A stretch of DNA of 64,000 nucleotides from Botryllus schlosseri (GCA_051294905.1 CM119378.1:12834001-12898000), one strand, 5' to 3'. Counted from the stretch's first letter, positions 1-64,000 are shown. Made by a program: numbers and translations. Notes: generated by a model from the letters alone, not told the origin.

Positions 1-310
1 AAATATATCAATAAAAAGAAACCAGACTGCAAAAAGATACATGAGAAATTGTCTGTTTTGGTTGCAATACTAGATATACACAGCATTCAACAACCAAATC
101 TAATATTATCCTTAGTATACTATGAGTATAGAGTACGGAACATACATAATGTCACTAAATATATAAAAATACATGAAAAAGCAACAGCGCAAATTAATCA
201 ATACTCATCCAAGATATATTCTTAATGCCGGTTTATAATGGCGAGTGGCGTATCATGTTAGCAATTTTGCAGTGCCAAAAGCCCTACTGATCCCCGATTT
301 GTCATGACAG

Positions 311-3300
311 GGCCAGTCTAGACGCATTCAAATCACAGTCAAGACCATACCCGATTCCGGGACCCTGCCTCTGCTAATCGAGGGCGTTCAGCGTGTGTAC
401 GCGGGCAGCGTGCAATCCGGAAAGGACATATCCGACGGGTGAGAAGGTTTTACTGAAGTCGAGTTTTTGACATTCAATGAAATGACGGTTTCGTTTTACA
501 GCAATATTGACAGTTACCAAGACAAAGACCTGTTGGATTTGCGAGAGTGCTGGCTCGGAATCTTGGAACGGCGGAAGCAGTATTTAGATGACGAAATGAA
601 AAGATTGGCGAATAAAGGTGCGTGGCTTTTTCATTCTGGCGGAAGTGTGTGGGGGAGAAATGTAATGTTAGTTTATGTTCATGCTGACGTAAAGTGTAAT
701 TACCGTTTACAATGGGAAAATAAGGCCTGTCTAGAGGTGGTCACAGTAGCCAACGTTGGTACTCAAGTAAATCAGTGCCCTGAATTTCTGCCCAATTGCA
801 AGTAGAAGTAAGTAACTATATCTAAAACATGTCAAAACTACTTCAAGTGGTGGTATAAAATGAAGATCTGACAAGTAACCATGTTGTTTGAAAAAGTAGA
901 TTTGATCGATGGGTTGCATAATGCATATGCATACTTTAGCGGTTAATCGCTACTTTCAAAAGGCAGGCACATTACGGCGACTAACACAAAGTGACACTGT
1001 AAATCGGTGCAATTTTCAAAAATATATTCAGCTATCGTGACACAGTCTGTTTCGCCAGTTTTTATGATGCTTTTCTCATATAAGTGATCCAATCATCCCT
1101 AAACTACTTTCTACTGTACAAAATCCGAAGTTTAAAAACGTGGTTTTGCCTAATTGATCTGTGAAGCAGCAGTGGCCGTAATCTCAAAACGTAACTTAAC
1201 GTCTGAACAGGCCCTTAGCAGTGGATGGCGCTCTATTCGCACGCAACAAATTACGATTATCTCTCTTTCACAGTTAATAAGAATCTCTTGGAGCAAGAAC
1301 GTGAATCGCGCCTGTTCGATCAGTGGCTGAATCTGACCGAAGAGCGCGGGGCGCTGGCCAACCCCCAGCCGGGCATCCCCGGCGCGCCCGCCACTTGGCA
1401 GCCGTCTGATCTGATGGAGATGCACGTGCCTATTCTGTTTTTGGATACGGGAAGTGAGTTGTTTTGTTTATTGCACACACAAAATATGTCGGCGCACGCT
1501 GGCTTTTTAGGGGTCGATCCTATTCATAGTCGCACGATACACATGCTAGTCACAACTCTGTAGTAATTTCAGTACATACCTACTGACATATTCAAGGAAT
1601 TTAATAAGAGGCAATTTGCCATTCTACTTTGTAGTTGTGCAGTAAGCATGTGAAACTTGATCGTCGCTGTACTGATGTTCAGAACCTCTATAGGCTTCGC
1701 TGGCTAATGAACAATGAATAATTAAATAATTCTCTCTGCCAGACGAAGTCAGGGAAAACGAATTCGACATCGCAGCCAGGGGTCACGACAGCTACCTGAC
1801 CGGGGAGTTACCAGGGTCTTACGTGGAACTGCCTATTATTCGAGCGACAGCCGACGAGGTAAGTCCGGGGGGGGGGGGTATAGGGTTTCGAGAGCTTGTT
1901 TCGAAACCAGTTTTGCATTGTACATCACAGATGCATTCGCGACTGGACGCCGTCGTGTCTTGGGACTCTTCTTTGCACGACTCCGCGTTTTTACATATGG
2001 TCACGCCTTCGAACGAGCAAATTTACGTGATTCTCAAGGTATCGTAATGTTTTTGCCAAAGGAGTTTCGTTGACCCGATATTTTCAATCGTATTAGCCCA
2101 AAATCGAAATTGCTAGTTGGTGTTCGTCGTGTGATGCTACAACACCCGCGCCATACTCCTGATTATATCGAGTCTTGTACTCTGATTTCATAATGCAATC
2201 GGTACTTCTCGACAGCCCGCTTTCCCCTAAATACCTGGAGATACGAAATTCTTTTTCTTGTACTCTCGTGATGATGACCTCATTAGTAATTCTTGTGTTA
2301 ACAAACCAGTTGAATTGGAAATAATTATCACAAAATATATTTGGGAAATGCGTCCCTGATGATAAATATAGTGTTGCTCAATCCTACAAATTATGCCACT
2401 ATGTAATCGGAGTAACCGGTATCGGCTACTTGTTACGCAGAAACGCTTAATGTAAATCGATGGCGCGGTAAAGAAATTCTAGTCGCCAAAGCACTTCACT
2501 GTATCCCCGAGTGTCATGTTATACGCGGAAATTAGTCAGTAAGTCACCTAGGCATATTTTGGACAAAATCCCCATAGAGTCTATTTTTCACCAGGTGCAT
2601 CTGCGCTTGAGCCACCCGCAAGAAATGGACGTCGTGGTCCGAAAGCGCATCTGTCTCTCGATCTACAAGCAACGGGGCTTCACGGCGCTGTTCCGGAGAC
2701 GCGTGTCCGTACGGGTGGGTAGCTTTTGCCGTTCGCCTGCGGAAGGGCGATGGTCAATTGTAGTCTCGTTGCTTTTTGTAGAGCCCTGTCTCGTCTGGCG
2801 TGACGTACGAAGTGATATCGAGCGTGCCGTTGTCGTCGCAGGAAAACGAGGACCAGGAGTCGTTGGCCATCATGGCGGCATCTGGCGTCGAGAATAATGT
2901 GAGAATGTCGTCGAGTGCTTTAGGGCCCTTCACACTGAGAGTTTTATCGACGAAAAATGTAGTTTCGATACTTTCTTTCACTGTAGTTGCCTCAAAACTT
3001 TGGTTGTTTGTAAAACATATCGCGCGAAGCTACTTGTGTCCGTTGAAGTATAGATAACTAACCTACGGAAAGATACGCAACACCCGTCGTCACCCTTGCT
3101 TGCCCAGAGGTAATTAATGCTCGGCAATCCGAACGCAGTATAACTGATAATCCCATAGCTGACGACCCAAGCGCTCAAATTTGGTAAAGTTGATCTTATT
3201 TGAAAGCTACTGTCGCGCTGATTCTGAAAATATACATCGAAATTTCATCGAGGCAATGAAACGATGCCGAAATAGCCTTCGAAGTTAGAAAATCGGCAAT

Positions 3301-4071
3301 GTTCCAAGCAATCGCAGCGACGCAGCACAATGAACATAACAATGGCCATTGCGTGCTTGCGACCGTTCAGAACAATGCCGATTTTCATACTTTGAGGTGT
3401 ATTTCAAAGGGGTTCCATTGCCCTGATCAGATTTTACTGTATATTTTCGGAATCAGTGTGACAGTAGCTTTCAAACAAGATAAACTTTATTCAATTTGAG
3501 CGCTAGGATCATCAGCTATGGGATTAGCAATTCAGTTGCGTTCAGGATGCTGAGCAGTCTGGGCAAGCGAGCGTGACGACGGGTGTTGCGTATCTATCCG
3601 TCGGTTAGTTATCTGTAGTCACTGTAAAATAGTCGTGGTCGAAAAGCACAAATTTATTTTCCACGAATTGTGTCGCTGGCCTTGTTTCCCTTGTATCCTC
3701 AAAGAATAGGTTTTTGAACTTTCCAGGTCATTATTACCGTTATGACATTGTGATATGCGTTATTCTAATAGTCAACTCGGCAGAGATAAGAGCGGATTCG
3801 GATTTGGAAAAAAAAACGTTGAGATTTGAGATCTAAATCCATGTTTATCTCTGAGCTTTGACTTCACCCATAGTTTTTTTTCTTCCTAATCTCTAATTTA
3901 CTTCAATCTCAGGACAACGACGACGACACGGAGGACGTCCCATCGCGCGCCAAAAACCCGTTTGACCTCTACGTGACGCGTTCGATGAAAAGCGTCGACG
4001 ACATATTGTCTCTGGACCGGATACGGCAGCAAGTAACGTTGCGCGAATTGATCCACAAATTTAAAAATAAG
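311..4071 (+). CDS. KIF13: Kinesin-3 family KIF13A/B-like motor, 3' (tail) exons; gene starts upstream of the window
   Basis: Phase-compatible GT-AG exons 311-438, 502-617, 1274-1453, 1743-1858, 1931-2038, 2595-2714, 2782-2898 and 3913-4071. They splice to GQSRRIQITVKTIPDSGTLPLL...IDSYQDKDL..LERRKQYLDDEMKRL..QWLNLTEER...PGIPGAPATW..MEMHVPILFLD..SWDSSLHDS..LSHPQEMDVVVRKRICLSIY..VTYEVISSVP..ILSLDRIRQQVTLRE, which matches KIF13 tail motifs as I recall them. Exons after 4071 are uncertain. Confidence 0.9.
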
Positions 4072-4350
4072 GTACGCCCGTCGAATTGTTCTCTTTGTTT
4101 TTGCACGCAGCTGCGTATGTGCGAGCGGTCCGCGGGTGAGATGCTTTGTAAGTGATGTCGGTGTCGTGTTGATGTGTGACTCCCAGCGATGATGACCGTG
4201 AGAACACGTCTGGTGCCGTTGTTGCCAGTGAATTCAGCACTGGGTGAATTAGGCACTTGGAAGTCCATAATCCAAACCTGGTCCTTCGCTAGCCCTAAAT
4301 TCCAACCCAAAATCAATAATGCATCTATAGTAAGTTCCAAGTGTCGTATC

Positions 4351-4882
4351 CAAGGCTGTAACCAAGTCACAAGTCAATTATAGTTTATAGTTTTGACTCG
4401 AGTCACTTTCAATTCACCACCGACTCGAGTCCGAGTCCAAGTCAGCTGGTAGAGGGTCGAGTCTGAGTCATTATGTTCGCTGTTTCGTTTTCAGTTCAGT
4501 CCCGTTCACCCCACTTTTTTCAACTCTTTGAGTGATATAGATAATATAATGGCTCGCAGTCATAATATTGTAGTTTTTCTCAGTCTTAAACAGTTTCTGG
4601 CCCTATTTTCCAATATCAGGACTGATAGAGGAAATACCAATAATATGGTACCTTTACTGTTTCAAAGTTACAACGAAATGTCAGTCTTGGCCGTCCCTGT
4701 CTCGAGTCAATATGACTTGGTTAGAGTCATTCACAATGACTTACAATGACTCGAGTACAAGTCAAGTCAACACACAAATTGACTCCAGTCGAGCAATATT
4801 ATGCATTTGAAAAATAGACTCAACTCAAGACGAGTCACCAAAAATCGCGACCAGAGTCATGACTCGAGTCATTACAACCCTG
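4351..4882. mobile_element. Non-autonomous hAT-like MITE, family A (CAGGGTTGTAA-type TIRs, many GACTCGAGTC subterminal repeats)
   Basis: Ends are caaggctgtaa and ttacaaccctg. The same family occurs at 34220-34682 and 41386-42230. TSD is only partial. Confidence 0.75.
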
Positions 4883-6409
4883 TCGTAAACCACAATTCAT
4901 ATTCAGTCGCACATTGATTTTTGAATTTATTAATACAGTATTGACAGATTGTTCTCATAATAATTCCAAGTGTTGAATTCACTGGTAAGCGGTGTCGTCT
5001 ATTAAAATTGCCTGTGCAGTTTGTTGTGGTCGTGTGATGTGCAGAGCCGGTCAAAGTGGTCAATGCGGGTGGAGGTGGTCAGTAGTGAACTACTCCTTCC
5101 TTTTTGATAGTACTCAAGTAGCTTTTGCCTGCTTGCACTACTTTCCCAAGTGGTTATATGTTTTTAGATTACTTCTACTTGAACAGTTGATTTGGCAAAC
5201 TACTTGTTGTAAGACCCGCATGAAATAGCCCCTTATCAAAGTGAATCAATCCTCTTGATATGGTCATTAGTCTTGCAGTTTTCATGGTTGGCACCTCAAC
5301 CAAATCAACCACAGCCATTAGCACTTTGCAGACTTTTCAATTTCTAAGTCCACTGAAGTAGAATTTTTGAAATCTCTTTTTATTGCGGCATTACATCTAC
5401 TCAAGTGGAAGTGCTGACTGCCTTGACCACCTCGGGACTGGTGTTATCTTTGTAATACGCTGACGCGGCAATTTCTTTTGTTCAGAAAACTCAGAAAAAG
5501 CCTAGCAGGTGACAGAACGCGAAAAACAGCCCCCCCGAGTCCGCGGCAAGTGTTGTTTAACGATTACCGATTTCATATCCCTTCTTCTTGTTTGTTTCGC
5601 GCTGTCTACCGAACCGCATCGTAGCGGCGGTATTACTCCATCATGAATTGTTTTCTTTTATCGCTTTTTCTATTTATCATGCGTAGGCCTAGTTGTGAAG
5701 CCGCGCGATTCACACTACGTGAATGCTAGTATCATGTTGCTGGTTGTAGAAAGGACTCGTCTCAGTATATGCTCCAATCGCTTTGTTTCTCTTATGTTCG
5801 CAAACGCATGCCGTGCTGATGTCTACTTTTTATCCCATTTTTACCAAAGGTTTTGTTGAACTAGTGTTGTTCTGTGTTGCACAGAAACTCGACGAACTTC
5901 GGTACCATGTCCCGTTGCTCTCTGTGTTATAATCTATGTGCCCTAATTTTACCGTTTTGATGTATAGGGACGAGTCACATTGACCTATGACCGAAGTCGA
6001 TCAAATGCCACATATAGTATTTGTCTTTGAAGAGGTACAGCTTCCCTTGAAATTTGCAGGCCCTGTCGAAGTTCCCAGATGCGGAGATGGGCAAGTGTGG
6101 AATCATGATCCATCGTACAGTACGCACATTAAACCCTGCTATATCGCAGTCCCGTTATTGGCTGTAGAGTAACTCAAAATATCAATTTTCCCTGGTGTTA
6201 AGATCTTAAGGCACCTTCCCATATTTCAAAGGGCTGGTAGACAAAGGCCTTGCTCAAACACTAGGTTGTCTCTGACTTTCGGAAGTTATAGCTGGTTATT
6301 TTTAACTCCTAGACAATGTATGGGTTTAAACACTACGTTGTCCCTCTGGGTTTTGAAGCTGTAACTAGTATTTTAAATCCAGTAGCAGGTGCAGTATAGT
6401 TTGCGTTTT

Positions 6410-8243
6410 CTAGTTACTATTGCTTTTTATTTCATTCGATTGCCTGATGTGGTAGGATTTGCAAGATGCTTCGAACACAAGTGTTGTCTCCTGTAATTTG
6501 ATCATTCTCTTTTCAAGAAAGTCCTTTGACATCAAAATTTTGCCTGCCTCTGCGTTTGGAGCCAGGTGTCGACTTGCGTCGCTTATATAGCACGCAAGGG
6601 GATGCCGACAGCTTCTAGCCATATAATTATTGTCTTTACCCCAAGTTTGTCGACTGGTTAAGTATGCAATAATTTTGTTTCATTATTTCGACCTTGAATT
6701 TTCACTGCTATTGCCGGTCTGGTTCAGAATAATTTCTAGTTGCAATGCCATCATGAATTATGATATTGTGGTACTGGATGTCCCAACGCCAGTATTGACG
6801 GTTCGGTCTCCATGTCTGTAATGTAAGTAACAGTGGATAGACTCGCGCTGCCTGTTTATCTTGATCGTGGCTGAATCTAGAAATCAGTGATTTCCAGGAT
6901 TGTTATCTAATCTAAGCCATCAAAATGATGTGGTGGTGCTATTCTCTCTGAATTACGACTCGCCATTGCTTCTGTATAATGTTTCTGCGCTAATGACGTC
7001 TGATGTGCCTAACGAAGACTGTGACGTAACTGCGCATTTTATTTTTCTCGAAGAGTTCTATATTATATTGTTATAATATTTAGTTGTCCGTTGCCAGCTG
7101 AAATTATGCGCTTCTATTTTTTCAGTTTCATTCATGGCTCGTCAAAAATGTTTCATGTCGGGTAACTTTGAAAAGAATAAAATGAATGGGTTTGCTGCCA
7201 TCGCTATTCTGTCTCTAGTTAGCTAGCTAATGAACTGGATCAGTGATTATTAACGCAGTAACTGGATATATTTTTGAACTCTAAATTTGCAGTGTCTTTA
7301 GTGACTAAAGTAGCCGACACGGCCCACAGTCCGAATCTACTTTTGAAATTGCCTGCTTGAGTGCTTTTCAGCTATTTCCACTTGAAGTAGCTTTGACTTT
7401 CATAAGTCGCCACTTCTACTGCTGTCATAAGTCGCCACTTCTACTGCTGATCAAGTAAAAAAATTCTGAAGTAACAATCGTTGTGCTACAATCCTACGTT
7501 TTCACGGCTGTCCGAGCACGCCATACTTCGAATTAGGTTTATTTCTCGCACCTGTTCAGGAAGACTGAGGATTTGAAAACTGCATTGTTATACTCTTGCC
7601 ACCAATCAATCAATGTATCATGCAAAAATTAAGCCTTCACGGCATGCGATGTATCGGGTACAGTAAATTCGCGGGGAGGATTTAGTTGCGGGCTTGACAG
7701 TAATTTTGATTTTGGGTATATACAAACTTCATATCGAGCTCGACCGATTATAATTGATCGTTTGCTATAGAAGACTGGAAAAATTTTCTAAGCTCTTTTG
7801 CGGCATGCTTGCGACTGTTTTCTATCATTCGTTAGGTAACGGAGGAATGTAGGACATGTCTACTCGAATGAAAATTTGTTCGTCCAGAATTTGGAAGATT
7901 TCGAAAATGCTACATTATAAAGGCTCAATGTGCAGAACAAAACACCAGTGAGCGTTAAAGAGCTCACAGAAAAGTCAAATATTTTGCACAATCATTTGGA
8001 TGGCAGAATACCTTCCTAGAAGGTACCTTCTAGCATATTCACAGCTTCCTTTCTTCAACTGCTGTTACTTCCTCTGCTGCCAAGCCCTTTCAATTTCGTT
8101 GACTGTGGTTTCGGCTTGTGTGTGATATGTAGCCTTTTGAATACACCGAGTTGCTTTCTTCCTTGGTGTCGAGGACGACAAGATCTACAAATTGACAGAG
8201 CTTCATATTGGCCATCCCATGAATGGCAGCATGTTGGCCTATT
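6410..8243 (-). pseudogene. Decayed catalytic/C-terminal region of a hAT-like transposase, downstream of ORF copy 1
   Basis: A frameshifted IH-W-DG-like motif (attcatgggatggcc on - strand) lies just after the ORF stop. A C-terminal remnant HLAPNAEAGKILMSKDFLEKRMIKLQ (6410-6622) resembles the VxNDxAERGxxLxxxF motif. Many stops and frameshifts. A possible TAGGG-type terminus lies near 5965. Confidence 0.55.
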
Positions 8244-9149
8244 TTATGCAGACTTCTCTGAAATTTCACGAGATATTTCGAGACGGCGAGGCTTCGCTTT
8301 ACGGGGTCTCTTCGTTGAAGATCTTGACAGATCGAACATGGTTATATCTCCTTCACAAGCCTTAATAAATGCTCCCATCAGCATCGTTGCCTGATTGTCT
8401 GTTAGTCGTAATTGATCTAGAGCTTGGGAAACGTGGGCGTTTTTCATGATATTTTTAGGAGCCATGAGTTTAATGCGTTGTGTAGAAGAGCCAATAGCAA
8501 CAGCATCGTCAGAACCCACATTATAACCTTCTTTTGAAAATGATGATGAGGCAGAATCATATGTCATATCTTTATCAGCTATCCCGTCAATGGATACTGC
8601 TTTGTTCTTGATGTCTTTAGCCAGTATCTTGTCACCTCCCAACATCGTTGACTTGCGAGATCGGCGTTGATCTTCATAGAACTCAATGTCTTTGAGCTTT
8701 TTTTCCTGTGAAAGATTAATGTCATTTTCTATTATTGCAATCGCATCTTTTCTTCCAATATCCCATAACTTATCTAGAACATCCTGAAATTTTTTTCTCT
8801 CTCCCTTTGGATCACTCGCCCGTGCAGAACTCATCTTCAAATCAAGCCATTTTCGGTGCCGTTTTAAAAGTAATGTCACCGCATGTCCTTTAGGTATTGT
8901 CGCAATTCCCGCTGTTTTCCACACCGTCATCACATCATCCACCGCTGCATTCAATAGCTCACGTGTAGGGGTTGATTGACGACAATTTTCCTTCAGATGC
9001 AGCAAGTAACTCATTACGTCCCGTAAAGTAGGTAATTTAGAGTCACTGATATAATCGCAAGCATATCCGATCAAGAAATACTGCCGAGATTGCGATCTAT
9101 TTCGCGGCTGCTGCAAGTGCTCAATCTTTTGCCGTTTTGCCTCCGCCAT
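8244..9149 (-). CDS. Transposase-derived N-terminal-domain protein, copy 1 (301 aa)
   Basis: Intact ATG-to-stop ORF. Motifs FLIGY..I...KLPT..DV, V..VW..AGI.T, F...LD.LWDI...DA...I, DIEFYEDQR and LDQL.LTD.QA..L..A...A..GD....LS resemble N-termini of large invertebrate hAT-like transposases. Confidence 0.7.
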   Translation of the reverse strand: MAEAKRQKIEHLQQPRNRSQSRQYFLIGYACDYISDSKLPTLRDVMSYLLHLKENCRQSTPTRELLNAAVDDVMTVWKTAGIATIPKGHAVTLLLKRHRKWLDLKMSSARASDPKGERKKFQDVLDKLWDIGRKDAIAIIENDINLSQEKKLKDIEFYEDQRRSRKSTMLGGDKILAKDIKNKAVSIDGIADKDMTYDSASSSFSKEGYNVGSDDAVAIGSSTQRIKLMAPKNIMKNAHVSQALDQLRLTDNQATMLMGAFIKACEGDITMFDLSRSSTKRPRKAKPRRLEISREISEKSA

Positions 9150-9329
9150 CCCTGCAATATTGTCGGCTTGTCGCTATAACATTCGATAGCTACACAAGCA
9201 CAGTTGTTACAATAAGTCTTTAGCAAAGCAAATCAATCAAATCAGCCAGTCGCCACCGTAATGATTGAAGCTTAACTGACAGTAATGTACTCTCCGTTTT
9301 AGGCTACTCGCCCGAAATTTGATTTGTTC

Positions 9330-10024
9330 ATAGAGTAGTCAGAACTCGGAACAACTTCGTAATGTCTGTTGTAGGTTTAACGTAGTCTGAAAATAGTACA
9401 AGAGGCATTACAAAAAACCTATATACGCTGCACAGTACAGAACATAAATAATTACATGATAGTCGTGCAATTGCCAAGAAATCCGATTGCTGGTCTTGGT
9501 CAGGTAACAGAGGGGTATAAGGACATGTCACTTCGAATGGATTGAAATTTGTTTATTCAGCGTATTAAATGTGATGTGTGGACTGTGGGATGCTGATTTG
9601 GGGCTTGTCCAATATTTGGAAGATTTCAAAAATGCTACGTTGTAAAGGCTCATTCTGCATAAAATTAAACATCAATGAGCGTCAAATAGCTCACAGTAAA
9701 GTCACTAACATTTCACGCAAAGTATTTGAATGCCAGGACACCTTCCCTGAAGGTCTTCTAGCATGTTCAGAGCTCTCTTCCTCAGCTGTTGTTACTTGCT
9801 CTGCTGTCAAAAACCAATGCTGTTACAGCATGTCGTATATCCCACTTACAATTTGCTGCCGGTGGTTTTAGCTTGCGTGTGACCTGTAGCCTTTTGCATC
9901 TTTTGAATACACCAAGTAGCTTTCCTTCTTTGTGTTGAGGATGACAAGACAGAGTAATTGACATAGCTTCATATCGCATGAATGGCGGCATGTTGGACTA
10001 TTTTATGCAAACTTTTGCGAAATT
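9330..10024 (-). pseudogene. Frameshifted partial DDE core following ORF copy 2
   Basis: Remnants LSCHPQHKEGKLLGVFKR and KWDIRHAVTALVFDSRASNNS (9782-9991) resemble the transposase segments EKLLGVPK and W....V.AM.FDTTASNTG. Frames are broken. Confidence 0.65.
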
Positions 10025-10918
10025 TCATGGGATAATTTCAAGACGGCTAGGCTTTGTTTTCCTGGCTCGCTTCGTTGAAGGTTTTGACAGATCAAACATG
10101 GTTATATCTCCTTCACAAGCCTTAATAAATGCTCCCATCAGTATCGTTGCCTGGTTGTCTGTTAGTCCTAACTGATCTAAAGCTTGGGAAACATGGGCAT
10201 TTTTCATGATATTTTTAGGAGCCATCAGTTTAATGCGTTGGGTCGAGGTGGCAAAAGCAACAGTATCGCCAGTACTTAAATTATTACCTTCTTTCGACAA
10301 TGAAGAAGATGCTATTCTAGCAGAGTCATATGCCATATCTTTATCAGCTACCCCGTTAATGGATACAGTTTTCTTCTTGAGGTCTTTTGCCAGAATCTTA
10401 TCTCTTCCTGACATAGTTGACTTGCGAGATTGGCGTTGATCTTCATAGAATTCAATGTCTTCGAGCTTTTTTTCGTGTGAAAGATTAGTGTCATTTTCTA
10501 TTATTGCTATCGCATCTTTTCTTCCAATATCCCATAACTTATCCAAAACTTCCTGAAATTTTTTCCTCTTTCCCTTTGGATCACTTGCCCGTTTAGAATT
10601 CATCTTCAAATCAAGCCAATTTTGGTGCCGTTTTTGAAGTAATGCCACCGCATTTCCTTTAAGTATTGTCGCAATTCCCGCTGTTTTCCACACCGTCATC
10701 ACATCATCCACCACTGCATTCAATAGCTCACGTGTAGGGGTTGATTGACGACAATTTTTCTTCAGATGCAGCAAGTAACTCATTACGTCCCGTAAAGTAG
10801 GTAATTTAGAGTCACTGATATAATCGCAAGCATATCCGATCAAGAAATGCTGCTGAGATTGAGATCTATTTCGGGGCTGCTGCAAGTGCTCAATCTTTTG
10901 CCGTTTTGCCTCCGCCAT
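10025..10918 (-). CDS. Transposase-derived N-terminal-domain protein, copy 2 (297 aa, chimeric)
   Basis: Intact ORF paralogous to copies 1 and 3. Start codon is 1769 bp from that of copy 1. Confidence 0.7.
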   Translation of the reverse strand: MAEAKRQKIEHLQQPRNRSQSQQHFLIGYACDYISDSKLPTLRDVMSYLLHLKKNCRQSTPTRELLNAVVDDVMTVWKTAGIATILKGNAVALLQKRHQNWLDLKMNSKRASDPKGKRKKFQEVLDKLWDIGRKDAIAIIENDTNLSHEKKLEDIEFYEDQRQSRKSTMSGRDKILAKDLKKKTVSINGVADKDMAYDSARIASSSLSKEGNNLSTGDTVAFATSTQRIKLMAPKNIMKNAHVSQALDQLGLTDNQATILMGAFIKACEGDITMFDLSKPSTKRARKTKPSRLEIIP

Positions 10919-11096
10919 CCCTGCAATATTGTCGCCTTGTCGCTATAACATTCGATAGTTACACAAGCACAGTTGTTACAATAAAGTCTTTAGCAAAGCA
11001 AATCAATCAAATCAGCCAATCGCCACCGTAATGATTGAAGCTTAACTGACAGTAACGTACGCTCTGTTTTAGGCTACTCGCCCGAAATTTGATTTG

Positions 11097-11801
11097 TTCA
11101 TAGAGGAGTCAGAACTCGGAACAACTTCGTAATGTCTGTTGTATGTTTACCGTAATCTGAAAATAGTACAACAGGCATTACAAAAAACCTATATACGCTG
11201 CACAGTACAGAACATAAATAATTACATAATAGTCGTGCAATTGCCAAGATATCCGATCGCTGGTCTTGGTCAATGTTCAGGTAACAGAGGGGCATAAGAT
11301 CATGTCCATTTGAATGGATTAAAATTTGTTTATTCAGCATATTAAATGTGATGTGTGGACTGTGGGATGCTGATTTGGGGCTTGTCCAATATTTGGAAGA
11401 TTTCGAAAATGCTACGTTGTAAAGGCTTATTCTGCATAAAAATAACATCAATGAGCGTCAAATAGCTCACAGAAAAGTCAATAACATTTCACACAAAGTA
11501 TTTGAATGCCAGGACACCTTCCCTGAAGGCCTTCTAGCATCTTCAGAGCTCTCTTCCTCAGCTGCTGTTACTTGCTCTGCTGTCAAAATCCAATGTTGTT
11601 CCAGCATGTCGTATATCCCACTTACAATTATGCTGCCCATGGTTTTAGCTAATGTGTGACCTGTAGCCTTTTGCATCTTTTGAATACACCAAGTAGCTTT
11701 CCTTCTTTGTGTTGAGGATGACAAGACAGAACAAATGACATAGCTTCATATCGCATGAATGGCAGCATGTTTGACTATTTTATACAAACTTCTCCGAGAT
11801 T
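11097..11801 (-). pseudogene. Frameshifted partial DDE core following ORF copy 3
   Basis: Near-duplicate of 9330-10024, differing by non-triplet indels (for example a 7-nt indel near 11273-11280). Confidence 0.65.
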
Positions 11802-12680
11802 TCATGAGATAATTTCAAGACGGCGAGGCTTTGTTTTCCTGGCTCGCTTCGTTGAAGGTTTTGACAGATCAAACATGGTTACATCTCCTTCACAAGCCTT
11901 AATAAATGCTCCCATCAGTATCGTTGCCTGGTTGTCTGTTAGTCCCAACTGATCTAGAGCTTGGGAAACATGGGCATTTTTCATGATATTTTTAGGAGCC
12001 ATCAGTTTAATGCGCTGGGTCGAGTTGACAAGAGCAACAGCATCTTCCGAACTCAAATTATTACTTTGTTTCGACGATGAAGAAGATTCTGTTCTAGCAG
12101 AGTCATATGCCATATCTTTATGAGCTACCCCGTTAATGGATACAGTGAGGTCTTTTACCAGAATCTTGTCTCTTCCTGACATAGTTGACTTGCGAGATCG
12201 GCGTTGATCTTCATAGAATTCAATGTCTTCGAGCTTTTTTTCGTGTGAAAGATTACTATCATTTTCTATTATTGATATCGCATCACTTCTTCCAATATCC
12301 CATAGCTTGGCCAAATCTTCCTGAAATTTCGTTCTCTTTCCCTTTGGATCACTTGCCCGTTTAGAACACTTCTTCAAACTAAGCCACTTCTCATAAGATT
12401 TATTGAGTAATCTCACCGCATGGCTTTTCTGTATTGTCGCAATTCCCGCTATTTTCCACACCGTCAGTACATCATCCACCACGGCATTCAATAGCTCATG
12501 CGTAGGGGTTGATTGACGACAATTTTCCTTGAGATGCAGCAAGTAACTCATTACATCCCGCAAAGTAGGTAATCTGGAGTCACTGATATAATCGCAAGCA
12601 TATCCGACCAAGTAATGCTGATATTGAGTTGATGGCTGCCGCAAGTGATGCTCAATCTTTTGTCGCTTTGCCTCCGCCAT
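11802..12680 (-). CDS. Transposase-derived N-terminal-domain protein, copy 3 (292 aa)
   Basis: Intact ORF. Start codon is 1762 bp from that of copy 2. Indels relative to copies 1 and 2 are multiples of 3. Confidence 0.7.
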   Translation of the reverse strand: MAEAKRQKIEHHLRQPSTQYQHYLVGYACDYISDSRLPTLRDVMSYLLHLKENCRQSTPTHELLNAVVDDVLTVWKIAGIATIQKSHAVRLLNKSYEKWLSLKKCSKRASDPKGKRTKFQEDLAKLWDIGRSDAISIIENDSNLSHEKKLEDIEFYEDQRRSRKSTMSGRDKILVKDLTVSINGVAHKDMAYDSARTESSSSSKQSNNLSSEDAVALVNSTQRIKLMAPKNIMKNAHVSQALDQLGLTDNQATILMGAFIKACEGDVTMFDLSKPSTKRARKTKPRRLEIIS

Positions 12681-13104
12681 GTCTGCAATATTGTCGCTAA
12701 AGCGTTATAGTTACAGAATCACAGGTGCTATAGTAAACTCTTTTAGCGAATAACTATACTATCAAATTGAATTTGAACTTGAATACTGAAGTTCTGCACG
12801 TCCTTTCCAATCACGTCCCTCTAGCAAAGCGAAATCAGCCCGTCGCCGCCGTAATGATTGAAGCGTAACTGAATAATCTATCAAGCACATCCGTGTTTTC
12901 GTCACCGAGCTTTCGTGCTTGCCCTTGCCCCGTAGCCCGCCAACTTGATTTGTGGTCGGTGGGCCAAAGAATGTACAGGGGCTAGGCCAGAATGGTTTCC
13001 AACCACCGGTGCCGGTCCGCGACGAATTTTCTGCTGCCTGCTATAGTTGTCTGAAACCTTCGATGTTCATAAGTGCCTAAAGAACAGGCGCCGAATAGTC
13101 GTAT

Positions 13105-13144
13105 CATAGCAATTTACAACGTAGCTACGTTGTAAATTGCTATG
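13105..13144. repeat. Perfect 40-bp palindrome flanked by 8-bp direct repeats
   Basis: catagcaatttacaacgtag|ctacgttgtaaattgctatg, with gtcgtatc at 13098-13105 and 13145-13152. Confidence 0.95.
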
Positions 13145-13960
13145 GTCGTATCCTTGCAATCTCAGCCCCACAGTACAAATGCCACGTGGGCAACCCTTGG
13201 TACGTCTACGCGTGGGCAATTTCAATCTGTTTTGACTATGTAGCGGACGAAAGGTTACGAGATATTAACATGCAACAAAGTATTCAATAACTTAAACCGA
13301 GGTGGGTGTCTGTACTCTAGACCAGCGGTTCTCAACCTTTTTCACCTCGCGGACCAGTAAAATTTCGAAAAATACTTGACGAACCGGTGGACTTTCAAAA
13401 ATTGAAATCAACCGAAAAATTGAAGTATGCTGCCGTTTTTTGCAAGTATATGGTGCTAGAGAGTGACATTTTAAAGGGTTTGATCGAAATTCATGATAGC
13501 ATCCATGTGATTTTACGGTAGTGAGTCTGCTGAGTCGAAGTAAAATTGCCTTGCCCAGATACACGTGCTACCGTCGAGAGTCTTTTACAGTCTTTCGCAC
13601 CGTAGGTCATGGATGTAATCGACCACGCCAACTGGAATAATATTCTTCTCTTCGATAATATCGGGAGAAGAAGTGCTTCGGAGTCGAACCAAGCACCTCG
13701 TCGTGCAACCTTGCTCATTGCCCACAACACCAGACGTAGGCTACTCTTGCTACTACAGATATAATGCGCCGCACGAAAACACCTGACTACAGCTATACCT
13801 GGCCAGTGGCCATCCACAAATCCGGGGTCGCAAAGCCACTTCGTCAGCCAACCCCACCCCACCCCCCAAAAAAAAACGTTAGTCTTATCCCTCCTACAGT
13901 TAGATGGATTTTTTCACCAGTAGGCTACTTCTGAACACATCCATTTTACTCCGTGTATGC

Positions 13961-14576
13961 CAATATTTACATGACCGTTTGGGTCAGCTTCGAAGCTGAC
14001 TCGTCAATCCGACTCTCTCGTTTTTGAAAAAGAGACGGCTTCAATCCGTCAATCCGTTCCGCAGAGTCGCTTGGAGAATACTTGGACAGTACCGGTACTT
14101 GAAAACGAATCCAGACTACAGCAACATACCAACATTTCATGTTCGTTCATATTTCACGAAACCGGCACGTATTTCAAATGGGTGAATATGAAAGCTCTAT
14201 CAGTAGATGATACTGCTTTTATAATATGCCCGTGGTCTCATTTGTTCAGCGTCACAACTTATGAAGCGAGTAGAGCCAACAATATGACTTGCACAACTCA
14301 CAATCAGAAAGAATATATACACGGTGTATTTGGTCATTCTAGAATTGTGTTGAAGTATTTCCGGATATCTCAACTGCCGTAGCATATTCCCGAGCTGAAT
14401 CCCACAGTGCTGTGTATCACTCGAGCTGAGATAAACATGACCATGACCATGTAAACTCGATCACTTTGGCAAGCCGTCTCATGACGTCGCTCCAAGACGA
14501 CTTGGCTTCAAGACGACTTGACCATGTAAATGGGCTTAATGATATATATACGTATATGTATAGGCTTATATCATTG
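13961..14576. mobile_element. 616-bp insertion with 8-bp TSD nested in the family B element
   Basis: TSD gtgtatgc at 13953-13960 and 14577-14584, short CAAT/ATTG termini, and absent from the paralog at 28846-30382. Confidence 0.7.
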
Positions 14577-15078
14577 GTGTATGCAGAGATGCAGCCTAAT
14601 CGCGCAAAGCGCGGAAATTTTTTATAATTCATCACCGAATCGATCAATAATATTATTAATTGCGTATATATTGCTTTAATTTTTTTATCCTCTCAGAATT
14701 ATCAGATTTTCCGGTAGAGCTGAGTGAGGTGTTGTCTTGGAAAATTCAGGCCACGTCATCAATATTAAACATATTTGGCGGGCGTGTTGGAATAATTACT
14801 TCGTTGTAACTCATTATTTCGTGACGTGCTGCATGTCTGTTACATGTAGTGAATAGAGATTGATATCGCCCAAGTGCACTAAACTAGAATGCGCACACGA
14901 TTCCAAATTAGTATTTCTGCACTGGAAAATAGCTGTTCTCTATGGGATGGTATTTGTCTTGTGGGTACAGATTGTCAGGACAGCGAAATTCTGCGCCGGC
15001 GATTTAGGTGCATACTGTAGGACGCCCTGCGCCCTCTCACGGTTCATACACTTTGTAAGATACAACATCATTATGGTA

Positions 15079-16040
15079 GGGGAGATGTGGTACCGATGGA
15101 TCAAAAATTGGAAAATGATCGCTGGCTCCAAAATGTTCAGCCGAAAACAACAGGTCTTTTGCTGGCTCAGCACTTTGATACAAGCTCCACCTATCGCGCA
15201 CATATACATGAATATCCGTCTTTTCAAAAAATATTTATGGACGTTCAAAATTTGTTGCTCGAACGTGTCATCGGTCCCCACCCGGTGGGTCCAATGGCAC
15301 ACGACCCGGGGACCTATGACACATATACCCTAAATACCTCAGATGTGACAACTTTTCTTGCTCAGTATCATAATCTAAGCTACAGTAAGCCAAAGAAGAA
15401 TGTTTGATCGCAACCGTCAAAAAATAGAATAAATATTAACTCAAATGTTGTCATAAAATCACATTTCGATTTAGGCTCGGACTTATAAATTTGAGGGTAC
15501 ATACATATTGCCCGAAAATCGGCAGTGTGACTTCCAAATACCTCGTTATAGCGATAAAACATCATGTACAATTATTACATAAAGATTTTCTGTACGTAGG
15601 CATGTTTCATTTGTTTTATGATTAGTATGCTTGATTATTTTGCATGATTTGGCTATTGTATCATCGGTCCCCACCCTACGAATTTTACACAAGAATCGAA
15701 AAAAATTCCACTCAAGGAAGGTACTGAAAAAAAAATAGATGCCATTATATAGCCTGATACAAACCCTACACTTCACAATAAAAATGATTGCTGGTTTGTT
15801 CGTGTTGAAGGTTACAAAGAAAAATGTATATGTCGATCTAAATTTAGTTTACACCCCCCAAATCAAAAAAACATCTGTGAGAGACCCCATAGCTCGCGCT
15901 CGTCTAATTTTTTTCTATGTGAGGAAAGATTTTGCCAGCATGCAATTGTAGACAAGTTCACGGAGTGTAATCATGGAATGATCATAGAGAATTTTCAAAG
16001 TATTTTCGGTCCCAGTGATCCATCGGTACCACATCTCCCC
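15079..16040. mobile_element. Tc1/mariner-pogo-like MITE with 25-bp TIRs and TA TSD
   Basis: ta|ggggagatgtggtaccgatggatca and tgatccatcggtaccacatctcccc|ta. It lies within a further unclassified insertion of about 1.8 kb (about 14645-16418). Confidence 0.8.
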
Positions 16041-16911
16041 TACATATCGACCATATCTGTATATCACATGACTTATATCTTTCTTCTCGCTACCACGTGA
16101 CTTACCATTTATCAGCTCGTGCATTTCAATTACAAAAGCAGACTCATCTGCGATATCCTACTGTATTTCCATGCATATTCGACCAATATATCTATCTGAG
16201 GCAATACTGTCGTTGCATTCACGTTGAAGTTGTCAGATCAAGGACTAACACAGGGACGTGCGTCTACTACAAAAAGAGCTAAGTATATCTACCCAGCCAC
16301 ACATTACGTGGAACTCATAGGTTGCAACTCTAGCAGGTTATCCGACGATACACCTTCCTATAATACAGACAATGTGACACATAGCCTATATATCGAAGTT
16401 TTCAGTCCTTTTCGGCCAAGATGTTCTCTCTGCCGAATCTTTGGAAAACTTTTCGGAGTCCTATGTTCGCCTGAACTTCATCATGTGTTGGTGCGTCGCA
16501 GCGCGGCAATGGCTGACGCCGGAATGCGTATTCCTATAAATGTTGCGCATTTCTTGGGGAAAGGGCTCCCAATAATCAAGGCATTTAGTGACACTAAATC
16601 GGGAAAAGCGCGAATTTTGTTTTTGTTTTAAAGTTGGATGAAGTTTCAAAGAAATACTCTATAATATACTATATGTTCATTCACGAAATCACTATATGGG
16701 CCCCTGCAATAGGAGGTTTGGGTGCGGTACTTACGGTTCTGCACGAAATGAATGAATCGAAAACGAATGATCGTGCAAACAGCGCGGTTTGGCGAGTCAG
16801 CTCGTAGGGCCTACTTTTCGCATCTTGAAATCAAGATATAAAATTGTAATATACCAGGCGGACCGGCAGGATGGTCGTCGCGGATCGGCGGTTGAGAACC
16901 ACTGCTCTAGA

Positions 16912-17170
16912 CAGTGGTTCTCAAACTTTTTTAGACACGCCCCCCTCCTTGATGACAGTGAAAAATTTCACGACCGCTCTTTCGTCACATCAATAAAATA
17001 TTTAAAAGGACAACTAGGCTACATACAATATTTGGTACCCCACACATAGTCTGATGGCATGCGACTGTGGACAGACTTCTAAAATATGAAATTTGAAGTG
17101 TGCAGATCAATAAAATTACGATATGGAGGTAAATCACGCGGAGCGTGAAAAATTTCCAGGTTAATAGTTC
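16912..17170 (+). mobile_element. Truncated hAT MITE, family C
   Basis: Starts cagtggttctcaaactttttt and is similar to 29922-30244. The right TIR was not found. Confidence 0.6.
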
Positions 17171-17702
17171 ACCACCAAAAATCATGTGCAATGGTAGCAT
17201 GTAGCATATAGTGATTTTAGTGGTTCGTCTGATGTCTAGCTCACCACAAAATAAGTTGAATAAAAAACTAATGGCGCGGTCGCACTTCGCTCATTAGCAC
17301 TCTTTCACGGGACAAATGTTTTAGCTCGCAGGGTCACAGGTCGCCAAGTTTATGTATCAGTTTCACTGCGGTCGTTGCCTCGAATATTTCAATGACTTCT
17401 TCACCTCTGAATCAAAAGCGCACAAGCAGGCTACAACACACGCGCGTCCACGTTGTCCAAATATCATATGATCGACCAAAAAGATCATCGCTCTATCAAA
17501 TATGCCGGACCTGATGTGTGGAACAGTATCCTGCCGGCCATCCGGCAGTCGACGAGCATGTCCACGTTCAAGTCGAAATATAAGCAATTACTACTAAATA
17601 AATACAGACCATCCTCAAGATTACCGGACCACGACTGACCTATCGATCTCGCTTCCCATGACATGCCGCCCTATTTCTTGTCGCTTCCTTTTTCTATACT
17701 AT

Positions 17703-19796
17703 TGTAACATCCTGGGAATTGATTAATGTAATGGATCAGTGATTGCATTGTTGGTCACAGTTGATTGACTAGTGTGCGCTTTCTTCGCGGAAGGTGGTAG
17801 AATGTTCTTCGCGTTTCTGGCTGCACGTGTTATTGAGTGCGCGGTCGTTTAGTAGGAAGCTTAGGAATGCTTGTGAACTGGGTATTTGTACTTGCAATGT
17901 AGTGTAGTGCCTGTATATCTCTGTGAGGTACTGATTGGAGTATTTGGTTGTATTAAGTGGCTTGGTATTAAATTGGTAACTTGTAAATACTCCTGGGTGT
18001 ACTTGATGGCATGCTGGTGGTAGCGGGTCGCCGACGAGAGGGTTTCTGAACCGAAGAACAACGACGTCCCTGTTAGGTCGACAGCGCCGTATCAGGGTCG
18101 CTACAATTTGGCGAGCACGCCAGGACCTCTCTTTGATGGTGACGGTTGGAAAGATATGGTTTGGAAAGCATCCGGATCAAAGCAGTTATGCTGTGGGGAT
18201 GATAACCAGTATCTTTCGGAAAAGCTACGAGTAGGCATCAAGGAACACAATGAACGGATGGACAGGATGCAGCAAGAGTTTGAAAGGAGCAAGGAGAGGG
18301 AGCGACAGTTAGGGTTAACTGTTCTCCCTGGATTAGATGCTATCCTTGGTGGGCTGCTATCGGTGAGAACGAGTCTTCGGAGACGGAAGACTGGAAGTGT
18401 TGGCTCAGGTTCTCTGAAGAGCTCGCGTGAAGAAATTGCTGCAGTGCCTGGTGTTACCAAATCTGTCGGGTTGCCACGGAAGCCGGGTGGCGGAAAGCGA
18501 GGTGTCGTTCGCGGAAAAGACAGATTCGGGGAAGCCGGTGTTTGTAAACGCAAACAGGAATGTGCTGCTGATAGAGTCGTGAAAGGCAACGGGTCGAGTT
18601 TGCCTGGGACCAAGCAGTATGGAGGGAACTGTCGCGGTGACGATGACAGATGGAAGGCTGATGCTGCTGCTGTTACGGCTGTCTCGACGGTACGATCAGG
18701 GCTGATCGTGGAAGGCAACGGGTCGTGGTTGCCTGGGGCTAAGCAGCACGGAGAAGTCTGTCGCGGGGACGATGACAGAGGAAAAGCCGATACTGCTGCT
18801 GCCGTTGATCCTGTTTGGACGGTGCAGTCGGTGCTGGTCGTGGAAGGCAATGGGCTGAGTTTGCCTGTGACTGAGCAGCAGGGAGAAGTCGAACGTGGCG
18901 ATGTGAAAAGTGAAAAAGCTGACACTGCTGCTGTTAGGACGGTTTCGACTGTAAGCTCGGTATTGATCGTGGAAAGCGATGTATCGTGTTTGCCTGGGAT
19001 CAAGCAGCAGGAATGTGATTGTCTCGTTGGCATAAGCGAGGCTGCGTGTGACAGAGGTGTCGAACTGACGGGGTATGAGCGTGATGATGCTCATTGGTGT
19101 CGGCCTGGAACCTGCGGATGCTTCCTGATGGAGGGTCGGAGGCTGACTGTAATTGGTGGAGTGACGTGACCGGATTGTGGAAGTCGGGATGCACTGTGAT
19201 GACGACTTCGGAATGGACGTTATGGTCAACGATATTGCATTTGATTTAGCGGAACGAAGTGTAATAGGTCCTTTCTTGTGTGTTGTTGAGCTATTTACGT
19301 TAGCTGGTACTTGATGCATGGTTGGTTGCTTTGTAGGTCTTATTGTGTGATTGAGATTTTTAGGGAAAATCCAATCAAGAAAGGGGAGGGTAGTGTAACA
19401 TCCTGGGAATTGATTAATGTAATGGATCAGTGATTGCATTGTTGGTCACAGTTGATTGACTAGTGTGCGCTTTCTTCGCGGAAGGTGGTAGAATGTTCTT
19501 CGCGTTTCTGGCTGCACGTGTTATTGAGTGCGCGGTCGTTTAGTAGGAAGCTTAGGAATGCTTGTGAACTGGGTATTTGTACTTGCAATGTAGTGTAGTG
19601 CCTGTATATCTCTGTGAGGTACTGATTGGAGTATTTGGTTGTATTAAGTGGCTTGGTATTAAATTGGTAACTTGTAAATACTCCTGGGTGTACTTGATGG
19701 CATGCTGGTGGTAGCGGGTCGCCGACGAGAGGGTTTCTGAACCGAAGAACAACGACGTCCCTGTTAGGTCGACAGCGCCGTATCAGGGTCGCTACA
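17703..19796 (+). mobile_element. Non-autonomous LTR retrotransposon (Gypsy-like termini, TRIM-like size)
   Basis: 403-bp LTRs at 17703-18105 and 19394-19796, identical by eye, with TG...CA ends. 4-bp TSD ctat. PBS TGGCGAGCACGCCAGGA (18109-18125) resembles the complement of the tRNA-Arg 3' end. PPT aagaaaggggaggg at 19377-19390. No RT, integrase or recognisable gag in the 1288-bp interior. Confidence 0.92.
18156..19169 (+). CDS. LTR-element internal ORF (337 aa from first ATG): coiled-coil segment plus about 3.5 x 43/44-aa repeats
   Basis: Open frame 18108-19169 with in-frame repeats starting at 18579, 18708, 18840 and 18969 (periods 129, 132 and 129 nt). Confidence 0.5.
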   Translation: MVWKASGSKQLCCGDDNQYLSEKLRVGIKEHNERMDRMQQEFERSKERERQLGLTVLPGLDAILGGLLSVRTSLRRRKTGSVGSGSLKSSREEIAAVPGVTKSVGLPRKPGGGKRGVVRGKDRFGEAGVCKRKQECAADRVVKGNGSSLPGTKQYGGNCRGDDDRWKADAAAVTAVSTVRSGLIVEGNGSWLPGAKQHGEVCRGDDDRGKADTAAAVDPVWTVQSVLVVEGNGLSLPVTEQQGEVERGDVKSEKADTAAVRTVSTVSSVLIVESDVSCLPGIKQQECDCLVGISEAACDRGVELTGYERDDAHWCRPGTCGCFLMEGRRLTVIGGVT

Positions 19797-20283
19797 CTAT
19801 CTTCTTTACTTTCATTCAGTGTGCATGCCTCCTCTTTACATCGCCTAGGCCAAGGTGGGTGTCTGATTCCATAGACAACTTCTAGTCGCTTCGACATCTT
19901 CCTTTCTTTTCATTGTATCGCATTTTTGTGGTGTATTGAAATGATAAAATTGCTAATAAACCAATGATGATGATGAGGTGTTCAGCAAGAGAATTATTCA
20001 ATTGAGTAGCTTCAGCTGCCATAAAATACTCTACCTTAAGGGTGGTGGCATACAAAATTGGTCCCAATTGAGGACTCAGAGAGGCTACTTCGACGTTAAA
20101 GCCACTCCGATCTAAATCCTTGTAGCTTAGATTAAAAAGGCACATTATTCGTAGCATATGACATGACCTTATAAGGAATAATCTTCTCCATAACTTTGTG
20201 CCTTTCTGGGCATTCTGCACAAATACTTGACAGACATAGCCTACTATAAAAAAGAGTCAGCCGGGGCCTACGACAAGTTATCG

Positions 20284-20603
20284 AAGGTTACCATCGCGGA
20301 TTTGTCTTCTTTTTTTACAAAATTAAAAGTGCCCTCGGAGGACGCCTAGATGTCCTTATTTTTGGGAATTGTCTTCTTTTTTTTTCAGAAAAAATATTAA
20401 AATGCCATGAAAAAGTATAGGCTACTTCTCGGTAAAATTGGTAAGCAAAATTGTAGAAAAGTGGTTAACCCGGAAGTCGATCTAAATGTCGACCAGTATT
20501 TTTAGTCAACACTGCAGTTCAACAGTTTTCTTAGCCGGTACTGGAGATTTCAGAATATTTGAAAAGTGCCCTCTTTTTCGGATCTCAAGATATGGTAACC
20601 CTA
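20284..20603. mobile_element. hAT Blackjack-like MITE (TAGGGTTACCAT TIR), degenerate
   Basis: Ends aaggttaccat and atggtaacccta. Homologous to 49328-49724. Confidence 0.6.
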
Positions 20604-21902
20604 TAAAGTTATCGCATCAGCTATACACGTATTCGACAGTTCATTGACATCTTCAGACCGGTGCAAGATGCGGTACCGTATCACTCAAGGTATCGGTGTA
20701 TCGAGGGTACGACGCAATTATAATATCAGGATTATTTCCGTTGTTGAAAGTTAGAAATTTCAGCACAAATTAAACTCGATCATTGCAAGTTCAAGAAACA
20801 TAACAAAAATGTAAATTTTATACCGTTCATCGTCCAGGAATCCAAAAACCAGCCTTGAATTTTGCATTTTCATGGATTTGGTATGGTGTCGGAAAAATAA
20901 AATCGAGAAGAAGCGCTATGCCTCATCAGGTCAGCAGCAACCACGAAAGTGCAGAGCGTTGCGGCAATAGGGAATATGTTTGCTTCGATGAGGTTGGTTC
21001 GAAGTGCAATCGCGGCGTGGAGAAACATTGCGATGATAATGTTTATAATGGTATGCTGTTACATTGGACATTAAGCTTTTAAGTGGATGCCAGGGAGACC
21101 GTGCCTGGTCGTTTCTGTATCCCCCTACCCCTACGTGTTGATTACATTGCTATGGTCATACTGTATATAGCATTGTAAAAGCCACATTGTGTGTCTTGAG
21201 AGGATAAAAATAAGATTACCGCTGAATGATATTATCATAGCCTCCCCTGTGATATTATCATAGCCTTTATAAAGGCTAAGATGTTATTATCTCAATAGTT
21301 TCCGGATATTTGGGATATTGTAAACCCGGATTTAACTCTATGGTGCAAACGGAGTCAGTCGATGGTCGATCAAAAACCGCCGTATATTACTCGAGAAATG
21401 TTGATTTCGCCACAAAAAGATATAGCGTTTTATACTTAGTGTTACGTGTAGTTTCTCACCGTTTCGAGAGTAATATAACACTTTGTTGTGTGTAGACCGC
21501 TTGATCAGACCCAACTACAGCATCAGCGTGTAGATTTCAATGTCTGCTCATTTCTCAACTATAATTGCAAGACGACAACTCCATTTCTTCGTAGTATACC
21601 GTAATAATTATGGTACAGAGCAGAGCTTTCTCACTGCGAGTGACCTATATGGAAACAAATCAAAGTTGTATGTATCATGCTACTAACTAACTAGACGCTA
21701 CTTGAAAATTAAAATAGCTAAGCATATCCGTCATTAATTAAGCATCGGCTCGTGTATATCTCTCATCTTAGCCTTAGCCCTTAGGTAAGTCAGTTTTCAA
21801 TACCAAGAGGGCTAAACGGAATTTGACAACATTTTAATCGAGTTCTATCATTTTTCTATAGCTTCATATGCCATAGGTTTCATATACACTATCTGTAGAA
21901 GT

Positions 21903-34045
<12,143 letters not shown>

Positions 34046-34219
34046 GTGAGATGGGTTGTATATCTGATCTTCCTCTGTGTACTGCCGTGGGCGTAGCCAG
34101 GCAAAGGCGGTTTGTGGCCAAATGTCTGAATCAGTTTTGTGACCAGTCAAAGCTAATTGCTCAGAGTAACAAAAATCCAGGGATGGTCGAAGTTGGTAGC
34201 ATTGCTGTTCATTGTTCAT

Positions 34220-34682
34220 CACGGTTGTAACCAAGTCACAAGGTTCCGAGTCACAAGTCAATTTCACTTTTATAGTTTTGACTCAAGTCAGCGAGTAGCG
34301 GGTTGAGTCCGAGTCATTGTGTTGTGACTCGAGCCCGAGTCCAAGCCATTGTGTTCACTGTTCAGTTTTGAGCTCAATCCAGTTCAGCCCACTTTTCAAC
34401 TCTGCTCGAGTGATATAGAATGGCTCGCATTCATAATATCGTAATTTCCTCAGTCCTAACAGTTTCCGGCCCTATTTTCCAAGTATCAGGACTGATAGAC
34501 GAAATACCAATAATGTGGTGACTTAACTATTCTTCAAAGTTACAGTGTCTGTCTGGGCCGTCCTAGTCTCGAATCATATGACTTGGTTTGAGTCATGCAC
34601 AATGACTCAAGTACAAGTCGAGTCAGTTTGATCATTTGAAAATATACTTAATTCAAGTCCAGTCGAGTCATTACAAGCTTTG
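34220..34682. mobile_element. hAT-like MITE, family A
   Basis: Homologous along its length to 4351-4882. Confidence 0.7.
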
Positions 34683-35978
34683 TGTTCATGTTCACGTAGC
34701 TCTAGAAATAAATTTCTACTCAATGAAAAACAGAAAGGCATCTCAAAGATATTTTAAGCGGAAGCAGTAAATGAAAGGACTGAGAAGTGCTCGAGTAGTT
34801 ACGCAAAGTAGATTTAGCGGAGGGGTCGCATACTTTAAGAGGTTAATCAGAGGCAGTTTGCTTTAAAACATACGAGATTTGTATTCGCGGCTGACACAAA
34901 ATGACTGATGACACTACAAATGGGTGCAATCTTCGAATAATGTAGCTGCCGTGATACAGGGGCTTTTTATGGCAATTTCAATCGTAAAAGTAATGCAAAG
35001 TCATCCGAAAACTACTTCCTAGTTTTCTTCTGTCAAACCTCGGTTATTTACACTCGAGTTCTCATATATTTAGAAATAGACTCAATCCTGCTCATTACAG
35101 GGTAAGTAGCATCGGAGAGATGAGTTTCTTTTTCTCACCCAAGCTCTTCCGTTGAGATTGAAAACTTATTTTGCGTCTCTTATTTACGCAGTCAATGTCT
35201 CTGAGTTATGCACGTCACAAGTCACGAAATCGTGTGCACGGGGATTTGATTTCTAATTTCGGGCATACTGATCGTGCTCGCTTATTCCTGCTTCGTTTGT
35301 GGACGTGTTTCTGTTGGGACTGTCCGTGATGATATGGGGCGAAATTATTATTGACCAACCGCTGTGTATCTGATTGAAATCATTTGTTGCTTTTTGTCTG
35401 GCTTTTATTTGGACAAGTTCTGTTTGCCGTGACGGCCACTGATGCAGTTTGAGTGCAGAAATGGTCCAACTGCTGGCACTATATACCATTTCTGTTATTT
35501 TGAGTAGTTAAATTTGTCTAAGAAATCTTGTTTGCCAGTCAATGAGCTACACTCAAAAATGTTTATTCGTAAGAAAGGCTAATCTGTGACAAGTTAAACT
35601 TGTACTTATGCTCTTAAGACTGGAATCCCAGCCGATATTAAGGAAGGTCAACATTTACGATAGCAAAAATGTACGCCCTCGCGACAGGAGTAGTAATTTA
35701 TGATCGAAAATTATAGTTTCAAAACTTTGTTCGTGCCGCTGAAGCCTGGAAACCTCAGTTGGGCACAACTCGCCATCGGAAAACATGCCACACAAGGCTT
35801 TTAGTGTTGGTGGCACACCGTTTCTCTCAAGTAGTGTTCTTATCTCACAACTGTTACGAAGCGCTACGACATAGAAATACAATGTTATTTTGGATTGCTT
35901 GTAACCGGCATCATACTCCCTGTGGCTGCAAAAAAGATGCATATGTGGACTCTGAGTCGTGTTGTTGTCTTCTCGCAG

Positions 35979-36020
35979 GGTTTAGAGGACAGACGAAACA
36001 GGCACGCCGAAGCGCCGTAG
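35979..36020 (+). CDS. Candidate terminal coding exon of KLC (GLEDRRNRHAEAP*)
   Basis: Pyrimidine-rich acceptor ttgtcttctcgcag, phase 0, compatible with exon 33988-34045. Only weak resemblance to KLC C-termini. Confidence 0.3.
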   Translation, partial: GLEDRRNRHAEAP

Positions 36021-38039
36021 GACTGCCCGTGCTCGATACACGTTTCATATAACCTGCGCAACGCCATCTGTTAATGTTATGAATGATGTTATCCTTATTG
36101 TGCATGACGACACGTGATTGAATTTCGCCTCTTTTTGTTTCTATGCCGAGATGCTTATTTCACGATTATATACCGACTTACCAGATTGGTCGAAACTGAC
36201 CAGGTGCTGCCCGTATGACTGTGTTGTAAACCCACAGTTTTGAGTAGTTAGTCGGTCATTGCATAACTCAATTAGACCGGAACTAACCTGATTATAGAGT
36301 GTGACCTTTGATCCAGAAAACTGATCAATATGGTTTGATACTGTCCAAAAATATCTCATAATTTTGTCGCTTCTGATGAGTACCTACCAAATGTGAGAAT
36401 GCTCAAATCAGAGGTCGATGAGGAATATTGCTCCGTAAAAATAAGTATGTTGAATACCGTAGTGGTATTTGAGCGGAAACCTTGCTGTTCGATATGGAAT
36501 TATTTTACATGTTTCAATGCACTTCCAGATAGTGTTGAAGATTTAGTTGTTAATTGTCTTTCATAGCGCGATCATAGGTAGGCCTATGTATTTCTCATCT
36601 ACTGTGCTAACAGCTACTGGGGATGTAAAGTAATATTTCCTTGACAGTCGAATGTTTTTGTGGCCAGGACGCAACCTTTCTCTGCAATGTAAGCGTTTCC
36701 AGCGCCGGATGATGCTCGAGTCTCTTCGCCTGTGTGCTTGGGGTCGTCTGATATGTTCTCGTATTGTCTATAAAACCTATTTGACTGTACTGTTCTATCC
36801 CTGTCGAAAATAACCTAGTACTTCGGTGTGGTTAGTTAGCGTATGCGAATTATCGATTTGTTGGAACCTTGTATCCATTTTGACACTGTTTTTTGATTTC
36901 TTCGTAAAATTGCATGTGCATATAATAATAAATATACTATTGCTTTATGTGATATCTCGCGTGATCTTTTTCGTATCCTTAATTTAAAATTGTGGGTTAC
37001 CATCAAGGGTCCGCGTGATATTTGAGCATCCCCTTACTACACAGGTAATTGGATATGCGCCTGTTGCTACTAGTTGACTATAATACTTTATCACAGTATG
37101 GTGATTGCTTGTACCTCCCCGCCACTCGCACACACGCTGTGCCACGGGGGCATTCTGGAGACGACAGGATATCTGCAGTTTCTTAACACTGATGGGGGTA
37201 GGTCGCACATGATCGATAGCAAATATTGCGAGTTAAAATAATGTATCTATTTTGAAATAAGAGATGCGTATTTTATCCAGTACGGGGCGCGTATATTGGA
37301 TTTGTGTCCGGGTTGAAGATATGGTGAAAGTATTCTAATTACCAACGATATTTATGTATATGGGTGGCAGACCAGATAGTCACAGGAAGAATCGTCACAC
37401 ATGTTTGCCTGAGAGGGTCGATTTTGGTCCCGCAATTCGACGAGTAATCACAATAACATTGTCAGTGGATCAAGTGACATAAATTTATAGCCTATACCTC
37501 AAAATCCTGTCCTGGACCTTTTCCCGGCATATTGGGTTAAAACCAAAATCCTGAATCGATTGGCTATCTGCCTAAAAGTCCAGCAATCCTACTGAATCGG
37601 GTCCTGTAGGCTAATCCGGATTCAGCACACCTATAATATTAGGTCCCGTCTTAGAACATTCATTGGTAGATTCTGAAAGGAATCACCGACGTCGTAATAT
37701 ACTTGGCTCTTATTTTGCGAAGCCACAACTGCGTAAACTGCATTGCAATTAATTAATATATCGTTGCGTTTTATTTTTCATCTGATCAAGTCACACACAA
37801 TGTATGCCATAAGGCCCAACGCGATGTCATGAACAGATAGGAGGATGTCGAACGACACGCATCAGTAGCGATCATTTACTCTAACATCCACCTCGGCCTA
37901 TCACATCCGCTCGAGACTATCGGCTCAGTTTCTGCGATATAAGGCATTTTCGACAATGTGATACACGGTATATCCATGCGTTTACTATACCTATTCTGAT
38001 CACAGTTCATGAAATGTTTTAAATGCCTTAAACAATATT

Positions 38040-40935
38040 TCATTGTATGTTTCTTCTGTCGTCGATCTCTCCGCTGACTTCGTGGACTCTCTGGTTTGAT
38101 ATGGGTGGCAATTTCTGGTATGGATCGAACTTTGTCGGCGGGCCGGACACAGCGTTTCCATTCAATCTCAGCGCCTGCAGATTGATTCGGTCCATGGCAG
38201 TCCACGAATAGGAATCCTTCTGCAGGAGACCTCTCGGACCCCATATTCGGAGGTCATGTGTCGAGTAATTCTGGAAAAATAATGAAATGGAGAGAGAGAT
38301 AAAATAAGTTATTGATTCGTCCAACCCAGGGATATATAGAACTACATATAGAACGGTCCAACCGAATGAATATCACAGGAGCGTATGAGAATAGGCTAAT
38401 AACGAAAGAATCTTAACCATGCAGGACAGGTTGTGATCGATAGGCTTCTCGGTAAGGTGAACTGGTCTAATCTCATCCTGCATTCACAAATTACAGATGC
38501 TATTTAGAAATTTGGCTGCGGTTGGTAGGGATAGATATCGTATTGTAACTCAGCATAATGCAAACAATATGAATTTTGGATGGGACGAGGAAGCGATATA
38601 GCTTCACGTTACTTTTATCAGTGAAATTGTCATGACAACTGCGCGATAGAGCACCTGTATCCCGGTAGCTGAAGGAATATACTTTAGGAATTTGCAAATA
38701 TTTGTAGTGTCGATGGTCGATTTGCCTTGGTAGCAAAGATTCACAAAGCAGTTTCGGATGTGGTTAGTGCTCACCTTCGATTAACTGATAAAAGAACGCC
38801 ACCAATCGACCGAATTTACATTTTCCAATTACTTATCCTTGAGTAATTTTCAGTTATTCATCTTCTACCTCTAGTCGAATTATTTGACTTGTCATTGACA
38901 TATTGGAATTGCTACTTCTACTTGTAATAGAGTAGAAATGTACGGCGTTACTCCTGCTTCTACTCGAGTGGCGATGCTGACTACTATATTACCATGACCA
39001 CCTCTGCGTATGGGTAGGCCAGTAGGCCTACACGAGAAAAAATAATGCGAAGACTGCACACTGTGCACAGTCCACACCGTTCTACCGTGGCATCGGGTGG
39101 TTGGAATTGAGCCAAATTTTTTGTGCAGCATTTTTTAGGTAACCTAACAATTTAATCAGTGAATCCCCGGAATCCGAAAAAAAGGTTATTTTTGACAACC
39201 CTTCTGTCAGATCATTGCAATTGTCCTGGTTAGCATGCATAGGAACTTCAGCACCATGCCCACGTCGGAGGGATACATTATACAGGGCTCTTCAAAAATG
39301 ACTTTTTTTCTCAAATCGTACTGGCTACTTGATAAAATTGTTAGGTTACCTAATTTAAGCCTACACACCAAATTTGGTTCAATTCCAACCAGTAGCCGCA
39401 TTGCTACAGGAGAAGAAAGTTTCTATTTATTATATAAAAATAAATACCAAAAAATTTGAAAATTTTTTGTCCACCCCATGAACGTGTTATGTTGTCTATA
39501 GAAACGATGTTCACCAAATTTGGTTCAATTCCGACCAGTGGCAGCGGAGTTATTACCGTCGAAAAATTTGGATTATGAATAAAATAGTATTTACGGTGAC
39601 CAATTCTTTAATTATTTATGATAGTGGTGCTCACCGTAAATACTATTTTATTGAAATCCAAATTTTTAGACGGCAGTAACTCCGCTTCCACTGGTTGGAA
39701 TTGAACCAAATTCGGTGAACATCAAGAAAATCATGGGGAAACTGTTGCAGAGATTCAAGCTGCACGAAAATACTCAGAAGAACAAAGAAATAAAGAGTTG
39801 GACCGAAAAAATAACAACTTTCCTGTCCAAAGAAGAATGAAAAATTGGACAGGAAATGTGAATGCCTTCCTGTCCAAAATGAACGAAAACGGACGGGAAA
39901 AGACAACATACCTGATGAGACGACGTCGACGCCTGATGAGGATTGGCGAAAGGATGGGAGGATGGGAAAGGATGGAATGATGGAAAAGAAGATGGAAATG
40001 AAAAGATGCGCGGCGATTTCATGTATTTCATGCATTTCATGTTATTTTGTGCCGCGCGCGTAAATTAATTTGCATTTTTTGTATTGAAATTATATGAATG
40101 TAATAAATATTCGGCGGAAAGCCAAAAAAAAAAAAAAAAAACATCGTTTCTATAGACAACCTAACACTTTCATGGGGTGAACAGAAAATTTTCAAATTTT
40201 TTATTATTTATTTTTATATAATAAATAGAAACTTTCTTCTCCTGTAGCAATGCGGCTACTGGTTGGAATTGAACCAAATTTGGTGTGTAGGCTTAAATTA
40301 GGTAACCTAACCATTTTATCAAGTAGCCAGTACGATTTGAGAAAAAAAGTCATTTTAGAAGAGCCCTAATGTATATACAAATACATACACTCTCGTATAT
40401 ATTCCTACGTTAACAATATTTCATCTAAATCTTATGATAATACAATCGACACACGACGTGCAGTTTGTATTCTTGTTCAAATTACTTTGGACTCCGTGCG
40501 ATAAATTGTCTTGTCATTCCCGAATGCGACAGATGACGAGAGTATATTTCTTTTTCTGGCTGCCGTCATCGTACGGTCGTTCTTTACTTGCGCCCCGAGT
40601 TTGGCTGTGCCATTTTGAATTTGTCTTTGGATATTCTGCAACAATTCAACAGCATGTATTCAGCAACACGTAAATAGCATATAGTACCTATCCATGCTCG
40701 AGTGCGGTTCCTCGTATGTAGCAAAAAATGACACCCACCCTATTTGTGGTATCCCAGTCGTTATAGCCGAAACCCAGCACCACGTTGGTAGCTCGCGGGT
40801 CGGCCCTTCTATATCGCACAGTACGCTGCGGATCAAACTTCTTCGCGGACCTACTCGATTCCTGTGGGCGAAAATGTAAAAAATCAGCTTAGATGATACA
40901 TAGCCTAGCACATGGTCACGTACAAGAAACTCCAT
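38040..40935 (-). CDS. Uncharacterised ~171-aa protein, 4 predicted exons
   Basis: Exons 40935-40924 (MEFL), 40861-40739 (41 codons), 40635-40486 (50 codons) and 38270-38040 (76 codons plus TGA). All are phase 0 with GT-AG introns of 62, 103 and 2215 nt, and the spliced frame is fully open. An extra exon near 39030 is possible. Confidence 0.65.
39283..40368. mobile_element. Foldback element with long TIRs ((C/T)AGGGCTC termini), in an intron of the minus-strand gene
   Basis: Left arm of about 330 bp pairs with a right arm that is split by a retro-insertion. Related arms occur at 39098-39208, 51420-51780 and 58478-59433. Confidence 0.8.
39724..40141 (+). mobile_element. 5'-truncated poly(A)-tailed retroposed insertion
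   Basis: Ends AATAAA, then about 15 nt, then an A18 tail. Flanked by (a)acatc repeats. The empty site ggtgagcatcgtttc is seen in the paralog near 51552-51566. Confidence 0.75.
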
Positions 40936-41385
40936 CTTCGCCGACTTCAATTTTGCAACTGCATGTCTCGATGCCGATTGGTAAGTCCGTACCCGCCTTC
41001 CGTTATGAATTATATATTGTTTAGAAATGTCTTTTTAATATCACCTCACCCTCTTAATTGAAAAGGCGCATTCGCGTGCTTGATATAATTTTGAATAATT
41101 CATGCCATAAAGATATATTTTTGTTCTGTGGAATGTGTGCTATGGTTTCTAAAAGTTCATAACCAGGCCTCAGTCTTACGCCATGAATCATGCAGTTGAT
41201 AAGTTGCATAAACGGTGAAAATTTTTGCGAATTTCCTCCCATCGCATGCATGTTTTAAATTACATCCGACTGTCCCAAGCTGTGCCTGATCTGTGTGTAG
41301 AACAGGTGCTTCAGACGAGTGATCATCGTAATCAGGTATAATATCAACAGGACTTATAAATATCCCAACATCATCGGGCACTAGG

Positions 41386-42230
41386 CAGGGTTGTAATGAC
41401 TCGAGTCACGATTTTCTGATGATTCGACTTGACTCGAGTCATTTTTTTCAAACTACGGAAATGACTCGACTCGAGTCAATCTGTGTATCGACTCGACTTG
41501 GACTTGACTTGATTTGGACTTGACATCGAACCAAGTCATATTACTCGAGATTCAAGACGGCCAAGACAAACATTTCATTGTAATGTCGAAGAATAGTAAA
41601 GTGACCACTGACCTCCCTATTGTGATTTCGTCGATTGGTACAGGACTGGTACTCGAAAATGCGACCAGAAACTGCTAAAAGTGATGAAATGTAGTATAGT
41701 ATAAGTGCAAATCATTCGATGTCACCAAGCATAACTATAAAAAGTGGGTTTAACAAGACTTTAACTGGAAGCTGAGCAGTCAACATAATGACTTGGACTC
41801 GGACTCGACCCTCTGCTCGATGACTTGGACTCGGACTTGACTCGGTGGTGAATTGAAAATGACCCGACTTGACTCGATTCAAAACTATAAAGTGAGATGA
41901 ACTACTTGCCAGTCTTCAGGATTACCGTACCACGATCTAACATCGACTTCGCCCTCCGCCGCATGCCAGCTCATTTTGTCGCTTGCGTCTTATATTCTCT
42001 GCATTACTTTTCATTCAGAGTGCCTGTGTAATGTGCATGCCTCTTATTTACTTCGCCTAGGCTAAGGTGGGTGTCTGATCTTAATGGCTACTCCAAGTTG
42101 TTTCGACACCTTCCTATCTTTTCATTGTATCGCAGTCTTGTGATGTTTTGAAACGATGAAAATATTAATAAACCTAATTGATTGATTGATTGTGACTCGG
42201 ACGGAGCCTTGTGACTTGGTTACAACCCTG
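41386..42230. mobile_element. hAT-like MITE, family A, carrying a LINE 3' UTR insert
   Basis: TIRs cagggttgtaa and ttacaaccctg. TSD gcactagg/gcactaag (7 of 8 match). Confidence 0.85.
41903..42192 (+). mobile_element. CR1/L2-clade LINE 3' UTR fragment
   Basis: Closely similar to 58945-59216. Ends AATAAA plus (attg)n. Confidence 0.8.
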
Positions 42231-43165
42231 GCACTAAGCCGAGGTGGATACCTGTTAAAGAGACCCCAACTGGTCGATCGGCACCCCCTATCTGTTCATT
42301 ACATCGCATCGTGTGTCTTGCATGTCGCACTGTGTGTGTCTTGGACAGATGAAAATATAATCTGCCGATTATTATTATATCAACTCACAAACATGGTTTG
42401 GTTGCCCTTAAAAATACGGGTATGCCGCAAGGTAGCGCTTTAGAACAAGCCGGAATCAACAGCGATGCTAGAAGTTTGCACTCTCAACAGTGCCTACTGA
42501 TATACTGGAATATTTCACTAAATTTCTCATCGGCATACCATCCGTTCACCACAATTCACAAATTAGCACAACAAAACGTTAATAAAAAACTCACCTCTCC
42601 TTTGTATCACCTCGTAACGCTTCCGTGATATGTATTTCATAGCGATAACGCCTCTTACTCGTCGCGGATACCATTCTCCTAATCAACGACTTGATCCACA
42701 GTTAATTTCATCTTTACTAATTATAGGTGCCGTACTGTGAAGAATTCATCACCACTCCGCCAAATTATACTTTATTATACCATATTCTTATTATGTTGTC
42801 TGTCATGTATCCGATCAGCGTGAAATACGAACTATTAAATGTCCGAATCCAGACAGTAATGGGCGTGTTTGGCATTTGTAGAACGCCCATCCCGATATAC
42901 TATGTATATAAACTATAATACAGTACATAGATCGCTGAACAATGTATTGTATTGTTGTTGTATTTTTATCAAAAACAATGTAATACAGTGTAGCAATTGT
43001 CAAGTGAATAACTTTGATTTCCACTACAATCAACGCAATACAATAGCTATCAAACACTTTACTTTAAACTTTGATCAGGTCCTAAGGAAAATTTTGATGA
43101 AATTTATTGACCTAGTTTCAGTGACAAAAGTGGACACCAGGCTTCATCCAATTTCAGGTAATAAC

Positions 43166-43680
43166 TAGGGCTGGGCACAATGATTCGAGTACTCGAATCT
43201 GAATCAAGTATTAATTTTAATGATTCGAGTCGAGTAGTAAAATACGATTTTTTCGAGTAATGAAATTATACGCTTCTCGCCACTGAAAGTTAATTTACCA
43301 ACGAGAATTCTAGTTTCAATATTAATTTTCACTGTTGAAGCCTTGAAACCTTGATTGGCGGTATTGTAGCTTACGAAACATAGTACAAACCTACGGAGGT
43401 TACTGGACGTAGCTCATTTACGAAGTCATGATAATCCCACAACATTTTCACCGAGTGGAATGAAATCGGTATGGTCGGAAAAATACCAAAGTATCTTTTA
43501 CGAGATGGATAACCGGCATTGTATTCTTTGTGGTAGCAAAAACGGTGCATATTTGAACTTGGACGTAATACATTCCGCCATGACGTCATAATGGGTGATA
43601 TTCGATTACTCGACTCGACACGAAGCATATTACGTGATTCAGAATCGAATCACTCAGGTACTCGATTTTGCCCAGCCCTA
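43166..43680. mobile_element. hAT MITE with TAGGGCTGGGCA TIRs
   Basis: Perfect TSD gtaataac at 43158-43165 and 43681-43688. Confidence 0.88.
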
Positions 43681-45862
43681 GTAATAACCACCGGTGTAAC
43701 AAGAAAAACTCAGAATAGTTCGACCAATTACATGACGTGACAGTCTGCAGTTTTGTCATCCCTTTAGTGTGCCGTTAACTCTTGAAAAGAGGCACCCGAA
43801 AAGTCTTCGAGTTTAATAAATATTCTGTTACAATGGATGTTGTATTGAAAGCTATATTCAAGTTCTGTAACACGAACCAGCTATTAAAATAAATCCATAT
43901 AATGAATGTGGATCTACATTTCCAAATTTTAGTCTAAACCTGATTATCCGCATTAGGGTATTTCAGATTTTAAAAATCTGGTTGAAATTATGCTCGATAA
44001 AATGGGAACTAAGTACGAGAATAATTTTTTCATTATCACCACTTTGAATTTATATAGTATATCATGATATTTAGACGCACCTGGATTTTGTAGCAGCCGT
44101 ATGCACAATTGCCATGTATGTTTTCTCTAATCAAAGTGAGATAGTATTTGGTCGTCACTTCGTGACCACAAATGCGCGGTGCCGGGCCAAAATATGATTC
44201 AAAAGTGCCAATGTTTTAATCTCCTTCACAAGCTTGGGAAATTACACACTGCGTATATAATCACATTTTTCTACGCAACGAGAAATATATAATTACAATT
44301 CCACTCCGTTCCCGATTTAATGCAGACCCTATTACACCTTTAAGATGTCTAAAAGGTCAGAAATCCATCTGCTGCCGGCCTCGAGACTCTATTGACGCGT
44401 TTGAGATGATCTATTTGTAAGAAATCACTCGTGGTATGATTGATTGATTAGCGAATGATGTCCACTTACAGCTGTATAATTTCCTCATTACCCCTATAGC
44501 CGAGTGTACGCGAGATAGGAAGCACTTATGCGTTCTCCTATCAACGATCACCTTAAAATATACATGGCTCAGCAGCAGCAGCAGTGGCTGAGATTCCGCC
44601 ATGTAAGTGTCTAACTCTGAGGGTGTGTAGAACTATAGAACAAACGATCGTATTGGATACGTTTTGTGCTTTCTATGAGCGGACTGCGGCTATTCGATAG
44701 GTCACTCAGATAACGGCATATTGTATTCGTAATTGTGACATGGTGACGTCACTGAAAAGCTGTAACGTTTGATTTTGACGGCGACGTCTCGCCTGTGATA
44801 CTTTCCATTGTTTCGCCAAAACACCTGCCTCTCTTATTGATTATTTAGTAACTCTATCAAGATAGCTCGCAAATTTCTTGCGAACGTCTCGGTACTGTAA
44901 CCAAAATTTACAATATAAATCGATTTACAACGGCATAATCTCCCGTATCACTCAATGACGTTGAAAAGTTCTTAGTCGCGCGAGATTAAATCCAGACGAA
45001 ACAAATAGCTACAGTAGTTTTACAGAAACACACGTAATTATAGTTATACACACATAATTGGCTTGGTGGCGCGCGTTCGGCAGTTTACGCTACTCAAGAT
45101 GTGAATCACCGGCTGAGGTTTTGGGGATTGATTTACACTACCGGCGCAGCGGCCTGTATAAAGCTTAAGCCGCCTCTTTTTGTTTTCAGGTAAGCGTCAC
45201 GCTCGCTGCGTCACTGCCACGCTTACTGAAAATCACAACGCAACCAACTGTCATTGTAGGGTACACCACAAAATTACAGATCAGCAGTTCAACTAGGCTA
45301 ATTAGCCACGCGACCGTAACAGCGCACGCGTATCGCAAATTTTACGGCAATGTCTCGCGTGATAAATCTTGCATGCAGGTGATGACCCCTCGGAAGGATA
45401 CATATTGGCGTTGCGCGGACATGTGCTGGGTGATCGTAAAAACAGCGCAATAGAATGAAATATCCGCGAAATGGCGACATGAGCGAATGCATTTACATTC
45501 CAGGGATTAGCTCCTTGTGTCCTGTGTCATCGGTACAATTCTCGGAGTTTTAGTATAACTCTAATGCTCGAATGCCGTTCCGCGTGCTGTATTCGTAATG
45601 TTACGGGGTTTTGGTTGTTTTTCAGTTAATCTTGATATATTCGCGTTGTGCCACCAATCCTAGTCATCACTGCTACATCTATTTATTTGAGCTTATGTGT
45701 TGTGGTTTTGATTGATTCGTACTTTCTATAGTTGCACGCTTTGCCGCCACCATTATTTGTCCCTGGGATACGAATGATGCAGAGCACCGTGTGCTTAATA
45801 CCATCGTAAATGACGATTAAAATTATGTGATGATAATCCAATAAAAGTTTGATTGCCTAATT

Positions 45863-47339
45863 CAGTGGTTCTTAACCTCGCCTCCAGCGCCCCCCCCCCC
45901 CCAAGGGGCGCTGACGATTTTGAAGGGGGCGGAAACGCTCAAGGGGTGATATGGGGGGCGCTGGGCTCAGGGGGGCGATAAGGGGGCGCTGAAGAAAAAT
46001 TCCGTAGATGATGTGGTAGTAGGACATATTCTTAATGAGTATTCCGAACAAATTAACGTTCCACAAAACATGTCAAACTCCGAAATTTTTGGTCGCGCGA
46101 CGATGTTTGCTACATATGTTTACATAAATGTAGTGGGTTATTATAATTCATATACAACGAATTGCGCGTACTTTAGATCACCAATTTCCCGTTATTTAAA
46201 GCACTGCCGTCACACTCGCTAGGGTTATTTTCAACAAAATGTTTCGAATTAGGTATTATATCCCGAAGCTCACAGCGTGTGAAAATCGAAGAAGGAGGCA
46301 CTGTATATCACTTTTGATTGAGAGTGAGAGCCCTTGTACATAAAATAAGTTTTGACGCTTTGTGCACGAAATGAATAACTAAATATACTTGTATTTGAGA
46401 GCTACAAAATTAAATCGTCAGGATATTTCTTCATCGTATCGAAAAGGATGATACTATCTCGTGTTGTGGTCCACGACCTCACAAGAACGTTATATCATCT
46501 GAGTTGATTTGTTTGGAATACATTCATGTTAATATAAATAACTGGGCACAGTACTAAATTCAATGTGAGCAGATATATTCATCCAATTCTCAGTTCACTT
46601 ACTTATAGTTACACAAAGCACTAAGACAAAATCCAATACCATTAATATTCCCGTATTGCCAATCGGCGATGTGAATTCAGGAGGGTTCGAACCACAGGGT
46701 GTTAGGCCGTACCCGATTGTTGAAAGAACAACCTTGATTTGACCCTGAATATGCCACACACAATTATTATATGCTTTATAATAGTCGATTGGTCCTCGAG
46801 CGCGATTAAAGCGCGAAATATTTCCAATACCAAAGTCCCAAAAAGACCGACTGAACTTTGACCTCTTGCCAAGACCGAAACTGCTTCAACCCAAACCCCA
46901 ATCGGTTAGCTCGGAGGGTGCCCTAAATTATTTTGGTGAATGAACATAAATTAACATCATGTTTTTACGACTCCCCACGAAACAATACGCATAATTATAG
47001 AAATAGGCATTTCGGCGTCGGCCATTACCATGCCACGATGCACGTAGACATATGAAGTTCCGGTGAATATGGGACTCCGAGAAATGTGTCAAAAAGATCG
47101 TCAGCGAGAAAACCTTAGCTGAAGAGGATTGCCCTTATGTTGAGCGTGAACTTCGATGTATATATAAGTGTAATCGTCCGTAGGTGCTTAAATCGCTCGT
47201 GCCGCATTATCATGTCGTCGCAATCTGCACCCCACAGGACAAATAACAGTCCTTACAATATGTGGAGGGGGGGGGGGGGCGCTGGAGCACGATAATTTTT
47301 GAAAGGGAGCGCTTGAGGAAAAAAGGTTAAGAACCACTG
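45863..47339. mobile_element. Non-autonomous hAT (Buster-type) element with G/C-run subterminal regions
   Basis: TIRs cagtggttcttaacc and ggttaagaaccactg. Perfect TSD gcctaatt at 45855-45862 and 47340-47347. Confidence 0.85.
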
Positions 47340-49327
47340 GCCTAATTGAATAATTTAATTTCATTGCTGCGATTTTGGAATGTTGCCGAGACGTGTCATT
47401 CGACGATATCATGAAACAAGCAAAATCAAAACTTTGAAACGATAACTATGGTGAATTTTCTTCAAAATTAGCCACAAACAACTGGAGTTTTGGCTATCAG
47501 TTTGCACCACTATGGCATCACTACGTGATCGGTAAGTGACAAAGTGTGAGTGACATCATTATATTTGATTTTTAAACCCAAACAGTATCATTATTGATTA
47601 CGAACGATATCTTATCTGGATCTAGTCGCGCTATGTTACTTGAGAACACAAATGCGACATGGCATGCCTGTGCTTGTTTCCAACGGCCATTATATATATT
47701 AAGCTCAAAGGTCGCGAATCGGTAGCACGTTGGACGCGTGAAAAGTTTGCACACGCGAGTACTTTATTATCGCAATACAAGTAATATCCTTATCGGATAA
47801 ACCTTAATAAAAGCGCGAGTAACGTAAATAGGCATACGGATTAATGATGATGTAGTGATTATGAGTGTAGGTTTAATGATTAATATGTGGATGTTTGAAA
47901 GAACGCTTGGTCGGGCAATAACGTCAAATAGTTCAGTACAATGCATTCGTACCAAGCGGTGTGCTCTCTAAACAAACTATGAATTGTCCATTTAAAATTT
48001 GCGAACAGGTGTTAAGAGTAAATAACGGGCTTCGCTGTATAGCTGGCATATGCTCCGCTTAGAGGCACGCTCTTTTTCTTTTAGACTTTGAGGCCTAATT
48101 CGGACTAACCCAGATTTGCGAAAATCCTTTAAGCCATCATCCTCTGCAGCGCAGTCGCTGCGCTCTGTTAAAATCGCCTAATGCGAAGCGTGGCGCCTGC
48201 TATTTACTCAGCACGCGACGTACGTGTTGAAAGAATACTGTCCTCGGCTTATATACCAGCTTCTTGCAATTTAGTGACGGGGAGTAGAAACAGGCCTGCT
48301 AGCTATAAATGTATAAATAAAAATGTTAAATCCGGATCACTCGGACCATAGAAAACGACGTGAAAATATCTTGGCTGTTTCTTTTCATCACCGTCAATTA
48401 CGCATTTGTTCAATCCGATAAGGGGTTGATAATATGAAATTGTGTGTTTCTGTTTTATGTACTTTGGTATTCTCGAAACGAATTTGTTTCCTCCTTGGTG
48501 TGCTGCGCGAAAGCGGGTAGGGCGGAAGTTGACTTTGGGAACTGTTGCTTGGCATTATTAGTGACGGTGGAATTAGGGGTATGCAGAATTGGGGAAATCA
48601 AAATCACAAACTTGTTAATCACTGTCATTGGCTTCATATACGATTTTTCGACATCTTGTTCCGTGCTTCACCGACAAATTTACGACATCTTTCTTTCCTT
48701 CCTATAACTTCTCAAGAGTCCAAAATTAGGTAAAGCGCTGCTCAGGAGCTGTGTATCTATACGCAACGTATTTAATTAGACTGAATTGGAGGCAATAAAA
48801 TCGTTCACAACGAACGTGGCGCGCACACATGCGATCGTAAAATAGCGAAGTAAGCCGTATAAAGATTTATGGCAGCGTGCTCCGTGATGTGAGATGAGCT
48901 TTATATCGCGACCGCGGAAAGTTTTACGACCTCCGCAAAATTTCGTTTCAAACCCCGTTTTCAGGCCGTCGGCGGCTATTCGAAAACAGGTTATTCATAG
49001 TGCGATCCATAACATCGAGTGTTGTGAATAGCAAACATATACTTTGACCAAGGAATAGCGTGTTTGAGCCCGCCCTGTTTTCCAAAAATAGCCCCTATAC
49101 GTATAATATAGGGGCTGCGTCAAATAGCGCCACGCCCTATAATTTAAAACAATCGTGTTGTAATATAAACTCGTTAAGTGTCACCACCCCAATACGTGGC
49201 GCGCGTAAACATAACCCACTGTCACATCTGGATATACCTCCATATGATTTGGTATATTTGGCCAATAACCACCAATTATAAAATGGGACGACAACGGAGT
49301 TGCTGACTCGATAACCTTGCTGTTGCT

Positions 49328-49724
49328 TAGGGTTACCATACGTCCTCCTTCAAGAGGATTTGTCCTCCTTTTTCAGGTTTTTGTAAATGTCCTCCGAGAA
49401 CGCCTAAATGTCATCCTTTTTGGCAATTCGTCCTCCTTTACAGCTTTTAGAGCTAAGATAATGGATAGATTCCAGTGAAAATGGGCATAAATGACGCATA
49501 CGTGGTTCGATCGAAAGCGACGACCTTTTTTTTAGTCAACACTACTAATTTTAAGTAAAAAGTGTGTAAATCGGAAGTCGAACGAAAGAGATGACTTTTT
49601 GTAGTCAACCCACCAAAATTTTCAGGAAAATTAGCGAAATCGGCTGATTTCAGTTATGATTAACTAACTTTTCTGATTCGGTAAAGGTGTCCTCCTTTCA
49701 CGATTCCAAAATATGGTAACCCTA
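49328..49724. mobile_element. hAT Blackjack-like MITE
   Basis: TIRs tagggttaccata and tatggtaacccta, with repeated tgtcctcc subterminal motifs. TSD is degenerate. Confidence 0.75.
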
Positions 49725-51419
49725 CTGATATTTCGCTCGCCATCGTTAAAATGGAGAGGTGATGCAGCCGAAAACAAACTGTCTTCCTTCATTCGTTCGG
49801 ACATTGTACCCAAAACATAAACCGTAAGACATAATCATTACATCGTTGAAAGTGGAATATACGTTGATTGCTCTCAGTATATACTTTCATTTATCGAGCA
49901 CGAGTCTCGTGAGCTATCTGCTAAAACAAATATACAATTGTTGCCGAACACATTGAACTCCTTTCAAAAGAAATCGTGTCTATATGTTCCGGTGTTATGA
50001 GGCGTGGCGATAGCCGTCGATAGCGGTGGTTGAAAGTTTTCCCAACGGACAATAATACGTCACGAAAATCACATCCTACACACACCTTTATCTATATTTG
50101 CTTTACGTACGCCGGACGGTTAGGACATAACAAACAATGCTCACGGTCGATAGCTATATCACAAAATGATATACTCCATTGACTTTAACAAGGGGATTTA
50201 AAATACCGGGGTACGATCACAATAACAAGAGCTCAGCAAACGCTATCCAGTTACTGTTTCGAAACGTAAATGATGAGTGATTGCTAAGCAGGCTCAAGTA
50301 CATTCTTTTTTACGAAAACGAAGAAGTTCCTAAAATACTGCTTCATGTGGAAACAACAGCTTGTAACTTTACAGCGCACTTAGTATAAAAGCGAATCCGA
50401 CCCAACTTACGATCCGACATGCGTGTCATGTAACCTACATTGTTCGGTTTGGATTAGGTATAGGTTAAAGGTCGAGGTGTTCTATTAGTTGTAAAGAGTC
50501 ATATCAAGTATCACTCACATTATAGGCGTGTCACGATTTTTCGAGTGGAAGCTGGCGTTATTTTACCCTTGCGCACGCCCCAGAATAATATTTTAATGAT
50601 CAAGCTCATCGTACCCACGCATCGAATTTGGGGAATTGGCGTTCGAAATTTTCCTCATATCTCCTGTCCATTTTTATCTTTCACGGTCATCTGTAATGCC
50701 TGTCATTTTATTGGTTTCGGGTTGCTGCGCATGGCGTGAAACATAATATTATTTTTGCAAAGCTGTTTGCTCTCCTTACAAATAGCAAATCGCTTGATTC
50801 CATAGCATTGGGCTACGACGCAAGTCTCACAGAAACTTAAGCAAGTAAAGTACCAAGATCTAAAAAGTGGGTTACGCATCGAGCAGGAACATGATTCATG
50901 ATTAATCGATATCAAACTACAAACTGACTTTAACCATGCAGCGATGTTGTAAATTGTTACAGATTGAAGGTCCATGTCCTGTCCACTTTACGATTTTGAT
51001 ACCCCAGACATGAACATATACATTGTACATTGTACAAGCAACGAAGAAGTCCGAGGCCATCTCATCTCAAGTGCGTCTTGAAAGATAATGAATGAGTCAG
51101 CTTAACCCGGCGGCTTTTGTGTGACCTATTTTGAGACAGCTGACTCGTCGAAATTGAGCTTAACGCCACCGAACGCGACAAGTACCTTCCGCATTCACCT
51201 CGAATATGTCCCGAAACTATAAATGGATGGTGGCTTCGTAAAATAGAAGTCTATGTTCTCTCCAAAGCATTTCCCCTGACTACCAACGCCTATAGGTATA
51301 AGTATAAGTATAAGTATACTTTGTGGTACCGCATGTATTTTCACGGGCAATATGGTTTTCCTCCAATATACCTATTTGACCGATATGCATGCATTGATGT
51401 TCACAATTTGATATTTCAA

Positions 51420-51780
51420 ATCATAGTATTTACGGTTGGCAGAACCATAATAAATATTTATAGAATTTGCCACTGTAAATACTATTTTATTAAAATCCAA
51501 ATTTCCGACTGCAATAACTCCGCTTCCTCTGGTTGGAATTGAGTTAACTTTGGTGAGCATCGTTTCTACAGACCACCTAACATTGGGTGAACAGAAAACT
51601 TTGAAAATTTTGTTATTCATTTTTATAAAATATATAAATAACTTTCTTCTCTCGTAGATATGCGACTATTGGTTGGAATTGAACCAAATTTCGTGTGAAG
51701 CCTTTAATCAGGTAACCTAACAATTTTATCAAGTAGCCAGTACAATTTGAGAAAAGAAAAGTCATATTTGAACACCCCTG
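51420..51780. mobile_element. Partial copy (centre plus right arm) of the foldback family at 39283-40368
   Basis: Collinear similarity to 39590-39723 and 40142-40368. Confidence 0.75.
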
Positions 51781-53479
51781 ATGTAGACTGCGATATTATT
51801 GCCTAGTAATATTCCGTCGCCGTAATTCCCCGTGCCTTGTTTCATATTTTAGAACGACGAAACAGACTGGAAAGAATATCCTCTGAATTAATTTTGTCGT
51901 ATGATCGATTCCTTAACAATATCAATTCAATTTGGACTTTACTTTTGGGCCGCCTTACCATAAAAACGCAGTGATTTATTGTCGATATAAAAAAAATTCG
52001 ACGACGGTTTCTCTCAACCATCGACGATTCAGTATAACCTATACCGATACTTTATAAAGCACTAAAATTTCATCACCAACGAACATGCAGTACCGTGTAT
52101 TCAACTGTAAATCAACAATACAATCACACCGTAGTATTGGAAATTGACCGAGAGGCAGAGTAGCAACAAGCTGTGCAAAATATTAACGAAGATTGAAGAC
52201 GAAGAAGGAAATGGTTCATTGTTGTTTCATAACACTGTCCGATCGCCCGTTGCTCGCTTGACTGAGTCGATCCAGCTATACAGATTCATCAAAATTCGAC
52301 TGAACGAAATGAAAGTCTGCAAAGGATACCAAATCGACAGACCAAACTTTCCTCTTTGCCATACTTTGCAATCTATAAGGGGCGGTCAACGTATGCTGAC
52401 GGTGTAACTGATTAACAATACATTTATCGGTTATTTATCCACGCTAATAGGTATATATCTCCGTATTTCATGCGACCCTGGAGTCAACAAGAATAGAGGC
52501 TTAGAGCAGTATTTATTGATAGCTTTAATAGTTGACGAAATCAATGAAACATCTGTGAACGATCAAGGCTGTCAGCGAGATCTTTGAAGTCTGCATTCCA
52601 TTCAGTTAAATTGGGATCCAACCCTGTCTTGTCAATGTCTATGGTTCAACTACAGTAGAATAGTGCAACTAGATTCATGACAACGTATCCCAGGTTGACA
52701 AACGTGGACTCATTCGGTGACGCATATGTTTCGGATCGAAATTCCTCGTCGTCACTTTCATATTACACAGTGCACAGTGCACAGTGCACACTTACTTAAG
52801 ATCGAAACCAGTAGGAAAATACCTACCGCGCGCCCTGTGGAGCCCGTCCGTGAAGTTTATACTAGTTCGGAGTGCTCGGACTTCGTATATATATTTTTTA
52901 TTATTTCATCATTATGCATGCCCGATAGTGACCCGATAAGCAACAGCTTTTGCCGGCCCATCGAATACTCACTTTTAGCTCCCTATAGTGATGCATCACG
53001 CCATTGCCGAACGATTATACTGCCTGGCGAATTGGGAGGCAATTTTATTTTAAAGTTCTCGTAAATGTCGGAATTTCACACTTTTGCCGTTAGCGTTAGT
53101 AACTGGTCTTGTGAGTTTCGACAGCTAGTTCATCACATGGATATCTAGATCAGGGAGTTCTAGATAGGTTTGGTTCGTCACTACGACGTGGGCTCGCTAA
53201 TACGGAGACGCCTGGTCGCCCGGCGTTATCTGTACTTGTCAGATTTATCGCCTATGTTACACTTTCACCGTGGCGAGCTGACACTCATAACAGTATCTAT
53301 ATCGATATCTCACTCCGATAAATGGTACCGTCGTATTTCTGTGTTGCGGCGACTAGCAGGAAAGAATCTGAAGTGCGGCGTAAGTGACGTCATAAAATTG
53401 ATATATTACATCTGTGGTTCTTAACCTTTACTGATTAACCCGGGGGAAATCGGCCACAACACACACTTGATACAGTACT

Positions 53480-55060
53480 ATTGATTACTGGTGCTCAAAA
53501 TGAACTGTGGACCAACATAGTGTTAAAAGAACAAAACCATCAAAATATGATTTTCACACAGAACAAAAACATTATTGCAAATCAGATACCAGTTCAGAAA
53601 TGCGAGGCTTCCCTTGGAAAATGTCATCGTATTGTTCGGTCGAAACGCAACAGCGTATTTGCAAATGAGCTTACCAATATAGGAGATAGAATGGAAAAGG
53701 CCCATTGAGCATTTCAGAAGGACGGGTTTCGATTACGAACCACCGCTTCTGCCCTGAATATTCGACATAGCATGACGCCATAAGTCGGCAGATATATTGG
53801 AATTTGAAGCAATTCCAGATATGCAGCCATACCGCGTATTCGACATGTCAGAGGCATGGCACCGTTGGTTGGCAGATATATTTCAGTTTGAAGCAATGCC
53901 AGACCTCTGACTCACAGGCTTAAAACAGACACAAGTTTTCACGAGGTCTTCCATATTGGTCGAAGTCGTACGATGTTGCCCCGCGTGGATTACTCCTTGG
54001 TAAGAGATAACTTTAATTGATCTTTCGGTATGATTGACTGATATATGCTACCCGTATTGGATTTAATCAATTTGTTATGGCGCGGGGAAGTCGTTTCGTG
54101 TCGTGACTCATAACCACTGGAGGATTGTTGGTCGTAGACATGAGTTTGCGGTACGATTATCCCATAATTCCGATGAGACTCATGGAATCGCTGACAGTGG
54201 ATTATTCCAGTCCGATGAGTCGCTATATCTGGACATGGTGTAATCATTTTAGCGCACCGATCGTGGAATCGCAATCCCTGGTTTAGAACCGGTTGATTGT
54301 CACTTAGATATTATTCCCGACACGCCCTAACTGGTTTCGCAGAAGCAAGGAAATAAAACGTTTGTAATCAGACCGCATCATTGGCTTTCTATGGGTAGTA
54401 AACAACTTCGAAGAACAATCCCCGTATCTTACTATGTAAGCCTCTTCTACCTTCACGTTGGAGAGAAAAAAGCAGTTTCACTGGCGTATTCTCCCCGCTG
54501 CTGGTACTACGCCCGCAGGTTGATGTTTTGAGTTTCACTACTACTCCGCCGGTTCTTCCCGCCAAAACGTCCGTACTACGTCTCATCAATAACATGTATG
54601 TTATGCACTACGGGAAGTACTCAAAATACCAGCATAGTCTCCGCAATTGCCGACAGGAAGCGCCTATGGGTTTAACGAATGAGGATACGACCTTTCGAGG
54701 AAGCGCGGCCCGATTGTTTTACAGAACCCAGCTCGCTGGCGAATTTCCTTTCGGCTCCATCTGATGCGCTGCGAATACAGGGAGTGAAATACGACCCGGA
54801 GCGACATGCGAATTTACTACAAGATGGTATGACTGGCGTTGCAGCGTGGTTTCCCGCCACTTTTCGCGAGAATAGAGAAGCTCTCAAATCCATACCAGGA
54901 ATATATTCCAGTCGTAAACAGAAATTATCCATCATGGTGAAGATAGTTATCCAACGCAATGAATCACTGTTCCGAGTGTGCCGTGTTTACGAAACTTTAC
55001 GGTGCGGCCAGACTTCGCGCGCTGCAAGCTTGAGTGATTCTTGCACGGTGCTGTGGTCTC
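53480..55060 (-). pseudogene. Highly decayed Gypsy-like pol remnant (RNase H to integrase)
   Basis: SLRWITIFTMMDNFCLRLEYIPGMDLRASLFSR resembles RL.RW...L..Y.F.IEY.PG..N..AD.LSR. It is followed in the expected order by CQRFHESHRNYGI, NMEDLVKTCVCF (zinc-finger-like) and a GPQF-like remnant. Many stops. It may extend to about 58000. Confidence 0.45.
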
Positions 55061-58000
55061 CGCAGATTCAAGGGGGATCATCCTTTGTTATGTTTCACTC
55101 CACATATACTCGAAATAATAGTTATGAAAACAAACATTGTCATCGTGAATAATCGGCTAGGTTCGCAAATCCCTAGATATTTAGTCTAATCATCCCATAC
55201 CAGTTGCCAAATGTCAAAATTATGCGGTTTCGCCTTGTCGCAGTTGTAACGTATTGCGTTTCTATATGATTATGCGAAATCCCTCTGCGTCCGAATAGAC
55301 GCGTGGGGACTGATGCAATGCGCGACCATAGGGCCATCGAGACTCACCATAAGCAGGAATACTTTGCCGTTAAGTCGCATACCAAATAGTGCGCAGTATA
55401 GTGTAAACTGTATTGAATATAATTGGTACATCAATGAGAAAAAAATGTATTGACGGTGTACATAAGTTTGGTGCTGTTCTCAAAGACAGTGTGACGAATG
55501 ACATATTAGCATTGGAGGCGAGTATTCCACTATTGCTTGGCTTCGGTAACATGATTTTTTAATGTTAGGAATCATAACATCGTAACAAAACAGCGAATTT
55601 CGCAATATATTGCGGAAAGTCCGTTATCTTGATTCACATCACATTCATAGCTGGAGCAGTGTAAACCGCGTCGTTTATGTACGCCACGCTGCACGCACTA
55701 TAAATCTCTGATAAGGCTCTAACAATGCTGGCATTGTAATTTGTTTTTTATTTCAATTTAGTACTAGAGCGATGCCCGAAGGCTCGTAGTAAAACGCACT
55801 CGTGCACTTACTATGTTACGGCCTCCATAACAAGCGAGTCATAAATTGGTGGGAAAAATCCTTTGGCAGCAATTAAGACACCGACCACATAAATTCCCGG
55901 AAAAGTCACAACGGCAGCTACATGTAATATGAATCAGCAGGCAACAATACTCGCGGTTGAAGAAATCTCTGCAATTATGTAGGGTCATCAGAATTTTGAG
56001 TCGCAGTCATATTAGATCTTTTACGCTTATGTCACTGAATCTATTTTTATGGATATAGCCGTAATAAAATGTATATTTCCCTTGGCATGAACCCTATAAC
56101 ATAAACCATAACGAATTGTTTTCCGATGGTTCGTACTCCCAAAATGAGATTTAAGCCCCAATTGTAGTCAATTAGAGCTTTGCCAGCGTAACAAATTGTC
56201 TTCAGATTGGGTAGCATACACCGCCATTGGTTGCAACATTAACTGAATGTCGAATATGTTATGGTCGCTAATGATGTTTTTCGTCTAACCGGAAACCTGA
56301 CGAGTGTTGTAATTTACTTGATCCAGATTTAATGGTTTCAAGAAATTTCACGTAGTTCGAGACACAGGTTGGAAACCACGGCGGGCTCGAAGTACGGGTG
56401 TCACGTTCGCTCTTTTCTCTCGGTGCTTCCAATATCTAAATGCCTCTTATGTTCTATTCAGAGGATATCAGTGACTACTCCCGATTCATTCGTGTTTTGA
56501 ATTACACCGATTAGAGGGTATTACACGTCTCTGGACGGATCCCATGTATTTTTCTAAGAGATAATATAAAGCAGTATGAGCAGTTGATGGTGCAAAAGTC
56601 GGAAACTCCCATGCAAACCGTACTTTGACATTGAAGTTGTTTGCTTTTTCCCACGGCTACTTTACGTTTTAATTAAAACTTTTAAGCCAATTCCGTCCAA
56701 TATGACCCATTCGCGAATGCTAGTGACATGTGGCTTTTGACACCAACCATGCGATTTGACACTGTGGTGTGATTAGGCTGTCCTACATTATAAGTTCATT
56801 TTGTGTACCAATCCAAGTATTCGACAGGATGTCCATATCTTTACTGTAGTTGTGAAGATGTCATTTGCCCCCGTTGTGATTCACACATACGCGACGTTTT
56901 TGGCGTCGTCATGAAACGGCTTTCCTATAGCAGGAATTCAATCGTTTAATTTGACTGTGTGAATACATTGTCACCGCAGCTCTCGACAACTGTATCTGGT
57001 ATTATCCAATGATTCGCATTGATATACGTTCACTGCAAAATTTCCTGGAACGGGGCTGTTACCAAATATCAAGCATCCATAGTTATACCGTTGCCAACAC
57101 TGTAACTGTCATATTTAAGTTTAATACCAAACATTAGCGAAACAGTTTTCGAGTTTTTGACGATTATAAATTCGCCGTCGGGGCTTAAGAGTTTAAAATC
57201 ACACACTTTCACCACTGAAGCAAAGTCAAATAAATGATCACGGATACACTAGGCCACTAAAAACTTGGGTGCGCTGGATTGGACTGCCGAGTAGAGCAGC
57301 TTCAAATATTCTTTGTATTGTGACCCACAGACTGTACCAGCAGATCGTATTATGATCTACGAGGCCATAAAATCAACACGCCAAGGCAGTACATTTACGC
57401 CCATATTGTGCGTTATTACTGTGCAATGCGTGCATCCTTCGTCGAAATTTATTAAGACTGGCAGTTATATGGAATAGCCAAATCCCTAATAAGCTACATT
57501 GCAAATCCAAATTGAGTAGGAAAAGATTGTAGAATTAGCGCTGCTTGATATGAGACGACCGCAGCGATATCAAATAAACTTTATATACTTTATGCTGAAT
57601 GCACAGATTGCACGATGGAAGTGTTCATTGGTAATACGGATGTAATCTTGTGCATTAAGCATTTATACTACACTATCAATTCTGTGCAATACTCCCTTTC
57701 TACCACGTCCTGTGGTTATACAAGTGAGGTTGTAAATATATTATCGCACCTTTTATTACGGATTCGCGAGCTGTTAACTCGGGGGTGAAGTGTTGTGCAC
57801 GTAATCATATCGATGATTCGGCATTAGTCTTGAGAGTATTGACATGTGGAATCACCAATTACCTCCAGCAATCCATCATATTTCCGTGGTGTTTTCTGAA
57901 GTATCCATGCCGACTAGCTCTTCTTTACGAGGGTGAACCTTTTGTCTAAAATCATACAAATAAGCTGTTGAATTCGCGCGCAAGGCTTCATATTATAGAG

Positions 58001-58477
58001 AGCATACGCACGCACAACTGTCACGAGTCAAAACACATGTCGATTGGTACTCACTGCGGGAGTATATAGTGCATTGTGCAGTCGATAGTTAGTCCGCCTT
58101 TGTTCTCGTAATAATCATGTCATTGCCTGCTGTCGGCGCAAGAGAAATTTAGCAAGCAAGATGCCGCTAAAATAATATACCAAAACACATCATTAACTGC
58201 CTTCTAATGACCGAAACTGATTACAATTCTGCTGCTGGGTTAGGTCACTTCGGTTCAACCAACTTTGTTGAAAATACTACAGCAACAGATGTGTAATTTT
58301 ATGCAAAAATGGCTAAGGACTCATCAGAAGTCTGATGTATGCGTGTTGTACGACGAATAGAGTAGATATGTATTGGTAATTCCGGGCGACGTCTTTGCCC
58401 TGTACAACACTTGAGATATTCATCAATTTCGTGGGTATGATCAAGATGCAGAAATGTGGTCACCGGTCAATGGTCAT

Positions 58478-59433
58478 TAGGGCTGTTCAAATATAACTTT
58501 TTCTCCCGGATTGCAGCCATTCACTGATTAAATTGTCAGGTTACCATAAAGAACGCTGCACACCAACTTTGGTTCAATTCTAACAAGTATAGGACTCCGC
58601 GGATCCTATTAAAATTTTTAATTTATCAGGGAAAATTAAGAAAAAAAAATTCAAATTTTTCTGCCAACCCGCTTCTACTGGTCAGAATTGAGTCAAATTT
58701 GTTTTGCATCGTCTTTGAAGACAGTCAGTCAGTCAGTCAGTCACCTCGGAGACAAAAGCGCACAAGTACAGCACACGCGCGTCAACGAAGAACAACTACC
58801 ATATGATCAGGACTGAATACAAGAAAACGCATTGCTCTATCAAGTATGCCGGACCCCAATTGTGGAACAGCATCTCGCCGGCTATCCGACAGTCGTCGAG
58901 CATGTCCGCATTCAAGTCGAAATACAAGCAATTTCTTCTAAATCAATACTAGCCAGTCTTCAGGATTACCGGACCACGACCTAACATCGACCTCGCCCTC
59001 CGCCACATACCACCCCATTTTGTCGCTTGCGTCTTATATTCTCTGCATTACTTTTCATTCAGTGTGCATGCCTCTTATTTACTTCGCCTAGGCTAAGGTG
59101 GGTGTCTGATCTTAATGGCTACTCCAAGTTGTTTCGACACCCTCCTATCTTTTCATTGTATCACAGTCTTGTGATGTTTTGAAACGATGAAAATATTAAT
59201 AAACCTGACTGACTGACTTTGAAGACAGCTCAACAATTTCATGGGGTTTACAGAAAAAGATGATTTTTTTTTCTAGTTTTCCATCATAAATTAAAAATTT
59301 TAATTGGATCTGCGGAGTCCTATACTTGTTAGAATTGAACCAAACTTGGTGTGCAGCGTTTTTTAGGGTAACCTGACAATTTAATCAGTGAATGGCTGGA
59401 ATCCGGGAAAAAAGTTATTTTTGAACAGCCCTA
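58478..59433. mobile_element. hAT-like foldback element with about 150-bp TIRs
   Basis: Termini tagggctgttcaaa and tttgaacagcccta. Perfect TSD atggtcat at 58470-58477 and 59434-59441. Confidence 0.88.
58725..59216 (+). mobile_element. 5'-truncated CR1/L2-clade LINE insertion with 12-bp TSD
   Basis: TSD ctttgaagacag at 58713-58724 and 59217-59228. ORF2 end ...SIKYAGPQLWNSISPAIRQSSSMSAFKSKYKQFLLNQY*. 3' UTR ends AATAAA plus (ctga)n. Confidence 0.88.
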
Positions 59434-59717
59434 ATGGTCATTGGCCATCTTAGTGAACCCCGACAGATTATAGAAGTGTATGTGTGCACTGTGCAGTGTG
59501 CACTGAGAAAGTGATTCTTCTGTATGTCATTTGGAGATATTCATTGATTCCGGCCATGTTTTCGACTCATCGATTTGTATCGGCTGTTTATTTGTTTAGT
59601 TAGATAATACATACCATTGTTGACGTACACAGTGCCAAATTCGTCACCTTTAGCATTCGAATTTACCATTTCAACTCAAGGGTACGTGCGTGGGGATTCC
59701 CGCGTAATGCTTTAGAA

Positions 59718-59920
59718 CAGTGGTTCCCAACCTTTTTCGACCGATCGCCCCCTTTTCGAGGTCAACACCGATCATCGCCCCCCAAATTTTGTGCACCGAT
59801 AATTGGGCATACAGACTGTAATCACCGGCGGGTTGACTAAAAAAAAAAAAAAAAAAGGTCATCTTTCTCCGCTCAGAGCTGAAAATAACGTTCTTTCTCT
59901 CCAAATTGCTAGGTGGATGA

Positions 59921-59953
<33 letters not shown>

Positions 59954-60123
59954 TCAGCCGTTTTGACGCGTCATCGCCCCCCTATCGCCCCCTTCGCTAT
60001 TTTCGCCCCCCATCGCCCCCTTTGTCCATTTTCGCCCCCCTATCGCCCCCTTCGTCATTTTCGCCCCCCTAGATCGCCAAATCGCCCCCTGGGGGGCGAT
60101 ATCGCCCACGTTGGGAACCACTG
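59718..60123. mobile_element. hAT (Buster-type) MITE with internal poly(A) tracts and (TCGCCCCC)n repeats
   Basis: TIRs cagtggttcccaac and gttgggaaccactg. Perfect TSD ctttagaa at 59710-59717 and 60124-60131. Confidence 0.9.
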
Positions 60124-60871
60124 CTTTAGAATAAAACTTCGGGGATTTTCAGCGGTATAAAAATGCAAAGCGCCGTGACGAAGTTGAAAAGCAAGCAATG
60201 GTTTACGTCTAGTATTTACCTTATTATCTCATACGCTCGCCATCGTAGTAATATTCCCGTGTTTTACCAGAGCGAAACGACATATTTTGCAAACATCGCA
60301 GATAAGGCCATAACGAAAGCAAGCAATCGGGCGTCGTTTATCGTAGCAGCGTTGTAGTACTACGCAGAGTAGTAGTACTACGCAGAGTAATCACGAAAAA
60401 GTGGGAGAGATAAGGAGAAAAAATCTGGCCGAGGTTCATCTTTCGTCGGCCGAGAGAAGGGCTGATCGAGAAAAATATATCATAAGAGACCGAGCGTACT
60501 CCAAACAGCGAGTATTTTGCCATGGGCGTTGCGTAGTAAAGCTAGTGCAGGCGCCGGTGAGCCATCAGACTGTAGTACCGTAACGGCGCGCTCGATTGTT
60601 TGTATTTTTAGCAGACAGGCCTGGACTTGAAGCGCTCTCGGTTTTACTTTTTTCTAGTTGGCCGAAAGACAAAGAAAGACGTTGAAGGACCGACTTTTCA
60701 TTTCGTATCAGGTCATGGCACCTTATATACAGTATCGGTGAGATCAGGTTATATTCCGAGACCGCATAACAGCAGCGTGCATTTACGATGCGAAATAATT
60801 ATTCGTATCAGCTAGTTTGATTGTAAGTTGTTGCGTCACGCGTTTTGAGTTGTTATTCGCGCTTAGTTTGG

Positions 60872-60890
60872 CAATATAAATATAAGTGTG
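60872..60890 (+). promoter_or_regulatory. Possible TATA-like element upstream of the CDK inhibitor gene
   Basis: caatataaatataag about 110 nt before the ATG. No transcript evidence. Confidence 0.3.
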
Positions 60891-60990
60891 CCGCAAATAC
60901 CGTTAAGTGCTTTTGTTAATCAGCTCAATACTAATTCGATTGTTGCTTTTCTTAGTCAAGTATAAGCTATCTCCCGACACTGCCGCTACT

Positions 60991-62325
60991 ATGACCACTT
61001 TGCCGGTCTATTCACCTTTGACTCAGTTTCTGATGTGTCGCCGCAAACCCCAGGCTAAGTCGCTTAGCCCGGCGGCGAGAAGATTGTTCGGCAAAAGCGA
61101 CACTCCCGCAGTAAAGGATATGCTGCAAGATGTACTAAATATGGAGCGACGGAAAGGGATTTGCCAACTCAATTTTGATATTTACAACGAGAAACCTGCG
61201 CCCGTGGAGCAGCGAGAAAACATCTCAGCCGTGGACAATGTCCAAGCGCAGCGGAGGCGATACGTGTGGAAGTCCGCTAAGCCGGGCGAAGTCCCCGGTT
61301 TTTACTTCAGAGCCTGTCCCGGTAAACGAAACGCGCTTGTCGACAGGATGGCGGATGCACGCCCGAAATATGCGACGGAGGACCGAAATTCTGCCATGTC
61401 ACCACCACTTCGCTTCGATGACACGAAAGACCGACAAATACCTCTCCATAAGCCGCTGGCAGTTCACGCCACTAGTGAGAACGCGCTCACGGTGAGAAGC
61501 CTGACTCCGTCCGAAAACGCTTTGTCGCAAAGGTCCCCGTTGGCGCAACGTAACCAAGTCGGGATACGGAGATCCCTGAATTTCAACTCAGTTTCTGCCA
61601 AAACATCAACAGCCAGAAACCATACCGCGGAAGGCAGCCAAGGCTCCGTTACGCCGTCGCTGGCTAATGAGAAATCTATTAGCACTCCGAAACCCACCTC
61701 GTCAGCGCATTCCGCCTTGAAGCAACTAAAAATCACAGGTAAGCCTAGGTCTTTTCAAATTTCCGCGCCTCGCTTTTATTGGCTGATTCGAATTCTGGAC
61801 GTTACGCGTTTCCCTCATTAAATATTCATGTGGGAATCTTGGCCATGGATTTCGATCGGGCCTTGTTAGGTCATTAAATATTGAAAGGCGTGCGTTCAAT
61901 TCCGCTTTGCGATATCGCGTATTGAGTAATAACCGATGGCATTAAAAATCCATGTGGGAACTTTTTGCGTCGGGTGAGTGTATCGGCTTATCTGGCTTTA
62001 AAACCAGCTCTCCTAGCCCTTGACTGACGGCATTATGGCCGTTGTTAGGGACATTGATTGCTATAAGTAGCGAGCTTTTGAAAGCAACCGCTGCGCTTTA
62101 GGTTAAGAGAGGCGCCCATCTTTTTTAAGTGCTCACTGCTAAAATACGAAATAAGCACTTGAAGGAAACTGTTGTTACGCTGTCAACGATTTTTTTACAG
62201 ATATGACAACCATACGTAAGCCGCGGCCGTCTGTCATGAAGGCGAGAAAGCGGTTAAGGCTCGCTGACGAAATAGATTGCACTCAGCCGAAGATGAACAA
62301 AATGGCTAATGAGGAAGCCATCTAA
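60991..62325 (+). CDS. CDKN1: Cip/Kip family cyclin-dependent kinase inhibitor (p21/p27/p57-like), ~290 aa
   Basis: Exon 1 (60991-61738, donor gtaagc) and exon 2 (62201-62325, TAA) are phase-compatible. CDI domain motifs ARRLFG, LNFDIYNEKP, RYVW and VPGFY are present, plus a C-terminal QLKITD..RK motif. A gtaagt donor shortly after the stop suggests a 3' UTR intron. Confidence 0.88.
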
Positions 62326-64000
62326 AACCTTCAAAATATAATGTAGGTAAGTAATCGCACGCTTGCTAAAATGCGACGCAGTCATATCGATCGTGACATA
62401 TGGCGAAAACGGTGTCTTTCGTGGCTTTTACCGTGCACTCAAGTAATCGATATAATCCAGTTTCCGTAAAAGGTGCGCGCTGCCGAGTCTTCTCGCAAAA
62501 AGTGAAAATCAATCGATAACTACGCGACCGTGAACAGTCACAGATGGCGTACGCGTACTCTGGAAAACAAATGCAATTAAACCCGGCGAGTGTACGGTGA
62601 TAAAGGAGCCGCGCGTATGTGCCGTTCATCTGTCGCAATTAAACGCAGCGAGTGTAGGGCGATAAAGGTAGTCGGGTATCTGCAGTTCATCTGTCATGTA
62701 ACGCCTGGCGCATGCGCCTTCGCGATAAAGTCCAGTCGTAGTAGCTTAATAGAATAGTATCCGAGCCTTCTCACGATTTTAACATGTTGCGCCATTAATC
62801 ATTTATAAATTCCGGAATGCTAACTGTAATTTGAGTAGGGATTACGGGTTTAATTGTATTCGCGATCGGACCAACTGGCGTCTTACGGTTGTATATTTGC
62901 TTTGGGGGTCGTTCCCATCGTCTCTAGTAATATGTTTCGATTGGATTTATTGTCCGGCCGTGCCGGGGTTTTGTAACACGACACCGCCGGGTCCCGTTGC
63001 GAATCGCGTCATTTAAAACTCCGAATCCTGTGGTCAATAGGACAAGACTCGGCACAATGGGCCCGGAAAATAGAGGAATTCAGACCCTGACTTCCGTCAC
63101 ACGACACCCTGGGAATGACTGGGGGTACAGATGGCGGACGTAGCGGCTGCCGGGGTCCTTTGTGTTGACGATGTTCTCGTTACGTTTCCGTTGCCCTTTT
63201 GTAAACGGAACGGCGCACACAATGCCACGCGTGTGTACGTTGGCATTTAAATGAGAACTCCAAATAATAGCAAGGCACTCGACACGGCACGGTCGTTTAC
63301 GCTGCCCAAACGGTCATCCCAACGGTCGCGGAGCATAAAATCACAGTGTAAACGTTAACCAGGTGACGCCGTCATGATAGGCAATAAAACAAAAGCCAAG
63401 CGGTACAAACCAATACTACCTCGCAAGCGTATCCCTCCCGGAATTGCAGTTGACATTTACCCAACTCATCAGAGTTATAATCAATCTCGCTGTACTTTCG
63501 CAATGAGACCTTCCATTGTTTGATCACAATGCCGCACGTGGTAATCTGGGGTGTGTTCCAATGTACTCTTCGCTCTCGGAGGCAGCTGTATCATCAATTT
63601 TGCGTTCTACGGCGCCCCGCTGCGATATTGAGGCAGATGTGAATAACAGCTGACTTGTGCCTGTCGGGTTTGCCTGGATTCGTGCAGCGCTGATTTTTTA
63701 TTTGTGGAAATTCGATACGAGGCCGCGCGCACACATGGGCCGTGAAATGGCGACACTGTAGGCTTGCAATTCTCTGTACGACCACGGGCGGCTTTGTCCG
63801 CTATCAACGGTCGCGTAACGCCAGCTGTTGGAAAAGTCCGTTGGACCTTTTAAACTTGAGTGCACGAGCTAACGATGTTTACCAGGCAGTGCTCCCAGCG
63901 GGTTAATAATATACATTCATATATTCGCCAGTCCTCTCGTATTGTAATCGGGATAGCCCACTCGAGATCTGTTTGCTCTGTGTAATCAATTGCAGGGTAC

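Follow-up and report, generated by a model that had tools for sequence, protein, structure and literature searches.

Three open reading frames (ORFs) lie on the minus strand of the window, that is, of the whole 64-kb stretch of DNA that was analyzed. They belong to three head-to-tail units of ~1.77 kb each, spaced 1769 and 1768 nt start to start, and the coordinates, spacing, and translations agree that all three begin with ATG and contain no internal stop, as a preliminary description of the sequence had proposed.

8244-9149, minus strand: copy 1 ORF, 301 aa, ATG start
10025-10918, minus strand: copy 2 ORF, 297 aa, ATG start
11802-12680, minus strand: copy 3 ORF, 292 aa, ATG start

A homology comparison across the whole 64-kb window found no fourth unit. 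The proteins encoded by copies 2 and 3 are 85% and 79% identical to that of copy 1, respectively. Except for a single 1-nt indel at their very 3' end, the ORFs differ in length only by triplets (3, 9, 9, and 9 nt), again as initially described: RIA is missing from copy 1, KKK is missing from copy 3, and the N terminus of copy 3 differs by +1/-3 aa. Copy 1 ends at an ancestral TAA (8244-8246), which stands in place of a glutamate codon of P0001, a read-through paralogue, and in copy 3 the frame closes at a TGA that arose through a 1-nt insertion common to copies 2 and 3.

The DNA between the units is partly conserved as well, and both AATAAA signals noted in the preliminary description are present.

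9150-9606, minus strand: segment between units, 5' of the copy 1 ATG, with AATAAA at 9552-9557
10919-11375, minus strand: segment between units, 5' of the copy 2 ATG, with AATAAA at 11329-11334
12832-12872, minus strand: sole clear trace of the upstream segment before copy 3, 93% identical to 9239-9279

The first two segments are 94-99% identical to each other and have no counterpart downstream of unit 1, from which the AATAAA-bearing stretch has been lost. A stretch near 11384 is highly repetitive in the genomic DNA. An inverted-repeat search of the flanks found no credible terminal inverted repeats around the array, whose head-to-tail units occupy one locus and lack element termini. Only from ~17 nt 5' of the ATG onward is there homology to the related element; the flank farther 5' is unrelated. 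The 'ttgcag' directly 5' of each ATG was considered as a splice acceptor and rejected, since no joint supports it and one RNA-labelled contig crosses it unspliced.

Each ORF corresponds to the N-terminal, pre-catalytic region of a transposase without the DDE core. Indeed, the ORFs align to approximately residues 1-300 of full-length family members and end ~12-25 residues short of the HWDG motif, which agrees with the earlier observation that they stop just before this motif, itself broken in the array. The DNA 3' of the ORFs still aligns with the catalytic part of P0001 ('...EKFAENRPQHVAIHWDGKLTEDRLGNRYEAL...FDTTASNSG'), and this alignment bears out that the adjoining DDE-core DNA is disrupted by stops and frame-breaking indels.

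7882-8243, minus strand: core remnant of unit 1; 'WDG' codons remain at 8211-8219; deletions of 9 and 31 nt compared with units 2 and 3
9607-10024, minus strand: core remnant of unit 2; shared TAA at 10003-10005; tblastn alignment to P0001 reaches aa 403
11420-11801, minus strand: core remnant of unit 3; HWDG, FDTTASN, and CRHH regions; shared frameshifts; shared TAA at 11780-11782
10490-10600, no strand assigned: approximate crossover zone in unit 2, where affinity shifts from unit 1 to unit 3

By blastn, the homology of unit 1 to the other units ends at 7882; by eye, it resumes past the deletion and continues to ~7830. The catalytic core is lost in all three units, as had been claimed, through a GAA>TAA stop, a 2-nt deletion, a deletion in the HWDG region (28 nt in unit 1, 35 nt in units 2 and 3), and other frameshifts, all of them common to the three units; the remnants also bear 1-, 2-, 7-, and 31-nt indels. 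Because every unit carries the same TAA and several of the same frameshifts, the truncation preceded the duplication.

Unit 2 is a mosaic. On the 5' side of ~10490, 54 of its 68 informative sites match unit 1, whereas on the 3' side 104 of 124 match unit 3, and the copy 2 ORF is accordingly a recombinant with a copy 1-like 5' part and a copy 3-like 3' part. The three units thus represent two old lineages and one unequal-crossover hybrid. The order of events was destruction of the core by nonsense and frameshift mutations, tandem duplication, and then unequal crossover between the diverged units, giving the hybrid.

The parent family is large: 2433 cluster representatives, with a full length of ~750 aa and the motif order HWDGK...FDTTASN...CRHH...NDxAER. 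Six full-length members gave no Pfam family at an E value of 0.01 or better, and the three ORFs gave nothing at E values up to 1 except a sub-threshold match to COMM_HN. Neither the Pfam hAT dimerisation domain (PF05699) nor a BED or other zinc finger was detected in the full-length members. A profile built from 38 full-length members retrieved only chance matches among PDB sequences (E of 0.5 or worse), and no literature match was found for 'Cc8K15.2', the sole source name on any family member.

The family assignment, for which an HMM search had been suggested, was instead obtained from structure. The predicted structure of P0004, a full-length relative (pLDDT 87), shows the Hermes architecture, an RNase H-like core into which a large all-alpha domain is inserted. 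Hermes was also its top match (Foldseek E 4e-6; VIA-align Z 16-18.1 over ~360-367 residues, model residues 272-754 against Hermes 133-609), the next-best matches being other DDE transposases and integrases, with a leading group at Z 10-11 and none above 11.6. Across the 38 full-length members, D385 (FDTTASN) and E719 (NDxAER) do not vary and D318 (HWDGK) hardly varies; the model places D318 on strand beta-1, D385 just past beta-4, and E719 in a C-terminal helix. This is in good agreement with the earlier proposals that the ORFs derive from a hAT-like transposase and that HWDG holds the first catalytic aspartate. Judged from this model, the parent family of the ORFs is a hAT superfamily transposase, and the lack of a match to PF05699, BED, or any other Pfam family marks it as a divergent, unmodelled hAT-like lineage.

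Because the family model matches Hermes and the ORFs stop before HWDG, they comprise the complete pre-catalytic region. The retained frame covers a family-specific helical domain, an acidic and serine-rich linker, and a small helical module, and it extends into the first part of the helix connecting to the RNase H fold. The model of the N-terminal region had no significant match in the PDB (best Foldseek E 3.4; best Z 5.0 in a wide VIA-align search), and the resemblance of its ~270 helical residues to helix-turn-helix (HTH) and winged-helix folds is weak (Z 4-5); DNA binding by the ORF products is thus only putative. The nuclear-localization role suggested earlier for their basic ends is likewise putative. 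Atlas look-alikes of ~295 aa and library relatives of ~290 aa were considered as stand-alone N-terminal proteins and rejected. They all end within ~20 residues of one column, and on a Tara contig the frame continues into a splice donor (CAG|GTCAGT) that is followed by four more exons, so these proteins are exon-1 read-through calls of full-length elements.

The preliminary description had proposed that the frames were retained by the host. Pairwise omega between copies 1 and 3 was 0.33, and the same value was obtained on the copy 1 and copy 3 branches with P0001 as the outgroup (LRT 30.0, p 4e-8). A segment-aware four-taxon codon model with a single omega for all copy branches gave 0.385 (p 3e-7); P0001 is the single outgroup in these tests, and ectopic conversion from selected paralogues could mimic a low omega. 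The values of ~0.33-0.39 (p ~1e-7) are not near 1, and the flanking-remnant controls agree. Indeed, while the ORF indels are nearly all triplets, the adjacent remnant carries eight indels within 373 nt (7, 9, 31, 1, 2, 3, 1, and 2 nt). By codon position, the ORFs show 42/29/63 differences (p 0.0014), and the remnant, at 15/18/8, shows no bias (p 0.17). Furthermore, replacements between copies 1 and 3 affect 33%, 20%, and 13% of the family columns of low, intermediate, and high conservation, respectively (Mann-Whitney p 2e-4), and simulation put the chance of both old lineages remaining stop-free at 3e-3 to 3e-4. The ORFs have been kept under purifying selection since the truncation, while the core remnant decayed freely.

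This selection did not act on three independent survivors, as had been assumed, but on two old lineages and a recombinant, and the youngest branches are compatible with neutrality: those that follow the crossover have, taken alone, an omega of 0.6-0.7 that does not differ from 1 (p 0.13-0.32). Constraint on the most recent branches may thus be relaxed. The same values would be expected if the array were a neutral relic, a dead fragment duplicated by unequal exchange whose frames survived by luck or by conversion patching from selected family members and yield no product of consequence. Tandem dimers of transposable elements and their growth by unequal exchange are common (PMC5932611), and the ~100 related copies in the genome are possible conversion donors. 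We nevertheless consider a neutral relic unlikely. It does not fit the overall omega, the avoidance of family-conserved columns by replacements, or the sharp difference in indel types and codon-position pattern between the ORFs and the remnants beside them. As for conversion, sliding identity gave no evident tracts from P0001-like copies, and in no window was one copy markedly nearer the outgroup, as a conversion tract would make it. The dispersed relatives are only ~75% identical overall and therefore a poor substrate, and conversion would be expected to mend the remnant sometimes, yet the old lesions remain shared.

The number of related dispersed copies, ~100, is an order of magnitude. Copies dispersed with the same truncation, which would point to a mobile deletion derivative, were not seen: DNA depth is that of single-copy sequence over the spacers, the remnants, and the ORF contigs specific to each copy (~15-28 for copy-specific contigs and spacers), whereas the family-conserved ORF blocks reach 600-1800. 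The truncated type is a single locus in the genome. A word-indexed protein search returned only P0001 and P0002, read-through paralogues with 63-70% identity that are the nearest other proteins; the ORFs themselves were not among the matches, and it thus seems that the collection does not include them as called proteins. A contig scan found no close relatives in metagenome contigs. The same locus occurs under one second organism label, that of a very close relative, with 98-99% identity including the spacers. The search for syntenic orthologues thus succeeded in one very close relative, and no deep orthology was seen.

Words from copy 2 occur in the RNA-labelled assemblies of five studies, the RNA assignment of sequencing runs being based on guessed labels. 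RNA-labelled contigs cover the array, and depth falls to 0-9 upstream of copy 3. The coverage is unspliced and spans ORFs, spacers, and downstream flank, with sparse reads in both orientations and no clear strand; no splice joints were found in the RNA-labelled reads over the array, and 92% of the raw RNA reads fit only partly and come from paralogues. The defined minus-strand mRNA for which the preliminary description gave candidate signals is therefore not borne out, and a signal so weak and so little specific to the ORFs also suits a neutral relic. The related elements are transcribed, as RNA loose ends encode the P0001-type peptides 'PQRRTRSKS' and 'ARETNRLEIS'. Unspliced coverage in both orientations, together with homology to an abundant transcribed family, could also indicate function at the RNA level, the array being a transcribed fragment cluster that gives rise to small RNAs against the parent family, as a piRNA cluster does, with its coding capacity incidental. 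This would leave the omega below 1, the in-frame indels, and the avoidance of conserved residues unexplained, and we regard it as very improbable.

Taken together, sequence evidence makes the array a credible candidate for a host-retained regulator or inhibitor derived from a transposase. Our preferred reading, to which we assign a probability of about 0.55, is that it is an immobile, host-retained locus descended from one truncated hAT transposon, whose selected N-terminal ORFs act as a transposase-derived inhibitor. A nonsense mutation and several frameshifts destroyed the catalytic core of one hAT-family copy; the truncated fragment then duplicated in tandem, and the units diverged before unequal crossover formed the middle hybrid. 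The ORFs would be translated into N-terminal-only derivatives, and these would affect the ~100 dispersed related elements of the genome in trans, either by occupying element ends or by forming inactive hetero-oligomers with full-length transposase. The outcome would be a dominant-negative effect resembling that of KP or of the P neogenes.

The same selection evidence would apply to a domesticated family with a host role other than transposon control, for example as a DNA- or chromatin-binding factor acting through the N-terminal helices, in the manner of other host genes of hAT origin. The unrelated sequence beyond ~17 nt 5' of the ATG fits a non-transposon promoter, and the HTH and winged-helix hints, weak as they are, point the same way. 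Orthology confined to a sibling taxon at 98-99% identity, the recent change in copy number, and the hint of relaxed constraint on the latest branches speak against such a role, and because the parent family is live and transcribed in this genome, interaction with it is the simpler reading. We thus find a role outside transposon control quite unlikely.

A more specific form of the inhibitor reading can be offered only tentatively: the array may be a live 'transposase decoy' locus, in which an amplified N-terminal-only isoform restrains the still transcribed ~100-copy family. In distant family relatives, exon 1 ends only ~40 residues upstream of the truncation point, so a protein similar to these would result if the first intron were retained. 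The host may therefore have captured a regulatory device of long standing in the family, namely N-terminal-only products. If true, the decoy locus would give hAT elements, in a marine animal, an equivalent of what the 66-kDa repressor and the neogenes are to the P element.

The locus also offers material for further work. The decayed core beside each ORF is an internal neutral control, the recombinant middle copy helps to date events, and tests can draw on the parent family, which is abundant and transcribed in this genome. In addition, it points to a large hAT-like family (2433 representatives) that has no Pfam model and whose N-terminal region lacks a structural match.

Among known systems, the ZBED family and DAYSLEEPER are domesticated hAT genes conserved across deep orthologues. 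Like them, the array is transposase derived, immobile, and under purifying selection; unlike them, it has known orthology in a sibling taxon only and keeps the pre-catalytic region alone. The KP and 66-kDa P-element repressors and the trans-dominant truncated derivatives of Ac, itself a hAT element, arise as mobile deletion derivatives, by alternative splicing, or as engineered constructs. They share with the ORFs a retained pre-catalytic N terminus, a lost DDE core, and full-length relatives in the same genome. However, the array is a fixed, selected, and amplified locus, and any inhibition by its products is putative. Hermes (PDB 2BW3, 4D1Q, 6DWZ) has in common with the full-length family the RNase H core and the large all-alpha insertion domain, at ~12% identity. 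The family differs in having no BED finger, no detected Pfam hAT dimerisation domain, and ~270 extra N-terminal helical residues, without a PDB match, ahead of the Hermes-like part. The ORFs of the array stop before this Hermes-like core.

To our knowledge, there are few documented loci at which a truncated transposase gene is fixed, amplified, and selected; the textbook case is the cluster of P neogenes in the Drosophila obscura group. The closest precedent for the array is the tandem P-element neogene cluster of Drosophila guanche (Miller et al. 1992, PNAS 89:4018). The units of that cluster reportedly lack the last exon and encode a 66-kDa repressor-like product. Like the array, the P neogenes are immobile tandem units at one locus without termini or the C-terminal catalytic part, and they keep an open frame for an N-terminal transposase derivative, which is repressor-like in D. 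guanche. The P neogene cluster of the D. guanche/obscura group is cited in PMC5932611 and PMC3212892, the former presenting the D. guanche array as P elements without ~100 nt of terminal sequence. The two arrays differ in that the P neogenes belong to the P/THAP9 superfamily and the present array to the hAT/Hermes fold, in that the latter has only three units and was truncated by nonsense and frameshift mutations rather than by exon loss, and in their hosts, a fly and a marine animal. A second case, from another superfamily and another branch of animals, would establish capture of a transposase's non-catalytic half as a recurrent route to element control or to new DNA-binding genes.

Three ORFs for the N terminus of a truncated transposase, here copies 1 to 3, lie in tandem units:

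8244-9149, minus strand: copy 1 ORF, 301 aa
10025-10918, minus strand: copy 2 ORF, 297 aa
11802-12680, minus strand: copy 3 ORF, 292 aa

The units are arranged head to tail with start-to-start spacings of 1769 and 1768 nt. Blast with unit 2 against the window placed their limits at approximately 10919-12692, 9150-10930 and 7882-9161, and detected no further unit copy in the 64 kb. Compared to copy 1, the other two proteins are 85% and 79% identical, and all indels between the proteins are in-frame. The three-ORF tandem array was thus accurately described in the preliminary description: the ORFs, their spacing and the in-frame indels were all found again, and the two AATAAA sites are present. 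Downstream of the array, at 7400-7449, a 25-nt sequence is exactly duplicated in tandem (2.0 copies, 100% identity). Elsewhere in the window, GC content increases locally to 0.50 at 18001-20000, where GC skew is strong (+0.30), and long low-complexity ORFs overlap on both strands at 18101-19439.

None of the three ORFs matched Pfam, and two close relatives emerged from a word-indexed search covering 5.8 billion proteins. The nearest read-through relative, P0001 (413 aa, 63% identical), is open past the point at which the window ORFs stop, continuing "...RLEISQDILEKFAENRPQHVAIHWDGKLTEDRLGNRYEAL...VFDTTASNSG". By our reading, the contig encoding it has its own frameshift (L001:1380-1510) right after "FDTTASNSGWKKG", and the "LLGKKVFYHACRHHVYEL" motif goes on in another frame; P0001 is thus itself either broken or mis-assembled. 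When P0001 was used as query in an exhaustive phmmer search, 2433 cluster representatives were returned, and 85 of these reached E 1e-30 or better. Full-length members of this family measure approximately 735 to 790 aa, Pfam matched none of the six examined, and the only source name seen was "Cc8K15.2-like protein", from a lobster.

The full-length member P0004 was modeled with a mean pLDDT of 87. Hermes, the structurally solved hAT transposase, filled the top eleven Foldseek places (best E 3.9e-06) and aligned with the model in VIA-align at Z 16-18 over ~360 residues (model 272-754, Hermes 133-609), compared to Z 11.6 or less for other DDE transposases and integrases. In an alignment of 38 full-length members, D318 of the HWDGK motif is nearly invariant, and D385 of FDTTASN and E719 of NDxAER are invariant; in the model they lie on strand beta-1, just after beta-4 and in a C-terminal helix, respectively. 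These results place the parent transposase in the hAT superfamily as a divergent member, in support of the origin first proposed. The location of D318 on beta-1 likewise bears out the proposal that HWDG holds the first catalytic Asp, and the window ORFs thus represent exactly the part of the protein ahead of the catalytic fold.

Tblastn with P0001 showed that homology runs beyond the stop of each ORF, as far as aa 403 in unit 2. We aligned these downstream stretches of the three units to the P0001 contig at the nucleotide level. In all three, the Glu codon of "FAENRP" carries a GAA>TAA change, 2 nt are missing a few codons beyond this TAA, and the "KLTEDRLGN" stretch has been deleted, with a loss of 28 nt in unit 1 and of 35 nt in the other two units. 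Further small length differences of 2, 1 and 12 nt relative to the P0001 contig are common to the units, and here the change may be on either side. Because the lesions are common to all units, the ancestral unit of the array already had a dead catalytic core. The divergence between units is wholly post-truncation. Copies 2 and 3 share an additional 1-nt insertion, owing to which they terminate 11 codons before the old TAA.

Sliding identity and informative sites identified unit 2 as a mosaic. On the 5' side of ~10490 it resembles unit 1 at 54 of the 68 sites distinguishing units 1 and 3, and on the 3' side, including the decayed catalytic-core remnant, it resembles unit 3 at 104 of 124 sites. 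The two inter-unit spacers are 94 to 99% identical. This pattern would be expected if an earlier array of two units had undergone unequal crossover between its downstream and its upstream member. Thus, three units are present, as claimed, but what had been called an amplified family of three consists of only two old lineages and one hybrid. By our estimate from private-site counts, the hybrid would have formed at roughly 40% of the age of the array. The two old lineages are separated by a K2P distance of 0.16 over the ORF and 0.22 over the remnant.

Pairwise omega between copies 1 and 3 was 0.33 to 0.39 by three counting methods and 0.33 by pairwise codon maximum likelihood (LRT 28.2). On a star tree with P0001 as outgroup, omega was 0.30 on the copy 1 branch and 0.36 on the copy 3 branch, and forcing both to 1 cost 15 log-likelihood units (LRT 30.0, p 4e-8). 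A four-taxon, mosaic-aware model gave a single omega of 0.385 over all copy branches (p 3e-7), with no significant heterogeneity among them (p 0.105). Amino acid differences between copies 1 and 3 fall at 33%, 20% and 13% of low-, middle- and high-conservation columns, respectively (Mann-Whitney p 2e-4; conservation scored on distant family members only). When random substitutions were simulated at the observed or spacer-derived density, both old lineages stayed stop-free in only 3e-3 to 3e-4 of the trials.

The remnant served as an internal control. Differences between copies 1 and 3 by codon position numbered 42/29/63 in the ORF (p 0.0014) and 15/18/8 in the remnant counted in the ancestral frame (p 0.17). 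Between units 1 and 3, ORF indels measure 3, 9, 9 and 9 nt over 866 sites, plus a terminal 1-nt shift; those of the remnant measure 7, 9, 31, 1, 2, 3, 1 and 2 nt over 373 sites, and at this rate of frame-breaking indels the ORF should, by our arithmetic, contain ~14 of them. Omega could also be lowered by conversion from selected paralogues, but sliding identity against a single outgroup sequence of the P0001 type revealed no tract in which one copy was much closer to the outgroup, and this type is just ~75% identical in DNA to the array. Purifying selection after the truncation is thus supported by the omega values and the remnant controls. On the post-crossover branches alone, omega was 0.6 to 0.7; neither the difference from 1 (p 0.13-0.32) nor that from the older branches (p 0.63) was significant.

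Coverage of 7500-13400 was examined with two RNA-labeled and two DNA-labeled runs. In same-species DNA, copy-specific contigs had a depth of 15 to 28 and the summed depth of spacer bins fitted two local spacer copies. Family-conserved ORF blocks reached a summed depth of 600 to 1800, indicating roughly on the order of 100 related copies. Around 11384, a stretch of the otherwise single-copy spacer (~11243-11439, and 9470-9666) that adjoins an AATAAA site had a genomic depth of 640 to 1670; it may represent a conserved segment of the family core or an unrelated repeat. Loose ends of paralogous contigs and RNA reads encode "PQRRTRSKS" and "ARETNRLEIS", both of the P0001 type. The dispersed family thus resembles P0001 and is transcribed, and the truncated type is limited to the array locus. 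Many dispersed copies with the same truncation were not seen, the truncated type being at single-copy depth, and this single locus speaks against a mobile deletion derivative. Under a second organism label, the same locus was found at 98 to 99% identity, spacers included, so that either the array is older than a very recent split or both labels represent one species or population. Just upstream of copy 3 lies a perfect 20+20-nt palindrome (13105-13144). The bin beside it (13213-13400) had a summed genomic word depth of ~45,000, compared to a single-copy depth of ~20, and was found abundantly in RNA runs and the sibling organism as well; it is a very high-copy, MITE-like repeat.

Words of copy 2 occurred in RNA-labeled assemblies of five studies (labels guessed). 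In one such run, its label also guessed, the ORFs, spacers and downstream flank were all covered at a word depth of 20 to 250, and depth fell to 0 to 9 upstream of copy 3, a drop that looks like a transcription boundary. No splice joints over the array were found in the RNA-labeled runs (7500-13400), and one RNA-labeled contig spans "ttgcag|ATG" unspliced. In the single certified raw RNA-seq run, 92% of the array-matched reads fitted only partly, and they were in both orientations; eight RNA reads on the single-copy remnant of unit 3 indicate that some transcription is local. With regard to the suggested minus-strand transcripts, we conclude that transcription of the array is low to moderate and seen as unspliced coverage with no defined mRNA, and that the RNA picture is weak. 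At 7588-7721, 96 or 132 nt with TA..TA ends are missing from RNA-labeled contigs and from those of the sibling organism, suggesting a small insertion that is polymorphic for its presence rather than an intron.

The model of copy 2 (pLDDT 82) comprises the following parts:

residues ~40-205: helical domain, confident
residues ~207-235: Ser/acidic linker, disordered
residues 241-267: two short helices
after 241-267: first part of the helix leading into beta-1

Neither Foldseek nor a wide VIA search (best Z 5) gave a significant structural match to this model. Residues 233-297 weakly matched three-helix DNA-binding modules (homeodomain, and the N-terminal HTH of Mos1 and ISCth4), within noise, and residues 38-110 weakly matched winged-helix/trihelix modules, within noise by the notes of the tool. 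The retained region may bind DNA and provide NLS function, and the ORFs may be translated into protein with a putative repressor role. We rejected ~295-aa Atlas clusters and several ~290-aa library proteins as parallel truncations, as all end just past one alignment column. A Tara Oceans contig (L002:913-4143) carries a five-exon family member, whose protein was recorded on at least 24 contigs and in which the frame of exon 1 runs into a canonical CAG|GTCAGT donor and four exons then encode the remaining transposase. It follows that, among family proteins of ~290 aa in public collections, many are exon-1 read-through calls. This intron lies ~40 residues upstream of the truncation point of the window ORFs, and one might speculate that its retention would yield a comparable N-terminal product.

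KP and truncated Ac transposases are trans-dominant inhibitors, and the tandem P-element units of Drosophila guanche, in which the last exon is missing, code for a repressor-like protein of 66 kDa. A tandem array of P-element homologues in this fly was reportedly described by Miller et al. in 1992. The D. guanche P-element homologues form a large tandem array of elements without terminal sequence, and tandem dimers of transposable elements are common, as is their expansion through unequal exchange (PMC5932611). On paper, the window locus would resemble the D. guanche array, KP and truncated Ac. Unlike the D. guanche array, it comes from a different superfamily, comprises three units and owes its truncation to point lesions. 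The D. guanche array is its closest precedent, and we class the window array as a truncated-transposase neogene array.
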